DNA of 64,000 nucleotides from Candidatus Binatia bacterium (lineage in GTDB: Bacteria > Desulfobacterota > Binatia > HRBIN30), in the NCBI GenBank assembly GCA_038245295.1, contig JBBRSP010000028.1, positions 18,732-82,731 of the forward strand. Direction: 5' to 3'. Below, piece by piece: positions 1-64,000 of this stretch (position 1 is the first letter of the stretch; each line of letters opens with the position of its first letter). The translations under genes were made by a program, and so were the position numbers. Below the pieces are notes generated by a model. That model did no database searches. It had not been told where the DNA came from and saw nothing but the letters and a program-made list of their open reading frames with translations.

Positions 1-309
1 GTAACCATTGCAGCCGTTGACGTCGGGCGACGGACAGCCGACCAACGCGCGCTTCACCGCACCGACTACTTCGTCGATCGTGACTTGGGCGTCACCGTCG
101 GTATCGAAGGCGGGGCAGCGAGCAACATCCGCTTCGCCGAGGAGGATGTTGACGCCGGAAAGTAGCTCGTCGACGCTGACGTTGGAGTCGCCGTTACAGT
201 CGCCGGAGCAAGAAGTCTGCAGCGCGCGGGCATTCGAAGCGCCAGCGGCCAGCAGCACCATTGAGACGACACCAACTGCAAGCTTGGTCAAACATCGATC
301 GTTGTTCAT
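1..309 (-). CDS. Secreted protein with N-terminal dockerin/EF-hand-like Cys domain (5' part only; runs off the window)
   Basis: Manual translation from ATG at 309: MNNDRCLTKLAVGVVSMVLLAAGASNARA (signal-like), then CSGDCNGDSNVSVDELLSGVNILLG...CPAFDTDGDAQVTIDEVVGAV...GC...CNGY; frame open to the window edge; not in ORF track. Confidence 0.8.
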   Translation of the reverse strand, partial: MNNDRCLTKLAVGVVSMVLLAAGASNARALQTSCSGDCNGDSNVSVDELLSGVNILLGEADVARCPAFDTDGDAQVTIDEVVGAVKRALVGCPSPDVNGCNGY

Positions 310-465
310 CGTTGGACTTCCATAGGCACCGCCGCAAGGCAGGGTCAATTGTGCGCCGACAAGATCAAGGCCACATGTGCGCCGACTAGCAGCGGAGTTC
401 ACCGAAGGGTGCCGATGCTCAATGCCTCTGCACGTCAAGGCCCCCAACAGTTCGTGCGCGTAATG

Positions 466-1914
466 TTAACCGCCGACGACGCGGGAGTACCCCAACAACT
501 CGCGGTTCCACCAAAGCCCGGTAGGGGCGCGCGTCGCTGCATCGGTGAACGTGTAGTGGTAGATGGCGACCCGCAGCTTGGCGGGCGGCTCTCCGGGGAA
601 TGGGTTGATCGCGAACAGCGGCGCTACGGCCTCCGGCTTGTGCTGCATCTTGCGCAGTAGTGTGTCGAAGTACGGCGCGTCGCGGCGGCCGAGCAGGAGG
701 AACCACATAAGGAAGTCGACGCGCGGCTGATACGGCGCCACGAAGCCGGGGGCGCGCAATGGATCGCCGGGCTTGTAGCGAAACTCATAGGGCAGCCAGG
801 TTTGCCCGTCGCTCGAGCCTTCGATCACCGCCTCGCGGCGTACCAGGGTCATCGTGGCAAACAGGTGATAGGCGTTGATGCTCCGTATGCCGCCGAGGAC
901 ACGCCGCAGGGGGGTGAGCTGGGACGGAATCGAACCAACCAGAAACGGCAGAAAGGGGACGATGGAAATCAGCACCAGCAGCGCCGCGGCAGCAACGAGT
1001 GGTGGCGTAGGCCACCACGGTCGCGCTGGAGGGACGCGAGAGCGTGGGCCCAGCCAAAGCAAGCGACGCACCGAGTCCAGATGCCCGTCATCGAGCATCC
1101 ACAAGCAGAGCAACGCCGACAGGTAGTTGAAGAAGCCGTAGTTCGCCGTGAGGATGACGACGACCTGCAGGCCGAACATCAGAAGGAACGCCGGCGCCCG
1201 CAGGAGACGCGGCGCAAACACGCACCACGGAACGATCAACTCGATGAAGAACGTTAGCAGCGCTGTGGCCTGATGCGCCCACAACGGCCACTGATGAGCA
1301 TACCAGCCGAGCCACGTCGGGAGCGGCGCCGTTTCGTAGTAACTGACCATCGCCGTCAGATCTCGCCACGTCGGGTCGCCGGCCAGCAGCTTGGCGGCAC
1401 CCGACTCGACGTGCAGCCGGATCAGCAGCCACTGCATCAGGAACACGCCGGCCCAATGTGGCGCCGGCGCAGTTCGGCGACGGATGCCACCGGGAGCAAT
1501 GAAGAGCGAAAAGAAGGCGGTTTCGAGAAGTAGGTTGTCCCATTGGAAGCTGAGAAACTCCTGCCCGACGGTGACCAGCGATAGGTACAGGCCCCACAGG
1601 ACGATCAGGGAGTATCGCGGTGCGATACGCAGCACCAGCAGAACCGACACTCCGGCGCCGAGCAGCGTGGCGGCTTCGAGCAACCAATCGCTACAGCCGA
1701 GCCAGAAGATTGTCGGCGCATCGAGCCAACGCCACGGCAGTGGACCATCGAACCGTGAGAGATACTGCGCCGCAGGCAGCAGGCCGTCGCTGCCGAGGAG
1801 CAATCCGATCTGTGCGTAGAGGGAGAGAAAGGCAACGCAGAAGACGGCGCCGAGCAGGCTGAGGTGCAGATCACGCACCCCGGCGTGAGTAACTGCCCGA
1901 TGTGGCTTTTCCAT
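466..1914 (-). CDS. Lipase maturation factor (LMF1) family membrane protein
   Basis: GLLPA, FLSFQWDNLLLETAF, YYETAPLP, TANYGFFNYL, YEFRYKPGD, PYQPRVDFLMWF motifs; start moved to ATG 1914 because the longer ORF reads through a REP. Confidence 0.9.
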   Translation of the reverse strand: MEKPHRAVTHAGVRDLHLSLLGAVFCVAFLSLYAQIGLLLGSDGLLPAAQYLSRFDGPLPWRWLDAPTIFWLGCSDWLLEAATLLGAGVSVLLVLRIAPRYSLIVLWGLYLSLVTVGQEFLSFQWDNLLLETAFFSLFIAPGGIRRRTAPAPHWAGVFLMQWLLIRLHVESGAAKLLAGDPTWRDLTAMVSYYETAPLPTWLGWYAHQWPLWAHQATALLTFFIELIVPWCVFAPRLLRAPAFLLMFGLQVVVILTANYGFFNYLSALLCLWMLDDGHLDSVRRLLWLGPRSRVPPARPWWPTPPLVAAAALLVLISIVPFLPFLVGSIPSQLTPLRRVLGGIRSINAYHLFATMTLVRREAVIEGSSDGQTWLPYEFRYKPGDPLRAPGFVAPYQPRVDFLMWFLLLGRRDAPYFDTLLRKMQHKPEAVAPLFAINPFPGEPPAKLRVAIYHYTFTDAATRAPTGLWWNRELLGYSRVVGG

Positions 1915-1930
1915 CGTCGTCGGAACACAC

Positions 1931-2008
1931 CGCAGGCTAAAGCCGGCGGCTACCGGTCCCCATTTCCTTCTGCGCATTCAGGATGGTAGGCGCAGGCGTT
2001 AGCCTGCG
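1931..2008. repeat. Inverted pair of GTAG-type REP palindromes
   Basis: cgcaggctaaagccggcggctacc (1931-1954) and ggtaggcgcaggcgttagcctgcg (1985-2008); consensus GGTAGGCGCAGGCTTYAGCCTGCG recurs about 8 times in the window. Confidence 0.85.
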
Positions 2009-2065
2009 GCACCGCTGAGCGCAGGCTGACCATCTCGAGATTGCCGTACAGAGCGATGCGCTCCA

Positions 2066-4420
2066 TCAACGATGAGTAATCGAGATATGACGGCGGCCGG
2101 CCGCACCGATCCGGGCACGCAAATGCCAATGCCCGGTGGCAGCATCGTACGACCACGACTCACCGTCGGCATTCGACGACGCAGGCACCTCTTCCAACGC
2201 ACCGGCTTGCCAACCGGAAATCGCCCGAGGCGGTTGCGCCGACCAGCCATTGATCTCCGCCAGGGAGCCCGGCACGCCGAGAATATCGAAGTGAATCCTT
2301 GGGCCGTCGACGCCAACATGGTCGATGCGGCGGTCGCCCATCGTCGCGTACTTGGTGGTGTCGCCAAAGACGGTGATGTCACCGGGGAGGACTGGGCAGA
2401 CGACGCGGTAGTCCCAGTCTTGGAATCCAAGGCCGGCATCCCACCCACCGGTGCTGTCCAGACGCATCGAAGTGCCGCGACGCCAATCGTAGACGATCAC
2501 CGGCTGACTCGGCGCCAGGACACCAAAGTCGCTCAGCTGCACATGGAATGCGAGGTCCTGTTTCTCGCGCCAGGCGTTGAAGCTCGTCACATACAGCCAG
2601 GTTCCCGCCGGGTGCTCCGAGTAACACTCGCCGATCAACGGTTCGGCGAAGAGAAAGGCGTTATGGCGGAAGCAACGATCGAGAGCAGCGATCGGCACAT
2701 CGGGTTTGATCAACACACCGTCCTCGCGACAGGTGCGCAGGATCAGGTCGCGATTGGCGTGACCGATCTGATCGCCAATCCCGACGGGCCCGGTGCTGAG
2801 CGCCGACAACATTGCCTCGATCTCGGCGTACGGCTCGCCACCGTGCTGCGGCGTTGGGCCGTGCGACAGGAAGAGATCCTTGAAGGCGCGCAATCCGAGG
2901 GCGCGCGCCATGGCGTTGGTTTGGAGGAACCACACCCAGTTGAGCCCGTTGTCGAACAGGTAGCGGTAGTCGCCGCTGGTGCGGATCGAGGCCAGGTTGC
3001 GCAGGCTGACGCTTTGCATGAAGTCGGCGGGTGTCGACATGCACCACATGAGGTGCAGCCCATGTTCGCCGGCGGCGCGATCCATGTTCTCCTGCCACTC
3101 GCGGGCGCGATCCGGCACCTCGCGCAACCCACGCACATGGAGGAAGGAATCAACCATCCAGTCTTGTTCGTACGTCTCGGCACCCCAACGCTCCGCATTC
3201 GCCATCATCTCGTCGTACAACTCGGGTCCCGACGGATGGGCAAACTCGCGGTCGCGCCAGGCGGCGTATCGTTCGAAATACGGCGAGTCGATCGAGAAGT
3301 GCCGGCTGTGGAACGACAGCGGCAGATGGCCGAGGCGTGATTGCAGCGACGTGAAGCCTTCCGGGAACAAGTCAGGGCGCGGCTCCCACAGCATCATGCC
3401 GCTCGGCGGCACGAGATCGGCGCCGGCATCACTGACCTCACGTGGGATGCGGTGGCTGTAGAACCACGAGTCCAAATGCACCGAGGCGATCGGCACGTCG
3501 CGCGCGTCGAGATCATCGACCACTTTCTCGAGCGTCTGCGTGTAATCGCAGCCGGGCTCGGTGCGGTAGTAATAGACGCCGCCGTTGTCGGTCCAATACG
3601 ACAACTTGCCGAGCAGGTCGTCGCAGTAGCGACTGAGACGGCGCGTATGATGGCGTTGCTGCAGCAACGTGCCCCACTCGGTCAGCGCCTGGCGCGGCGT
3701 CGGCGCCGCCCATACGGCGAACTCCGTGGCAAAACCTTCCGGGACGAGGGACAGATCACCATGCCAGCCACACAGAACACCGTGCTCGGCGTGTTCCGCG
3801 TCTGGCGGCACCGAGATGATCTGCTCATGGAACTGATTGAGTGGGGCCAGCAGAAGGGTTCGGCAGTCCGGCGCGATCCAGCACAACGGCTCGACGACGC
3901 TGACCCGATGCGGCGCCATCAGAAAGCCGCGGCAGGCATCGTCACCGCTGACCGGCAAAGCAAACTCGGCGTATTGATAGCCAAAGGTGCGCGTGTCGGG
4001 AGCGATGCCGTCGGCGGACCGCCGAAGCGGGAAGAATGCCGGCCACGCCAACGTCGGCTGCACGAACGATCCGCTACCCAACTGGCACAGGGCTTCGGGA
4101 GCTTCGCTCCGAAAGACCAGGAGTGGGCGCTGTGCATAGGCGCGCACGGAGGTGTGCGCGGCGAAAGGCATGCCGCCCCATTCGATGCGCACGGCTTCGA
4201 AAGCGCCGAGATCGTCGCTGCCGTGAGAGCGCGTCAACGACGGACTCAGACGTTCGTCGCCGACTGCGCCGGCACCGTGACGCACCACCTCGCCGGCGCG
4301 CGCGATGATGCCGAGCGGACCCAGCCAATCAGCCTCGCGCCAGGCAATGCGCCAGTGGGGCGCGTCGTCCAACAACAAGGTCAGACCATCGGCAGCGTGC
4401 AACTCGATTGGTACCGTCAT
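2066..4420 (-). CDS. Putative glycoside hydrolase, clan GH-D-like (GH27/31/36) TIM barrel, 784 aa
   Basis: SYWTDNGGVYYY, HLDSWFY, TYEQDWM (candidate nucleophile Asp), IRTSGDY (candidate acid/base Asp), GPVGIGD; start ATG 4420 lies downstream of the repeat insertion. Confidence 0.6.
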   Translation of the reverse strand: MTVPIELHAADGLTLLLDDAPHWRIAWREADWLGPLGIIARAGEVVRHGAGAVGDERLSPSLTRSHGSDDLGAFEAVRIEWGGMPFAAHTSVRAYAQRPLLVFRSEAPEALCQLGSGSFVQPTLAWPAFFPLRRSADGIAPDTRTFGYQYAEFALPVSGDDACRGFLMAPHRVSVVEPLCWIAPDCRTLLLAPLNQFHEQIISVPPDAEHAEHGVLCGWHGDLSLVPEGFATEFAVWAAPTPRQALTEWGTLLQQRHHTRRLSRYCDDLLGKLSYWTDNGGVYYYRTEPGCDYTQTLEKVVDDLDARDVPIASVHLDSWFYSHRIPREVSDAGADLVPPSGMMLWEPRPDLFPEGFTSLQSRLGHLPLSFHSRHFSIDSPYFERYAAWRDREFAHPSGPELYDEMMANAERWGAETYEQDWMVDSFLHVRGLREVPDRAREWQENMDRAAGEHGLHLMWCMSTPADFMQSVSLRNLASIRTSGDYRYLFDNGLNWVWFLQTNAMARALGLRAFKDLFLSHGPTPQHGGEPYAEIEAMLSALSTGPVGIGDQIGHANRDLILRTCREDGVLIKPDVPIAALDRCFRHNAFLFAEPLIGECYSEHPAGTWLYVTSFNAWREKQDLAFHVQLSDFGVLAPSQPVIVYDWRRGTSMRLDSTGGWDAGLGFQDWDYRVVCPVLPGDITVFGDTTKYATMGDRRIDHVGVDGPRIHFDILGVPGSLAEINGWSAQPPRAISGWQAGALEEVPASSNADGESWSYDAATGHWHLRARIGAAGRRHISITHR

Positions 4421-4482
4421 ACGTCGCTCTTCTAAAGGCGAATCGTCGCCGGAGCAAACGCGCGCAGCACCGCAGGCTGAAA

Positions 4483-4616
4483 GAGGCTGTCTCAAAACAT
4501 AGACTCACCCTTCGACGGGCTCAGGGCGAGCGGACAAAATGTCTTTGAAAATCAACCAAGCACCCGCTCAGGCTGAGCCTGTCGAAGCCGGCTCCGCAAG
4601 GTTTTGAGACAGCCTC
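4483..4616. mobile_element. 134-bp MITE-like element inserted in the loop of a GTAG REP
   Basis: Perfect 16-bp TIR GAGGCTGTCTCAAAAC (4483-4498) / GTTTTGAGACAGCCTC (4601-4616); direct repeat TGAAA at 4478-4482 and 4617-4621; flanks rejoin to cgcaggc-TGAAA-gcctgcgcctacc. Confidence 0.85.
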
Positions 4617-4660
4617 TGAAAGCCTGCGCCTACCGGCTGCGACCGGGTCGGAACAAGGTC

Positions 4661-4684
4661 GGTAGGCGCAAGCTTCAGCTTGCG
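4661..4684 (+). repeat. GTAG-type REP
   Basis: ggtaggcgcaagcttcagcttgcg, with compensatory stem changes relative to the consensus. Confidence 0.85.
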
Positions 4685-4723
4685 GCGGAGCGGCAGCCGA
4701 CGTTGCCGCGAGTTGGGACGAAG

Positions 4724-5095
4724 TCAGAACGGAAGTTCGTATTTGAGAGGAACGCGGCGCTCCTTCGCCGGCCCCTTCCAGCGCCACGCTTTCATGTCGA
4801 TGGCGCCCGAGCGGCTGAAGGCGACGCCTTCTGCTTCGAGCAGCGTGCGCTGACGGTCGGGGCGATAGACGTCGCCGTGAATGCTGATGCGCCCGGCGGC
4901 GTTGACGACGCGTTGCCACGGAACGACGGTGTGAAGTGAGCGCGGCAATTGCCGCAGAGCGGTGCCGACGGCGCGCGCCGCGCGCGGGTGGCCGAGGATG
5001 GCGGCGACCTGACCGTAGGTCACCACCTTGCCGCGTGGCACCCGCCGAACGAGTTGATAGACAGCTCGATGGAAGACGGGGACGCTGGTTTTCAC
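4724..5095 (-). CDS. Alkyltransferase-like protein (Atl/YbaZ, MGMT family)
   Basis: VPRGKVVTYGQVA...ARAVG...VPWQRVVN: Trp replaces the catalytic Cys of the PCHR motif; GTG start overlaps the upstream stop (GTGA). Confidence 0.88.
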   Translation of the reverse strand: MKTSVPVFHRAVYQLVRRVPRGKVVTYGQVAAILGHPRAARAVGTALRQLPRSLHTVVPWQRVVNAAGRISIHGDVYRPDRQRTLLEAEGVAFSRSGAIDMKAWRWKGPAKERRVPLKYELPF

Positions 5096-5385
5096 GCCGA
5101 GTGTGGCAGCGTCTCTGGATTCACCGGCAGCGGCGCCGGTTCCGCTTGCAGGCGCGCCAGGCGACGGAAGTAGAAAACGACGGCGAGGATCATGCCGACA
5201 ATGCCAAACGGCAGCAATGACAATGAGATGGTGCTCCAGAAGTAGGTATCGGACAGCTTGGCGTTGTCTTGGGCCAAACAACCGGGGCATGCGGCAGCCA
5301 GGTTCGGCCCCATCAGCAGAAGAGCACCGACGATGAGGGCTAGCGCCGCTCGCGGGTTAGATCTCGTCGCCCCGGCGAAGACCAA
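5092..5385 (-). CDS. Small membrane protein with CPGC motif, oxidase-operon associated (start uncertain)
   Basis: Hydrophobic signal-like segment ending AAA-CPGC, one TM helix (FWSTISLSLLPFGIVGMILAVVFYF), basic RR; stop coupled to the Atl start. Confidence 0.65.
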   Translation of the reverse strand: MVFAGATRSNPRAALALIVGALLLMGPNLAAACPGCLAQDNAKLSDTYFWSTISLSLLPFGIVGMILAVVFYFRRLARLQAEPAPLPVNPETLPHSA

Positions 5386-5459
5386 GGCCCAGTGATGGAA
5401 TCCTTGCCTACCGCGCAGATTCGGTACCGGCTCGGGGTCCCGGCCTTCGCCGGGACGAC
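5366..5459. repeat. Degenerate inverted REP pair, GTCRTCCCGGCGAAGGCCGGGA type
   Basis: gtcgccccggcgaagaccaaggccca ... ggggtcccggccttcgccgggacgac; same family recurs at 43001-43194. Confidence 0.65.
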
Positions 5460-5473
5460 ACCGACCCTTTGGT

Positions 5474-6067
5474 CTACTGATAGACGACGACATAAAGCAC
5501 CAGCCAGACGAAAATGATGAAGAACCAATAGATCTGCGCCGCACTGACGCCTCCGAAGTGGGTGGCTGAGTAGCGACCACGACGCGTGTCGTATGCCACA
5601 ATCGCCAAGAACAACAGCCCACCCAGCAGGTGGATCGCATGGGCGCCGACCAACGTGTAGAAAACGCCGGCGTAGTTGCCGCCGCTCGCCCCGAGCCCGT
5701 GATTGACCAACCGGATCCACTCGCTGCCCTGCACGACCAAGAATATTGTTCCGAGGGCGGCGGTGATCGCCAGCCACTGAGCCGCCGTTCGGATATTGCT
5801 GCGACGCAGCGCTCCCGAGGCACGCGCAACGGTGAAGCCGCTGAACAACAGGAGTGCGGTATTCGCCGCCGTGACGGGGCCGGGCAGACGCGGCTGATTC
5901 GGTGGGGGCCAGGCAATCGCCCCGGCTTTCAAGATCATGAAGGCGCTCATCAAGCCGGCGAAGAACATCGTCGCCGCACCGATGAAGATGAGGACGCCGA
6001 TGACGGCACTCGGCACCAGAGGCCGTGTCGGGCCAACGCCCGATCTCATAGGCAGGGCAGCGCCCAT
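5474..6067 (-). CDS. Heme-copper oxidase subunit III-like protein (second, short paralog)
   Basis: Five TM helices, NTALLLFSG, FYTLVGAHAIHLLGG, YWFF. Confidence 0.88.
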   Translation of the reverse strand: MGAALPMRSGVGPTRPLVPSAVIGVLIFIGAATMFFAGLMSAFMILKAGAIAWPPPNQPRLPGPVTAANTALLLFSGFTVARASGALRRSNIRTAAQWLAITAALGTIFLVVQGSEWIRLVNHGLGASGGNYAGVFYTLVGAHAIHLLGGLLFLAIVAYDTRRGRYSATHFGGVSAAQIYWFFIIFVWLVLYVVVYQ

Positions 6068-6379
6068 CTACTCATGCGCTTCCATCGCCGGGGGCGGCGG
6101 CGGCGCTTTACGCGGATCCAGCGTCGCATCCGCAACGATGTAGATCAGGATTCCTGCCAACACGACGGGAATTCCGATGAGAGCGTAAATCATCGAAGGC
6201 ACGCCGTGGACATGCATGTAGTGGCGCAGCACCAGGAACGCCTTGACCACGGCAACAGCGAAGATGAGGTAGACGGCGATGCCGTGCGGCAGCTTGAGGC
6301 AAGCGACGCCAAGCACCAGCAAGACCATCAAGAAGATCCAGATGGTTCCGTATCCGATCGAGGGCTTTTCTGCACTCAT
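6068..6379 (-). CDS. Cytochrome c oxidase subunit IV family protein
   Basis: Three TM helices, AVVKAFLVLRHYMH motif; position within the operon. Confidence 0.85.
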   Translation of the reverse strand: MSAEKPSIGYGTIWIFLMVLLVLGVACLKLPHGIAVYLIFAVAVVKAFLVLRHYMHVHGVPSMIYALIGIPVVLAGILIYIVADATLDPRKAPPPPPAMEAHE

Positions 6380-6404
6380 TGGTTTGCCTCGCAGTCCTGT
6401 TGCT

Positions 6405-7004
6405 TCACGCCAAGTAGAGGAGCGGGAAGAGGAAGATCCACACCACGTCGACGAAGTGCCAATACAAGCCGGCATACTCGACGCGATGTTTCACCAGATC
6501 CCAACTCGCGCGATAAGTTGCCAGGAAGAGGATGAAGTTGACGATGATGCCGCCAATGACGTGTAGCCCATGCAGCCCGGTCATAGTGTAATAGAATGAC
6601 CAGAACGTGCTCGTCCAAGGCACAAACCCGTGGCTGATTTCGCGCGAGTACTCGAAGGTCTTGAAGCACAGGAACAGGCAGCCGAGGAGTACCGTAATCA
6701 ACAGATTACGGCGCGCGCCTTCGCGATCACCCGCTTCGGCGGCGGCGTGTGCCTGCACGATGGTCAGACTGCTGGTGACCAGGACAATCGTATTCATGAT
6801 GGCGATCGTCGCGTTGAGGTGGGCGCGCTCGGCATCCCAACCGCCAGCGGCGATGCGCATCAGCGCATAGGTGCCCATGAAGGTTCCAAAGACGCAGATT
6901 TCGGAAGATAAGAACCACCACATCCCAGCCCGCCCGAAGGGCAGTTGGGCGAACGGGCCGCCTTCGTACTGCGGATGTGCTGCGGTTGTCGTGGCGCTGC
7001 TCAT
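6405..7004 (-). CDS. coxC: Cytochrome c oxidase subunit III
   Basis: [50 protein letters not shown] overlap with subunit I. Confidence 0.92.
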
Positions 7005-8725
7005 GACACACCTCGTACGGATGGCACCCACTGCGGCGTCCAGTCCTGTTTCGCGCCCGGCTCGCTAAAATCGTAGGGATCACGATACACCGTCGGGACC
7101 GTCTCGAAATTGATGTGCGGCGGCGGTGACGACGTCGCCCATTCCAGCGTGTTGGCGTTCCACGGATTGTCGCCCGCTACTTCGCCGGCGAAGTAGCTCC
7201 ACACGATGTTGATGACCAACAGGCTCTGCGCCAGGATCAGAACGATCGCGGCGTACGTGACGAATACGTGCGTCGGCTGGATCTCCTTCAAGAACTCGTA
7301 CTGCAGCGGGTTGTAGATGCGCCGCATGTGGCCGGCGATGCCGACGAAGAACAGCGGGATGAAAACGCAGTTGAAGGACACCGTCGTGATCAAGCAGTGC
7401 AGCTTGCCAAGAGTCTCGTTCATCATGCGGCCGGTCATCTTGGGGAACCAGTAGTAGAGACCGGTGAAGCCGCCGAGAAACACCGACGGGAACAACGTGT
7501 AGTGGAAGTGCGCCACCACGTAGTAGGTGCCGTGGAGATAGATATCGATGGCCGCCGAGCCGAGGAAGATGCCGGTAACGCCGCCGACCAGGAAGGTGGC
7601 GAGAGTAGAAAGCGCAAACAGCATCGGCGTGGCAAATCGAATCGACGCACCCCAAAGGGTGGCGATCATCGAAAACATCATCACGGCGAACGGCACCGAG
7701 ATGAGGATCGTGGTGATGCTGAATGGTGTCGCGAGACGCGCATCGATGCCGCTGACAAACATGTGGTGCGCCCACACGACGAAGCTCAAGATCCCGGCAG
7801 CAATCGTCGAGTAGATGATCGCCTTGTACCCGTAGACCGGCTTGCGCGAGAACACCGGCAAGACCTCGAGGATCATGCCGAAACCCGGCAGGAGAACGAC
7901 GTACACTTCGGGGTGACCGAAGAACCAGAACAGGTGCTGGAAGAGCAACGGGTCGCCGCCACGCGCCGGCAGGAAGAAGCCCGTGCCCATCGTCCGATCG
8001 AGCAGCAGCATGATACCGCCGGCTGCGATCGGCCCAACCGACAGCATGAACAGCACGGCGGCAGTGATCTCCATCCAGACGAACAGCGGCAGACGCCAAA
8101 GCGACAAGCCCGGGGCGCGCATGTTGATCGTCGTCACCATGAAGTTCACACCGCCCATCAGGAACGAAGCGAACTCGACGATGATCGCCAGCAGCCACAA
8201 ATGGCCGCCCCAGTTGACGCCGCTCAGATTAGGATCGGCGGAGAGTGGGGGATACGACGTCCAACCGCCGGCCGCCGGACCACCCGGAACGAACCACGAT
8301 GCCGTGAGGATGCAGGACGCCACGAAGATCGTCCAGAACGACATCATGTTGAGCCGCGGGAAAGCCATATCTGGAGCCCCGACCATCAATGGTAGGAAGT
8401 AATTGCCGAACCCGCCGAGCAAGATCGGCATGGCAACGAAGAAGATCATAATCGTGCCATGCATGGTGACGAATGCGTTGTATTGATCTGGCCCGAAGAA
8501 TCCCGACTCCTGCATCAATCCCAGGATCGGTGCTTCGGTCTCCGGCCATGCCAGCTGCCAGCGAATGAGAAACGCGGTGAAGCCGCCGATGATCGCCATC
8601 GCGAAACCGAGCGTCAGGTACTGCTTGCCGATCACCTTGTGGTCGACCGAGAAGATGTACTTGCGCCAGAACGATGTCGGCTCGTGGTGCCCCGCGTGTA
8701 CTTCTGCGTGTGCTCCTGCCTGCAT
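7001..8725 (-). CDS. coxA: Heme-copper oxidase subunit I, A-family, with atypical K-channel
   Basis: [58 protein letters not shown] pair. Confidence 0.96.
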
Positions 8726-8749
8726 GATCTCTACCTTCCCCTCAGCAAG

Positions 8750-9460
8750 TTAACTGGCCGTGTCGTTGGTCGACGCCGCTTTTGCCGTGGCAGGCCAACG
8801 CTCGGATACCCACTTGTCGTACTCTTCGGGTGTGTGGACGAAGAACGCGCCCTTCATCCCAGAGTGGCCGAAGCCGCACAACTCGGCACAGACGACCTCG
8901 TATTCTCCCGGCTTGGTCGCATTGAACCACATCTTGATGGTGCGGCCGGGAACAGCGTCCTGCTTGAGCCGCACGTTGGGTAGGAAGAAGCTGTGCAAAA
9001 CGTCCTTGGCCTGCAGATCCAACAGAATGTTCTTGTTGACCGGAACGTGCAACTCGTCGCCGATGGTCAGATCATCATCGGTGCCGAACTTGCCGTCCGG
9101 CCCCGGGTAGGTGAACTCCCACTGGAATTGCTTGCCGCTGACGTGAACCTCAACGCCCGAGGTCGGGAAGTGATCGACTTCCTTGATGCGCGCCCACAGC
9201 GGGCCGCTCTTGGCTTCGATGACCATATCCAACCCGAAGACGATGATGGTGGGAACGAGGACCCACGCCAGTTGGCTCCAGGTGTCGCCTCGGATGTACT
9301 GCGCCGGGTGTCCGGCGCGGCGACGGTAGCGTATCATCAAGTAGAATAGGAGAACTTCCGCGGCGACGAACCAGGCGCCGACGACGTAGTATACGAAGTA
9401 ATACAGGGAATCGAGATCGCCCCCGTAGGTGGAGATATTCTCCGGAAACCAACTACCCAT
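8750..9460 (-). CDS. coxB: Cytochrome c oxidase subunit II (CuA; no fused cytochrome c)
   Basis: Two TM helices, QFQWEFTY, DVLHSF, CAELCGFGHSGM CuA motif; GAGGAG RBS. Confidence 0.95.
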   Translation of the reverse strand: MGSWFPENISTYGGDLDSLYYFVYYVVGAWFVAAEVLLFYLMIRYRRRAGHPAQYIRGDTWSQLAWVLVPTIIVFGLDMVIEAKSGPLWARIKEVDHFPTSGVEVHVSGKQFQWEFTYPGPDGKFGTDDDLTIGDELHVPVNKNILLDLQAKDVLHSFFLPNVRLKQDAVPGRTIKMWFNATKPGEYEVVCAELCGFGHSGMKGAFFVHTPEEYDKWVSERWPATAKAASTNDTAS

Positions 9461-9490
9461 GCCCTACTCCTCTCGGCGCTACCGAACTTC

Positions 9491-9516
9491 GTCGAGCCGA
9501 CTTGTGTCGGCTCGAC
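9491..9516. promoter_or_regulatory. Perfect 11-bp hairpin upstream of the oxidase operon
   Basis: gtcgagccgac-ttgt-gtcggctcgac, 30 nt upstream of the subunit II start; function unknown. Confidence 0.45.
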
Positions 9517-9658
9517 GCGTAACCAATGGAACTTCGGAGTGAGTTGCGGGTCCCGGGTACTATAGCGATCGCCAGCAAGTCAACGTCCACCTCATTCGTT
9601 CGGCTACTTGATCTTACGAGTTTTCCTTACGCAAGCAGGATCGACGACGGAGTGGCAG

Positions 9659-11635
9659 TCACTTGCCGAGACGCATCAACGCACCCGACTCGAAGATCGT
9701 CGGATCAATCGGCAAACGCCGGATATAGGTTCCCTTCTCGGTGACCCGTGCGCCGCCGAGGCTGGCGCGATTCATCTTGAAGTTCTCCGCGACGTTCCAC
9801 GGTCGCGGCTCGCACTCGAGGGATTCAGCATCGGCTTGCGCTCCGGTCACCTGGTTGATGCGACCCAAGACCTGGTAGGTCGAGATATGATCGCCGGTCC
9901 AGGCAAACTTGCGGTGATACGAGCCGTCCCACGTTTCCGCGTCGATCCACAACTCGATACGTCCGAAGAGGTAGTACTTGTCGCGCGGCCGGCCTTCGAC
10001 GATCCACACCGGCCGGCGCGCCAGCACCGCCGAAGGCATCGCCCACGGAACGCCCGTCCAGCCCTTCATCTCGAAGCCGTAGTAATTGGTCTCCTTGCCG
10101 ACGACTTCCCAACCACCGCCGGGGACAGGCTGCGGCTTGCAACTGCCGGAGACGGCGTCGGGATCGAGCAGGCGCAATGCGTCGCGTTGTTCGACCAGCT
10201 TCCAATCGAACTCCTGCGGTTTGCCGTCGAAGAAGTTGCCATCGTCGGCACAGACGTCGGTGCCGAGATATCCATCCGAACGGTTGGCCGGACTGACGGC
10301 GCGGACGCGGCGCAGCGCCGGCACAAAGGCCCAGTTGGAATCGCGCTTCTCGGGATCGTGATAACGCCAGGTCAGCGACGCCGTTCCTTGCAAGTCAGCC
10401 GGCGCCAACACGAAGCCGAGGAACTGTTCCTGCAAGTCGAGAGGATTCTCGGCCGGCCGGTACTTCGGCGAGGCGCCCTGGTAATACAGGTACCAACCTT
10501 CGGCGGCGAGTTGTCGCTCGACACCTTTGGCGCTCATCATCACCAAGCGGTTGTGGGTATGGACATTGCCTTCGTACCAGACGGCGACGGCCTGATTCCA
10601 AACCACTTTGACACCCGCCTTCGGATCTTTGATGTCGATGTTCGGGAACGGAATGCCGTAAAGGTACGGCGGTTGTTGTCCGGTGGACTTGTCGATGATC
10701 GTGCCGCGATCGTCGACGGTGAACCGATCGGCGTTGGCCTTGGTGGCAGCGACCCACGCCGCCTCCCACCGCGGTCCACCCGACGGGTAACTGACGATCT
10801 TGTTGCGATACCCACCCTGCTCGTAATGTCGCAGGATTTCCGGTGGCAACAGATCCTGGGCCAGCTGAGCGTTCTCCCGCCCAAGCGTGTCACCCGGATG
10901 GAGTGCGCCGGCCGCCGCCGGTTCCTTCTTCTCGACCTCGGGCGGGATGGTTGGTGTCGCCGCGACCGCCGCAGTCTTGGTGGCCTTTAGAGCGGTTGCC
11001 GTCGCCGCGGCCGTGGTCGCCGATGTTGGCGAAGCTATCGCGGCACGAGTCGTCGGTGTCGCGGCTTTTTCGACCGCCGTTTTCGCGGCGACGGTCGGCA
11101 CGGCAGTCGGCGGCTTGGGCGGCGCCGCGACCGGCTCAGAGGCTGGCTTGGCGGCGGCCGCGGCACCACCGGCTGCAACGACAGCAGCGCTCCATACCCA
11201 TCCGTCCTCTCCCTGTGCTGTGCGCACATGGTAGAACCCGCGGGTCGGTGCCGGATCCACCAAGTCCAGTGTCTCCCCTTCGTTCAGCATGCGAACCGGA
11301 GCTTGCCGGGTCGACGCGTCACTTCGCAGGCTGGCCCCCTGCAGAAGTTGCAGTCGCGCACCTTCGGTGCCGGCGAGCCGATCAAGGCGCACGTTGCGCG
11401 CCCACGCCCAGCCGGTTTCATCTTTCCTGGTGTGGACCTTGTAGTAGCCGTTTTCGAACACCAAACCCGGAAGGTCTACGGGTTCTCCCGCAGGCAACAA
11501 TCGCAGTGGCTGTCGGTTCATTGACGCATCGGGTCGCAGGTTGGAGTTTCTTTTGATTACCGCTGTTTGCGCGCTTGCCGCGCCCACCCCACGTATAATC
11601 GAGGCTCCTACCAGCACACGTCGAACGATTGGCAT
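9659..11635 (-). CDS. DUF1329-domain protein with two N-terminal SH3b-like domains and an Ala/Pro/Thr linker
   Basis: Two NLR/SLR...GE.(V/L)D...G(Y/F)Y.V.T...GW.W repeats; C-terminal GIPFP, WAFVPALRRVR, RPVWIVEGRPRDKYY; paralogous to 57768-59060. Confidence 0.8.
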   Translation of the reverse strand: MPIVRRVLVGASIIRGVGAASAQTAVIKRNSNLRPDASMNRQPLRLLPAGEPVDLPGLVFENGYYKVHTRKDETGWAWARNVRLDRLAGTEGARLQLLQGASLRSDASTRQAPVRMLNEGETLDLVDPAPTRGFYHVRTAQGEDGWVWSAAVVAAGGAAAAAKPASEPVAAPPKPPTAVPTVAAKTAVEKAATPTTRAAIASPTSATTAAATATALKATKTAAVAATPTIPPEVEKKEPAAAGALHPGDTLGRENAQLAQDLLPPEILRHYEQGGYRNKIVSYPSGGPRWEAAWVAATKANADRFTVDDRGTIIDKSTGQQPPYLYGIPFPNIDIKDPKAGVKVVWNQAVAVWYEGNVHTHNRLVMMSAKGVERQLAAEGWYLYYQGASPKYRPAENPLDLQEQFLGFVLAPADLQGTASLTWRYHDPEKRDSNWAFVPALRRVRAVSPANRSDGYLGTDVCADDGNFFDGKPQEFDWKLVEQRDALRLLDPDAVSGSCKPQPVPGGGWEVVGKETNYYGFEMKGWTGVPWAMPSAVLARRPVWIVEGRPRDKYYLFGRIELWIDAETWDGSYHRKFAWTGDHISTYQVLGRINQVTGAQADAESLECEPRPWNVAENFKMNRASLGGARVTEKGTYIRRLPIDPTIFESGALMRLGK

Positions 11636-11797
11636 TGGACCATCTCCCCTTCCCTAGATGCTCCCCAAGTCCGCCTCGGTGGCGTGCGCTACCATCTTTT
11701 GGCAGCCGAGGGCAATCTGTAGGCGGTCACTCCTTGACCTTCGCCCAGCCAACCAGCATCCTGCGCCACCCATGCTCCAAGCGAAACGAGAAGACGA

Positions 11798-13009
11798 ATG
11801 CTGACCCGCCGCGAATTTCATCACCTATCGCTGCTCACGGTCGCCGGATTGTTCGGTTGCCGTTCGTCGTCCGACTACACCCCGGCCGATATTGCCAATC
11901 TTGATAACCAGAAGCAGCGCGAGGCGACTCAATCGGGCCACGGACCGTTCGGTCGGCTGCGCTTCGACGGTTATCGCGGTCTCAGCAAACTGCCCTACTT
12001 CGACATGGGCGATGACGGATTCCTGCACACCAAGATCGACTTGCCCGAGGTCATCGATTTTCACGCTCACCTTGGATGGTCCTACCTGTTCGCACCACGC
12101 GTCGACCTGAAGCGGCGCACCGAACGGACGCAGTACCTCATGGATTGTGATGCGCAGACGCCGCCCTGCCCGCTCGACCTGGATGTGTACGTCAACGCCA
12201 ACTTCTCAGAGTCGATGCACGAACAATTGCAGAACGAGACCGTCCGCAGTTTGACGTTCGGCAGTAGCGCCGCAGCCACACATACAGCACCCAACCTGAT
12301 CGCCGAAATGCAAGCCGCGAAGGTGAGCCGAGCCGCGATCCTTCCGATTGCGCCCGGGCTGCCGTTCAGCGGTGACCCAACGCTACAGGTTCTCGACGTC
12401 ATCGCGGCGCTCGGCCTGTCGGAACCGCTGATCCCGTTCGCCTCGGTGCATCCGCACGCCTCGAACAAGATCGAGCAGCTGCGCCAGTACAAGGCACGCG
12501 GCGTCCGCGGCGTAAAACTGCACCCGGAAATGCAACGCTTCTTTCCAGACGAACGCGGCGCCCTGGAGATCTACGAAGAGTGCGGCAAACTCGACCTACC
12601 GATCATTTTCCACGCCGGACGCTCGGGGATTGAGCCGGAGTTCATGCGGCCCTACGCTTTGATTCGACGGTACGATCGCGGCATGGCCGACTTCCCCCAT
12701 GTGAGGTTCGTCCTTGGTCACGCCGGCGCTCGCGACGTCGCCGACGCCATCCCGATCGCCCAGAAACATGACAATGTCTGGCTTGAGCTATCGAGCCAGG
12801 GCGTCACACAGATCCACGAGTTGTTGCAACAGGTGGGCAGTGGCAAGTTACTGTACGGCACCGATTGGCCATTCTACCCGCTGGCGGTCGCCCTGGCGAA
12901 AGTACTGTTGGTAACCGAGGGGGACGCGACCGCGCGCACCGCCATTCTCGGTGGAAACGCCAAGCAGCTGCTGACGAGTCGTGTCACTGTGGCGCTCCCC
13001 GTGCCTTGA
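11798..13009 (+). CDS. Amidohydrolase_2 family protein, predicted Tat-exported lipoprotein
   Basis: MLTRREF twin-Arg, LFGC lipobox-like, IDFHAH, GVKLHP, IFHAG, LGHAG, YGTDWPF. Confidence 0.85.
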   Translation: MLTRREFHHLSLLTVAGLFGCRSSSDYTPADIANLDNQKQREATQSGHGPFGRLRFDGYRGLSKLPYFDMGDDGFLHTKIDLPEVIDFHAHLGWSYLFAPRVDLKRRTERTQYLMDCDAQTPPCPLDLDVYVNANFSESMHEQLQNETVRSLTFGSSAAATHTAPNLIAEMQAAKVSRAAILPIAPGLPFSGDPTLQVLDVIAALGLSEPLIPFASVHPHASNKIEQLRQYKARGVRGVKLHPEMQRFFPDERGALEIYEECGKLDLPIIFHAGRSGIEPEFMRPYALIRRYDRGMADFPHVRFVLGHAGARDVADAIPIAQKHDNVWLELSSQGVTQIHELLQQVGSGKLLYGTDWPFYPLAVALAKVLLVTEGDATARTAILGGNAKQLLTSRVTVALPVP

Positions 13010-13142
13010 CGCGAAACGACGCAGATTGGCAAATCGTCCATTCTGTTCCGCTCCGATCGCTATTTTCGCGCCTATCGACACCCTTGGACGATACCCATCG
13101 CGCTAAGGCGAGGTGGCATGTGCGTTGCTGAAGCAATGGCCA

Positions 13143-14408
13143 ATGGATGTATTGGAGTCCAAACAACGTAGCATCGTGCTGCTGCGTTGGGCGCTGATCT
13201 TGGCCTTCGGCTACCTGACGGTGGTCGATGCCGCGGCCAGCAACCAGGTAACCGGCCTGGCGATTCTCCTGGTCCTGGCACTCGGCTCGAATCTCCTGTT
13301 GGCGCGTTTTCCAAGCAGCTGGGTCCCAAGCCGTTGGTTCGATATCGGCCTGGTGTTGTTCGACTCCGCCTGGGTAACACTCGGCCTCTTGTGGGCCCCG
13401 CAGAGCTCGAGCGATCTCTTCCTTCTGTACTTCTTCGTCATCTTTGTTGCGGCGGTGGGCGAATCACTCAAAGTCATCGTTGGAAGCGCCGCATTGGTCA
13501 GCGTCGTATACACGCTGATGCTGTCGAGCCAATCGGCCAACGGAATCGGAACGACGGCGCTGCTGCGGATCCCCTTCTTATTCGCCGTCGCTCTCTTTTA
13601 TGGGTATTTCGTCACAAAGATCCGCGACGAGCGGCGGCAGGCAAACGAGTCGCACCTACGAGAGCGTGCCCGTATCGATTTTCTCGCAGCGACGAGTCAC
13701 GACCTGCACGGACCTCTAGGCAATGCGCAGAGTATGCTCGAGCTGGCGCTCGACGTGGCATCGTCGGAAACGGTCGATCGAGAGCTCTTGATGCGCGCCC
13801 AGGTCAACGTGCAACGCGTAAACTCTCTCGTCTCAAATCTGTTTCAGGCCGCCTGCCTGGAGGCGGGTGAGGTGCAGCTGCGCATCGCGCCGATGGAGAT
13901 CAGTCCGATCATCCGGGATGTCCTGCAGAACAGCCAGGTGGCGGCGCAAGTCAAAAGCATTCGACTGTCGGAGCTGCTGGAACCTCGATTACCACTGGTG
14001 GCCGTTGACCAACTGCAGCTCGGCCGCATTCTGTCGAACCTGGTCGACAACGCCATCAAGTATACGGCTCCTGGCGGCAGCGTCGTGGTCAGCGCCGAAG
14101 CGACACACAAGGACCTGCACATTCGTGTCACCGATTCCGGTCGCGGCATGACCACCGAGGAATGTGCCGCCATCTTTGCGGCCTATCGACGCGTCAACCT
14201 GGACGACTACACACCCGGAACCGGCCTTGGCTTGTCGATTGCCAAGCAACTCGCCGAGGCACTTGGCGGATCGATTTGTGTTGCGAGTGAGCTCGGCGCC
14301 GGTTCGACCTTCGAGGTTAGGTTGCCGCGCGTCGATGCGCGTCTCGATCAAGGCGAGCGACGCGCCTTGACGCCGGCCGTCATGGCAACAGTTACGAATC
14401 GCGCCTGA
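13143..14408 (+). CDS. Membrane sensor histidine kinase (no adjacent response regulator)
   Basis: Multi-TM N-terminus, SHDLHGPL H-box, NLVDNAIKY, DSGRG, GTGLGL, GSTF. Confidence 0.92.
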   Translation: MDVLESKQRSIVLLRWALILAFGYLTVVDAAASNQVTGLAILLVLALGSNLLLARFPSSWVPSRWFDIGLVLFDSAWVTLGLLWAPQSSSDLFLLYFFVIFVAAVGESLKVIVGSAALVSVVYTLMLSSQSANGIGTTALLRIPFLFAVALFYGYFVTKIRDERRQANESHLRERARIDFLAATSHDLHGPLGNAQSMLELALDVASSETVDRELLMRAQVNVQRVNSLVSNLFQAACLEAGEVQLRIAPMEISPIIRDVLQNSQVAAQVKSIRLSELLEPRLPLVAVDQLQLGRILSNLVDNAIKYTAPGGSVVVSAEATHKDLHIRVTDSGRGMTTEECAAIFAAYRRVNLDDYTPGTGLGLSIAKQLAEALGGSICVASELGAGSTFEVRLPRVDARLDQGERRALTPAVMATVTNRA

Positions 14409-15534
14409 CTTTAGAAGCGACAGCCATCACAAACCGGTCGATGTCGTTCTCGCTCGTGTAGATATGCGGGGCAACGCGAATGCCACCGCCGCGGACGCGC
14501 ACGACGAAGCCGCGCTGATCCAGGGCATTGGCCATGCCTTGAGGGTCGCCGGCACCGCGAAACACAACAATCCCCGACCGCGCGTCGTTCTCCCAAGGGC
14601 TGATGATCTCGGCACCTTGGCGACGCAGGGCCTCGGCAAGCCGATCGGTGAGCTCGAACAGTCTTGATTCGATGACCGACGGACCAATCTCGAGCAGTAA
14701 ATCCACCGCCGCCCCCAAGGCGTGGGTACTGAGATGGGAGGGGCTTCCCGGTTCGAACCTGGCGGCGTCCGATCGCGCCGGGTCAAAGTGATAGGGCAGA
14801 TACGTTTCGGTATCGACGACGCTTTTCCAGCCGTGCAAGACCGAAGAGACGCGCTCGAGGGCGCGCTGTGCAACATACAGAAAGCCGCAGCCTTCGGGCC
14901 CGAGAAGCCACTTGTGTCCGCCGACGGCGAGACAGTCGATGCCGCTTGCCTCGACGTCGAGTTGCAGCGCGCCGACGCCCTGGATTCCATCAACACAAAA
15001 GAGGATTCCCTGGGCCCGGCACAACGCCCCCAAGGCGGCGAGATCGGTGCGTGCACCGCTACTCCAGTCGACGAAGCTGACGCTGACGACACGCGTCCGC
15101 GCATCAATACAGTGGCGAATGTCGTCGACATGAGCGCGGCCGCGACGCGTCGGCGCGAGGCGTGTTTCGACGTCCCAGCGCCGCAGCCCAAACCAGGGAT
15201 AGACGTTGGATGGATACTCGCCGTCAATCGCGACGACGTTGTCGCCAGGCTGCCACTCGAGACCAGCGGCGACGAGGGAAAGTCCTTCGGACGTATTCTT
15301 GACGAACGCGACTTCCGTCGACTGGGCACCAATCAGGCGCGCAACGGCGGCGCGGATCTCTTCGGTTCGGTCCTCCCATCCCCGCTGCGTGGCTTCGTCG
15401 GAGACCAGTGCCTCCTGCACAAATCGTTGCACCGCCACCGCAACACGCCGCGAGATCGGCGATACGCCGGCGGAATTGAGGTGGGTGAGCTTTTCGGTGA
15501 TGGGGAACTCGCGGCGTAGCTGTTGCCAATCCAT
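14392..15534 (-). CDS. Class V PLP-dependent aminotransferase/cysteine desulfurase-like enzyme
   Basis: HLNSAG, KNTSEG, EYPSN, VDGIQGVG, GGHKWLLGPEG (PLP Lys), RVAPHIY. Confidence 0.9.
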   Translation of the reverse strand: MDWQQLRREFPITEKLTHLNSAGVSPISRRVAVAVQRFVQEALVSDEATQRGWEDRTEEIRAAVARLIGAQSTEVAFVKNTSEGLSLVAAGLEWQPGDNVVAIDGEYPSNVYPWFGLRRWDVETRLAPTRRGRAHVDDIRHCIDARTRVVSVSFVDWSSGARTDLAALGALCRAQGILFCVDGIQGVGALQLDVEASGIDCLAVGGHKWLLGPEGCGFLYVAQRALERVSSVLHGWKSVVDTETYLPYHFDPARSDAARFEPGSPSHLSTHALGAAVDLLLEIGPSVIESRLFELTDRLAEALRRQGAEIISPWENDARSGIVVFRGAGDPQGMANALDQRGFVVRVRGGGIRVAPHIYTSENDIDRFVMAVASKVRRDS

Positions 15535-15653
15535 TCCGACTCTCTATCGGGTCGGCGCGCCGGAGCAAAGCGGTGTGATTTCCACGGCGGTGATTGGACG
15601 GACGCGAGTGGAAGTCAATTGACACCTGACGTCAACGTCGATAGCGGCAGACC

Positions 15654-16565
15654 ATGCGTATCGTCGTTTCCGAAAATGAAGCTGGCATGCGGGTCGATAC
15701 GCTGGTGGCGCGCACGTTGCCGCATGGATCAAGACGTCAGGCTGCGGAAGCAATTGCGGCGGGGCAGATACGCATCAACGAAAGGCGCTGCCGTAAAGGT
15801 GCCTTCGCAGCGACCGGCGACGTCATCGACATCGCCGAGAGTGCCGCCGCACCACCAACGGTGATCCCCAATTCGAATTTGCCGGTGACCGTCCTTTACG
15901 AGGACCAAGCTTTGATCGCCATCGATAAGCCCGCCGGGATGCCATCGTATCCGTTACGCGCGGATGAGATCAACACGGCAGCCAACTTCCTCATGGCATA
16001 TGATGCGCGACAGGCTGGGGTGGCGACGGCGCTCGAGGCCGGACTCGTGCATCGGTTGGACACCGATACCTCAGGAGTTCTCCTGGCGGCCCGCACGGCC
16101 GACGCGTATGCCGAGCTGCGGCGCCAATTTCGCGAACGTTCGATTCTCAAGCGCTACACCGCACTGGTGCAAGGAATCATCGAACAGGGCGGCGAGATCG
16201 TCATCCCCCTTGAGCCGAGTGGCAAGAACTCACAACGCATGCGGCCGGCGCGCACGCCGAACGACGGCCGCGCAGCACTCACCATCTACCGGCCCTTGCG
16301 GCGCTTCGCCGCGCATACGTTGCTGGAAGTCGAAATTGTAACCGGCGTCATGCATCAGATCCGCGCCCATTTGGGAGCGATCGGACATCCGGTTGCGGCG
16401 GATGGACTCTATGGTGGGCTGCCACTGGGTGGCCTGACGCGGCACTTCCTGCATGCCACCCGGTTAGGCATCCAACATCCCCTCACGCATCGCGCGTTGG
16501 AAATAAACAGCCCGCTACCGGCCGAGTTGGAGGCGGTGCTGCGCTCGCTGGAACAGGTCAGCTAG
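15654..16565 (+). CDS. RluA/RluD-family pseudouridine synthase with S4 domain
   Basis: IDKPAG, VHRLDTDTSG, TGVMHQIRAHL, FLHA. Confidence 0.93.
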   Translation: MRIVVSENEAGMRVDTLVARTLPHGSRRQAAEAIAAGQIRINERRCRKGAFAATGDVIDIAESAAAPPTVIPNSNLPVTVLYEDQALIAIDKPAGMPSYPLRADEINTAANFLMAYDARQAGVATALEAGLVHRLDTDTSGVLLAARTADAYAELRRQFRERSILKRYTALVQGIIEQGGEIVIPLEPSGKNSQRMRPARTPNDGRAALTIYRPLRRFAAHTLLEVEIVTGVMHQIRAHLGAIGHPVAADGLYGGLPLGGLTRHFLHATRLGIQHPLTHRALEINSPLPAELEAVLRSLEQVS

Positions 16566-16577
16566 GCGCGGGCGAGC

Positions 16578-16928
16578 TCAGGCGGCTTTGCCCTTACCTT
16601 TGGATTTCGAGCAGGACGAGCAGATATTCTGCAGATTGTTGGGATCCTCAACCAGTCCCTCGTCCATGTTGTGACAGATCTTCCGGCACTCGAAGCAGAT
16701 GAAGTAGATTCCTTCGATCGTCTTATTGATGCGTTCGCGATTCAGGATACGACCTTTGAGCTTGGCCACACGGATGCCCAGGAGGTCTTCATACTGACGC
16801 TTGATCTTGCGACGTCCGGCTTCGTCTTTGGGAAGATCTCCCTCTTCCTCGGCTTCCGGCCCGCCCTCGTCTTCGAAGATTCGCAATCCCTTCTTCGAGG
16901 ACTTCTCCTTTTTCGGCGTACGACCCAT
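16578..16928 (-). CDS. Small charged protein with CxxC...CxxC putative zinc finger
   Basis: CFECRKICH...CSSC; Lys/Glu-rich N-terminus; co-oriented with the upstream microprotein gene. Confidence 0.75.
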   Translation of the reverse strand: MGRTPKKEKSSKKGLRIFEDEGGPEAEEEGDLPKDEAGRRKIKRQYEDLLGIRVAKLKGRILNRERINKTIEGIYFICFECRKICHNMDEGLVEDPNNLQNICSSCSKSKGKGKAA

Positions 16929-16949
16929 GGAGCTGGTTCCGGTATCTTT

Positions 16950-17117
16950 TTAGCGTGTGCGCTGCGAGTAACCGCAGTTCTTCTCACACACCCAGAAGAA
17001 GCCGCGCGGCCCAAAACCGGTGTACATCGTCACCTTCGCTTCGCTTTTGCAGCTGGGGCAAAGGCGCTTTTGAATCGGTGATGACTTTTCTGCTGTTTTT
17101 GCTTTTTTCTCGGCCAT
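16950..17117 (-). CDS. 55-aa zinc-ribbon microprotein (below the ORF-track cutoff)
   Basis: MAEKKAKTAEKSSPIQKRLCPSCKSEAKVTMYTGFGPRGFFWVCEKNCGYSQRTR*; AGGAGG RBS 7 nt upstream. Confidence 0.8.
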   Translation of the reverse strand: MAEKKAKTAEKSSPIQKRLCPSCKSEAKVTMYTGFGPRGFFWVCEKNCGYSQRTR

Positions 17118-17238
17118 TGCCGTACCTCCTAATTACACGGGCTCTCGGGTAGAGCCCTCCGAGCTAGGCCGGGGGCACTAGCCAAGCGGGCGCGGGGTGT
17201 CAATTCATCGGAAGTGCGGCGCCAGTCGCGAACATGGC

Positions 17239-19785
17239 TCATTCCGTCTGGCATGCCTGGTTGCAACCGTCGCCGTTGACGCGACCGCCGTCGTCACAGG
17301 TTTCATGGTCGCTCTCGATGATTCCGTTGCCGCAGGTGCTGGGGCGACACTGCAGCACCAGCGAGTCCGCATCAACCTTGCCGGATGCCAACGTGGCGTT
17401 GAGGCGCAGCGGACGCAACGCAGGCTTTGGGCCGGAGGCTGCCAGTCGTAGCGGCACCACGATTGGCAGGCCCGGACTGCAACGGTTGCTCGGCGTGTAC
17501 AGCGCGCCGATGTGCGTCGGCACGCCCGAGCGGTAGATCGTCAGGTTGAACCCGCTTCCTGAAAACGCCCCTTCGACCGTCGACAGGTTGGCGATGTCGG
17601 CTACGTCGGTACTGAGAGGCTTCGGACGTTTAACCTCGACCGCCGTTACGCCCGGGCTGTTGCACTCCAAGTAGCGCGGGTCGGAGTTGTTCAAACAGAT
17701 GTAAGTCGTAAACGTGCATTGTTTATTGGTGAGGTCCGGATCACTGTCGCAGCGCGGATCACCTTCCCAACAAACGGCGCGATTCTTCGGGATCCCCTGT
17801 TTCGTCAAAGCCGGCACCGGTTGCACGAGCCATTCGACGCTGCAGTCGGTCAGCTTCGGGCCGCGTCCAGGCACACATTGGTTGCCCGGGGCGCTGCCGA
17901 CACACGGTGGCGTGACTGTCACTGTCGGGGTTGCCGTATTCGTTACGGACGGCACACCGGTCGACGTGATCGACGGCGTCGCCGTCACCGTCGGTGTATT
18001 CGTCACCGTCGACGTGGCTGTTGCCGTGAGGGTCGGGGTTGAGGTGCGTGTCGGCGTCACCGTGCGCGTGCTCGTCTGTGTCGGCGTGTTTGTACGAGTG
18101 TTGGTTGGCGTCCGTGTGACCGTCGGCGTTTTCGTCGGCGTTGACGTGCTTGTAGGTGTTTCCGTCGGGCTGTCGGTCGGCGTCTCGGTGTGAGTCGGAG
18201 TATCGGTCACCGTCGGGGTTTGAGTGACGGTCGCGGTCACCGTAGGCGTCGAGCTGATCAGCGGCGTATTCGTCGAGGTCGGCGTTGCGGTCGACGGCGG
18301 CGTCGGCGTTGAAGTTGCCGTCGCGGTCGGCAGCGGCGTGTTGGTGATGGTCGATGTCGGCGTGAACGTGAAGGTCGCGGTCGGCAGCGGCGTATCGGTC
18401 GATGTCGGCGTTGGCGTGCTCGTGAAAGTCGACGTGGCGGTCATCGTCGGCGTCGCATTCGACTTCACGATGGTCAATGTGTCGAAGACCGCATTGTTGT
18501 TGTCGATCGCCTGCATCGTCAGCGTCGTGTTGTTGACGATTCGCACGGCGACGTGCTGGAACTTCGAGAAAGAACAATATTGCCCACCGACGCCGTTGGC
18601 GCAGGTGTTGGAGACCCACGGGCAATAGGACTTCGAGCCGAAGGGTGGCGAGCGGTAGGCGCCGCCGCCGTCCGAGCTGCAAGCGCCGTCCAGCGATGAG
18701 CCACCGCCGCCGGTCATGATATACCGGGTGCCTCGGCCATCGCTGCCCTTCGAGCCGTTTTGGAGATACTCGTCCCAGAACTTGCTGCGCTCGTAGCCAT
18801 GGTCGTGACCGGTGAAAACGATATCAACGCCATAGTATTCGAACAGCGGCGAGAACAACGCCTGGACGCTCGTGTTGCTTCCGAACGATGCAAGCCCGTC
18901 GGCACAAGAATACGGAGTCTGGTGCAAGAAGACGAAAACCCATTTCCGTGTATTGGCTTGCAGGTCGGCCTCAAGCCAGTCGTGTTGTTGTGACGTCAAC
19001 GCGGGAGGATTGACGTCGAGCCCGATGAAGTGGGCATCCCCGTTGTCGAACGACCACCAGCGTTCCTCTTGGCCGGCGGGCGCGTTGCGCGGGAGTTGGA
19101 AGAGCTTGATCTCGACGGAGTTCGCCCAGTTGCTCGCCCCGGCGCTATTTAGATCGTGATTACCCAGGGTCGGCATGAAGAGGGCGCGTTTGAATGGGTT
19201 TGAGTAGTACGGCAGGTTGTTGTCCCAGTCGCTCTGCGTACCGTTCGTGTAGACATTGTCGCCGACCGTCAGGATCATCGGCGGGTCGGAGGCATTTTGG
19301 TTGTTCGACACCTGCTGCTCGGCGGTGCTCTGTTGGCCCCAGTCGCCGACGACAGTGAAGAAGTGATCGGTCGGGTCTCCCGGAGCGCGCATCGTCGTAA
19401 AGTAGATGCCCGACGAGACGGCCTGCACGACCGCGCCGTTGGTCTTCAGTTGATAGAAATATTTCGTATTCGCGCTCAGTCCCGTGAGCGTCACGGAGTG
19501 ACAGGTACCGGCGCTACCGATTTCGCAACTCCCCGTTTGCGCGACGGTCGCCGTGGAGCCGAGGCCCGTCGTGGTGCCGTATTCGACGCTGCTATCGCCG
19601 GCGCTGCTGGTCCACCAAACGATCGTCATCTTAGAGGTGACGGCATCGGGGTTCTGGATGAACGGCCCGCGGCTAAGGGTTTGCCCCAGCGCCGACCAGG
19701 CACAACCGGCCACCAGGCTCACGACCAAGGCAGAGTGCCATGCTGCACGTTTGATTCGCCGCGCCGGTATAGTGATCACCAACAA
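17239..19785 (-). CDS. Secreted purple-acid-phosphatase-like metallophosphoesterase with FN3-like domain, Thr/Pro linker and Cys-rich C-terminus
   Basis: [21 protein letters not shown]; long TPT linker; terminal CGNGIIE...CDDG...GDGCNQAC (myxobacterial Cys-rich repeat). Confidence 0.88.
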
Positions 19786-19998
19786 CTCCCTCGGGATCTG
19801 TACGTAACCCGGTGCCGTACAGGCTCGAGGTGAGATTTGTCAACCAATTTGGTGCTGAACGGTTCCGATTTGACCCTATCCGACCGGTGATGCGACGGCT
19901 CGAGCACCCACAGAACGAACAAGTCGGTCGACCGGTCAAGGAATCGGCACGCACAACATGCTTGCCCCAACTCGTCCGAGTTTGGTACTGCCGCGCCC

Positions 19999-21414
19999 AT
20001 GAAGCGAGCGCGATTGTACATTCTTGCGGCAGCCATCACGGTGCTCGCCGCTTGCGGCGAAGATTCGTCCGGTGGGGCAGCCAGCGGCGGGGGCACACCG
20101 GAGCCTCAAGCCGCATGGGGGCCGAGCATCGTCTATCCGACCGCACGCAGGGCGAACTCTCGTGGCTATCTCGACCGGCGCGGCCTCATCCATGCGCACA
20201 GCTATTATTCGCACGACGCGTGCGACAATGAGCCGGTGAAGAACGGCCAGCGTGACCCGATCTGTTTCGACGACTTCCGCCGCGGCTTGTGCCAGTCGCA
20301 GCACGATTTCGTGATGCTGTCGGATCACAGCGCATCGTTCTCCGAGTACGAGTTCCCGGATGTGCTGCTCTACCGGCCGGATCGTGGCGATCGCCTGGTC
20401 AACCGCAACACCAAACCAGTCGCTTCGTGGGCCAGCTGCCCGGATGGTAGCTCCGCCCTGGTCATGGCGGGTGCCGAGTCAGGTTTCATGCCAGTCGGGC
20501 TGGAAGAACACGTCGCCGCATCGGTTGACGAACGCAATGCGATCTACACCAGTAAGACTCTCAACGCTCTCGAGGCGCAGCGCAGCAAGGGTGCGGCGAT
20601 TCTAATCGCCCACCCGGAAGACTGGACCGCGGACCAACTCGGCACCCTGCCGATCGACGGCTTTGAGATGTACAACCTGCACGCCAATCTGCTGCGCAAC
20701 CCGGGCCCGGCGCTCGAGTTGCTCTTGCGCGTCGACCAGGGCGATCCGCAACTACCGCATTCCGATCTGATCCTGCTGTCGCTGATCACCGAAGACCCGC
20801 GTTACCTGAGCCGCTGGGGCTCGGTACTGGCGAGCGGCGTCAAACGCACGACCACCATGGGCACCGATTGCCACCGCAACACGTTCACGGCGATCCTGCC
20901 GGACGGCGAACGCGGCGACAGCTACCGGCGCTTGATGCTGTGGTTCTCCAACCACCTGCTGATTCGCCCTGAAGTCAACGGCACGTGGGATGATCGGCAT
21001 GTGAAGGAGGCACTGAAAAACGGGCGACTCTACGGCGCCTTCGAGGTCATGGGTTATCCCGACGGCTTCGACTACCATGCGCAAGCCGGCAACAGTGTCT
21101 TCGAGATGGGTGGTGAGATCAACCTGGCGCAACACCCGGTGCTGCAAGCAACGGCGCCGAAGGTTCACAATCTCAACCCAGAGCGCACACCGCCGCAGAT
21201 CAAGACACGCTTGCTGCGCGCCATCCCGGGCGGCTTCGAAAGCGTTGCCGAAGGAGAGTCAGGGGTGTCGTTCACGCCTAGTATTACCGGCGCGTATCGC
21301 GTCGAAGTCCGCATGGTGCCGCGTCACCTGCGCGAAGACCTCGGTCGCGATGCCGACAAATTGCTCGCCAAGGACTACGTGTGGATCTACTCGAATCCTA
21401 TCTATGTGCGCTGA
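19999..21414 (+). CDS. Lipoprotein with PHP-like metallohydrolase domain
   Basis: LAAC lipobox; HAHSYYSHD, SDH, AHP, GTDCH; ends YSNPIYV. Confidence 0.72.
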   Translation: MKRARLYILAAAITVLAACGEDSSGGAASGGGTPEPQAAWGPSIVYPTARRANSRGYLDRRGLIHAHSYYSHDACDNEPVKNGQRDPICFDDFRRGLCQSQHDFVMLSDHSASFSEYEFPDVLLYRPDRGDRLVNRNTKPVASWASCPDGSSALVMAGAESGFMPVGLEEHVAASVDERNAIYTSKTLNALEAQRSKGAAILIAHPEDWTADQLGTLPIDGFEMYNLHANLLRNPGPALELLLRVDQGDPQLPHSDLILLSLITEDPRYLSRWGSVLASGVKRTTTMGTDCHRNTFTAILPDGERGDSYRRLMLWFSNHLLIRPEVNGTWDDRHVKEALKNGRLYGAFEVMGYPDGFDYHAQAGNSVFEMGGEINLAQHPVLQATAPKVHNLNPERTPPQIKTRLLRAIPGGFESVAEGESGVSFTPSITGAYRVEVRMVPRHLREDLGRDADKLLAKDYVWIYSNPIYVR

Positions 21415-21566
21415 AAGATCCAGAAAAAGGGAGCAGGGTCGATGGAGGGAGTCGATCATTCCATACTCGCGAGGACGACGGCACCAAAAAACGGAGACCG
21501 AACCCTTTGCGGCAACATAGCTTGAAACGCGTCGCGCGACTCTGTTAACACCCGTCGCGTTCGCAC

Positions 21567-21639
<73 letters not shown>

Positions 21640-21724
21640 CCTTTTTCCCCCCACTCATCAAACATACCGAAGCTGGTTTGTGAACGACACGAATCAGCAG
21701 CCGACGATGCAACGTCAGCCGATT

Positions 21725-22486
21725 CTAGTGCGCACCAGGCATCGGCATCGTCTTCTTTTCGTAACCGGCCGGGATGTCGAACTCGGCGGCCGGGATGGCA
21801 CGCGGTTCGACCTTGGTCACCACCGTCTTGATATCGTTGAACTCGCTCTGCATCGGAAAACCGTCGATCTGAGCATACGCTTTGGCCGGTGACGCGGCGG
21901 CGGCGCCGCCCATCGAAGCCATCCGTTCCTGCAGCTTTTTGTAGTCGTCGCGTAACGCGTCAAACCCTTTGATGTCCTTGGTCGCCCAGACGACCATGTC
22001 GCCACGCCCACCCTTGGCCTCGTACTTTGTGCAGGTGTGCCCGGCGACGTCTTTCGTTTCGGTCGTCTTGGTCACGACGACCGGGGCCGGCGGATCGGCA
22101 CCAACACCGGCGCCCTTCATCATCTTCTCGACCATAGCTCGCTGCTCCGGCGGCATGCCCTTCATTTTCTCCTGCATCTGCGCCATCGCCGCATCGACCT
22201 GCTTGCTTGCCCCTTGCATCGTCTTCTCCATCTCGGAGAAGGTTATCTCGGTGTAGGTTTTCTTGGCCGTATCGATCGTGATGACCTTGTCCTGATCGCT
22301 GCGAATCAGGATGATCCGACCGCCACTATCGACAACCTTGAGCATCTTGGGGACGGCATAGGTTTGCGTCGTTCGTGGCGCACCGTTGGCACCCGTCATC
22401 GTGCTCTCCCAGTACAAACCCTGGGCCCGCACCGTCGCCGCGAGTGCGAAAAGTAATCCGACCACCATCGCCAATGTGATACGCAT
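21725..22486 (-). CDS. Secreted DUF4412-like protein
   Basis: Signal peptide, TETKDVAGHTCTKY, GFPM, FDIPAGY; GAGGA RBS. Confidence 0.75.
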   Translation of the reverse strand: MRITLAMVVGLLFALAATVRAQGLYWESTMTGANGAPRTTQTYAVPKMLKVVDSGGRIILIRSDQDKVITIDTAKKTYTEITFSEMEKTMQGASKQVDAAMAQMQEKMKGMPPEQRAMVEKMMKGAGVGADPPAPVVVTKTTETKDVAGHTCTKYEAKGGRGDMVVWATKDIKGFDALRDDYKKLQERMASMGGAAAASPAKAYAQIDGFPMQSEFNDIKTVVTKVEPRAIPAAEFDIPAGYEKKTMPMPGAH

Positions 22487-22631
22487 CCAATGTATTCCTC
22501 CGCGAACGACTTCATTTCCCGCCGTCACCGGGAAATCAAGCGGCAAACGCCGGCAAATCGAGATTGCAAGAATTTGATTGATCAACTAACGCCAGCCAGT
22601 ACGATAGGCGGACCGAGAGTCCTGGAGGATC

Positions 22632-24191
22632 GTGAAGAAGCATACACTGTTATTTATGGCCGTCGCGTTGTGCACAGCGGCAGTCCTGCTCGTCTGGACC
22701 GGGACCGACGCTGGAGCCGACAAGCGGCCGCCATTGGCCGTGGAAAGCTCCACTGTCGATCCCGCAACGGCTGAACGGCTGACGCAGGACGCGGAAGCCC
22801 GCTTCCAAAAGGGTGACCTTTTGGGGGCGGCCGAACTAGCGACCAAGGCAAGCCGGCTCGATCCGAAATCGGCTCGTGCCCATCGTGTCCTCGGTTACCT
22901 GCATGCATCGCTCGGCAACGACCGCGAAGCGCAAGCTGATTTTGAACACGCCGCGACCCTCGAACCGAACCAGCGTGTTACCCTGGCTGACTATCACCTG
23001 GCGCGCGCCTGGGCGGAGTTGCAAAACGACTTGCGGCGCCGGCCGCCGGACGCCGAAGTAGCAGAACGACTGCGGGGGCTCGCGGCATTGGCCGATGTAA
23101 ATCCCGAGCTCAAAGCGTTGCTTGATAGCGCCGACAACGACGCGACCATGCCTGTCCCCGACCTGATCCCACCGCTGCTGCTGACCGATAGCGGCAAGCA
23201 GGCTCTGGTTGTGGAAAAACGTACCCAGACGGCGCGCCTCTACGCGCTGCGTGGCGGCAACCTCGTCGCTTTGCGGACCTACCCGGTGACAACCGGACAA
23301 GCCACCGGGAACAAGGAACATCGTGGCGACCGCCGCACACCAGATGGGGTGTATGCCATCACGGGTCTCCTGCCGGGAAAGCAGCTCCCCGACCTGTACG
23401 GCGACCTGGCCATGCCGCTCAGCTACCCAAATGCCTGGGACAAGATGCATGAGCACGACGGCGACGGCATCTGGATCCACGGTGCGAATCGCTTGAACCA
23501 ACCGTTTATTCCGCGCGCCACCAAGGGTTGTGTGGTCATGCGCAGCGAGGACTTGCGGGAGCTCGCCCATTTGATCGATCCAGGCATCACACCCGTGTGG
23601 ATCACCGAAGAGGTGGCCTATCGCACAGCCAAGGAATGGGCTTACAGCGTCGATCACATCTTCAATTCGATCTCACCCGACGGGCTGCTCGCCGTGGTTG
23701 CCGGGCCCGATTACACCACGGTGTTCCGCAAGGAAGGCGAATCCATCACCAGGCAGTTCCTTGATCCGTATTCGCCCTCGAAGGTGATCACAACCGAACA
23801 CACCGCGGCGATTTCTCCCGGCGATTGGGCTCAGCAGCTGGCAATCCTCAACCCGCAAGGCGCGCAAACGCTGCGTCGTGTCTTCGTCGTCGACCAGGAC
23901 GCCTTCCCAGCTGTGGTCATTGAAACCAGCGGCCCGGTCGAAGCCCGTGGCTTCGCCCCCGACCGCAATGACCGTTTCTACATCGACCTTGCCGGTGTCC
24001 GACCTGGGGCACTGCCGGAGACGGTGAAGGGAACCGGCCAGATGGTCAAACAGATCCGTATTGCCGCTGCCGAGCAGGAGCCGCCAGTGACACGGGTTGC
24101 CGTCGACCTCAACCGCCCCATGCACTACCGCATCTCGCGCCAAGGCAACAACACCGTTGTCTCGCTCAACGAGATAAACGAAGCGCGCTAA
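22632..24191 (+). CDS. L,D-transpeptidase (YkuD) with TPR and C-terminal AMIN-like domain
   Basis: GDRRTPDGVY, LSYPN, GIWIHG...TKGCV catalytic His/Cys; RFYIDL...TRVAVDL. Confidence 0.88.
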   Translation: MKKHTLLFMAVALCTAAVLLVWTGTDAGADKRPPLAVESSTVDPATAERLTQDAEARFQKGDLLGAAELATKASRLDPKSARAHRVLGYLHASLGNDREAQADFEHAATLEPNQRVTLADYHLARAWAELQNDLRRRPPDAEVAERLRGLAALADVNPELKALLDSADNDATMPVPDLIPPLLLTDSGKQALVVEKRTQTARLYALRGGNLVALRTYPVTTGQATGNKEHRGDRRTPDGVYAITGLLPGKQLPDLYGDLAMPLSYPNAWDKMHEHDGDGIWIHGANRLNQPFIPRATKGCVVMRSEDLRELAHLIDPGITPVWITEEVAYRTAKEWAYSVDHIFNSISPDGLLAVVAGPDYTTVFRKEGESITRQFLDPYSPSKVITTEHTAAISPGDWAQQLAILNPQGAQTLRRVFVVDQDAFPAVVIETSGPVEARGFAPDRNDRFYIDLAGVRPGALPETVKGTGQMVKQIRIAAAEQEPPVTRVAVDLNRPMHYRISRQGNNTVVSLNEINEAR

Positions 24192-25183
24192 CTTTCAGCG
24201 AGCGCGATCGATTCGACGCGCACTGCCGCGTGGCTGGCGGCAGCGCGGTAACAAGCCGCCGCAATCGCGGCGGCGCGCAATCCTTCTTCGAACGCAATCG
24301 GCATCGGGGCGCCGCGCCGCACGGCTTCGGTGAAATCGGCCACTGCCGCTCGCACCGTTGCAACCGGTGCGGGCAGGCTGAGCGACTCGACCTTCGTGCC
24401 CTGAACGAGCGTCGCGCTGTTGAGCACATGGTCGCCGATCAACTGGCCATGTTCACCGACGATCTCGATGCCGCCCGAGCGGCTCGCCGTGGCGCGCGAT
24501 CCCGCCACATTCGCCAGACCGACGCCGTCGCTCAGTCGCAGGACGACACTGAAGTTGTCCTCGCTGCGAGCGGTGCCGACCATCGACAGTTCGCAGCTGA
24601 CGGACTCGACTTCCAAGCCACTGAGAAGCCGAACGAGGTCGAAGCAGTGAACGCCGGTGTGGAGAATCATGCCACCACCGGCGATCGTCGGGTCATCGAT
24701 CCATCCCGGACGCGACGCCTCGAAGCGCTGCCCAATCCGCAACGAGTGAATGCGACCGATCGCCGGTCGCGACGCTAGCAACTGCTGGACGACACCGTTG
24801 TACCGCAACGTCTGCGCCACCATGACCGGAATTCCAGCAGCACGGGCGTGCGCCAACATCTGGCGGCCCGAGCTCATGCTCGGTGCCGCGGGCTTTTCCA
24901 GCAAAACCGGCTTCCCAGCGCGCGCCGCTGCCTCAATGATCCCCATGTGTAACGTCGGTGGAACCACCACAATAACGGCGTCGACGTCCGGCGATTGGAG
25001 CAACTCCTCGTAGTCGCCATAGAAGCGGCAGCCAAAGGCCGCCGCTTGTTGTTCACCGAGCACTGCGTCGCGCCGAGAAATCGCCGTCAAACGCAGCGTC
25101 GCCGAGAAATCATCACGAATATGATTGGCGTAACGAATACCGTGTTTGCCGACACCGATGAGTCCGAGATTCAAATATGCCAT
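24188..25183 (-). CDS. Gfo/Idh/MocA family oxidoreductase
   Basis: LIGVGKHG, PVLLEKP, GGGMILHTGVHCFD. Confidence 0.9.
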   Translation of the reverse strand: MAYLNLGLIGVGKHGIRYANHIRDDFSATLRLTAISRRDAVLGEQQAAAFGCRFYGDYEELLQSPDVDAVIVVVPPTLHMGIIEAAARAGKPVLLEKPAAPSMSSGRQMLAHARAAGIPVMVAQTLRYNGVVQQLLASRPAIGRIHSLRIGQRFEASRPGWIDDPTIAGGGMILHTGVHCFDLVRLLSGLEVESVSCELSMVGTARSEDNFSVVLRLSDGVGLANVAGSRATASRSGGIEIVGEHGQLIGDHVLNSATLVQGTKVESLSLPAPVATVRAAVADFTEAVRRGAPMPIAFEEGLRAAAIAAACYRAAASHAAVRVESIALAES

Positions 25184-25271
25184 TGCGTACTCCGTCGAAT
25201 TCCTGCGCCCCACCTGTCTCAACACTGCGACAGGTTTTGTCAAACCGCGACTTGCGCGTTAGAAGCTCGCG

Positions 25272-25961
25272 ATGGCCCCCAAAGCAGCCCCCCCTGCGCC
25301 GGCACGGCGACCGTTTGACATCGACGAGGTCATGCGTCGGCTGCGTCGCGATGCTCCCGGCTGGCATGCGCCCGTCGTCACCTTCATCGCGGTGCAGACC
25401 GGTGATCCGTATCGCGTGCTCATTTCGTGTCTCCTGAGTCTGCGAACCAAGGATGAAACCACCGGGCCGGCATCGCAACGGCTGTTCGCCTTGGCCGACT
25501 CCCCCGCGGCGATGGTGCGCCTCTCAATCGCCGAGATCGAGAAGGCGATTTTCCCGGTCGGGTTCTACCACACCAAGGCGCGGACGATTCTCGACGTCTC
25601 CAAGACGCTACTCGAGAAATACGACGGTACCGTACCCGACGATCTCGACGCCTTGCTCACCCTCAAGGGGGTCGGGCGCAAGACTGCCAATCTGGTGCTC
25701 ATCCAGGGGTTCAAGAAGCCCGGCATGTGCGTTGACACCCATGTGCACCGCATTTCCAATCGCTGGAACTATGTCCGCACCAAGGATCCGCTGGCCACGG
25801 AAATGGCGTTGCGCCGCAAACTGCCACCGTCGTATTGGCTCGATTACAACGACACCCTCGTCGCCTTTGGCCAGACCCTGTGCCAGCCAGTCTCGCCGTG
25901 GTGTAGTCGTTGCCCGATCATCGAATTTTGCCCGCGGCGCGGCGTCACACACCGCCGCTAA
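25272..25961 (+). CDS. nth: Endonuclease III
   Basis: LKGVGRKTANL HhH motif, VDTHVHR, C-x6-C-x2-C-x5-C FeS motif. Confidence 0.95.
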   Translation: MAPKAAPPAPARRPFDIDEVMRRLRRDAPGWHAPVVTFIAVQTGDPYRVLISCLLSLRTKDETTGPASQRLFALADSPAAMVRLSIAEIEKAIFPVGFYHTKARTILDVSKTLLEKYDGTVPDDLDALLTLKGVGRKTANLVLIQGFKKPGMCVDTHVHRISNRWNYVRTKDPLATEMALRRKLPPSYWLDYNDTLVAFGQTLCQPVSPWCSRCPIIEFCPRRGVTHRR

Positions 25962-26054
25962 CGCACGGGGGATTAGCGCAGGGCATTAGCTTGACTCCCC
26001 ATGGGGGGGCAGTTAGTAACGTCGGACTTTTCAGCTTTGGGCGAGGAATCATAA

Positions 26055-26978
26055 ATGCGACAGTGGTGGCACGAGTTTGGTAAGCGCGGGATGGTGGTCG
26101 CTTTAGCGTCGGGTCTTGCGGCATGCACCGCCGCCAAGCCGGTGGCAACGGCAAACCAGCAGGCGCTTTACCAGGAAACGGCGGTACCAACCGTCGGCGC
26201 GACGGCGACACCAACACCGCCACCGCCCAGTGCCGCTGGCGCCGCAGTACCGACCACGGCCGACGGCAAACCGGTAGCGGTCTCGACGCGCGCTGTCGGC
26301 ACCATCGACAAACCGAAACCAGGCCAGGTGATTGGTCCGCTGATTACACATCTGGGAGCGGCGCGTGCCGATGGCACCGGCGTTCCAGCCGTGATGGAAG
26401 GTGGCCTTCCAACCTTTACCACTTCCGCTGGCTCGGGGTTCATCCTGGTCATCGAGGCCAAAGCCGGCGTTGGCGGTCATGAGGTCGGACGCCGCGTCTA
26501 CGCGCACCTGAAGGACGACCCAACCGTACGTCCCGATCTCGAGATTCTCGTCAACCGCGATCTGGGTGACGGCAGCCCGGCTGTGTGCGACCGCATGAAG
26601 CCCAACATCGGCGGCATCCCCGGCAACGCCAAGACGGACTGGTCCGAGACGCAATCGGTGTCGGATCGTATCAATGACCTGACCTGTCGCTTCGAAAGCT
26701 TCAACGAGAGCGAGTCGTCGTGCACGCAAACCGCGAGCGGTGACTTCTCATTTCTCGCCAAGGATACGACGCAGCAGTTCTGCATGATCGTGGCGCGGGC
26801 TTGGGCCTTTCCCGAAGGCGACACGATTGTGAGCGTGCGGGTGCGCGATATGAAGGGGAACCCCGGACCGGTCAAGCAGATGCGCGTTCGCCGCATCGCC
26901 GCCCCCGTAAAAACTCCCCCACCGACGGCAAAGCCAACGCCTGCCAAACCGAAGTCTCTGCCTACACGCGGCATGTGA
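26055..26978 (+). CDS. Hypothetical lipoprotein with Pro-rich ends
   Basis: LAAC lipobox; several spaced Cys; first gene of a three-gene co-oriented cluster. Confidence 0.75.
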   Translation: MRQWWHEFGKRGMVVALASGLAACTAAKPVATANQQALYQETAVPTVGATATPTPPPPSAAGAAVPTTADGKPVAVSTRAVGTIDKPKPGQVIGPLITHLGAARADGTGVPAVMEGGLPTFTTSAGSGFILVIEAKAGVGGHEVGRRVYAHLKDDPTVRPDLEILVNRDLGDGSPAVCDRMKPNIGGIPGNAKTDWSETQSVSDRINDLTCRFESFNESESSCTQTASGDFSFLAKDTTQQFCMIVARAWAFPEGDTIVSVRVRDMKGNPGPVKQMRVRRIAAPVKTPPPTAKPTPAKPKSLPTRGM

Positions 26979-27010
26979 ACTCGCACGAAACGGCGAAAAG
27001 GAGCACCGCG

Positions 27011-27457
27011 ATGACAAAACCATACTGGATGCTAGCGGGGGTCCTCTTATTGAGCGGCTGTGGCGGCTGCGGCGAGACAACTGCCCCGCCTGCTGCGACG
27101 GCGGTTCCAGCGGCGGCCGCAGCCGCACCAATTGTGGCCAAGACGGCGGCACCGCCGCAAGGCACTCCCCAAGATGAAGAAGACTGCATCGTCATTGCGG
27201 ATGCGAACCCCGACTACGGTCCACCGCCGCTGTCCGTCGCCTTCACGGCGGAGGCGGAGTGCACAAGCGGCGCGGTCAAATACAAATGGGATTTCGGCGA
27301 CGGAACCAGCTCGACCGAGGCGAATCCGACTCACAGTTACACCAAGGTTGGCGACTACGAAGCGACGGTCACGGTGAACGCCGGCAAGGCGGAAGCTACC
27401 GACGAGATCGACATCACCGTTGAAGAAGGCGACGAGGAGGACGGGCAGGCCGACTAG
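27011..27457 (+). CDS. PKD-domain lipoprotein
   Basis: LSGC lipobox, YKWDFGDG...NPTHSY...G.Y..TVTV; AGGAG RBS. Confidence 0.85.
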   Translation: MTKPYWMLAGVLLLSGCGGCGETTAPPAATAVPAAAAAAPIVAKTAAPPQGTPQDEEDCIVIADANPDYGPPPLSVAFTAEAECTSGAVKYKWDFGDGTSSTEANPTHSYTKVGDYEATVTVNAGKAEATDEIDITVEEGDEEDGQAD

Positions 27458-27472
27458 GCGAGCTCGTTCTTT

Positions 27473-27766
27473 ATGCCGGCACCAGGGAAACGGCCGTCAA
27501 ACGCACTGCGTTGGCTCGTCGGTGTTGGCATTTCCATTCTGTTCGTCGGCGTCGTAATCTACCGTGGGTTACATCCCGGGGTTCGTTGCGAGGTATGCAT
27601 CGAGTTCCGCGGCAACCAGGCTTGCCGCACGGTCGACGGCTCAGAAGAGCGCGAGGTGAGAACCTCCGCCATCAACAACACATGCGCGCAGCTGGCTTCC
27701 GGCGTGACTGATTCGATGGCCTGTGAACGCACGGCGCCGTTCAAGGAGTCATGCAATCCGTTGTAG
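27473..27766 (+). CDS. Small membrane-anchored Cys-rich protein
   Basis: One TM helix followed by six Cys (CEVC...C...C...C...C). Confidence 0.7.
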   Translation: MPAPGKRPSNALRWLVGVGISILFVGVVIYRGLHPGVRCEVCIEFRGNQACRTVDGSEEREVRTSAINNTCAQLASGVTDSMACERTAPFKESCNPL

Positions 27767-27810
27767 GCGAAGACGATTGGACTCAATCCAAGCGAGATGA
27801 ACAGCAGACA

Positions 27811-27847
27811 AAAAAAGGGCGGGCTGCCAGAGGCAACCCGCCCTTTT
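27811..27847. terminator. Bidirectional rho-independent terminator
   Basis: aaaaaagggcgggctgcc-aga-ggcaacccgcccttt between convergent genes. Confidence 0.8.
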
Positions 27848-27863
27848 CCGTGGTGCAAGGAAA

Positions 27864-28196
27864 CTACGGGCGCTTGAAGAGGCTTTGCATCTTCATCGCC
27901 ATGCCCATGTCGCCGGCGATCTTCAGCTTGCCGCTCATGAAGGCCATCTGGCCGTTGAGCTTACCGCTGATCATGTCGACATAGTCCTGAGCCGCCAGGG
28001 TCATCGTCATGTTCGGGGACGCGTGGGCGCCTTCCGAGACGGTGGCCACGCCGTCCTTGATTGCCACGTGGTAGGTGCCGCCACCGTCGCCGCTGAGGTT
28101 GAACTGGATAACCGAGTTCATGCCCTTTGCCGCGTCGGGGTTGAGCTGCGCTGGCATTGCCGCAAAAATCGCCTTCACATCATCTGCTACTGCCAT
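27864..28196 (-). CDS. SCP2 sterol/lipid-binding domain protein
   Basis: IQFNLSGDGGG, GKLNGQMAFMSGKLKIAGDM; GGAGG RBS. Confidence 0.93.
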   Translation of the reverse strand: MAVADDVKAIFAAMPAQLNPDAAKGMNSVIQFNLSGDGGGTYHVAIKDGVATVSEGAHASPNMTMTLAAQDYVDMISGKLNGQMAFMSGKLKIAGDMGMAMKMQSLFKRP

Positions 28197-28327
28197 GGTC
28201 CTGTCCTCCCTTTTGCTCGTTGAAGCGCTCAGTCGAGCGCCTCCCATTACTCACTGACTCTGTCCTACCAATTCGTGATTGGCCGACGGACCCGTCCTGC
28301 TCACAACATCCCACTCGGCCAGCGGCA

Positions 28328-28356
28328 TTTTTATTTGAGGGCCATTTCTTTGTCAA
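28328..28356 (-). promoter_or_regulatory. Candidate sigma70 promoter for the SCP2 gene
   Basis: TTGACA-17 nt-TAAAAA on the minus strand, in an AT-rich patch. Confidence 0.55.
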
Positions 28357-28387
28357 CGCAGCCTGACGAATATTGTCCACACCCCCG

Positions 28388-29422
28388 TCAATGCGTTGGT
28401 CTTGGATTCGCTCCTGGTAGGGAACCAAGCATGACCGACGGCAGATTCAGCGTGCCGCCGATGTTCGAGTAGGCGAAATGACGCGCATTGATGTGCGCGT
28501 GCACCGGCATCCCCGGGCCATCGTGGATCTCGTAGTCGAGCGGCATCGGCCCGAGCAGCTGAAGCGCCTGGTGCAGCATCGCCGCGAAAATACGCCAACG
28601 CTCGGCGGGAACATCAACCAACCGCACCCAATCATGGGTCAGCACCACTTCGTAGCTGCGGGGGAATGTCCCGTAAGGACAGAAGTACGCGACACAGCCG
28701 TCCTGCTCCGCAAGCACGAAGCCGTGGTCGCGCGCGAAGTTGACTCCCTCGCCCCAGATCTGGCGATTTCCCGCCGTCGCCGCACGTTCAAACTCGGCAA
28801 CCGGGAAGACGATGTCGGAGCCGATCACTTGATTGTGGACATGCGGTTGCGAAGCGCCCGACTCACGGCCCTGATTCTTGCGAATCAACACGTGCCGCAC
28901 AGCTCGGTTCGAGTAGGAGCGGCGGGCGATTTCCACGTCGACCGCCAGGAGTGCCTGGAACTGTTCGAGCGGTAGCAAACTGCTGTAAAGCAAATCCTCG
29001 TGACCGCGGGGCTGATCGGCGAAGTGTCGCGGGTCCTCAATAACGACATACGATTCATTCTGCCCGCCGGTGCAGCATTCTGGAATCCGCGGGATCAAAT
29101 TGCGCACAGCGCGGATCACCCAGTCGGTCTTCCCGCCGGAATGGAAGATCTCCACAGGATGGCGACGCAAGACCTCGTCGGGGGAGAGCTGCTCGTTCCC
29201 GGGACAGAAGGGACATTGGCGGCGTGCTTCGGTCAACTCGGCAACGAGCCGCGTCGCGTATTCGATCGGGTCGACGGCAGGCGGATTCAGCAGGGCATCC
29301 TGAGCCTGGCGAGCGAAGCCACTGCGCTTCTTGTGAACGTGGGTAAAGTAGGTCACCGCCCCGGTAAACGGGTTGCGCACCCACACCAGGGCTCCATTGT
29401 CGCTGCGGAACTCGATCGGCAT
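28388..29422 (-). CDS. GalT-like HIT-superfamily nucleotidyltransferase
   Basis: CPFCPGNE, NQGRESGASQPHVHNQ (HxHxQ). Confidence 0.8.
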   Translation of the reverse strand: MPIEFRSDNGALVWVRNPFTGAVTYFTHVHKKRSGFARQAQDALLNPPAVDPIEYATRLVAELTEARRQCPFCPGNEQLSPDEVLRRHPVEIFHSGGKTDWVIRAVRNLIPRIPECCTGGQNESYVVIEDPRHFADQPRGHEDLLYSSLLPLEQFQALLAVDVEIARRSYSNRAVRHVLIRKNQGRESGASQPHVHNQVIGSDIVFPVAEFERAATAGNRQIWGEGVNFARDHGFVLAEQDGCVAYFCPYGTFPRSYEVVLTHDWVRLVDVPAERWRIFAAMLHQALQLLGPMPLDYEIHDGPGMPVHAHINARHFAYSNIGGTLNLPSVMLGSLPGANPRPTH

Positions 29423-29493
29423 CGGAAGGGCATCATTCGGGAGGACAGCCGATTAGGCAAGCCCTCCCCTAGGCTCGTCGCCTTGTGACTCTT

Positions 29494-30042
29494 CTATTGC
29501 CCCAGTGTCGTGAGATCGAGAGTCGTGCCTTCCTGGAGGCAAGGACTGTCGATATCGGATTCGAAAGTCCCGGTTTCGCCGCCTTGCAGGGTTGATGGGC
29601 TGACGGAGACCTCGCTGTGGAAACAAGGATTGCCCTGCCCCGGATCCAGCGAGCTGACGACCACGGCGACGCCCGTAGCGGCCGCACCGCCGGCATTTTT
29701 CACGATCCCAGAGACATGCATCGAGGTTGGCCCGCTGTGGTCGGACTTGCTACTGACGACAAGGAGCTTCGCGGGCCCGGCCGCCCCCGGTGTGGCAGTG
29801 CCATCGGCCGCTGCCTTCGCGGCGACATCCGCATCCTCACCGCCCGTAATCGGCTGTCGCGCCGGTAGGTTTCGCTCTTCTACATTACCGGCGTCCGCCG
29901 GCGCGTGATCCGCGAAATGAACGGTGCCACCCTTGTCCGTCCAGGTATAAACGGTTTGGGCCGCCAACGGAGAACCGACAGCAGTACTGGCCAACACGCC
30001 GATCGCCAAACATAGCTTCCAAGGCCGACCCATCATGCGCAA
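29494..30042 (-). CDS. Secreted DUF4124-domain protein with C-terminal Ig-like (FxLYD-like) domain
   Basis: VYTWTDKGGTVHFAD; VSGIVKN.G...L.GGETGTF. Confidence 0.75.
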   Translation of the reverse strand: MRMMGRPWKLCLAIGVLASTAVGSPLAAQTVYTWTDKGGTVHFADHAPADAGNVEERNLPARQPITGGEDADVAAKAAADGTATPGAAGPAKLLVVSSKSDHSGPTSMHVSGIVKNAGGAAATGVAVVVSSLDPGQGNPCFHSEVSVSPSTLQGGETGTFESDIDSPCLQEGTTLDLTTLGQ

Positions 30043-30131
30043 CGTTCTCGCCCTCCGAACCCCTACCTGTCAACGGCAATTTCGAGCCTCCACGGTTGAT
30101 TGGATTGATCGCGTGCTTAGTTTGACGACCT

Positions 30132-30518
30132 ATGATGGACTTACCTGAGGCCCTGACGGGCAAAGATGTCGCGCTTCGAGCCTTCGATAGCCTGTTTCAG
30201 AAGGCGGCGGCCAAGCTGCACGTCGAATGTTCGGAAGAAGATCAACGCGAAGCCAAACGCGACTTCGCTGAACGCTCCGCCGCCATGCTTGAGTTGCTCA
30301 ATGGGATCAACGTGCCCAGTTTCCCAGACGAGGTGATGCACAGCATGGAACAGTCGATGGATCGCTTATCGCCGTCCCAGTTGGTCGGTTACCTGGCAGC
30401 CCTGCCGCTGGCGGTGCAGGCTCAAGAGATCCTGAGGCAGATGTCCCATCAAGCTGCCGAGCAAAGCGTGATGAATTCATTGATCGCTCAAGCCGACGAC
30501 ACGTTTGGAGGCAACTAG
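30132..30518 (+). CDS. Hypothetical helical protein
   Basis: 128-aa ORF filling the gap between flanking genes, with protein-like composition. Confidence 0.65.
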   Translation: MMDLPEALTGKDVALRAFDSLFQKAAAKLHVECSEEDQREAKRDFAERSAAMLELLNGINVPSFPDEVMHSMEQSMDRLSPSQLVGYLAALPLAVQAQEILRQMSHQAAEQSVMNSLIAQADDTFGGN

Positions 30519-30534
30519 CTGTGCCCGCCATCAC

Positions 30535-31299
30535 CTAGCGCAGCCTGCTCGGATCCACTCCCCAGCCTCGCAGGATGAGCTGTTCGTCGGCGGCGCTGGT
30601 TGATTTCTTGAAACGAGCACCGCTGATACCCTTGACGCGTTGCTCACACTCGGCCCACGTGCAGTGACGCCGCGGTTCACCGCCAACAACACTCAGATAC
30701 GAATAGGCGGGAGCCTTCGAGGCTCCTTCCGTTCGACCGCCAGATCGTGGCGGAGGCTCTCCTGCCGGTGCTACACCGGCAGACAGGTCGACAGTGTAAT
30801 CAGAAAGCGGTCCGCGAAAGAGGTCGATGACCTCGCCCATCGCGAACGCCGAAGCGATCTCATCGACCCGTTCATTTCCCGGTATTCCGGAGTGGCCGCG
30901 CACATGATTCCACTGGATGTTGCCCTTACCGCGGCGGCTGACAAGATCGACCAATTCCTCCCACAAGTCCCGATTCAGAACGTCGCCCCCGGTCGCCGTC
31001 TTCCAGCCACGGCGGCGCCAATTCCACACCCAGGAAGTGATACCTTTGATGACGTAGGTCGAGTCGGAATAGATTCGCACCACGCCGGGTTCGTCGCGCA
31101 CGCAACGCAACGCCTCGATCGGTGCCGTCATCTCCATTTTGTTGTTCGTCGTATAGCCAGCGCTGCCGCCGAGCTCGATCGCCTGGCCACCGGCAATCGC
31201 GACGATCACACCCCAGCCGCCCGGACCGGGATTCCCCTTCGCCGCTCCGTCGGCAAACACGATAATCGACGCGTCTTTGGGTACGATGTTGTCCGCCAT
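30535..31299 (-). CDS. rnhA: Ribonuclease HI with C-terminal hybrid-binding (viroplasmin-like) domain
   Basis: DGAAKGNPGPGG, TTNNKMEM, SDSTYV, N.DLW, HVRGHSG..GNERVD; C-terminal TWAECEQRVKGISGARFKK. Confidence 0.9.
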   Translation of the reverse strand: MADNIVPKDASIIVFADGAAKGNPGPGGWGVIVAIAGGQAIELGGSAGYTTNNKMEMTAPIEALRCVRDEPGVVRIYSDSTYVIKGITSWVWNWRRRGWKTATGGDVLNRDLWEELVDLVSRRGKGNIQWNHVRGHSGIPGNERVDEIASAFAMGEVIDLFRGPLSDYTVDLSAGVAPAGEPPPRSGGRTEGASKAPAYSYLSVVGGEPRRHCTWAECEQRVKGISGARFKKSTSAADEQLILRGWGVDPSRLR

Positions 31300-31301
31300 G
31301 G

Positions 31302-33224
31302 TCAGGACCGCTCGCCGTAAAGCTCGGCGTACAGGTCGACGACGAGATTCGTACCGTCGAGGCGAATGTGACGCGGATTGAAGTCACCGTGGTGTAGCGA
31401 CAGGACAATTTCCCCCGAAGGAATGTCGGCCGGAGTGGCAAACGCCGCCAGACCGGTCGCGTTCGTACTCACCTTGGCAAGCTGGTGGTCTTGCTGGCTC
31501 AGAACCAGAATCTCGACACCTTCGACGGGTCGCGGGTCATCTGCCAGCCCGCTGTCATGGTCGACCACAAGGACACGCGCCGTTCGGCCGTCGGCGGCCC
31601 GTTCGACACTTACCTCCAAGTCGCGCAACCAGATCATCGGCTCGCCTGTCACCGTCTTCATACCGATCCGCTCGGGATGGCGCGCCGGGTTGGCGCGCAG
31701 CCCGACGTTCTGTGCCGCCATGCCGTGGTCAGCCGTGAAGATGAAGAGAGTTTCATCCAACAGGCCCTTCACCGCCAGCATGTCGAGGACATAACCCAGC
31801 CGCGCGTCGGTCTCCGCCAGCGCCGAGTGCAAGCCGTCGCTGTGGGGTCCATAATTGTGCCCGGCACCATCGGTCAGGGCAAACTCGTGCGCCACGAATA
31901 TGGGCGGGGCATGGGTGTCGTCGTCGAATTGGACGGTAATCTGCGCCAGGCCCCGAGCATCGAGCACCGCTTCGCGGTGGACGTCCTCGTGGCCGTCTTT
32001 GGCGTAGCGTGGATCAATCGACTCGATGAAATCAGCGGTCAGCGCGCGCAAACGATCGCGTGGACCAATAATGCGCTGCTCGAGCGCCGCGTGGTGCGCA
32101 CCACGGCTCTGCGGCTCGTGAATGCTCACCGTGTAGCCGCGGTCGCCGTAGACTCGTCGGAAGGCCTCGTAGAGGGTCTCGACCCCACTTCCAAGGTAGG
32201 ACTCCGTCAGCATGCCTTGCCCCTGCGGCGCCAACGGCCGTGCGTTGGCGCGGTCGTAGTAGGTGGGGTTGACGATATCGTGATGGCCGCACCACGCACC
32301 GGTCAAAATCGTACTGTGGCTCGGCCAGGTTATGCTCGGGAAGTTGACGGTCGACCCATACGTGAAGCGCGCGCTGCGATCGAGAATGCGACGCAGGTTG
32401 CGCACCGCCGGATCATCGGCATCGAGGCGTGCTTGCAGCTCGCTGTTGCTGAGACCATCGAACACGATCAGGTAGGCGAGGCACGGTGCCGATGCACCTG
32501 GATCAACAACCTCGTCGAGAACTCGTCCGTCCTGCCGCTTCAAGTAGACATCGGCTGCACCGCCTCGATCGCTCGTGAGACGTCCGGAGGCATCGGCGCC
32601 ATCGATAAGCGGCATGCCCATGAGACGACACACCGTCGGAGCGATATCGACGTGCCGAGGCGCGGTCGCATAGGCTCCTGGCCGAATACCTGGCCCGGCG
32701 AAGGCCAGCGGCGCCCGCGACTGAACTACATCAAGGGCTCCGTGTTGTCCCGGCTGCAGACCAAATCCGTAGCACTTGGGACTGACGACCAGGTCCGGCG
32801 CATACGGGCTGTCGAAGAGCTGGGCGATTCGTTCGAGGGCATGAGGGTACGAAAGCTGTTGGGGCTCGATGAACGCCGTATCGGGAGTGCTCGTCGGGTG
32901 GCCCGATTCCGTGGCGGCCCGCACTTCATCGGCACAACTGGCGACGCAGCGGTGATCCTGATTGGCGATCGGGTTCTCGCCATGTTGCTCGACGACCGGA
33001 AACTCAAGCCCACCATCGTCGCGCAAGCGCCGCTCGAAGCGGATCATGCCGCGGTTGGCCCACACCTCGTAAGCTCGGCGGCGATACGTGATCACGAGGT
33101 CGACATGGTCACGCACGGCCGGATCGCATAACAGGGAGTGAATGGCTCGGTTGCCCGACTCTTCTTGGTGTTCATCCAATCCTTGACCGCCTGGACGCTC
33201 CGGTCCCCAAATCTGTTCCATCAC
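31302..33224 (-). CDS. Alkaline phosphatase/NPP superfamily protein, apparently circularly permuted
   Basis: GQHG...FAGPGI...DIAPT precedes IVFDGL, FPSITWPSHSTILTG, DGAGHNYGP, TADHG. Confidence 0.8.
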   Translation of the reverse strand: MMEQIWGPERPGGQGLDEHQEESGNRAIHSLLCDPAVRDHVDLVITYRRRAYEVWANRGMIRFERRLRDDGGLEFPVVEQHGENPIANQDHRCVASCADEVRAATESGHPTSTPDTAFIEPQQLSYPHALERIAQLFDSPYAPDLVVSPKCYGFGLQPGQHGALDVVQSRAPLAFAGPGIRPGAYATAPRHVDIAPTVCRLMGMPLIDGADASGRLTSDRGGAADVYLKRQDGRVLDEVVDPGASAPCLAYLIVFDGLSNSELQARLDADDPAVRNLRRILDRSARFTYGSTVNFPSITWPSHSTILTGAWCGHHDIVNPTYYDRANARPLAPQGQGMLTESYLGSGVETLYEAFRRVYGDRGYTVSIHEPQSRGAHHAALEQRIIGPRDRLRALTADFIESIDPRYAKDGHEDVHREAVLDARGLAQITVQFDDDTHAPPIFVAHEFALTDGAGHNYGPHSDGLHSALAETDARLGYVLDMLAVKGLLDETLFIFTADHGMAAQNVGLRANPARHPERIGMKTVTGEPMIWLRDLEVSVERAADGRTARVLVVDHDSGLADDPRPVEGVEILVLSQQDHQLAKVSTNATGLAAFATPADIPSGEIVLSLHHGDFNPRHIRLDGTNLVVDLYAELYGERS

Positions 33225-33336
33225 AACGAACTCCTATGGTCGCGCTTCATCCCGAGTATTGCCGCCCGAGTCAACGTCACCCTCTCAACAACAGCGCATA
33301 GAAGGGCCCAATTGATTGTGCTACGCACCTCCATCG

Positions 33337-35121
33337 ATGGTGTTTCGCCAACTAAGTTTCCTTTCGTTCACGGTAGTAATCGCCGTCTCTTTGGGTGGTT
33401 GCGTCAACTTTGGCAAGGCTCGTTCGGGGGCCGACCGGGTACCGTGGTTGATCGAGATGGGTGCTGCCGATACCGCGGCGCCAGAACCGTTGCCCGAAGG
33501 GGCCACGGCCCTCGGGCATTTTTTACGGGCCCAGGTTGCCATGAACCAGGGCGACCATGCCGCTGCGACCCATGAGTATGAGTTAGCTGTGGCTGCCGAC
33601 CCGGCCAGCGGCTTTCTGCGGCAACGACTCGCCCTCTTGTATGTACGTGACAACAAGCTGACGGAAGCACGTGAGCAAATCCAGGCTGCCGTCGATCTGG
33701 ACCCGGAGGATACTCAATCATCCGTTTTGCTCGCCGGCATCCTGTCGGCCCTCGGCGACGATCAAGGCGCGGCGGAGCGCTACGAACATGTCCTCGATCT
33801 CGACCCGCGCAACCAGGAGGCTCACCTCTTCCTGGGTGCGTTATACGCCAAGGAAGATCAATACGATCGCGCCATCAGCACGCTGCACCGCCTGACGGCG
33901 ATCAATCCCCGTTCCTACCTCGGCTACTACTACCTCGGCCGCGTGCACGCGGCGGCTCATCATTACGATGAAGCCGAGCTGGCCTACGAAGAGGCGCTGC
34001 GCCTCAATCCGCAGAATGAGAGCATCCTGCTTGATCTGGCCGACGTCTACCAGTTGCAGGACAAGTCACCGAAGGCCGTCGAAATCTATCAACGCCTGCT
34101 GAAGGCCGACCCGAACAGCGCCATCGTCCGCAAGCGTCTGGGAGGCCTCTACGTCGGTCAAAACCGTCTCGACGATGCCTTGTCGCAGTTCCAGGAACTC
34201 GAAAAAGTCGAGACCGACCCCGTCGATACGCGCGTCAAGATCGGCCTGATCTACCTCGACAAGAAAGAATACGAGAAGGCGGCCACGGAGTTCAGCCTCG
34301 TGCTCGCCGGTGACCCGCAGAATGATCGCGTCCGCTATTACCTGGCCGCCGTTTACGCCGAACAGAACGACATCGATCGGGCCGTTGCCGAGATGGAGAA
34401 GATCGGGCCCGATTCGGAAGCCTACGGCGATGCGCGCGCCCAACTCGGGTTCTTGTTGAAACGTCAGGGCAAGCTCCCCGCGGCGATCGAGTCGATCGAG
34501 GCCGCCGTGGCGTCGCAGCCGAACAACGTCGATCTCGCCATGTTGCTGACGTCGATGTATCGCGAGAACGGTCAAGGCGACAAAGCCATCGCCCTGGCCA
34601 AAAAACTGGTAGAGAAGGACCCCGACAACGATCGGCTCCACTTCACACTCGGCGGGCTGTACGACGAAGCCAAGGACAAAACGGCCTGTGTTGCCGAAAT
34701 GCGTAAGGCGATCGAGCTCAACCCAAATAACGCGCCCGCCCTGAACTACCTGGGATATACCTACGCCGAGAAGGGTGAGAACCTCGACGAAGCGGAGGAC
34801 CTGATCCGTCGCGCCCTCGTCATCGAGCCGCGCGATGGCTTCTACGTCGACAGCCTCGGCTGGGTTTATTTCCAGCGCGGCGACTACCCGAAGGCAATCG
34901 AACACCTGCAGCGTGCACTCGAGTTGGCCGGCGAAGATCCGACCGTCTCCGAACACCTGGCCGATGCCTATCAACGCGTCGGTCGCTCGGGCGACGCACT
35001 CAACCTCTACCTGGATGCGTTCAAACGATGCAAAGAACAGCAGCAGCTCGACCGCTTGCGTAAGAAAATCGAAGCCCTCGGCGGCGTGCCTCAGCCAGGT
35101 GAGCCGGGGAAGGACTCCTAG
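33337..35121 (+). CDS. TPR-repeat lipoprotein
   Basis: LGGC lipobox, many TPR units, ALNYLGY...DSLGWVYF. Confidence 0.9.
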   Translation: MVFRQLSFLSFTVVIAVSLGGCVNFGKARSGADRVPWLIEMGAADTAAPEPLPEGATALGHFLRAQVAMNQGDHAAATHEYELAVAADPASGFLRQRLALLYVRDNKLTEAREQIQAAVDLDPEDTQSSVLLAGILSALGDDQGAAERYEHVLDLDPRNQEAHLFLGALYAKEDQYDRAISTLHRLTAINPRSYLGYYYLGRVHAAAHHYDEAELAYEEALRLNPQNESILLDLADVYQLQDKSPKAVEIYQRLLKADPNSAIVRKRLGGLYVGQNRLDDALSQFQELEKVETDPVDTRVKIGLIYLDKKEYEKAATEFSLVLAGDPQNDRVRYYLAAVYAEQNDIDRAVAEMEKIGPDSEAYGDARAQLGFLLKRQGKLPAAIESIEAAVASQPNNVDLAMLLTSMYRENGQGDKAIALAKKLVEKDPDNDRLHFTLGGLYDEAKDKTACVAEMRKAIELNPNNAPALNYLGYTYAEKGENLDEAEDLIRRALVIEPRDGFYVDSLGWVYFQRGDYPKAIEHLQRALELAGEDPTVSEHLADAYQRVGRSGDALNLYLDAFKRCKEQQQLDRLRKKIEALGGVPQPGEPGKDS

Positions 35122-35921
35122 TGCGACGTGCGACGCGCACCAACGCGTTGTGCTTGGTCGCCTTGACGTGGTTGGCCGGTTGCGCCCTTCCCGTTCGTTC
35201 TCCGAAAGTCGATGCCGGCGACTTACCAAGGCCCAGTGATGTCCAAGCCGCGCTGAGCACACGTCGCCAGGCGCTCAACGGCCTGCGGACCCTGGCCCGC
35301 TTGCGCTTCACGGATCGTGACGGCTCGCAGAGTGCGCGCCAGGCCCTCATCGTCGAACGACCCTCCAGCCTGCGCCTCGAGATTCTCTCCTTGGTGGGTC
35401 CGGTCTTTTTGTTCGCCACCAACGGTGAATCGTTGACGGCGCTAGAGCCATCGGAAGCCAAATTCTATCGCGGGCGCGCCACCGCCGCGAACCTGTTGCG
35501 CTATGGCCACGTTCCGGTGCCACTCGACGAACTCGTCGACGTACTTCTCGCCACACCGTCGATCCCGCCGAACGCAGACCTACGCGTCGCCGCAAACGAC
35601 AGTGGAATCGGCGCCACCATCGAGGCAACAAGCGCGAATTCCGACCTGCGTCTCTCCTGGGCCGCCCCTCACGGCCTGATAGCCGCCGAACGCCGCGACG
35701 CTGACGGCGAGGTGCTGTGGCAGGCGACCTACGGCGACTATACCGTGATCGACAACCTGGCGATTGCCGCGGCCATCGCCTTGGAGATTCCCACGACCGG
35801 GCAACGACTGGAGCTCAACTTTCGCGATCCAGAAGTGAATCCGACTCTTGACCCGGGTTTGTTCGCCCTGCAAATCCCCCCGAATACTATGATCGTCGAT
35901 TTGGATGCGGAGCCGATGTGA
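35121..35921 (+). CDS. LolB/DUF4292-like lipoprotein
   Basis: LAGC lipobox, P..LRLE, terminal F....P; follows the TPR gene as in TPR-lolB loci. Confidence 0.65.
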   Translation: MRRATRTNALCLVALTWLAGCALPVRSPKVDAGDLPRPSDVQAALSTRRQALNGLRTLARLRFTDRDGSQSARQALIVERPSSLRLEILSLVGPVFLFATNGESLTALEPSEAKFYRGRATAANLLRYGHVPVPLDELVDVLLATPSIPPNADLRVAANDSGIGATIEATSANSDLRLSWAAPHGLIAAERRDADGEVLWQATYGDYTVIDNLAIAAAIALEIPTTGQRLELNFRDPEVNPTLDPGLFALQIPPNTMIVDLDAEPM

Positions 35922-37639
35922 TGCGTCGCTTGTTTTCGACCCTTTTGCTCGTCCTGGTGTTTTCGGCGTGCAACCGGTCGCCCGAATCGGCCTTGAGCAG
36001 CAACGTCACGGCCAAGAAGCCGGCGGCGTCGCCGCATCCGCCGCGTTTGGTAACCGGCACCATCTCGGATCCGAAGACCTTCAACGCGCTGACGGCGGTG
36101 GACATGTCGTCGAGCACCGCGATGTCGCCCATCCTCGAAGGCCTGGTGCGCACCGACGTGTTGACGCTCGAGAACGAGCCGATGCTCGCGGCGAGTTGGG
36201 AACACAATGGCGACGGTACGGTTTGGACCTTCCATCTGCGCCACAACGTCAAATGGCACGACGGCCAGCCGTTCACCGCGAAGGACGTCCTGTTCACCTT
36301 CGATGCGATTTATGACGACAAGGTCGCCAACAGCATCAAGCACATCCTGACGATTGATGGGCAACGCATCAAAGCCGACGCGCCGGACGAGTACACGGTG
36401 CGCCTGACGCTGCCGCGACCATTCGCACCACTGCTGAATTCGATGTCGTTCGACATCTTCCCGGCACACCTGCTCGCCGACTCTCTGAAAAAGGGGACCT
36501 TCTCGCAAGAGTGGGGTATCGATACCCCACCCGAGAAGCTGGTCGGCACGGGCGCTTACACCATGTCACGCTATGTGCCGGCACAATTCATCGAGTACCA
36601 ACGCAACCCCAACTATTGGATGAAGGACGAGGCGGGTGCCGCAATACCCTACCTCGAGGGTCAGACCCAGCTGATCGTCTCGGATCTCAACACGCTCTAC
36701 TTGAAATTTCTCGGTGGCCAAACCGATCTGCACGCCGCCCGCCCCGAGGACGTCGCCGACCTGCGTCGGCGCACCGATGAGTTGGCCATTCGCGTCGAGG
36801 AGGTTGGCCTCGATACGGGCTCGACATTCATCGCGTTCAATCGCAATCCAAGCCACTACCTGAAAGACGGCAAACAGGATCCGCGACTCGGCTGGTTTAC
36901 CGACATCCGCTTCCTGCGCGCCCTGGCTCACGCCGTCGACAAGCAGGCGATGGTCGTCAATTGCCTCAACGGTTACGGCAAGCCGGGAGTGGGTGAGATC
37001 TCTCCCGAGAACAAGCTGTACCACAACCCCGACCTCGTCGATTACGAGTACGACCTGAACAACGCCAAGCAGATCCTGGACGACGCTGGGTACAAGGATC
37101 GCGACGGCGATGGGACCCGCGAAGACGAGAAGGGCAATCCGATCGAGTTTTCGCTGACCACAAACGCCGGCAACGACATCCGCGAGAAGATGTGCTCGAT
37201 CCTCAAGGAAGACTGGACCAAGCTTGGTCTCAAGGTGAACTTCCGCCCGCTGGATTTCCAGGCTCTGGTCGAGCGCCTGTACACGACCTACGAGTGGGAC
37301 GCCGTGCTGATCGGATTCACCGGCACGATCGAGCCCAACAGCAGTGCCAACTTCCTGCGTTCGAACGGCAACCTGCATTTCTGGCAACCGAATCAACCCG
37401 AGCCGGCAACCCCGTGGGAAGCGGAGATTGATCGTCTCCTGGATCAGGGATCGCGCGAGATCGACACAGAGAAGCGACGGCCGCTCTATTGGCGCATCCA
37501 ACAACTTCTGCACGAACAGCTGCCGATCATTCAGACCGTGCGTCAGACCAACTTCCGCGCTTCGCGCCTGGCGGTGAAGAACTACAAGCCGACAGTGTGG
37601 GGTACGTACCGCGAAGAGCTGATTCGCATCGCCGAGTAG
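35921..37639 (+). CDS. ABC transporter substrate-binding protein (peptide/nickel family 5), lipoprotein
   Basis: FSAC lipobox, DPKTFN, WHDGQPFTAKDVLFT, VGTGAY. Confidence 0.93.
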   Translation: MRRLFSTLLLVLVFSACNRSPESALSSNVTAKKPAASPHPPRLVTGTISDPKTFNALTAVDMSSSTAMSPILEGLVRTDVLTLENEPMLAASWEHNGDGTVWTFHLRHNVKWHDGQPFTAKDVLFTFDAIYDDKVANSIKHILTIDGQRIKADAPDEYTVRLTLPRPFAPLLNSMSFDIFPAHLLADSLKKGTFSQEWGIDTPPEKLVGTGAYTMSRYVPAQFIEYQRNPNYWMKDEAGAAIPYLEGQTQLIVSDLNTLYLKFLGGQTDLHAARPEDVADLRRRTDELAIRVEEVGLDTGSTFIAFNRNPSHYLKDGKQDPRLGWFTDIRFLRALAHAVDKQAMVVNCLNGYGKPGVGEISPENKLYHNPDLVDYEYDLNNAKQILDDAGYKDRDGDGTREDEKGNPIEFSLTTNAGNDIREKMCSILKEDWTKLGLKVNFRPLDFQALVERLYTTYEWDAVLIGFTGTIEPNSSANFLRSNGNLHFWQPNQPEPATPWEAEIDRLLDQGSREIDTEKRRPLYWRIQQLLHEQLPIIQTVRQTNFRASRLAVKNYKPTVWGTYREELIRIAE

Positions 37640-37655
37640 ATCCGGGCACGTCGCG

Positions 37656-38639
37656 ATGCTGGCCTATCTGCTGCGTAGGTTGCTGCACATGATCCCGCTT
37701 TTGCTCGGGATCACGTTCCTGTCGTTCCTCATCATCGGCCTGTCGCCGGGGGATTACTTCAGCGAGCTGCGCATGAATCCATCGTTCTCTCCCGACCTGA
37801 TTCGCGAGATGGAAGCACAGTTTGGCTACGGCGAGCCGCTCGTCGTTCGTTACTTCAAATGGCTGTGGCGCGTCGTCCACCTGGATCTCGGAATGTCGGT
37901 GGCCTACCGCGTCGGCGTGCTCGATCTCATTCGCATGCGCGCCGTCAACACCGTCATCCTGGCGCTCTCCAGCATGCTCACCACCTGGGTTCTCGCGATC
38001 CCGATGGGCATCATCGTCGCCCTGCGCGTGAACTCCTGGCTCGACCGCACCCTGTCCTTCGCCGCCTTCTTCGGCATGTCGCTGCCGAGTTTCTTCTTTG
38101 CTTTCTTACTGATGTATTTTGCCCTCTACACCGGCTGGTTCCCCGTCGGCGGTAGCATGTCGATCGACTACGACAGCCTGTCGATTTGGGGGAAGATCGT
38201 CGACCGCGCTCAGCACCTGGTGTTGCCGACTATCGTGCTCGGCATGGGCGGCCTGGCCGGGCTGATGCGTCTCATGCGCGCCAACATTCTCGACCTCAAA
38301 GAATCGGATTTCGTGCGCACGGCACGCGCCAAGGGTCTGCCAGAGCACATCGTCATCGGCCGCCACCTGCTACGCAACGCCCTCAACCCGTTCGTGACAC
38401 TGGCCGGCGCCGAGCTTGGCGAGTTGCTCGGCGGCGCGGCTCTGGTCGAAGCCGTGATGAATTTGCAGGGCCTTGGCACGTTGATGCTGGACGCGGTGCG
38501 CTCGGTGGACACCTATTTAGTCATGGGCTCCGTGCTGATCGGTTCGCTGCTGTTGCTCATCGGCAATCTGCTCGCCGATCTAGCGCTCACCTTGGTCGAT
38601 CCACGCATCGATTTCACCCGTCTGGAGACCGATCGGTGA
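37656..38639 (+). CDS. Peptide ABC transporter permease (OppB/DppB-like)
   Basis: YLLRRLL, LDLGMS, FVRTARAKGL, HLLRNAL, DPRI. Confidence 0.93.
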   Translation: MLAYLLRRLLHMIPLLLGITFLSFLIIGLSPGDYFSELRMNPSFSPDLIREMEAQFGYGEPLVVRYFKWLWRVVHLDLGMSVAYRVGVLDLIRMRAVNTVILALSSMLTTWVLAIPMGIIVALRVNSWLDRTLSFAAFFGMSLPSFFFAFLLMYFALYTGWFPVGGSMSIDYDSLSIWGKIVDRAQHLVLPTIVLGMGGLAGLMRLMRANILDLKESDFVRTARAKGLPEHIVIGRHLLRNALNPFVTLAGAELGELLGGAALVEAVMNLQGLGTLMLDAVRSVDTYLVMGSVLIGSLLLLIGNLLADLALTLVDPRIDFTRLETDR

Positions 38640-39646
38640 GCCAGAGGCGCCCCGGTTTCGTCGTCTGGTTGAGCATCGCGCTGCTGCTGATCTTCTATGT
38701 CGCCGCCATCGCCGCGCCCTTTGTCGCACCCTACGATTACACCGAACAGAACCGTGCCTTTCCGCAATGTCCGCCAGCCCGCTGGCACATGAATCCACCA
38801 TCGGCCTGGGGCGAGTCGGTCTTCTATGCCCACCCGTCGGAGCTGAGGGATCCGGTGACGCGCACGTACGCCGAACGCCTCGACGACCGCGTCCCGATCA
38901 AATTCTTCGCCTACGGTCATCTCTTCACCACGCCCCCGCAAGCACCGCGAATCTTCGTGTTCGGCACCGACGCTTTGGGACGCGATCTGTTTTCACGCAT
39001 CGTCTTCGGGGCGCGCGTCAGCTTGTCGATCGGCATCGTCGGGGTCGTGCTCAGCTTCACCATTGGCATCATCGTCGGCAGCATCGCCGGCTATATGGGT
39101 GGCTGGATCGACAACATCCTCATGCGCATCGTCGAGGTCGTGATGTCGCTGCCGTCGTTCTATCTACTGCTCGCTCTTGCCTCGCTGATCCCCGACAGCC
39201 TATCGCCCGGCACCACGCTGCTGCTGATCGTCGCCTTGATGAGTGCCATTCGCTGGGCCGGGTTCGCACGTATTGTGCGTGGACTGACGGCTTCGCTGCG
39301 CGAGCGCGAGTACGTCGCCGCCGCGCGTGCCCTTGGTGCCCCCCGTTGGCGTATCCTCCTGCGCCACATTATTCCCGGCACGTTCAGCTACACCATCACC
39401 GCCGCGACCCTAGCAATCCCGGGTTTCATTCTCGGGGAGAGCGCCCTGTCCCTGCTCGGTCTCGGCATCCAGGAACCCGGTGCCAGCTGGGGTAATCTGC
39501 TTACGTCAGCCCGCAACGTGCAAACCCTCGCCAATTATCCATGGTTCCTCGCGCCCGGTGTCTTCATCTTCCTGACCATCATGTCCTTCAACTTCCTCGG
39601 CGACTATTTGCGCGACCGCTACGATCCGCGCGCCACGAGGATGTGA
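38636..39646 (+). CDS. Peptide ABC transporter permease (OppC/DppC-like)
   Basis: FGTDALGRDLFSRIVFGARVSL, EYVAAARALGA, SWGNLL, FNFLGD; GTGA overlap with the preceding gene. Confidence 0.93.
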   Translation: MSQRRPGFVVWLSIALLLIFYVAAIAAPFVAPYDYTEQNRAFPQCPPARWHMNPPSAWGESVFYAHPSELRDPVTRTYAERLDDRVPIKFFAYGHLFTTPPQAPRIFVFGTDALGRDLFSRIVFGARVSLSIGIVGVVLSFTIGIIVGSIAGYMGGWIDNILMRIVEVVMSLPSFYLLLALASLIPDSLSPGTTLLLIVALMSAIRWAGFARIVRGLTASLREREYVAAARALGAPRWRILLRHIIPGTFSYTITAATLAIPGFILGESALSLLGLGIQEPGASWGNLLTSARNVQTLANYPWFLAPGVFIFLTIMSFNFLGDYLRDRYDPRATRM

Positions 39647-39766
39647 CAGGGTTACACCCGAGCTCCGCAGGGCGCCATTGCTTCCGCTCGCCATTTGCTC
39701 GCCGACGGCGGCCCGTGGTAGGCGCGCGATACGTTTGAACAGTTCGCACCACGAGGAGGGGTTCCG

Positions 39767-40885
39767 ATGCTCGGATCGATGCAGCGGTTCTGGCGCGTCG
39801 TCGTCGCTATCATCGCGGTGTTCGGACTCGTCGGTTGCGGCGACGACGGAGAACACCAGACCCAGGCCGCCTCGCACGTGCTATTCAGCACCGAAGGCGA
39901 ACACCTCAACGCCTATGACCTCGATGACCATGACCGCAAACAGGCGATTGTCACCGGCGGCGAAGACGAACACGCCGGCGGCTTGTCTCTCAACGGTCAG
40001 ATCTGCTTCGACCCGACCAATCCGCACCATTTGCTGACAGCCGACGATGCCGGCCAACCGGAGAGCTCGCCCGGCTGGGTGATCTTGCAGCTCGACGGGG
40101 ACCGCGTCGGCGAATACTCTGCGAGCCGCTTCGCTCGCCTTGTGCCGACGTATCAGCAATCGCCGGACAATCTCGGTTGTGGCTTCTTGAAAGACGGCCG
40201 CGCCCTCACCGTCGACATCGGTAGCAATGCCTCCGGCCCGCCGACCGGACAACTTGTCGTCTGGTTCCCGCCGTTCAATGTGGCGCAGCCGCGCTACTGC
40301 AAGCTCGACATCGCCATCGGCACGGCCGGCGGGGTGTACGTCGATGAGCAAGAACGCATCTACGTCGCCAGTGCACGCGAGGAGCCGGGCATCTACCGCT
40401 ACAGCGGTCCGTTCCCGACGTCCGACACCGCGGCCGGCGGCTGCGGTGGCCACGACAGTACCGGCGCCGCGATGGTCGAGCACCTCGCACGCGAGCAATT
40501 CATCAGGGCCGATTCGCATGCAACGACACCGAACGGCATCGTGCCGTCGGGTCACGGAACGTTCTACGTGCCGAGTGTCTTCAACGGCGTCATCGCCGAG
40601 TACGATGCCAACGGCGTCTTCGCGCGGGTGATTCTCAAACCGGCGGCGGGCGATAAGCCCGTGCCCTACAAGACGGGATCGCCGCTCGGACTGCGCGTCG
40701 ATCGCGACGGGACTCTTTATTACGCCGACCTCGGCCTGGTGGTGAACGGTCTCGACATTGGCCCCGGGCGTGGCAAGGGCACGGTTCGCCGCATCTCGTT
40801 CGTCGGTGGAGAAGCACAGCCCCCCGTCAGCCTTGACCAAGGTCTGAACTTCCCCGATGGACTCGGCCTACTGGAGCAACGATGA
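39767..40885 (+). CDS. Lipoprotein with SMP-30/NHL-like beta-propeller
   Basis: LVGC lipobox; PNGI, PLGL.VD.DG.LYYAD, PDGLG blade-like motifs. Confidence 0.7.
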   Translation: MLGSMQRFWRVVVAIIAVFGLVGCGDDGEHQTQAASHVLFSTEGEHLNAYDLDDHDRKQAIVTGGEDEHAGGLSLNGQICFDPTNPHHLLTADDAGQPESSPGWVILQLDGDRVGEYSASRFARLVPTYQQSPDNLGCGFLKDGRALTVDIGSNASGPPTGQLVVWFPPFNVAQPRYCKLDIAIGTAGGVYVDEQERIYVASAREEPGIYRYSGPFPTSDTAAGGCGGHDSTGAAMVEHLAREQFIRADSHATTPNGIVPSGHGTFYVPSVFNGVIAEYDANGVFARVILKPAAGDKPVPYKTGSPLGLRVDRDGTLYYADLGLVVNGLDIGPGRGKGTVRRISFVGGEAQPPVSLDQGLNFPDGLGLLEQR

Positions 40886-41967
40886 GTGAAACACCCGGTA
40901 TCAACCACGAACAAGTCAGCGCGTTTTTCCGTCGCGAGGTGCCCGGAGCAACCGCTCCTCTTACTTTCTCGCTGATTAGTGGCGGCCGCTCCAACCTAAC
41001 GTACATCGTGCGCTGCAACGACCAACAGTGGGTTCTGCGGCGCCCCCCCCTTGGGCACGTGCTGCCGACGGCGCACGACATGACGCGCGAGTTCCGTGTT
41101 CTATCAGCACTCGCGGATACCGGCGTGCCGGTGCCACGGACACTCGCCCTGTGCAGCGACACCGCGATCAACGACGCGCCCTTCTATGTGATGGAGTACC
41201 GCCCGGGTGTGATCATCGGCGATACACCTCCCGCCAACTACGCCACGACACCCGACGATCGGCGGCGCCTCAGCGAGGCTCTCGTCGACACACTCGTGCA
41301 GCTGCACAATGTCGACTACATCGCGGTAGGGCTCGCCGAGTTCGGGCGTCCGGATGGTTACCTCGAGCGGCAAGTGCGGCGCTGGGCGCAGCAATGGGAG
41401 CGTTCGAAGACCGGCCCCTTGCCGGAGATCGAAGAGTTGAGCCGACGACTCGGCCAAGCTCTGCCCCAGTCGCCGGCACCAACGATCGTGCATGGCGACT
41501 ACCGTCTCGGCAACATGGCGCTCGACCCGAATGACCCGGGACACGTCGTCGCCATCTTCGATTGGGAGATGGCGACTCTCGGCGATCCGCTCGCCGACCT
41601 GGGATACACGCTGATGTATTGGACCGAAGCGACGGACATCCCGCTCGGTACTTCGATTGGCGCCTCGGCGTTCACGGCGCAACCGGGCTTCTACACGCGT
41701 GCCGAGATCATCCGCCGCTATGCCGAACAGTCCGGACGCAACGTCGAGGCGATCGAGTTCTATGTCGTACTCGCCTACTACAAGCTCGCGATCATTGCCG
41801 AGGGCATCTTCGCCCGCTTCCGCATGGGTAAGACGGTCGGCGAAGGTTTCGACAACATGGCGCGCTCGGCGCTACCGCTGGCGCGACGGGCGATCGAGAT
41901 TTGCGAACAGTCGGCCGATCCGCGCCTGCAGCGTGGTAGGCGCAGGCTTCAGCCTGCGGTGAGCTGA
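40882..41967 (+). CDS. Phosphotransferase family protein (APH/ACAD10-like)
   Basis: GGRSNLTY, VLRRPP, AHDMTREF, VHGDYRLGN, FDWEMATLGDP. Confidence 0.93.
   Translation: MSETPGINHEQVSAFFRREVPGATAPLTFSLISGGRSNLTYIVRCNDQQWVLRRPPLGHVLPTAHDMTREFRVLSALADTGVPVPRTLALCSDTAINDAPFYVMEYRPGVIIGDTPPANYATTPDDRRRLSEALVDTLVQLHNVDYIAVGLAEFGRPDGYLERQVRRWAQQWERSKTGPLPEIEELSRRLGQALPQSPAPTIVHGDYRLGNMALDPNDPGHVVAIFDWEMATLGDPLADLGYTLMYWTEATDIPLGTSIGASAFTAQPGFYTRAEIIRRYAEQSGRNVEAIEFYVVLAYYKLAIIAEGIFARFRMGKTVGEGFDNMARSALPLARRAIEICEQSADPRLQRGRRRLQPAVS
41935..41958 (+). repeat. GTAG-type REP inside the 3' end of the phosphotransferase CDS
   Basis: ggtaggcgcaggcttcagcctgcg (consensus copy). Confidence 0.85.
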
Positions 41968-42058
41968 GCGCCGGGTGCTTCTCGAATTTACGCCCAAACC
42001 CCTCGCCGGCAAAAGCGCTGAGCGCAGCTCGACCCTTGCTCTCGAGGCAGTGCTCGGA

Positions 42059-42943
42059 TCACACCACCGCATAGAAGCGGTCGCCATCACTCCGCACCTG
42101 CTCCGCGCGCTGCAATCGCGCCAGATGCTGCTCGATCGTGCGGCGCTCGGCCGCGTCGATAAACGACATCGTGACATGCGGCGGATAGAGGAAGCGATGT
42201 GCGACCATTTCCTCGACGGTGTGCGGTTCCGACAGAAATTCCAACATGGCGCGCTCGCGCTCGGCGATCTTCGCCGTAAACTTCGCCAGCTTCTGATCGA
42301 AGACGGCGCGTTCCTCGACGACGCCAACGTGATGAAACGACACCCACACACGCGCCTCAATGTCGGCAATCCGTCTCAGCGACACCTCGAAGTCGTCGAG
42401 ATTCGACCACGCGTCGCCGTAGTACGGGCCAAATCCGGTGAGGTCGATATCCCCCAGAAACAGGACACCTTCGGGCTCCACCAACAGCGCGCAGTGACCG
42501 CGCGTATGACCGGGCAGGTGGAACGCGCGAATCTGCGACCCGCCTAGATCCCACACCGCCCCATCCTCGTAGGCGCGCGCGTCGGGGCGCGGCACGTAGT
42601 GGAAACTGCCTTCGACGAATTGGCGCATCTCGGCACCGATGTTCGGATACCCGTAGATCTGCATCAGGCCATCGAGGCTGCGCAGACCAAGCACGTCGGC
42701 CGCGTGCGCCCACGGTTGCGCGCGCGGGAAGAGATGCACGCCGGCGACATGATCTTCATGCACATGACTCTGGACGATGAGATCCGCGGCATCGCGGAAC
42801 TCGTCGGCTCGCGCCACCACCGCGAGCGACGGATCGACGATTGCTGTCGCCGAGGTGCCACGGATCCACAGCGAGTTGCCTTGCGGGTACTTGCCATTCT
42901 TGTCGCCGACGAGGACACGAACATTGCCGAAGTCTCGATCCAT
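42059..42943 (-). CDS. Metallo-beta-lactamase fold hydrolase
   Basis: SHVHEDH, PGHTRGH, GD, SFH. Confidence 0.9.
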   Translation of the reverse strand: MDRDFGNVRVLVGDKNGKYPQGNSLWIRGTSATAIVDPSLAVVARADEFRDAADLIVQSHVHEDHVAGVHLFPRAQPWAHAADVLGLRSLDGLMQIYGYPNIGAEMRQFVEGSFHYVPRPDARAYEDGAVWDLGGSQIRAFHLPGHTRGHCALLVEPEGVLFLGDIDLTGFGPYYGDAWSNLDDFEVSLRRIADIEARVWVSFHHVGVVEERAVFDQKLAKFTAKIAERERAMLEFLSEPHTVEEMVAHRFLYPPHVTMSFIDAAERRTIEQHLARLQRAEQVRSDGDRFYAVV

Positions 42944-43017
42944 GAGGGAGACACTGCCACGAATCATGCTAGCGCTGGAAGGCTGGCGCAGCTTGCCGTC
43001 TCGTCGTCCCGGCGAAG

Positions 43018-43177
43018 GAGACTGTCGATTTACTCGGAAACCATACTTGAAACCGAGCAGACCTATCCGTCATACCGGCGAAAGCCGGTATCTCGCCAGC
43101 TTCCGAAGCTTCCAGCAGGAGGAGATCCCGGTTTTCACCGGGATGACGTTGCTCCACTTTGGTTTTACGACAGACTC
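43018..43177. mobile_element. 160-bp MITE-like element inserted in the loop of a REP-like palindrome
   Basis: Imperfect TIR GAGACTGTCGATTTAC / GTTTTACGACAGACTC; GAAG duplicated (43014-43017, 43178-43181); flanks form a perfect 13-bp stem tcgtcgtcccggc/gccgggacgacga. Confidence 0.72.
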
Positions 43178-43277
43178 GAAGGCCGGGACGACGACAGTGG
43201 TTGTCCAGATTGGCAACAGCCTCTAGAGTCGAGATTCAGACTGATTCCCGCGACGTACAAACTGAGGAGGACCTGAT

Positions 43278-43871
43278 ATGCTTCGCCCGATTACAGCAGC
43301 GACATTGGCTCTGGCCATCAGCCTACCCACCCTGGCCCACGCCAAGAGTTACAAAATCGATCCGGACCACACGAGCGTCACCTTCCGCGTCCGCCACCTC
43401 TTCACTTCCGTGAAGGGTCGCTTCGACAAATTCGACGGCAAGATCGATTTCGATCCGGCAAAACCGGATGCGGCCAAGGTCGAAGGCACCATCGACGTCA
43501 GCAGCATCAACACGAATGTCCCCGAGCGCGACAAGCACCTGCGCTCGCCGGACTTTTTCGATGCGGCAAAGTTTCCCAAGGTCACCTTCGTCAGCACCGG
43601 CGTCAGCGGCGTCGACGCCACCAAGAAAGCCGGCAAGCTGCTGGCGAACTTGACCATCCACGGCGTCGAGAAGCAGGTGACTCTCGAGGTCAGCTTTCTC
43701 GGCGAAGTGAAAGATCCATGGGGCAATACCAAGGCCGGGTTTACGGCCCAGACCACCATCAACCGCAAAGACTTTGGTCTGACCTGGAACCAGGCCCTGG
43801 AGACCGGCGGTGCCTTGGTCGGTGACGACGTCATGATTGAAATCGATGCCGAAGGCTCGCCGGTCGAGTAA
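43278..43871 (+). CDS. yceI: YceI family polyisoprenoid-binding protein
   Basis: Signal peptide, IDPDHTSVTF, RDKHLRSPDFFD, LTIHGV, INRKDFGL. Confidence 0.93.
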   Translation: MLRPITAATLALAISLPTLAHAKSYKIDPDHTSVTFRVRHLFTSVKGRFDKFDGKIDFDPAKPDAAKVEGTIDVSSINTNVPERDKHLRSPDFFDAAKFPKVTFVSTGVSGVDATKKAGKLLANLTIHGVEKQVTLEVSFLGEVKDPWGNTKAGFTAQTTINRKDFGLTWNQALETGGALVGDDVMIEIDAEGSPVE

Positions 43872-43892
43872 CCGAACCAGACTCATTCTTAC

Positions 43893-45050
43893 GTGCACCA
43901 CTCGTCCGCCCGCATCGCCATCGGCCTCGCCTCCTTGTCCTTCGGCATGCTGGGAGTGTGCCTCATTCTGCCTGGTGCCCTGCTGCCGTTGCTGGTCGAC
44001 CACTTCGGCATGCGGCTCGTGGAGGCCGGTTCGCTCCTGGCGCTGCAACCGATTGGTTACCTCCTCGCCGTTAGCGCCTCGAGTCGCGTCATCCGCAAGA
44101 TCGGCTTACAGCCGGCCTTGAGCCTCAGTTTCATTGTTGCGGGTCTCGGATTCCTCGGCTTCGGCTACGCCGCCAACTTCACCGTAGGCGCCGCGATGAT
44201 GTTCATCACCGGCGTCGGCATCGGCACGATCGAAGTGGGAACCAACACGCTGTTGATCAATGTCGGCGGCGAGCGCACCACCTCGTTGCTCAACTTCGCA
44301 CACGTCTTCTTCGGTCTGGGCTCGATTACGACGCCGGCGGTGGCCACCTGGGCCGTCGCGTCGGGCATGGACTGGTCGCACGCCTTCTTCGCCACCGGCG
44401 CGGCGACCGTGGCAATCGGCGTTCTGTGGTCGCTCATTCCAACTGTGCAGAACCACAACGCGGTGGCAGCCACCGGCCATGCACACCGCTGGAATTATCT
44501 CATGCTGCTGGCGCTCATGTTGGGGGTGTACGTCGGTGTCGAGATGGGTATCGGCAACTGGCTCACCAAGTTCATGATCGGCGAACGCGGCACATCCCTG
44601 ACCACCGCGGGAACAGCCCTTTCGTGCTACTGGGGTGGACTAACGGTCGGACGGATCTTCCTGATCTTCCTCGCCCGCCGCATTCGCGAGGAACCCCTGC
44701 TGCTCGGGCTGACGATCTTCTCGACAGTGTCTCTTCTCCTCGCCCTGATTGCCGGCGAAGCGACGTTCACGACGGCGGGTTTTGCGCTGACGGGTCTCGG
44801 CTTCTCGGGAATCTTCCCTGCCGTCATCGCTCTTGGCGGGCGCGCCCATCCCGATGACTCGGCGGCGGCGACGAGCGTGCTGATCGCCGGTGCCGGCGTC
44901 GGCGGTATCGTCATCCCCTGGATGATGTCGGGCATCTCCGACCTCCTCGGTCTGGCGCAAGGGATGCTCTTCTTCACCGCCATGAGTGCCGTGATGATTG
45001 CTCTCGCCGCCGTCATCGGCCGCGGCGCGCGCCCCGTATCTTCCCTTTGA
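43893..45050 (+). CDS. MFS transporter (FucP/TsgA-like)
   Basis: About 12 TM helices, YVGVE..IGNW, YWGGLTVGR, SGIFP. Confidence 0.85.
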   Translation: MHHSSARIAIGLASLSFGMLGVCLILPGALLPLLVDHFGMRLVEAGSLLALQPIGYLLAVSASSRVIRKIGLQPALSLSFIVAGLGFLGFGYAANFTVGAAMMFITGVGIGTIEVGTNTLLINVGGERTTSLLNFAHVFFGLGSITTPAVATWAVASGMDWSHAFFATGAATVAIGVLWSLIPTVQNHNAVAATGHAHRWNYLMLLALMLGVYVGVEMGIGNWLTKFMIGERGTSLTTAGTALSCYWGGLTVGRIFLIFLARRIREEPLLLGLTIFSTVSLLLALIAGEATFTTAGFALTGLGFSGIFPAVIALGGRAHPDDSAAATSVLIAGAGVGGIVIPWMMSGISDLLGLAQGMLFFTAMSAVMIALAAVIGRGARPVSSL

Positions 45051-45077
45051 CCCACACCAGGGCTAAGAGCCGCGGCC

Positions 45078-46250
45078 ATGGACCTGTCGTATTCCGCCGA
45101 CGAAGAACGATTCCGCGCCGAGTTTCGGCTTTGGCTGGAGCAGAATCCACCCGGCCCCGAACCCGAGGCGATGGATGAATGGGTGCACTTCGGCAAGACG
45201 TGGCAGCGCAAGCTGTATGAGGCCGGATGGTGCGGCCTGGCGTGGCCAAAAGCGTATGGCGGACGCGGCGCGACACTGATCGAGCAAACAATCTTCCAGG
45301 AGGAGATGGCGCGCGCCCGGGCGCCGATGCTGATCAATCTAGCCGGTCTGACGATGGGCGGACCGGTCCTGATCGCCCATGGCACGGAAGCCCAGAAGCA
45401 ACGCCACCTGCAGAAGATCCTGACCGCCGACGAAATCTGGTGCCAGGGCTTCTCCGAGCCCAACGCCGGGTCGGATCTCGCGGCGCTAAAGACACGCTGC
45501 GAAATCGACGGCGATGACTTCATCGTCAACGGCCAGAAAGTGTGGACGAGCTTCGCGCGTTATGCCGACTGGTGCATGCTTCTCGTGCGCACCGACCCCG
45601 CCGCGCCGAAGCACAAGGGCATCACGTTCCTGATCGTCGATATGCACAGTCCAGGCATCACCGTGCGCCCGCTCAAGCAGATCAGCGGCGAGGAAGACTT
45701 CAACGAGCTGTTCTTCGAAGACGTGCGTGTGCCGCGGCAGAACATCGTCGGGCAAATGAACCAGGGTTGGGAAATCGCCATCACCTGCTTGATGCACGAG
45801 CGTGCCACGCTGACCTTCACGCGCCAACTGCAATCGCGCACCGCGCTGGGAGACATGCTGCGCTTCGCGCCAAAGTGGATGCTGAACGGCCAACCGGCGA
45901 GCCGCGATCCGCTGGTGCGGCAACATCTGGCGCAAGCCTGCATCGACAGCGACGTCATCAAGTACATGGCCTACCGCAGCCTGACGAAGACCCTGCGCGG
46001 CGGTGTCCCCGGACCCGAGGGTTCACTGGAGAAACTCTTCTGGAGCGAGATGTACCAACGCATGCTGGAGCACTCGTTGGAGATGCTCGGCCCCTACTCG
46101 CAGCTTCTCAAAGGATCGGCGTATGTGCCGGACGGCGGTCAGTGGCCACACCTCATGCTGTATTCACGTGGTCGCACGATCGCCGCCGGCAGCTCGGAGA
46201 TTCAGCGCGGGATTATTGCCGAGCGCGTGCTCGGCTTGCCTCGGAGTTGA
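45078..46250 (+). CDS. Acyl-CoA dehydrogenase family protein
   Basis: WCQGFSEPNAGSDLA, NGQKVWTS, FNELFFEDVRVP, TIAAGSSEIQR. Confidence 0.95.
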   Translation: MDLSYSADEERFRAEFRLWLEQNPPGPEPEAMDEWVHFGKTWQRKLYEAGWCGLAWPKAYGGRGATLIEQTIFQEEMARARAPMLINLAGLTMGGPVLIAHGTEAQKQRHLQKILTADEIWCQGFSEPNAGSDLAALKTRCEIDGDDFIVNGQKVWTSFARYADWCMLLVRTDPAAPKHKGITFLIVDMHSPGITVRPLKQISGEEDFNELFFEDVRVPRQNIVGQMNQGWEIAITCLMHERATLTFTRQLQSRTALGDMLRFAPKWMLNGQPASRDPLVRQHLAQACIDSDVIKYMAYRSLTKTLRGGVPGPEGSLEKLFWSEMYQRMLEHSLEMLGPYSQLLKGSAYVPDGGQWPHLMLYSRGRTIAAGSSEIQRGIIAERVLGLPRS

Positions 46251-46269
46251 AGGCGGGCGTGGGTATCTC

Positions 46270-46329
46270 GGACGGATCCGACGGATCGGTCGGACCCGTC
46301 CGGTCAGGCCGATCCGTCGGATCCGTCTG
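46270..46329. repeat. Inverted repeat built from 9-nt GACGGATCC-like units (possible terminator role)
   Basis: gacggatccgacggatcgg ... ccgatccgtcggatccgtc between convergent genes. Confidence 0.7.
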
Positions 46330-46373
46330 ATCAACCGTCCCCCCAGTGCGGCTGTCCCCCCTTTTGGCCGGCC

Positions 46374-46775
46374 TCATTCGAAGCGGGCGCAGATTTCTTG
46401 TAGGTGGTCCGCCGTCTGCGTCAGGTCGGCGGCGGCCAGAGCGCGGGCGCCTTCATCGAGGGAGTGGCTGATTTCTGCCGCCACCGCCGGTTGCAGGTCG
46501 CGGTCCTGCAGCGCCTGCGGCAGGGCTTGGCGGCTCTGGTCGATCAGCACACGGATCTGGCGTACGTCATCGCGCCGCGCTGCCGTCTCTTGCGGTGCGA
46601 TGGTCGCCGCGTTGCGGGCCCGAGCTGCGGCGGCGCAGGTGGCGTCGCGCACCAGCAGATCGAGGCGAGTGGATGGTTGCGCGGGTTGCCCTGGCGCGGC
46701 TTGCGCCGAGGCTGGCGTCGCAACCGACGCAAGCAAGATCATCAGCAGCGCGGAGATCTTCAGGATCGGCATCAT
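46374..46775 (-). CDS. Hypothetical secreted helical protein
   Basis: GGAGG RBS, signal peptide ending ASA-Q, two Cys. Confidence 0.65.
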   Translation of the reverse strand: MMPILKISALLMILLASVATPASAQAAPGQPAQPSTRLDLLVRDATCAAAARARNAATIAPQETAARRDDVRQIRVLIDQSRQALPQALQDRDLQPAVAAEISHSLDEGARALAAADLTQTADHLQEICARFE

Positions 46776-47124
46776 CCTCCCATCGAACGAACTCTGATGA
46801 GGGAGAAAGCCATCGACGTGCCCTGAGTGATCGGTCGACTGACTCCGCGAAACATTCCCGTAATGTCTGGCGGAGTGTCTGGCATTGCAGACACCTGAGT
46901 CTGGGATTCTAGAAACCTCGAAGCCGCTACAAGTCTGCTGCCGATACGATCGCGGGTTCGTACGTCGGGAGCACGCTGCTCAAAGACCGCCCCGCGGCGG
47001 CACGGCTACAGCTGATCGTCTTGCGGGACTCGGCAAACCCTTCCAGGCGAGCGATCGCGGTTACGCGGCTCAAGACTCTGCTGAAGCAATTCGCGGCTGG
47101 AACTTCTTGGGATCACGCGGCTCT

Positions 47125-47179
47125 GCGCACGCCTTTAGCCTGCGTCCTCATGCCGGTAGGCGCACGGCTTTAGCCTGCG
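47125..47179 (+). repeat. Two tandem degenerate GTAG-type REPs
   Basis: gcgcacgcctttagcctgcg and ggtaggcgcacggctttagcctgcg. Confidence 0.7.
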
Positions 47180-47665
47180 CTTCGATGGATCGGTGTCGGG
47201 GACAGTCCGGGGGGTACTCGGGATCGGACCAACCGAATTTGGCGTGGTCGCGTGACTCGGGTGCCCCAAAACATTTCGTCTGGCGACCCGAAGTTGCGGA
47301 TCAGCTCCGGAACAAACGGTTTGGCGCGGTTGCGTCACGCGGGGGCGCGAAACACTTTCGATCAGCACGTTGCGAGCTGACCCGGTGGTGCGGCCGGCGG
47401 TTCGACCGGCTCTTCAAGAAAACTTGAGATGACGAAAATAGTTGGGAACCTTTTGGGGGGCTGGCTCCCTTAATAGGTAACCAGGTCGCGAGTCACCGTT
47501 GAACAGATGCTCTCCACGGCGCCGGCAATTCCGCGGCGAGCATCGGCAGCACAGGCCAGGCTGCTCGGACAACGGCTCCGCCCGCGCGCACGGCGCGCCG
47601 GCGGGAAGTGACCTGGGAGGGATGTGACGACGACAACAACCTCTAACCAAAGAAGGAGAATGATC

Positions 47666-48418
47666 ATGGAACTCTTGAAGAAACAGGCCCGGCCGAGCAC
47701 TCGCCTCAATCGCGGCAACATGCTTTTGGCCAACACCCATCGGGTGGACACCAAGTCCGTGAAGGCGCGATTGAATGCCTTCTCGGACATCCACAGCCTC
47801 TATATCGAGGCTCACAACAGGCGGGAGGAAGCCGAGGCTCTCAAAGGCCACGACGCCTTGCAGCTGGAGGCGCTCCAACGCGAGCTCGGCAAAGCGATCG
47901 CGGCATTGTCCGCGGCGCTGGTCATCGAAGACGAGCCGGTGCGTAATCCCTTCAGCCGCTTCAGCCCGATCGGTCCGCGCCGGATGGCAACCCTGCTCCC
48001 GGACGCGGCCGCCCAGGCCGTGCACCACCTAGTGGTCGGCGTACGCAGCACCATGAGCCGCTCGCCGTCGGTGCTCGAAATGGCCGACAAGGTGGAACAG
48101 GCGGCGGGTAAGATCGAGGATGCCGTAGCTGGACTCGAAGCGCGGCGGACCTACCTCGGTTTGATGCGTTACGAGCGCAACTCGCTGAACCCGCAGTGGG
48201 ACACCGCCTACAAGTCACTGCGGCATATGGCCAAGTCGGTCGCCGAGGAGCGCGATCTCTACACCGTGCTGTTCGGCGAGCTGCGTAGGGCCAAGCCGAA
48301 GGTCGCCAGTCCACCGACGACGGCGACACCCAGTGGTGAGCCGCGGAGCGCCGAGCCTGCTGCCACCGCAGACCCGCCGGCGACGGAGGCTGCGATCGTG
48401 CCTCCGCAAGCGGCCTGA
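47666..48418 (+). CDS. Hypothetical coiled-coil/helical protein
   Basis: AAGGAG RBS, amphipathic helices, Pro/Ala tail; alternative start at 47660. Confidence 0.7.
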   Translation: MELLKKQARPSTRLNRGNMLLANTHRVDTKSVKARLNAFSDIHSLYIEAHNRREEAEALKGHDALQLEALQRELGKAIAALSAALVIEDEPVRNPFSRFSPIGPRRMATLLPDAAAQAVHHLVVGVRSTMSRSPSVLEMADKVEQAAGKIEDAVAGLEARRTYLGLMRYERNSLNPQWDTAYKSLRHMAKSVAEERDLYTVLFGELRRAKPKVASPPTTATPSGEPRSAEPAATADPPATEAAIVPPQAA

Positions 48419-48490
48419 AGTAGTACGGGGCCGAAGCGCCGCTCGGGGAAGTGGTCCTGAGCGGCGCCGGCGGAGAGATGACAGGACACT

Positions 48491-48562
48491 AGGCAAGAGG
48501 CAGAAGGCAACAGGCAGTAAGCAAGAGGGGATTTCCGTTCTGCCTTTTTACCTTCTGCCTTT
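48491..48562. repeat. Heptamer tandem repeats (AGGCARN) with inverted copies
   Basis: aggcaag aggcaga aggcaac aggcagt aagcaag ... tctgcct ... tctgcct. Confidence 0.75.
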
Positions 48563-48629
48563 CACGGGGCTTAGAACGTCGGGGGTTGGGGGTTGGGCGG
48601 CGGGACCCGCGCTGAACCGCTCCATCCGG

Positions 48630-48706
48630 CGCAGGCTAAAGACCTGCGCCTACCTCACCGCCTCGATGCCGGGCCGTCACGGGGTCGGCGCAAGCTTTAG
48701 CTTGCG
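48630..48706. repeat. Inverted pair of GTAG-type REPs
   Basis: cgcaggctaaagacctgcgcctacc (48630-48654) and ggtcggcgcaagctttagcttgcg (48683-48706). Confidence 0.8.
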
Positions 48707-49284
48707 GCGACCGTATACGGTGCCTCGGCGAATTTGCGTGCGATCACTTGGTCTTCGCGGGCGTAGGAGAGGAACACGTCTTTCGTGGCTGACACAATCG
48801 TCGCGAGCGCGCAGGCCTCGATCGTCTCGGTCATCTTGTCGAGCTTCAACATTCCGCGCGACTGCAGGCGTTGCGCGACAGGACCACGAATGGATTGGCG
48901 CACGGCGCCTGACAAGAGAGTTCCGCCCGGATCACTCTTCGCCATCAGCCGTGCAGCGACATTGACGCCGTGAGCGAGGAGATCGCCGTTTGGCTACACC
49001 GCGACATCGCCGAAGTGGACGCCGACACGGACCTTTGGCTCGCAGGTTTCGGCGAGTTTGAAGGCGGCTTCGACGGCTGCGAGGCTTGAGCCGAACTCCA
49101 GCATGAAGCCGTCGCTGGCGGTGTTGAAGACGCGGCCGCCGTGTTTGGCAGCGATCGCTTCGATCACGTGGCGCAGGGCTGCCACCGTTGCCGTTGTGCG
49201 TGCTTCGTCAGCCTCGGTCCGCGCGGAGTAACCGGCGACGTCGAGGGCCACGATGGTGGCGAGCTTGCGGGTGGGGTCGGTCAT
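48697..49284 (-). pseudogene. Class III nucleotide cyclase-TIR fusion relic
   Basis: Near copy of the upstream cyclase domain with in-frame TAG at 48994-48996 (Gln in the paralog); frame continues to KDVFLSYAREDQVIARKFAEA (TIR beta-A/alpha-A-like) and ends in a REP. Confidence 0.8.
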
Positions 49285-51047
49285 GGCAAAGGGCCTCCCG
49301 CTTTCAGTGCGTCCCTCAATCGGGCAAGGCCTGTAGATAGTTCGGCACCGACACGCCGATCAGCAGAAAAGCCTTTAAAATAAAAGACAAAGTGGTCGAG
49401 GGCGATCGCGGGGTTGGCTTTTCTGAGACGGAAGAACTGCTCTTTGGCTTCATCATCTCGCCGCAGACACATGAGCGCGACGACCCGGCACATGCCATCA
49501 AGTTCCGATGGCGGATTGGCCAAGACGTCGGCGGCGCGGGCGTAGTTGCCGCGGCACAATTCGGAATAGCCGACAAAGACGCGCGCCCATACGGCGCCCC
49601 ACTCGTCATTTGGGAATTCGTTTTCGAACCGCCGGATCAGGGCAATGCCCTCGTCGACCCGTCCGGCTTGCGCGTAGCCGACACCCGCGACGCCCATCGC
49701 GAACGGCATGGTCAAGAAAATGTCCGGCCGGCGCTGGATCGACCTTTCATAAAGTTGAACGCTGCGCTCCGGATATCCTGTGGCCCAATAGGCCGCAATC
49801 ACCGGCCAGAGTGCCTCGGCATTGTCGAAACCGAGCCTCACGGTCTCGTCGGCCTCGCGAATGGCTTCCGCGCGTTCAATCTCGACATCGCTGGACCAGC
49901 CGGCGGCGACGCGGAATGCGAGGATGTGCGCAAGCCAGCTATGGGCAATCGCGTAGTTCGGATCGAACTCAAGCGCTTTGCGCGCATCCAGCATGCCTTG
50001 TTGCAGCGTCTCCGGCCGCCAGTCCCAGCCGACCGAACTTGCGCGCCGCGTCAGTTCCCAGGCCTGCAGACTGTCTGGATGCTCCCGCAACGCGCGTACA
50101 CCTTCGACCCGGGAGATTACGCCGCCGACCGCGACCACAACACCTTTGGCGATCTCGTCCTGGATGGCGAAAATGTCTTCTGCGGAGCGGTCAAACTTCT
50201 GCGACCATTTCTGCTGATTGTCGTGGATGTCGATGAGTTCGACGGACACCCGCAGCTTCTCGCCCGCGCGCCGCACGCTACCCGTCACGGCATACCGGCA
50301 GGACAAATCCTTTGCGATTTGAACCGCATTGTCTTGCTGCTCAAGTGTCCGGCGAAGGGAAGTGCGCGGTGTGACGCTCAATCCTTTCACCGACGTCAGC
50401 AACGTGGTGACGTCGTCCGTCAGTCCCTCGGCGGTCACCATTTCGACATCGTCATTGGCCCGCGCGCGGAATGGCAAGACCACGATCCGCGAGCCGTTGG
50501 TCTTACGCTGAGGCGCAACCGGCATTGACTTGCCCAGAGCCGGAGTCGACGCCGCAGAGCTCAGCGCAAACGCCTCGATCGTTTCGGCCATTTTGTCGAG
50601 CTTGAGCAGGCCCTGCGATTGAAGGCGTTCCACCACGGGCCCGCGAATAGACTGGCGAACGGCACCGGACACCAGCGCGCCGCCTGGGTCACTGCGCGCC
50701 ATTAGCCGCGCCGCGACGTTGACGCCGTGGCCGAGCAGGTCGCCGTTGGGTTGCACGATGACATCGCCGAGGTGGACGCCGACGCGGACTTTTGGTTCGC
50801 AGGTTTCGGCGAGTTCGATGGCCGCTTCGACGGCGGCGAGGCTTGAGCCGAACTCAAGCATGAAGCCGTCGCCGGCGGTGTTGAACACCCGGCCGCCGTG
50901 TTTCGCGGCGATGGCTTCGATCACCTTGCGCAGCGCCGCGACCTCCGCCGTCGTGCGCGCCTCGTCAGCCTCAGTCCGTGCCGAATAACCGGCAACATCG
51001 AGTGCGACAATGGTGGCAAGTTTTCGAGGCTGGGTATCGTCGGGCAT
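49281..51047 (-). CDS. Class III adenylate/guanylate cyclase with TolB-N-like and TPR domains
   Basis: IVALDVAGYS, NTAGDGF, RVGVHLGDV, GDLLGHGVNVAARL; IVVLPF...GSVRRAG..LRVSVELID...DIFAIQDEIA; TPR-like C-terminus. Confidence 0.92.
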   Translation of the reverse strand: MPDDTQPRKLATIVALDVAGYSARTEADEARTTAEVAALRKVIEAIAAKHGGRVFNTAGDGFMLEFGSSLAAVEAAIELAETCEPKVRVGVHLGDVIVQPNGDLLGHGVNVAARLMARSDPGGALVSGAVRQSIRGPVVERLQSQGLLKLDKMAETIEAFALSSAASTPALGKSMPVAPQRKTNGSRIVVLPFRARANDDVEMVTAEGLTDDVTTLLTSVKGLSVTPRTSLRRTLEQQDNAVQIAKDLSCRYAVTGSVRRAGEKLRVSVELIDIHDNQQKWSQKFDRSAEDIFAIQDEIAKGVVVAVGGVISRVEGVRALREHPDSLQAWELTRRASSVGWDWRPETLQQGMLDARKALEFDPNYAIAHSWLAHILAFRVAAGWSSDVEIERAEAIREADETVRLGFDNAEALWPVIAAYWATGYPERSVQLYERSIQRRPDIFLTMPFAMGVAGVGYAQAGRVDEGIALIRRFENEFPNDEWGAVWARVFVGYSELCRGNYARAADVLANPPSELDGMCRVVALMCLRRDDEAKEQFFRLRKANPAIALDHFVFYFKGFSADRRVGAELSTGLARLRDALKAGGPLP

Positions 51048-51329
51048 AGTGGCTTTCGGCTAGGAGTGCGCGTTCAAGATCATAGTAGGCAAGGACACGC
51101 GTTAATGCCAAGCCGCCCTTCAACCGGACCGGAGAGGCTTGCTGACAGAAATTGCCAATGACCGCCATCGGCGAAATTTAGCCGCTCGCGATGCAACACG
51201 TCGAGGTCCGAAGTTGGCCCATTCTGGCCGTTCCAAATCACACGCCGCGAATTCACGCTCATGCACTATCACGCTGGTTTATCCGTAACATTCGGTGCGC
51301 CGACAAGACCGGTTTGTCCTAGCACTTCT

Positions 51330-52259
51330 TCACCGTGCTCCTTGTTCAGTGTCGCGAGGCGCACCGCTTCGATGCGCCGACTCCGTTTGCTTGCCAATAT
51401 CTAAGGCGGCGTGGGTCACGCTGGGACGTCGAGACTTCGCGCGCGACGCGACGAAATCACGACATAGTGGATCAGGACAGGCTTCGGGATGATCGCCGCC
51501 AATTTCTCCAACAGTTCGGTCGGCTCGGAGCAGATCGCTCGCGTGCCATCGCGCCAGGTCCGGCGTAGGCGCACCAGCACCTTCCCATCCGCCGTCGGCC
51601 TCTCTCATGAAGACTCCCTGCGCCACCAGCGTGTGGAAGTGAACATTTGTATTCAGCGCCGAGCCGAAACGCTGAATCGCGGTGACGGCCCTGCCGACGC
51701 CGTTCGAGACACCACGCCTGGTGGCTCGTCGCCGCTCGAAGCTGGGAATCGCACGAATGAACGCGGCCAGCACGGCACGACACAATCGATGATCCCAGGC
51801 CAGCGCGTAACGCAGCCGGTACGGCAGCGTCAGCACCCACTGCCGCACCGGCAAGCCACCGAGCACACGATCGACAAGATGCGCCGCCAGTTCGGCCATG
51901 CGCCCGTCCGCCGGAAGCCTATGGAGTGCGAGCCGCCCGCAACACGGCGGGCAGAATCCGCGCCCTTTGCAGGAGAAGGCCACGAGCAGCTCGTGTTCAC
52001 AGCCCTCACAACGGAAGCGCGCCAAGCTGTGCGCCCGAACCCCGCAGGTCAGGAACTCGCGCAGCTCACGCTCGACGAAGGGCGGCAGTCCATCATCGCC
52101 ACCGCGCAAGCGCGCCTCGCTCAGGAACGTTTCGAGGTGCTCCCGCACGACTTGATGCAGGAGAGTGTCCTCAGGGCGGCGGCGGACGGACGTGCTTCGC
52201 GCGCGCCCACAACCCTCGGCACGTCGACGCGCCCAAACCGAGGCTGAGTCCGAAGCCAT
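51330..52259 (-). pseudogene. IS91-family (HUH) transposase remnant
   Basis: AFSCKGRGFCPPC Zn domain, RQWVLTLP, QRFGSALNTNVHFH HUH motif; a C-terminal segment (DGKVLVRLRRTWRDGT...ELLEKLAAIIP) follows in another frame and the central part appears deleted. Confidence 0.85.
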
Positions 52260-52406
52260 CCCCGCCAGCGCGTACGCAGGTCCTGTGCCAGGAGTGGTGA
52301 ACTTGCGGCTTCAGCCAGCGATAGATCGTATGACCGACCGCCTCGTTCTCACTGTGAGGTAGCGAATGTTCTCCAACTGAGTACAGTTAGCGCCGCTGCT
52401 TCGCGG

Positions 52407-53870
52407 TCAATCCGAACTGCGCTCTCCTCCCAACGCCGCCACCAGCCGCGCGCGTAATCCTCCGAAGCTGCCGTTGGACATGAGAACGACCACGTCGCCG
52501 CGGCGCACGTTGCGGCGCAGCGCTTCGACGATCACCTCGATCTCCGGGTAGGCGCGCGCCTCGCCGCCGCGCTCGTTTAGATCACGCGCCAGTTGTTCGG
52601 GCGAAAAAAGCTGCGCCTCGTCCACCGCGTCGGTTGGCTTGTGGAATACGCCGCCGATGATCACCCGGTCGGCCTGGCCGAAGGCCTCGATGTACTCCTG
52701 CTGGAACACCTTGCGCCGGCTGGTGTTGGAGCGCGGCTCGAAGAGCGCCCACAAGCGACGGTTGGGGTAACGCAAACGCAGCGCCGCCAGTGTTCCAGCC
52801 ACGGCGGTCGGATGATGCGCAAAATCGTCGATCAGGGTTACGCCGTTGAACTCGCCCACCAGCTCCTGGCGCCGGGCAACGCCGCGGAACGATTCAAGTC
52901 CGGGGAGAATCTCATCGTTGGCCAGGCCAAGGGCCCGCGCCATCACGAAGACACCCAGACCATTGCGCGCGTTGATCGCGCCGGGGGAGCGCATGCGGAT
53001 GGTACACTGCACCTTTCCACCGTGGCGCACATCGAAGGTCGTGTGGCCGTCATCACGCAGATTCTCGGCGCGCCATTGCGCCCCTTCGCCGACGCCGAAG
53101 GTTACGGCATCGCGACGCGTCGAGGTCACATCCAGGGCGGCAGAAAAGTCAGATGACACCACGAGCGGCGCATCCGGCGGCAGAATGGCCACCAGCTTGC
53201 GGAACGCTTCCTTCACATGATCGAGGTCGCGGTAGATATCGGCGTGGTCGAACTCGACGGCATTGAGCAGCACCGCACGTGGGCGGTAGTGCAGAAACTT
53301 CGGGCCTTTGTCGAAAAACGCCGTGTCGTATTCGTCGCCTTCGAGAACGAAGTGTTCGCCGCTCCCGAGCTTGTAGTTGCCGCCGAAGTCGAGCGCGTCG
53401 CCGCCAACCATCAGACTAGGATCGCGGCCGGCCTTCTCGAGCACCCAGGCGAGCATCGAGGTCGAGGTCGTCTTGCCATGGGTTCCCGCCACGACCACGC
53501 TGATACGGTCGCGGATGAACAGCTCCCCCAGAGCTTGCGGCAACGACACGTAGGGGATCGTGCTAGCCAGCAGCGCTTCGACCTCGGGGTTACCCCGCGA
53601 GACCTTGTTGCCTACCACCACGAGATCAGGCGGCGGGCTGAGATTTTCGGCGACGAAGCCCTGACGAATGGAGATGCCGAGTCGCTCCAACAGCGTACTC
53701 ATCGGCGGGTAGACGTTTTCATCCGAACCGGAGACTTCATAGCCGCGCTGCTTCAGCATGCCCGCCAAGGCCGACATGGCGACACCGCAGATGGCGATGA
53801 GATGGATCTTCGTTGCCGTTCCCAGTCGCACCGCTTCGGGAACAATGTTGTTCTCTAGTACTGCCTCCAC
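52407..53870 (-). CDS. mpl: Murein peptide ligase (UDP-MurNAc:L-Ala-gamma-D-Glu-mDAP ligase)
   Basis: IHLIAICGVAM, AGTHGKTT, EGDEYDTAFFDKGPKF, EFDHADIY, DDFAHHPTA, FEPRSNTSR, MSNGSFGG; GTG start after GAGGAG. Confidence 0.9.
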   Translation of the reverse strand: MEAVLENNIVPEAVRLGTATKIHLIAICGVAMSALAGMLKQRGYEVSGSDENVYPPMSTLLERLGISIRQGFVAENLSPPPDLVVVGNKVSRGNPEVEALLASTIPYVSLPQALGELFIRDRISVVVAGTHGKTTSTSMLAWVLEKAGRDPSLMVGGDALDFGGNYKLGSGEHFVLEGDEYDTAFFDKGPKFLHYRPRAVLLNAVEFDHADIYRDLDHVKEAFRKLVAILPPDAPLVVSSDFSAALDVTSTRRDAVTFGVGEGAQWRAENLRDDGHTTFDVRHGGKVQCTIRMRSPGAINARNGLGVFVMARALGLANDEILPGLESFRGVARRQELVGEFNGVTLIDDFAHHPTAVAGTLAALRLRYPNRRLWALFEPRSNTSRRKVFQQEYIEAFGQADRVIIGGVFHKPTDAVDEAQLFSPEQLARDLNERGGEARAYPEIEVIVEALRRNVRRGDVVVLMSNGSFGGLRARLVAALGGERSSD

Positions 53871-53918
53871 ACCCCTCTCCTCCTCCGCTTGTCGATGCAT
53901 CCGCCGCGGGACACGCCG

Positions 53919-55046
53919 TCATCGCAACGCGGCGATGATCAGATCGTGAATCACCGGGCGGAACTGTTTGATCTGCTCGTTGGTTCGATCCGGATGAACT
54001 CGGTTGGTGAGCAGAATCACATGACGGTCGTGCTCCAGGTCGATCCACAACGAGCAACCGGTGAACCCAAGGTGTCCGACGGAGCTCGACGAAAAATGGG
54101 CTCCGGCACTCGAGTTGGACGGCGACGGCGAATCCCACCCAAGGCACCACGTAGAATCGGGAACGTGGCCATCGCGGGTCCAGAACTCTCGCATCACGCG
54201 CTGCGGGATCATCTGGCCGACGTTGCGATAACAATCCTTCAAGCGACCGACGATGGTGTCGATGTCCTTGGCATTGGAAAACAGTCCGGCATGCCCGGCC
54301 ACACCGCCCATCGCGTAGGCGTTATCGTCGTCGACCTCGCCACACAGGATACGCTGGCGCCAGGCGCACTGCTCCGTCGGGGCGATCATATCGGTGACCG
54401 GTTCCAGACGTTTGGCGCGCATCATCGCCAGGTCGACAAACGCCGTCGACCGCAAGCTGAGCGGTTTGAAGATACGCTGCTGGCAATAGCGATCCAGCCC
54501 CATACCGGTGATTTGCTCGATGACGGCGCCGAGTAACATGAAGTTGAGGTCGCTGTAGATGGCCTTCGTCCCGGGCTCCGCCTCGCAGCGCTCGCGCTGC
54601 AGCAACTGGTACACGTAGGCGCGCGCCGCCGGGCTGCCGAGAAAGTTGATGCGCCCCTCGTGACGTTCGATCTGTTGGATCTCTTTGTAGTACGGACGCC
54701 ACGCCGGCAGGCCGGAACAATGCGATAGCAATTGGCGGAAGGTGATGTGTATTTTCCCGTGCACCCCGAAGTTATGGAAGAAGCGCGTCACCCGGTCGTC
54801 GAGGCGCACCTTGCCTTCCTTCATCAACAGCATCATGGCGATCGTCGTCGCCAGCGGCTTGGTGAGCGAAGCGACGTCAAAGATCGTGTCCTCGCGCATG
54901 GGCGTCGTGGTCGGCAGCAGGCTGCGATGGCCGAAGGCGCGGTGATAGAAGACGTGGGTGCCCTCGCGCACGAGAAGGACCGCGCCCGGAAACACACGGC
55001 GCTCGACGGCGTCGTGGAACGCTTGCTCGACGTCGGCGAAATTCAT
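53919..55046 (-). CDS. Serine hydrolase, beta-lactamase/AmpC-like family
   Basis: FDVASLTK (SxxK), LLSHCSGL, YSD, GVAGHAGLF, GHLGFTG, LTNRVHP. Confidence 0.92.
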   Translation of the reverse strand: MNFADVEQAFHDAVERRVFPGAVLLVREGTHVFYHRAFGHRSLLPTTTPMREDTIFDVASLTKPLATTIAMMLLMKEGKVRLDDRVTRFFHNFGVHGKIHITFRQLLSHCSGLPAWRPYYKEIQQIERHEGRINFLGSPAARAYVYQLLQRERCEAEPGTKAIYSDLNFMLLGAVIEQITGMGLDRYCQQRIFKPLSLRSTAFVDLAMMRAKRLEPVTDMIAPTEQCAWRQRILCGEVDDDNAYAMGGVAGHAGLFSNAKDIDTIVGRLKDCYRNVGQMIPQRVMREFWTRDGHVPDSTWCLGWDSPSPSNSSAGAHFSSSSVGHLGFTGCSLWIDLEHDRHVILLTNRVHPDRTNEQIKQFRPVIHDLIIAALR

Positions 55047-55954
55047 GGAGCGGCGTGCACTTCCACCGGACTCTCCAGGACCGTGATGCCGCTCTCGTCG
55101 ACACGTGCCTGAACCCCGAGTGGCAGCGTATAGAGCCCAGCACCGTGTCCGCTAGAAAGACCGTAGAGTACCGGGTACGGCGCTCCGATGAACTCCGCGG
55201 TAACGACATCACGAACGCTGATGCGTTCGCCATCCCCGGCCGTACAACCGTCCATCTCACCGAAGACGACCGCAGCAACTCGATCGAGCACTCCTGCCTG
55301 GCGCAATTGAACGAGCATGCGATCGATGCGGAATGGCTTCTCGTTGGTATCTTCCAAGAACAAGACGCAGTCGTCGAGAGTGGGGAAATACGGCGTTCCC
55401 AACATGGCGGTCAGAATCGCCAGGCAGCCGCCCATCAGCGGACCTTCGGCGACGCCCGGTTGGATGACAACGGGGGCCGGGATCAAGCGTGCCACCTCTT
55501 CGCCTTGCAGGAGCTGCAGCAGGTGATCGAGCCGGTCGTCGCGCACACCGATTCCCGCCACCAGCGGGCCGTGGAACGTCACGAAGTCGCCGGCCGTGCA
55601 AAAGTGATTGAGGAGAAATGTGATGTCGCTGTGACCGACGAAGATCTTGGGCTCGAGCGCGATGGCATCGAGATCGAAGTGCGGCAAAAGCCGCCCGGAG
55701 CCGTAGCCGCCGCGTGTCGTGAAGATGGCTTTGACGGCGGGGTCGACGAACATATCGTGCAAATCAGCGAGACGATCGGCGTCGGACCCGGCCAAATACC
55801 CGGAACGTGACAGAGCCGCGCGGGCGACGTGGACTTGAAAACCGGCCTTCTCCAACGCAGCGACACCGGCGGCAGCTCGTTCTTCGTCAACGGCCGCACC
55901 GGGTGACACAACGCCAATCAGATCACCGCGCTGCAAGGCGCCGGGTTTGCGCAT
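55043..55954 (-). CDS. ldcA: LD-carboxypeptidase (peptidase S66)
   Basis: RGGYGS, FVGHSDIT (Ser), LFLEDTNE (Glu), SGHG (His). Confidence 0.92.
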   Translation of the reverse strand: MRKPGALQRGDLIGVVSPGAAVDEERAAAGVAALEKAGFQVHVARAALSRSGYLAGSDADRLADLHDMFVDPAVKAIFTTRGGYGSGRLLPHFDLDAIALEPKIFVGHSDITFLLNHFCTAGDFVTFHGPLVAGIGVRDDRLDHLLQLLQGEEVARLIPAPVVIQPGVAEGPLMGGCLAILTAMLGTPYFPTLDDCVLFLEDTNEKPFRIDRMLVQLRQAGVLDRVAAVVFGEMDGCTAGDGERISVRDVVTAEFIGAPYPVLYGLSSGHGAGLYTLPLGVQARVDESGITVLESPVEVHAAP

Positions 55955-56027
55955 ACCCTTGAGGACTCCTCCGCAGCAGGGCTTACCGCATGGCGCCGCT
56001 GTTTGCGAGGACGCCGGGATCGACGGG

Positions 56028-56384
56028 TCAACGTTCGGCGCGCAGTTGGCGCACCACCTGCGACGCCACCGCCGCCGCGGGCCAGCCTGCGTAGTGGGCG
56101 ACATGCAACACGAGCTCATCGATCTCGACGTCGGAAAGCTGCCCGCTGCGCATCGCCGCTCCGAGGTGCAAGCGCAGGGTTGCTTCGTTGCCGAACATCA
56201 TCAGAACCGTAAGCGTGATCAGACGGCGATCGCGCACCGCCAGGCCGGGGCGGGTCCACAAGTCGGCGAACAGATGCTCCACCGTCGCATCGAGAAAGGC
56301 GTCGCCCTGCACGGGTGGCACAGCGAACCCCATCACCTCTTCAAAGGCGGCCCGGCCGCGTGCGCGTTTATCGTCTTCGGCCAT
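56028..56384 (-). CDS. Carboxymuconolactone decarboxylase family protein
   Basis: LFADLWTRPGL..RDRRLITL, HVAHYAGWP. Confidence 0.88.
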   Translation of the reverse strand: MAEDDKRARGRAAFEEVMGFAVPPVQGDAFLDATVEHLFADLWTRPGLAVRDRRLITLTVLMMFGNEATLRLHLGAAMRSGQLSDVEIDELVLHVAHYAGWPAAAVASQVVRQLRAER

Positions 56385-56397
56385 CGGATCTCTCCTC

Positions 56398-57282
56398 TCA
56401 CCGCCGCTGTGGATCGTCGACGCCATACACCCGCGCCATGATCTGCGACACCAAGGCCGTGCCCGGCAGAGCGATGCCGTGCTGACGTGCCAATGCCAAT
56501 GCCGCTGCCAAATCCTTCTCAGCGATCTCCAGAAAACTACGCATGCGAGCTTGAAACTGTTCCGTACCGCGCACGTCCGCCGGCAACTTGTGTGACCCAA
56601 GAAAGGTGGACATCGCTTCGGTCAGGTGGCCACCGCTGCGCGTCACCGACTCGAACACATCATCCGAAATGCCGGCGGCGCGAGCGAGCGTGCGTCCTTC
56701 GAAGGCGGCAGTCCACGCGAGGTAGCCCATCAGGTTGTTGCACAGCTTGACGATCGTGCCGGATCCGAGCGCCCCCGTGTGAATCACCACCTTGGAGAAT
56801 GGTTCGAGTGCCGGGCGAGCACGCTCGACATCCGCAAGCGTGCCGCCGACCATCGTCGTCAGGGTCCCGGAAGCCGCGTGGCGTTCTCCACCGGTAATAC
56901 ACGCGTCCACCAGCCCCAGACCGTGCGAGCTCGCCGCCGCTCCCAGCTCGAGAACCGTCTCGAGCTGCACCGTCCCGTGCAGCGCAATGACACTTCCGGC
57001 GCGGGCCGACGCAAACACACCGCCGTCGCCATAAAGGACAGCGCGCACATCGGATTCGTCGCGCACACATACGCCAATCGAGTCACACTGCGACGCCAGC
57101 TCCGCGAGCGAGGTCGCAGCGGAAGCGCCGGCATCGACCAGGCCAGCGACGCGCTCCGGAACCAGGTCCAGCACCTGCGTCGGCAAGCCCGACATCGCCA
57201 AGCAGCGGGCCATCGGCGTGCCGATGTTTCCCAACCCGATGAAACCGGCGCGAAAACCGGCTGGCGGAGCTTCCGACGTCAT
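56398..57282 (-). CDS. NAD(P)-dependent beta-hydroxyacid dehydrogenase family protein
   Basis: GFIGLGNIGTPMA, DACITGG, GTLTTMVGG, KLCNN, KDL. Confidence 0.9.
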   Translation of the reverse strand: MTSEAPPAGFRAGFIGLGNIGTPMARCLAMSGLPTQVLDLVPERVAGLVDAGASAATSLAELASQCDSIGVCVRDESDVRAVLYGDGGVFASARAGSVIALHGTVQLETVLELGAAASSHGLGLVDACITGGERHAASGTLTTMVGGTLADVERARPALEPFSKVVIHTGALGSGTIVKLCNNLMGYLAWTAAFEGRTLARAAGISDDVFESVTRSGGHLTEAMSTFLGSHKLPADVRGTEQFQARMRSFLEIAEKDLAAALALARQHGIALPGTALVSQIMARVYGVDDPQRR

Positions 57283-57605
57283 TCTTCGAGAGCCGCCATG
57301 GCCAGGGCGCCATGGGCCCACGAGCCTCCGGCACGGATTGCCATCGCGACGAAAACGGTCTCGGCAATCTCGCCGTCGGTGGCACCCGCCTTCTTGGCCG
57401 CTTTGACATGCGCGTCGATGCAGTAGGGACACTGCGTGATATGCGCGCCACCGAGGGCAATCAGCTGCTTCGTCTTGGCGTCGAGCTCGCCGGGAGCGAA
57501 AGCCTTGGCGTCGAAGTCGACGAACGACTTGAACAGGTCCGGCTTCAGCTCACGCAGCTTGCGCAGCTTCTTGATCTCGTCGCGGTGGTAAAAACATTCA
57601 GCCAT
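57279..57605 (-). CDS. AhpD-like/CMD family protein with CxxC
   Basis: LDAKTKQLIA...TQCPYCIDAH; GGAGG RBS; ATGA overlap with the downstream gene. Confidence 0.9.
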   Translation of the reverse strand: MAECFYHRDEIKKLRKLRELKPDLFKSFVDFDAKAFAPGELDAKTKQLIALGGAHITQCPYCIDAHVKAAKKAGATDGEIAETVFVAMAIRAGGSWAHGALAMAALEE

Positions 57606-57620
57606 GGGAAAGCCTCCTCC

Positions 57621-57767
57621 ATTTGGTGATTTGGTCATTTGGTCATTTGGCCATTTTGCCATTTGGTTGATTGGCATTTCGCCGCTGGATCAGGCCTCGG
57701 TCAATTCGTTTGCCCTTGAAAATCGCCAAATGGCCAGATCGCCAAGTGGCCAAATCGCAAAATGGGC
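57621..57767. repeat. Octamer tandem repeats (ATTTGGYC-like) in two inverted blocks
   Basis: atttggtg atttggtc atttggtc atttggcc attttgcc atttggtt ... aaatcgcc aaatggcc agatcgcc aagtggcc aaatcgca aaatgggc. Confidence 0.85.
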
Positions 57768-59060
57768 TCAGTCTCCCGAATGCGTCAGCTCGTGCAGGGA
57801 GAAGCGATCCTCGTCGAACTTGGTCTCGATGAACTGCGATGAGTAGCGGCCGGCGATGCCCGAGCGATTGGTCTTGTCGTTGACGCCGACGACCATGTTC
57901 GGGGTCACGGTCTTGAACGTACCGTCGTCATTGGCCGACCAGTGGAAGGCACACATGGCATTGTAGAAATACTCGCCGGCGCGGTTGTGTACGAGCTTCC
58001 ACCAGATGCGGTACATGTCTTTGTCCATGTACATGATGACCTTGCCGAAGTTGTAGAATGGATCCTCCGACTCGCCGTGTAGGATCCAGACCGGACGCGG
58101 AATCATGACCAGATTCTCGACGATGAGCCATGGCGCCCCCTTCGCCCCGGGCGTCTCATAGGCGGCGCGGAAGTAGGGAATCTCGACCTCGGCGTGGGTT
58201 GGGCCGGTCCACTTCTGCTTGAGCGGTTCGGCCGACACGACCGGCGCCAGGATCGTCCCTTCGCCGACTACTTTCCATTTGTAGTACTCGACCTTGCCGG
58301 CGTAGCAGTTCACGTCATCGGCATAGACATCGAGCCCGGCGGCGGGATCGGAGCGCGTCGCTGCGTTGACGCGACGCACGCGGCGTGTCGCCGGAACGTA
58401 GAACCACGCCTGATCCTGGCCTTCCCAGTCGTTCGGCCGCTTGGTGAGACCGGCAACGCCATCGACGTCTTGTGGTTCGATCAGGCCGAGAATCGCCGCA
58501 GAGCGTAGGTTCTCCGGATTCGGGATCGGCCCCGAGTTGCGACCGAGATAGTTTTGGCCGGCAAGCCACATCTTAATGCGTTTGAACTCACCGTTGGTGT
58601 CGACGCCGTTCATGGTGAACGTCGCGCCACCACCGCCACCCGTCGAGTTGGCCGCTTCGAAGTTCCAGGCCATTTTGCAGGCCGCGTGTGGATCGTTCTT
58701 GACGTCGATCTTGGGGAACGGAAAGCCGTAGTAGAACTCCGGCATCTTGCCGGTGGCGAGATCCTTCAGTCCGCAGGTCTTCTCATCGACATCGTACTTG
58801 CCCTGGTTCGCCTCGCTGGCTTGCCAGAACTTCTGCGAGTAGTTCTGCTTGAGCTTGTCGGGATCAACTTCTTTGACGCGGTAGTGATAGTCGCCACTCT
58901 TTACACGGTTGAGGATCGGCTCCGGCAACAGCCCTTCGCCCTGTTGCCAGTTGTTCTGCGACAGCTCCCACTCTTTCAGCTCGGCCGCCGACACCATTCC
59001 GGCCGCAAGGACCAAACACGCCGCAACGGCTGCACCGGCGCGCAGGAATCGCACAAACAT
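57768..59060 (-). CDS. DUF1329-domain secreted protein
   Basis: Signal peptide, YGFPFP, WFYVPATRRVRR, RPVWIL. Confidence 0.8.
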   Translation of the reverse strand: MFVRFLRAGAAVAACLVLAAGMVSAAELKEWELSQNNWQQGEGLLPEPILNRVKSGDYHYRVKEVDPDKLKQNYSQKFWQASEANQGKYDVDEKTCGLKDLATGKMPEFYYGFPFPKIDVKNDPHAACKMAWNFEAANSTGGGGGATFTMNGVDTNGEFKRIKMWLAGQNYLGRNSGPIPNPENLRSAAILGLIEPQDVDGVAGLTKRPNDWEGQDQAWFYVPATRRVRRVNAATRSDPAAGLDVYADDVNCYAGKVEYYKWKVVGEGTILAPVVSAEPLKQKWTGPTHAEVEIPYFRAAYETPGAKGAPWLIVENLVMIPRPVWILHGESEDPFYNFGKVIMYMDKDMYRIWWKLVHNRAGEYFYNAMCAFHWSANDDGTFKTVTPNMVVGVNDKTNRSGIAGRYSSQFIETKFDEDRFSLHELTHSGD

Positions 59061-59151
59061 ATTCACCCTCCCAAGCGCTGGTTGTGCGGCGATTTTTTCG
59101 ACGAAGTCAACGGGATCGCGCCTCACCGGGCGATTCGAGGTCGCTAAACGA

Positions 59152-60438
59152 TCATCCTGGAACGTTGAGCCGACCTTCGGACTTCGCCACGAAGGTCGCC
59201 GCCGTGATGTCGCCGGTCACGTTCAGCACCGTCCGGCACATATCGAGCAGTCGATCGACGCCGAGGATGATTCCGATGCCCTCGCCCGGGACACCGACGG
59301 CGACCAGCACGGGAACGATTAGCGGCAACGATCCTCCAGGCACGCCAGCCGTGCCGACACCGGCAAGCACCGACATCAGCACAACGAGAAGCTGTTTCTG
59401 CAGACTCAGCTCGACGCCGAAGAACTGCGCCAGGAAGAGCACCGTGACGCCTTCGAAGAGCGCCGTGCCGTTCTGATTCGCCGTTGATCCCAGGGTCAGA
59501 ACAAAGGACGCGATATCCTTTGGAACGCCAAGGTTCTCCTGCGTAACCCGGAGCGCCGTCGGCAAGGTGACATTCGACGAACTGGTGGAGAACGCCGTGA
59601 TCATCACCTCACGAATGGCGCGGAAGAACACGCGCGGAGAGATTCCGGAAAAGACACGGACAAGGATCGAGTAGGTGACAAACTGGTGGAAGGCGAGGCC
59701 GCAAAGGACCACGACGACGTACGACAGCAGCTCGCGCAGGACGTGAAAGCCAAAGCGTGCCGTGATGGTGAAGAGCAGCGCCGCCACACCATAGGGAGCG
59801 AGGCGCATCGCCGCTTCGATAATCCGCAGTGTCACTTCGTAGACCGCTTCCAGCAAGTCGATGAGCGGTTGCACTTTCCCGCGCTGTGCCGCTGCCAAGG
59901 CCAGGCCCAGAGCCAGAGCGAAGAACATGACGGCGAGCATGTCGCCGTTGACCGCGGCACGCAGCGGATTGTCGGGAATGATCTTGATGATGGCGTCGAG
60001 GCCGACCGCGGTCTCGGCCGCCGGCAGGTTGGTCCCCGGCGACTGCATCATGCCACGGAGCTGTTCGCGCACCTCGGGCGCCAATCCGCTGCCCGGCTGG
60101 AAAACATTGACGATGACCAGGCCGGTGATCACCGACGCCGCCGTGATGCCAATCGTATAGACGAAGGTCTTCACGCCGATGCGGCCGACCGTTTTCATGT
60201 CGCCAAGCTGCGCCACACCGAGCGCCAACGCCGAGACGACGAGGGGCAAAACGACCATGAAGATGAGCCGCAGGAAGACACGCCCCAGCGGTTCGGTAAT
60301 GTTCGAGGCAAACCACTGCACGCGCGGATCGCCACCGGCCAACGCGTTCGTCGCCAGACCAACGGCGACTCCGACAACGAGGCCAAGGAGAATTTTCTGA
60401 TACAGCGGGCGCGGCTCGCCCGGTCCGTCCGTCTTCAT
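59152..60438 (-). CDS. Dicarboxylate/amino acid:cation symporter (DAACS, GltP-like)
   Basis: FLRLIFMVVLPLV, AFSTSSSNVTLP, NQNGTALF, GVPGG, GVDRLLDMCRTVLNVTGD. Confidence 0.95.
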   Translation of the reverse strand: MKTDGPGEPRPLYQKILLGLVVGVAVGLATNALAGGDPRVQWFASNITEPLGRVFLRLIFMVVLPLVVSALALGVAQLGDMKTVGRIGVKTFVYTIGITAASVITGLVIVNVFQPGSGLAPEVREQLRGMMQSPGTNLPAAETAVGLDAIIKIIPDNPLRAAVNGDMLAVMFFALALGLALAAAQRGKVQPLIDLLEAVYEVTLRIIEAAMRLAPYGVAALLFTITARFGFHVLRELLSYVVVVLCGLAFHQFVTYSILVRVFSGISPRVFFRAIREVMITAFSTSSSNVTLPTALRVTQENLGVPKDIASFVLTLGSTANQNGTALFEGVTVLFLAQFFGVELSLQKQLLVVLMSVLAGVGTAGVPGGSLPLIVPVLVAVGVPGEGIGIILGVDRLLDMCRTVLNVTGDITAATFVAKSEGRLNVPG

Positions 60439-60751
60439 CCCGCCGCTATAGGTTATGCTTCGGGCTCGCGCCAATGCCGCCCAACGGCGGACCCTCGGAG
60501 CTGCTGGCAGCGTGAATCCGTCCCGCACACCCACCCCGACTCTACGCGCCCAGGATGCCGTCAATCGAAGAGGGAGCGTCGCGCCGCCACCGACGCACCT
60601 GGGCAACAAAACTGGAAAACGACATGGGTTGGCGCAACCAAATGTTTGGCTGTCGCGTTAAACAGCGCGCACGTATAGGTCTGGGAGAAGGTCTGTGATC
60701 GGAGTATGGAAGTCCGCAGACAACGCGTCGCGACGCGAAGGAGTGACATCG

Positions 60752-61099
60752 ATGCAACGAAAATTATTCTCTATGGCAGCGGCAGCCGCGCTGCTTTTCG
60801 TCGGCTTGGCCGCACCGGCTAGCGCCGACTGCAATGCCTTGCTGCCGTTGTTCCAACAGGGCGGCAGCGTCGCGCAGGTGGCACAAGCAACGGGGCTGTC
60901 GTTCGCCGAGGTCGACCTCTGTCGTCGCGAGTTGAGTCGCCCCGTGTATGTCGGTCCGGCCGGCGCGCCACCACTGAATGCCGCCGGGGCTCCCCCGCTA
61001 GGTGCGGCGGGAAGGCCACCGATGGGTGCGGCCGGCGCACCACCGATAGGCGCCGCTGGCCCACCGCCGCTCGGACGCGACGTCCGACGGCGGCCGTAA
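60752..61099 (+). CDS. Small secreted protein with five GAAGAPP[LMI]-like octapeptide repeats
   Basis: AAGGAG RBS, signal peptide ending ASA-D, Cys pair, repeat tail. Confidence 0.75.
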   Translation: MQRKLFSMAAAAALLFVGLAAPASADCNALLPLFQQGGSVAQVAQATGLSFAEVDLCRRELSRPVYVGPAGAPPLNAAGAPPLGAAGRPPMGAAGAPPIGAAGPPPLGRDVRRRP

Positions 61100-61104
61100 G
61101 TCTC

Positions 61105-61947
61105 TTATCCGAAAATTCCAGCGCGTTTGCGTGGCTTACCGGCGGGTCGGAATTCGACGCTGCGTTGGCGCAGCGATTCGTTGACCCGTTCGAGGCGCTG
61201 TTTCTGGCGTTCCTCGAACTCTACCAACTCGCGATGTCGCTTGTCCTGGAAGGCGTCGAACTCAGCCGTCCATTTGCCGTAGAAGTCGCGTAGCTCCTTG
61301 GCGATGGCGTTGTGCATCGAAGTATTGATGACCGTCGATCCCTGGCAGTAGGGACAGTAGAAGACGACGCCACTGCGGAAGTGACGATAAGCAACAGCAA
61401 AAGCGCCTTGGCAGCGGAAACACTCGATCGGTACTTCCCACTCGTCGATTGGCGGTAAAGCGACGCCGATTGCCGCAACTGACGTCGCCGCCGGATCGGC
61501 GGTGGCTGCGGACGTGGCCGTTGCCGCGGCAACGGCTTGTGCCGGCGCCGGCCCTGCAGCTGGAGTGGGCGCCGCCGGGGCGCCGGCGGCCACTGGCGCT
61601 GATGCAGCCGCACCGTCGGCCTTGAACCTCGACGGCGAATCGCCGCCGAACGTCTTATCGGGGTGCAGCTGACCGGCGCGCACCAGAAGCTGCGCTTCGG
61701 TCTCCGGGATGTCCGGGTTGGGGATGCAGCAATCGACGGGACACACCGCGGCACACGCTTCCTTATCAAAGAAGCCGACACATTCGGTACATTTCTCCGG
61801 CACGATGAAGAAGATGTCGTTGCTCAACGCCGCGTGCTTCGCGCCGTTGAAGTCCCACTCGACACCGCCCTGATAGATGGCCGTGTTCGGACATTCCGGC
61901 TCGCAGGCTCCGCAGTTGATACACTCACTGGTGATCATCGTTGCCAT
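61105..61947 (-). CDS. YfhL-type 2[4Fe-4S] ferredoxin fused to a zinc ribbon and coiled coil
   Basis: CINCGACEPECP and CTECVG...CAAVCPVDC; Ala/Pro linker; CFRC...CPYC; charged helical tail. Confidence 0.88.
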   Translation of the reverse strand: MATMITSECINCGACEPECPNTAIYQGGVEWDFNGAKHAALSNDIFFIVPEKCTECVGFFDKEACAAVCPVDCCIPNPDIPETEAQLLVRAGQLHPDKTFGGDSPSRFKADGAAASAPVAAGAPAAPTPAAGPAPAQAVAAATATSAATADPAATSVAAIGVALPPIDEWEVPIECFRCQGAFAVAYRHFRSGVVFYCPYCQGSTVINTSMHNAIAKELRDFYGKWTAEFDAFQDKRHRELVEFEERQKQRLERVNESLRQRSVEFRPAGKPRKRAGIFG

Positions 61948-62035
61948 GGCGTTCCTCGCTCAGTCGTTGATCGTAACGAACCCGCGCCTCATACCAACCA
62001 CCTTCAACAAGGGCAACGACGCAGCGGGGGCGTTT

Positions 62036-62437
62036 TTATTTGCGCGTCACCAACTCGATTAGCGCCCCGCTGGCGGCGTCCGGGTGGACAAAGGCGATGC
62101 GAATCGACTCGCCGTCGCGTGGCACCTGATCGATCATCGGCACACCGGCCGCCGTCAACTCTCCCACAGCGGCATAAACGTCATCGACACGCAGCCCGAA
62201 GTGGTACACACCCGGGCCTTTATGCGGCAGGTGCGCCTGGGTCGTACGGCTCCAATCTTGCGCCTCGATCAGCTCGAGCTCGACGCCCCCGACTTGCAGG
62301 CGGGCGATCCGCAGGGCGATATCCGCCCGCACTTCAATCGGCGCGGCGGTCAAACCGATCCGCTGCACAAAAAACTCCAAGGCGGCATCCAGGTCGGCAA
62401 CCCCGATACCGATGTGATCAACACCAGTGACTCGCAT
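62036..62437 (-). CDS. VOC family protein, methylmalonyl-CoA epimerase-like
   Basis: DHIGIGV, LELIE, GPGVYHF, AFVHP...GALIELV. Confidence 0.85.
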   Translation of the reverse strand: MRVTGVDHIGIGVADLDAALEFFVQRIGLTAAPIEVRADIALRIARLQVGGVELELIEAQDWSRTTQAHLPHKGPGVYHFGLRVDDVYAAVGELTAAGVPMIDQVPRDGESIRIAFVHPDAASGALIELVTRK

Positions 62438-62449
62438 GGAAGTAGCCCC

Positions 62450-63046
62450 TCATTTCGGCTTGTCGCCGGCGGTCGGTTGCGGTCGCGGTGTCCCCTCGAA
62501 GTGCAGCGACGTCACACCCGGCCCGCCAATCCACATGCGCTGCAGCAAGTATGGATGTTTGGCGAACAGCGTCTGCTGTTGCTCAGGCGTCAACAGGCGC
62601 AAGGCCTCGACCTTGAACAACATCTGGGCGCTCCAGATGTCGCTCATCTCCTTGCTCATCTCGGCGGCGAGCTTATTGGCATCGTCCCACTGGCGTTGCG
62701 TCAAGGCGGCCTCGTAGCGCGACCGCAATTCCGCCTGGTGGCGTTGGCGCTCCATCTGCTTCGTGTTCGTGGCGTCCATCAGTCGATCCATCGACGCACG
62801 CGCCGTGGCGCTCAGATTGATATCCACCGTGATGCTCGCGTCATTCCACCAGCGCCCGCCGCCTTGCGCCGCCGGTACCGCCGGCGCTGACTTCGGCGCC
62901 GCTTGAGTTTGCGTGGCGCGAGCCGCCGCCGTCTCGAGCGGCGGCACGATAAATCGGATGGCCGGCGACGGCGATGGGGTCTGCGCCGAAGCAACCGAGG
63001 CGGCCGCGGCGAGGCTCACAGTGACGCCACAGAAAACACGAAGCAT
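62450..63046 (-). CDS. Secreted Spy/CpxP-like helical protein
   Basis: Signal peptide, GRWW...INLS, LLTPEQ (LTxxQ) motif. Confidence 0.6.
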   Translation of the reverse strand: MLRVFCGVTVSLAAAASVASAQTPSPSPAIRFIVPPLETAAARATQTQAAPKSAPAVPAAQGGGRWWNDASITVDINLSATARASMDRLMDATNTKQMERQRHQAELRSRYEAALTQRQWDDANKLAAEMSKEMSDIWSAQMLFKVEALRLLTPEQQQTLFAKHPYLLQRMWIGGPGVTSLHFEGTPRPQPTAGDKPK

Positions 63047-63458
63047 GAAGGACTCTCCTCTTGGGCACTGCCTATAAGCCGATCGGCGCGTCGGGGGAAA
63101 GCTCCGCGAAGCCGCGGTGCGCATCAAACGCCTTGGCAGCCTGTTGGCCGTGGCGCGACGGCGCACTCCCACCGGAGCTCCATTCGAAGCACGGAGATCG
63201 AAGAACTCACCGCAGATCGTTGGCGAGTCCCGACAGTCGCCCGCTTCTTTCGATTGATCAGGATTTCAAAGCACATCGTAGTCGGCCGCCCCGGCTCAGG
63301 CGCGGCGGCGCCCGAGTGGACTGGCTGCTTGGCCGCCGTCGACTGCAGCCGTCTGCTCGGCCCTGGCCTTCTCAGTGGTTCAGTCGCCACCGAAGAGACT
63401 TCACCACGAAGGGCACGAAGAGCTGAGTCACGAGCAGACCCATCCGCAACAACTCTCT

Positions 63459-63844
63459 CTTCGTATTACTTACGTTCGAATTCGTCGCGGCGCGCGACGA
63501 TTGAGCGACCTACATACCATCAACCGCTCTTTGCCACGGATGCACACAGATGCAGGCCCGTCGGGCCTGCGATGCTGGCGATGTCTGTTTACAAGCCATC
63601 CGTGTTCATCCCATTCATCTGTGGCAATAGGCCTGCGTTGGGTTGCGGGCAAAGCCCGCCTCGTGACCTTCGTATTACTTACGTTCGAATTCGTCGCGGC
63701 GCGCGACGATCTGGCGAGCTTGAAACCAGCGTGCGGTTCCTTGCCACGGATGAACACCGATGAACACAGATGCAGGCCTGCTTGCCGCCGGCCCTTTGCC
63801 GTTGGCAAGCCATCTGTGTTCATCCCATTCATCTGTGGCAATAG
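63459..63844. repeat. Two ~210-bp tandem units, each a 43-bp exact repeat plus a long imperfect palindrome
   Basis: cttcgtattacttacgttcgaattcgtcgcggcgcgcgacgat at 63459-63501 and 63668-63710; ttgccacggatg...catctgtggcaatag at 63531-63629 and 63741-63844. Confidence 0.85.
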
Positions 63845-63989
63845 TTCCGCACTCGCGCTCTCGCGCTGGGCACAAGCCGAGTCATCATGGCTGACGTTTG
63901 GGTTGATGAAGTGACCTACCTCTTGCACACCGTGGATTACGCCGGCGGGATGGGCCCGCCGCATCGCGCCACATACAAGGAGGCAGGTC

Positions 63990-64000
63990 ATGGCGAATAC
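63990..64000 (+). CDS. Probable start of the next gene (truncated by the window edge)
   Basis: AAGGAGG RBS followed by ATG GCG AAT. Confidence 0.45.

What the first reader, a model, noticed from the sequence alone, without database searches (positions are those of the whole stretch)
7001..9460. A-family heme-copper oxidase with concerted loss of the K proton channel (natural K362M equivalent)
Seen: subunit I keeps all six His ligands, the GHPEVY Glu and cross-linking Tyr, and D-channel residues ([12 protein letters not shown]); subunit II keeps CuA. Helix VIII reads [11 protein letters not shown] where A-family enzymes have AVPTG(I/V)K(I/V)FSW, so in R. sphaeroides numbering T359 is Phe and K362 is Met (codon 7679-7681). 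Helix VI FGMILEV puts Leu at S299, and subunit II WSQLAWV puts Gln at the channel-entrance E101 (alignment by eye). The Mg-site HD is HG. Established: the engineered K362M mutant loses steady-state O2 turnover but keeps H2O2-supported activity. Inference: four coordinated changes across two intact genes suggest a specialised subfamily (D-channel-only oxidase, peroxide or NO/N-oxide reductase, or altered pumping) rather than decay. I cannot confirm whether this subfamily is already described.
Basis: partly seen in the sequence, partly recalled or inferred. Interest (0 to 1): 0.85.

Follow-up and report, generated by a model that had tools for sequence, protein, structure and literature searches.

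The report
Lysine-less oxidase with two new acids
This bacterium encodes an intact oxygen-reducing respiratory enzyme from a widespread, unstudied branch that has plugged the textbook lysine proton channel and gained two conserved buried acidic residues that may do its job; lysine-less oxidases were already catalogued, but I found no description of these two residues.

Summary
Subunit I (7001-8725, minus strand) is an A1-type oxidase with T359→F, K362→M and S299→L (R. sphaeroides numbering). It is neither decay nor private: 0 of 239 clade homologs have Lys362, ligands and Tyr288 are kept, and dN/dS is about 0.2.

Subunit II E101 only drifts (Glu or Gln), and 'HG' also occurs in canonical enzymes.

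This genome also holds A1, A2 and B-type oxidases, but in a 99%-complete relative this enzyme is the only oxidase found. Best reading: an O2-reducing aa3 oxidase with rebuilt proton supply and probably reduced pumping.

K-less A-family oxidases are in print, and one clade member (GBD04318) is a row in Degli Esposti 2021's supplement. I found no biochemistry and no mention of the two acids. The scan has noted lysine-less oxidases, probably including this clade, on other DNA before.

The parts
8750..9460 (-). coxB, subunit II, 236 aa, two membrane helices plus CuA domain, no fused cytochrome c
   Evidence: TIGR02866 163 bits, above its cut-off of 147.7; PDB matches
7001..8725 (-). coxA, subunit I, 574 aa, A1-type (GHPEVY), K-channel plugged
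   Evidence: TIGR02891 604 bits, below its cut-off of 670.75; AF2 model and Foldseek
6405..7004 (-). coxC1, subunit III-like, 199 aa; its start overlaps the coxA stop
6068..6379 (-). coxD, subunit IV-like, 103 aa
   Evidence: PF03626, 29.3 bits against a cut-off of 28.9
5474..6067 (-). coxC2, second subunit III-like protein, 197 aa
5092..5385 (-). orfX, small protein with CPxC followed by one membrane helix; start codon uncertain; no family
   Evidence: motif found in 13 of 20 wide clade loci and 0 of 4 K-bearing sister loci; no Pfam or NCBIfam hit; Atlas gives only hypothetical clusters
7679..7681 (-). Met349 at the K362 position
   Evidence: Lys in 0 of 239 homologs
7688..7690 (-). Phe346 at the T359 position
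   Evidence: F227, V9, L2, I1 of 239
7868..7870 (-). Leu286 at the S299 position
   Evidence: L122, A60, C12, F11 are the commonest of 239; Ser in 76 of 76 canonical
8174..8176 (-). Glu184 at the S197 position of the D-channel wall (gained)
   Evidence: Glu in 239 of 239; 0 of 76 canonical, 0 of 9 K-bearing sisters; Asp in 5 loci of one genus
8162..8164 (-). Phe188 at the S201 position of the D-channel wall (polar residue lost)
   Evidence: hydrophobic in 239 of 239
7697..7720 (-). Helix VIII polar stripe: Ser336 (position 349), Thr339 (T352), Ser343 (A356→S)
   Evidence: S229, T239 and S239 of 239; Ala at 356 in 76 of 76 canonical and 9 of 9 sisters
9227..9229 (-). Subunit II Asp78 in membrane helix 2, 15 residues after the E101 position (gained)
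   Evidence: 31 of 32 clade genome loci, 0 of 25 sisters, 0 of 73 canonical; 56 of 57 metagenome loci
9272..9274 (-). Subunit II Gln63 at the E101 position (relaxed, not fixed)

Best explanation
An O2-reducing aa3-type cytochrome c oxidase of a multi-phylum A1 subclade that turns over without the lysine channel. Electrons go from a separate carrier to CuA, heme a and the heme a3-CuB-Tyr site (cofactor ligands shown; chemistry inferred from the family). The cytoplasmic half of the K-channel is plugged by Phe359, a hydrophobic 362 and Leu299 (shown in sequence). All protons from the cytoplasmic side then come through the D-channel, where the new Glu197 below Glu286 acts as an extra relay and replaces the lost Ser201 (position shown by alignment; role inferred). 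The one or two protons that normally re-protonate Tyr288 are supplied or buffered by a new polar cluster: Asp78 of subunit II beside Ser349/Thr352/Ser356 on helix VIII (conservation shown; geometry and role inferred). The expected cost is fewer pumped protons than 1 H+/e-. It is usually an extra oxidase and sometimes the only one.
For: Active site: six His, E286, Y288, R481/R482 and O2-channel F282, G283, V287, W172 in 238-239 of 239. D132 in 237 of 239. Fold is A-family (TM 0.79-0.83). Purifying selection equals the K-bearing sister. In G262 (99% complete, 40 contigs) it is the only PF00115 and only PF00116 match, no bd oxidase was found, and heme A synthase and cytochrome b are present. G032 (94% complete) is the same. 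Glu197 in 239 of 239 and Asp78(II) in 31 of 32 and 56 of 57 are absent from controls. S197, S200 and S201 define the D-channel (PMC10341450). Only one or two chemical protons per cycle use the K-channel (PMC8079940; PMC12901375). Recalled, not seen: the R. sphaeroides S197D mutant turns over but does not pump.
Against: No biochemistry, no expression data and no coordinates to measure. K362M alone blocks oxidase activity in R. sphaeroides (PMC7601700), and a high barrier is proposed between the D-channel end and the tyrosine (PMC8079940). S201→F and G198→F could narrow the D-channel instead of helping it. In 12 of 13 class genomes that carry it, other PF00115 matches exist, so it need not carry respiration. 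Absence in MAGs is not proof. 29 of 44 K-less cluster representatives have no acid in helix IV, so Glu197 is not a general requirement, and the independent-pairs test was underpowered (5 pairs, p=1). The register of Asp78 against R. sphaeroides is ambiguous because of a 4-residue insertion.
Confidence: 0.58

Rival explanations
1. O2 reductase that takes the reductive-phase protons from the outer (P) side through Asp78(II) and the Ser349/Thr352/Ser356 stripe, so that part of the cycle is not electrogenic.
For: The gained polar residues lie in the outer half of helix VIII while the lost ones lie in the inner half. Asp78 lies 15 residues beyond the E101 position, roughly level with the active site, given that E101 is about 20 A from Y288 (distances in PMC10341450; the depth is my inference). 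Asp78 is nearly invariant.
Against: No continuous path to the surface was shown and no coordinates were available. T352 is also conserved in canonical enzymes (73 of 76). It does not explain why Glu197 is invariant.
Confidence: 0.14
2. Fully pumping O2 reductase with an alternative cytoplasmic channel of the cbb3 'KC' type, as Degli Esposti et al. classed GBD04318.
For: An acidic residue at position 300 in 239 of 239 and Ser at G327 in 238 of 239; helix VII S306/T307 often polar (172 and 187 of 239). Printed classification.
Against: Position 300 is also acidic in 9 of 9 K-bearing sisters and 327 is Ser in 5 of 9, so these are not replacements for the lysine. S306 and T307 are both Ala in GBD04318 itself. 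Subunit II helix 1 Glu35 is not conserved (E26, Q6, other 25 of 57).
Confidence: 0.13
3. Respiratory peroxide reductase that runs only the oxidative half-cycle, like the K362M mutant.
For: K362M keeps peroxidase activity and loses oxidase activity (PMC7601700 citing Vygodina 1998). The D-channel is kept. In most carriers other oxidases are present.
Against: Only oxidase found in G262 and G032, which keep heme A synthase. Tyr288 and the O2-channel residues are invariant. No peroxide-related gene was recognised beside the operon in the window.
Confidence: 0.09
4. NO or N-oxide reductase derived from the A family.
For: cNOR and qNOR lack conserved proton channels (PMC11214002). Some carriers have other NOR-like genes (G015, G031).
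Against: NORs lack the tyrosine cofactor, and cNOR and qNOR have an FeB glutamate ligand. Here Y288 and the three CuB His are kept in 239 of 239.
Confidence: 0.04
5. Decaying or mis-assembled paralogue.
For: Three other oxidases in the same genome. TIGR02891 score below its cut-off.
Against: Intact six-gene operon, conserved order; 239 homologs down to 50% identity share the changes; dN/dS 0.05-0.37.
Confidence: 0.02

Closest known systems
Canonical A1 aa3 cytochrome c oxidase (P. denitrificans 1AR1, R. sphaeroides 1M56)
   Same: Fold, six His ligands, GHPEVY, Tyr288, D-channel D132/N121/N139/N207/E286, R481/R482, CuA subunit
   Different: K362, T359, S299, W366 lost; S201 hydrophobic; Glu at 197; A356→S; Asp in subunit II helix 2; two subunit III genes plus subunit IV and orfX
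'KC channel' A1 subclade of Degli Esposti et al. 2021 (Elusimicrobia, Ca. Calescamantes HR19, Methylacidiphilaceae; PMC8239418 supplement)
   Same: GBD04318.1 (HR19), a row of their table, is P0319 and falls inside this clade
   Different: Sequences with their Elusimicrobia residue pattern (A299, S359, I362, C365; L105) lack Glu197 and form a separate branch once the trait columns are dropped. Their Fig. S9c legend reports no significant D-channel change. Subunit II Asp is not among their columns. No function was tested.
K-less oxidases of acidophilic Fe(II) oxidisers and the CyoCAB subtype (bioRxiv 10.1101/2020.03.01.968255; Ferrigenium, 10.64898/2026.01.22.701106)
   Same: Hydrophobic residue at K354/K362, D-channel kept, subunit II Glu often replaced
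   Different: The iron-oxidiser group keeps T351 and mostly has extra N-terminal helices; both groups are classed A2. I did not place these sequences on my trees.
K-bearing sister A1 group (helix VIII AVPSAIKTFNW), apparently the 'Gemmatimonadetes'/a-III neighbourhood of Degli Esposti
   Same: 50-55% identity, two subunit III genes, same host class
   Different: Keeps K362, S/T359, S299 and E101(II) (25 of 25); has Leu or Phe at 197 and no subunit II Asp
Engineered R. sphaeroides K362M (PDB 3OM3) and S197D mutants
   Same: Same positions changed
   Different: Single laboratory changes. K362M is oxidase-dead and peroxidase-active. The S197D phenotype is recalled, not read.

Membership tests
A-family (A1) oxygen reductase | Six His ligands and the cross-linking Tyr in helix VI | tested here: met
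   238-239 of 239 and the query; the cross-link itself cannot be tested
A-family (A1) oxygen reductase | XGHPEVY with Glu286 and D-channel D132/N121/N139/N207 | tested here: met
   E286 239, D132 237, N121 238, N139 237, N207 239 of 239
A-family (A1) oxygen reductase | K-channel K362, T359, S299, E101(II) | tested here: not met
   Lys 0 of 239, Thr/Ser at 359 0 of 239; E101 relaxed. It is A1 by descent and fold but not a canonical two-channel member.
A-family (A1) oxygen reductase | CuA-bearing subunit II and subunit III in the operon | tested here: met
A-family (A1) oxygen reductase | O2 reduction with about 1 pumped H+/e- | not testable with these tools
   Only indirect: sole oxidase found in G262 and G032
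'KC channel' A1 subclade (Degli Esposti 2021) | Shares a clade with the listed member GBD04318 | tested here: met
   24-row clade, SH-aLRT 99, trait columns removed; accession
'KC channel' A1 subclade (Degli Esposti 2021) | One subclade together with Elusimicrobia/Methylacidiphilum-type sequences | tested here: inconclusive
   Sister at 91 with all columns, separate without trait columns; no AU test run; their accessions were not fetched and were matched by residue pattern only
'KC channel' A1 subclade (Degli Esposti 2021) | Polar residues at the cbb3 KC positions replacing the lysine | tested here: inconclusive
   E/D300 and S327 are conserved but shared with K-bearing sisters; S306/T307 vary
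NO reductases (cNOR, qNOR, eNOR and others) | Loss of the active-site Tyr; FeB Glu ligand in cNOR and qNOR | tested here: not met
   Y288 in 239 of 239; definition from PMC11214002
B-family (ba3) oxygen reductase | No D-channel; K-analogue channel only | tested here: not met
   D-channel kept; ba3 matches only E about 1e-8 to 1e-10 against 1e-128 for aa3

The most novel reading that the evidence does not exclude
A natural A-family oxidase that can be a cell's only terminal oxidase and runs the whole O2 cycle without the K-channel, because two gained carboxylates (Glu197 in the D-channel, Asp near 116 in subunit II) act as natural suppressors of K362M. Moving them into R. sphaeroides or P. denitrificans K362M would restore turnover and show what the K-channel is for.
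Probability: 0.3. Interest if true: 0.8.

Novelty: new variant of a known kind. Interest (0 to 1): 0.55.

Why it matters
Why A-family oxidases need two proton channels is an old open question, studied almost only with dead laboratory mutants. This clade supplies hundreds of natural, selected K-less sequences and two named candidate compensating residues, so the question can be tested by ordinary mutagenesis in model bacteria. It also matters for genome annotation: these genes are counted as ordinary low-affinity, fully pumping A-type oxidases (NCBI even names many 'cbb3-type'), which may misstate the energy yield of common uncultured bacteria. The K-loss alone is not news.

Tried and rejected
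Expression: no RNA holder was listed for 5400-9600, which is no evidence either way, so no reads were laid.

E101→Q and HD→HG as clade signatures: rejected. Subunit II Glu35 as a needed residue: rejected.

'K lost first, Glu197 gained later': suggested, lost when the trait columns were removed; no order of events is claimed.

A general link between K-loss and a helix IV acid: 15 of 44 K-less against 0 of 78 K-bearing representatives, and the top window among the 170 of 208 with no acid in K-bearing rows. Most of the 15 come from one other lineage whose Glu sits one position later, and the independent-pairs test could not reach significance, so it is a lead only. The same holds for A356→S/T (28 of 44 against 1 of 78; p 0.25).

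High-affinity O2-channel signature: F282 and W172 are unchanged.

Cultured member: none among named hits. The best plasmid hit was 46.9% identical (motifs not checked).

The alternative-oxidase search rang nowhere, controls included, so it is uninformative. Promoter and terminator scan: at chance level. The AF2 model gave no coordinates, and residues 387-402 are low confidence. The S197D paper is not held and searches did not return its result. No complex prediction was run, since subunits I and II are a textbook pair.
Full report
1. OBSERVATION. The minus strand carries coxB (8750-9460) and coxA (7001-8725), followed by two subunit III-like genes, a subunit IV-like gene and a small CPxC ORF. 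The phmmer alignment to P. denitrificans 1AR1 is ungapped across helices IV, VI and VIII, and R. sphaeroides numbers were read from the 1M56 alignment. T359 is Phe, K362 is Met (ATG 7679-7681), S299 is Leu, D412 is Gly and subunit II E101 is Gln. All ligands, E286, Y288 and the D-channel entry are present. The AF2 model (33-row alignment, pLDDT 78.5, pTM 0.84) has continuous helices 173-201 and 329-357, and its best 50 Foldseek ranks are A-family oxidases.

2. IT IS A CLADE. I scored the 119 best homologs of the query (of 7941 passing) and the 120 best homologs of a distant member (of 7589). The sets share no sequence, and the second reaches 50% identity to the query. Lys362 occurs in 0 of 239, position 359 is F/V/L/I in 239, and H284, E286, Y288, H333, H334, H419, H421, R481 and R482 are invariant. 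With helix IV, VI and VIII trait columns removed, IQ-TREE (49 rows, LG+G4, short search) gives one clade of 24 rows, SH-aLRT 99, among K-bearing relatives. Pairwise NG86 dN/dS is median 0.21 (36 of 36 pairs, 0.05-0.37) near the query against 0.19 (36 pairs) in the K-bearing sister; dS near 1 makes these rough. Source labels on members include Ca. Binatia, Deltaproteobacteria, Kryptonia, Limnocylindria, Fibrobacteria, Cytophagales, Kapaibacterium, Planctomycetes, Chloroflexi, NC10, Latescibacterota and Rokubacteria; none is a named isolate. The host is probably Binatia-like, inferred from those labels only. The clade was verified by residues in 16 of 40 relatives and 13 of 90 class genomes (the 30 best loci were read, weaker hits were not).

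3. E101(II) is Glu in 18 and Gln in 10 of 32 clade genome loci but Glu in 25 of 25 sisters. So the entrance is relaxed, not fixed. Gly at 412 occurs in 60 of 119, 0 of 120 and 5 of 76 canonical enzymes.

4. (a) Glu184 aligns with S197. It is Glu in 239 of 239, and not acidic in any of 76 canonical or 9 sister sequences; one genus has Asp. S201 is hydrophobic in 239 of 239 and G198 is F/L/I. S197, S200 and S201 are listed as walls of the D-channel in PMC10341450 (passages). (b) Subunit II Asp78, 15 residues after the E101 position, is in 31 of 32 clade loci, 0 of 25 sisters and 0 of 73 canonical, and 56 of 57 metagenome loci (these may overlap the genome loci). I looked for it after earlier scan notes mentioned a buried acid in subunit II of other K-less lineages. 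(c) Helix VIII has S349 (229 of 239), T352 (239) and A356→S (239) on its outer half. That Asp78 lies beside this stripe is my inference from helix register; a 4-residue insertion blurs the register.

5. GENOME CONTEXT. The own genome also encodes a K-bearing A1, a K-bearing A2 and a B-like oxidase, and no bd oxidase was found. Of 13 class genomes with the clade, 12 have other PF00115 matches; in G262 (99% complete, 2% contamination, 40 contigs) it is the only one, with one subunit II, heme A synthase, cytochrome b and no bd found. G032 (94%, 400 contigs) is the same. In G031 the other match that I read lacks the Tyr, and G015 has cbb3-like, qNOR-like and bd genes (the qNOR and eNOR labels are recalled motifs). 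MAG absence is not proof, but it favours an O2 reductase.

6. MECHANISM. Established: K362M blocks oxidase but not peroxidase activity (PMC7601700, passages); the K-channel carries one or two chemical protons in the reductive phase and the D-channel the rest (PMC8079940; PMC8361435; PMC12901375; PMC8780969; all passages). Shown here: K-channel plugged, active site and D-entry intact, two carboxylates gained. Inferred (0.58): O2 turnover with all cytoplasmic protons through a D-channel retuned by Glu197, Tyr288 re-protonated with help from the Asp78/Ser/Thr cluster, and lower pumping. The pumping claim leans on the S197D phenotype, which I recall from Namslauer et al. 2007 and could not read (not found in searches or in PMC8509429 passages). 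Rivals: outer-side proton entry 0.14, KC-like channel with full pumping 0.13, peroxide reductase 0.09, NO reductase 0.04, decay 0.02. O2 reduction in some form is about 0.85. Against my reading: 29 of 44 K-less representatives lack a helix IV acid (122 of 150 representatives covered the region), and S201→F might narrow the channel.

7. WHAT IS KNOWN. K-less A-family oxidases are in print: bioRxiv 10.1101/2020.03.01.968255 (passages), PMC8239418 (passages, section 12, supplement files 3 and 5 whole, searches of file 2) and the Ferrigenium preprint 10.64898/2026.01.22.701106 (passages; supplement not seen). Lysine state changes at least 10 times on my representative tree. The table in PMC8239418 lists GBD04318 (bacterium HR19) as 'A1 simple operon, KC-channel'; that accession is P0319 and lies in this clade. 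Its printed residues match at Y280, S291, K354, T351 and E292 but not at S357 in my alignment. The same supplement says no significant D-channel change was seen (Fig. S9c legend). PMC11214002 (passages and supplement search, file 2 unreadable) showed no A-family subdivision in what I saw. Ten library searches returned no description of Glu197, the subunit II Asp or any assay of this clade; subscription journals, where this field mostly publishes, are not held. Earlier scan notes report lysine-less oxidases many times, and e1-7411263 sounds like this clade; they are leads, not support.

8. VERDICT. Real, conserved and partly catalogued: a new variant of a known kind. Interest 0.55. The lysine loss alone would rate lower; the two near-invariant gained carboxylates and the sole-oxidase genomes make the two-channel question directly testable.

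Noticed in passing
window 5092-5385 (-); L111-L117, L119, L130, L161-L163, L002: orfX: a small protein with a likely signal peptide, CPxC and one membrane helix closes the operon in 13 of 20 wide clade loci; no family; could be a copper or assembly factor
   Followed up: partly
L098-L100, L139-L144, P0122: A subgroup of the clade has a further Glu at position 361, one before the lost lysine; some genomes (G008, G018, G020) carry both this and the Asp197 form
   Followed up: partly
L143 (G247:C26): A clade member in which E286 is Gly (GHPGVY) while Glu197 and Glu361 are kept
   Followed up: no
G000:C8 152486-163967 and 212805-224618: Both K-bearing A-type oxidases of this genome sit in alternative complex III-like operons (NrfD hits, pentaheme cytochrome c); the K-less operon has no such partner and no cytochrome c domain
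   Followed up: partly
G000:C28 14413-16922, about 1.8 kb left of the window start: A B-family-like oxidase (subunit II with fused cytochrome c) lies about 7 kb from the end of the K-less operon
   Followed up: partly
L125 (G031:C192): Heme-copper subunit with HPSQQV in place of HPEVY, i.e. no Tyr; eNOR-like by recalled motif; no NCBIfam hit
   Followed up: partly
P0159, P0163, P0164, P0197, P0202, P0210 and others: A separate K-less lineage (Gln or His at 362) has Glu at position 198 and usually Glu at N207
   Followed up: partly
window 8750-9460: The CuA loop of this subunit II ends GHSGMK as in the K-bearing sisters, whereas most close clade members read GHYNMR or GHYTMR; L136 is like the query
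   Followed up: no
window 9659-11635 (-): SH3 plus DUF1329 protein upstream of the operon on the same strand
   Followed up: no
window 2066-4495 (-) and 19999-21414 (+): Long ORFs (809 and 471 aa) with no Pfam hit
   Followed up: no
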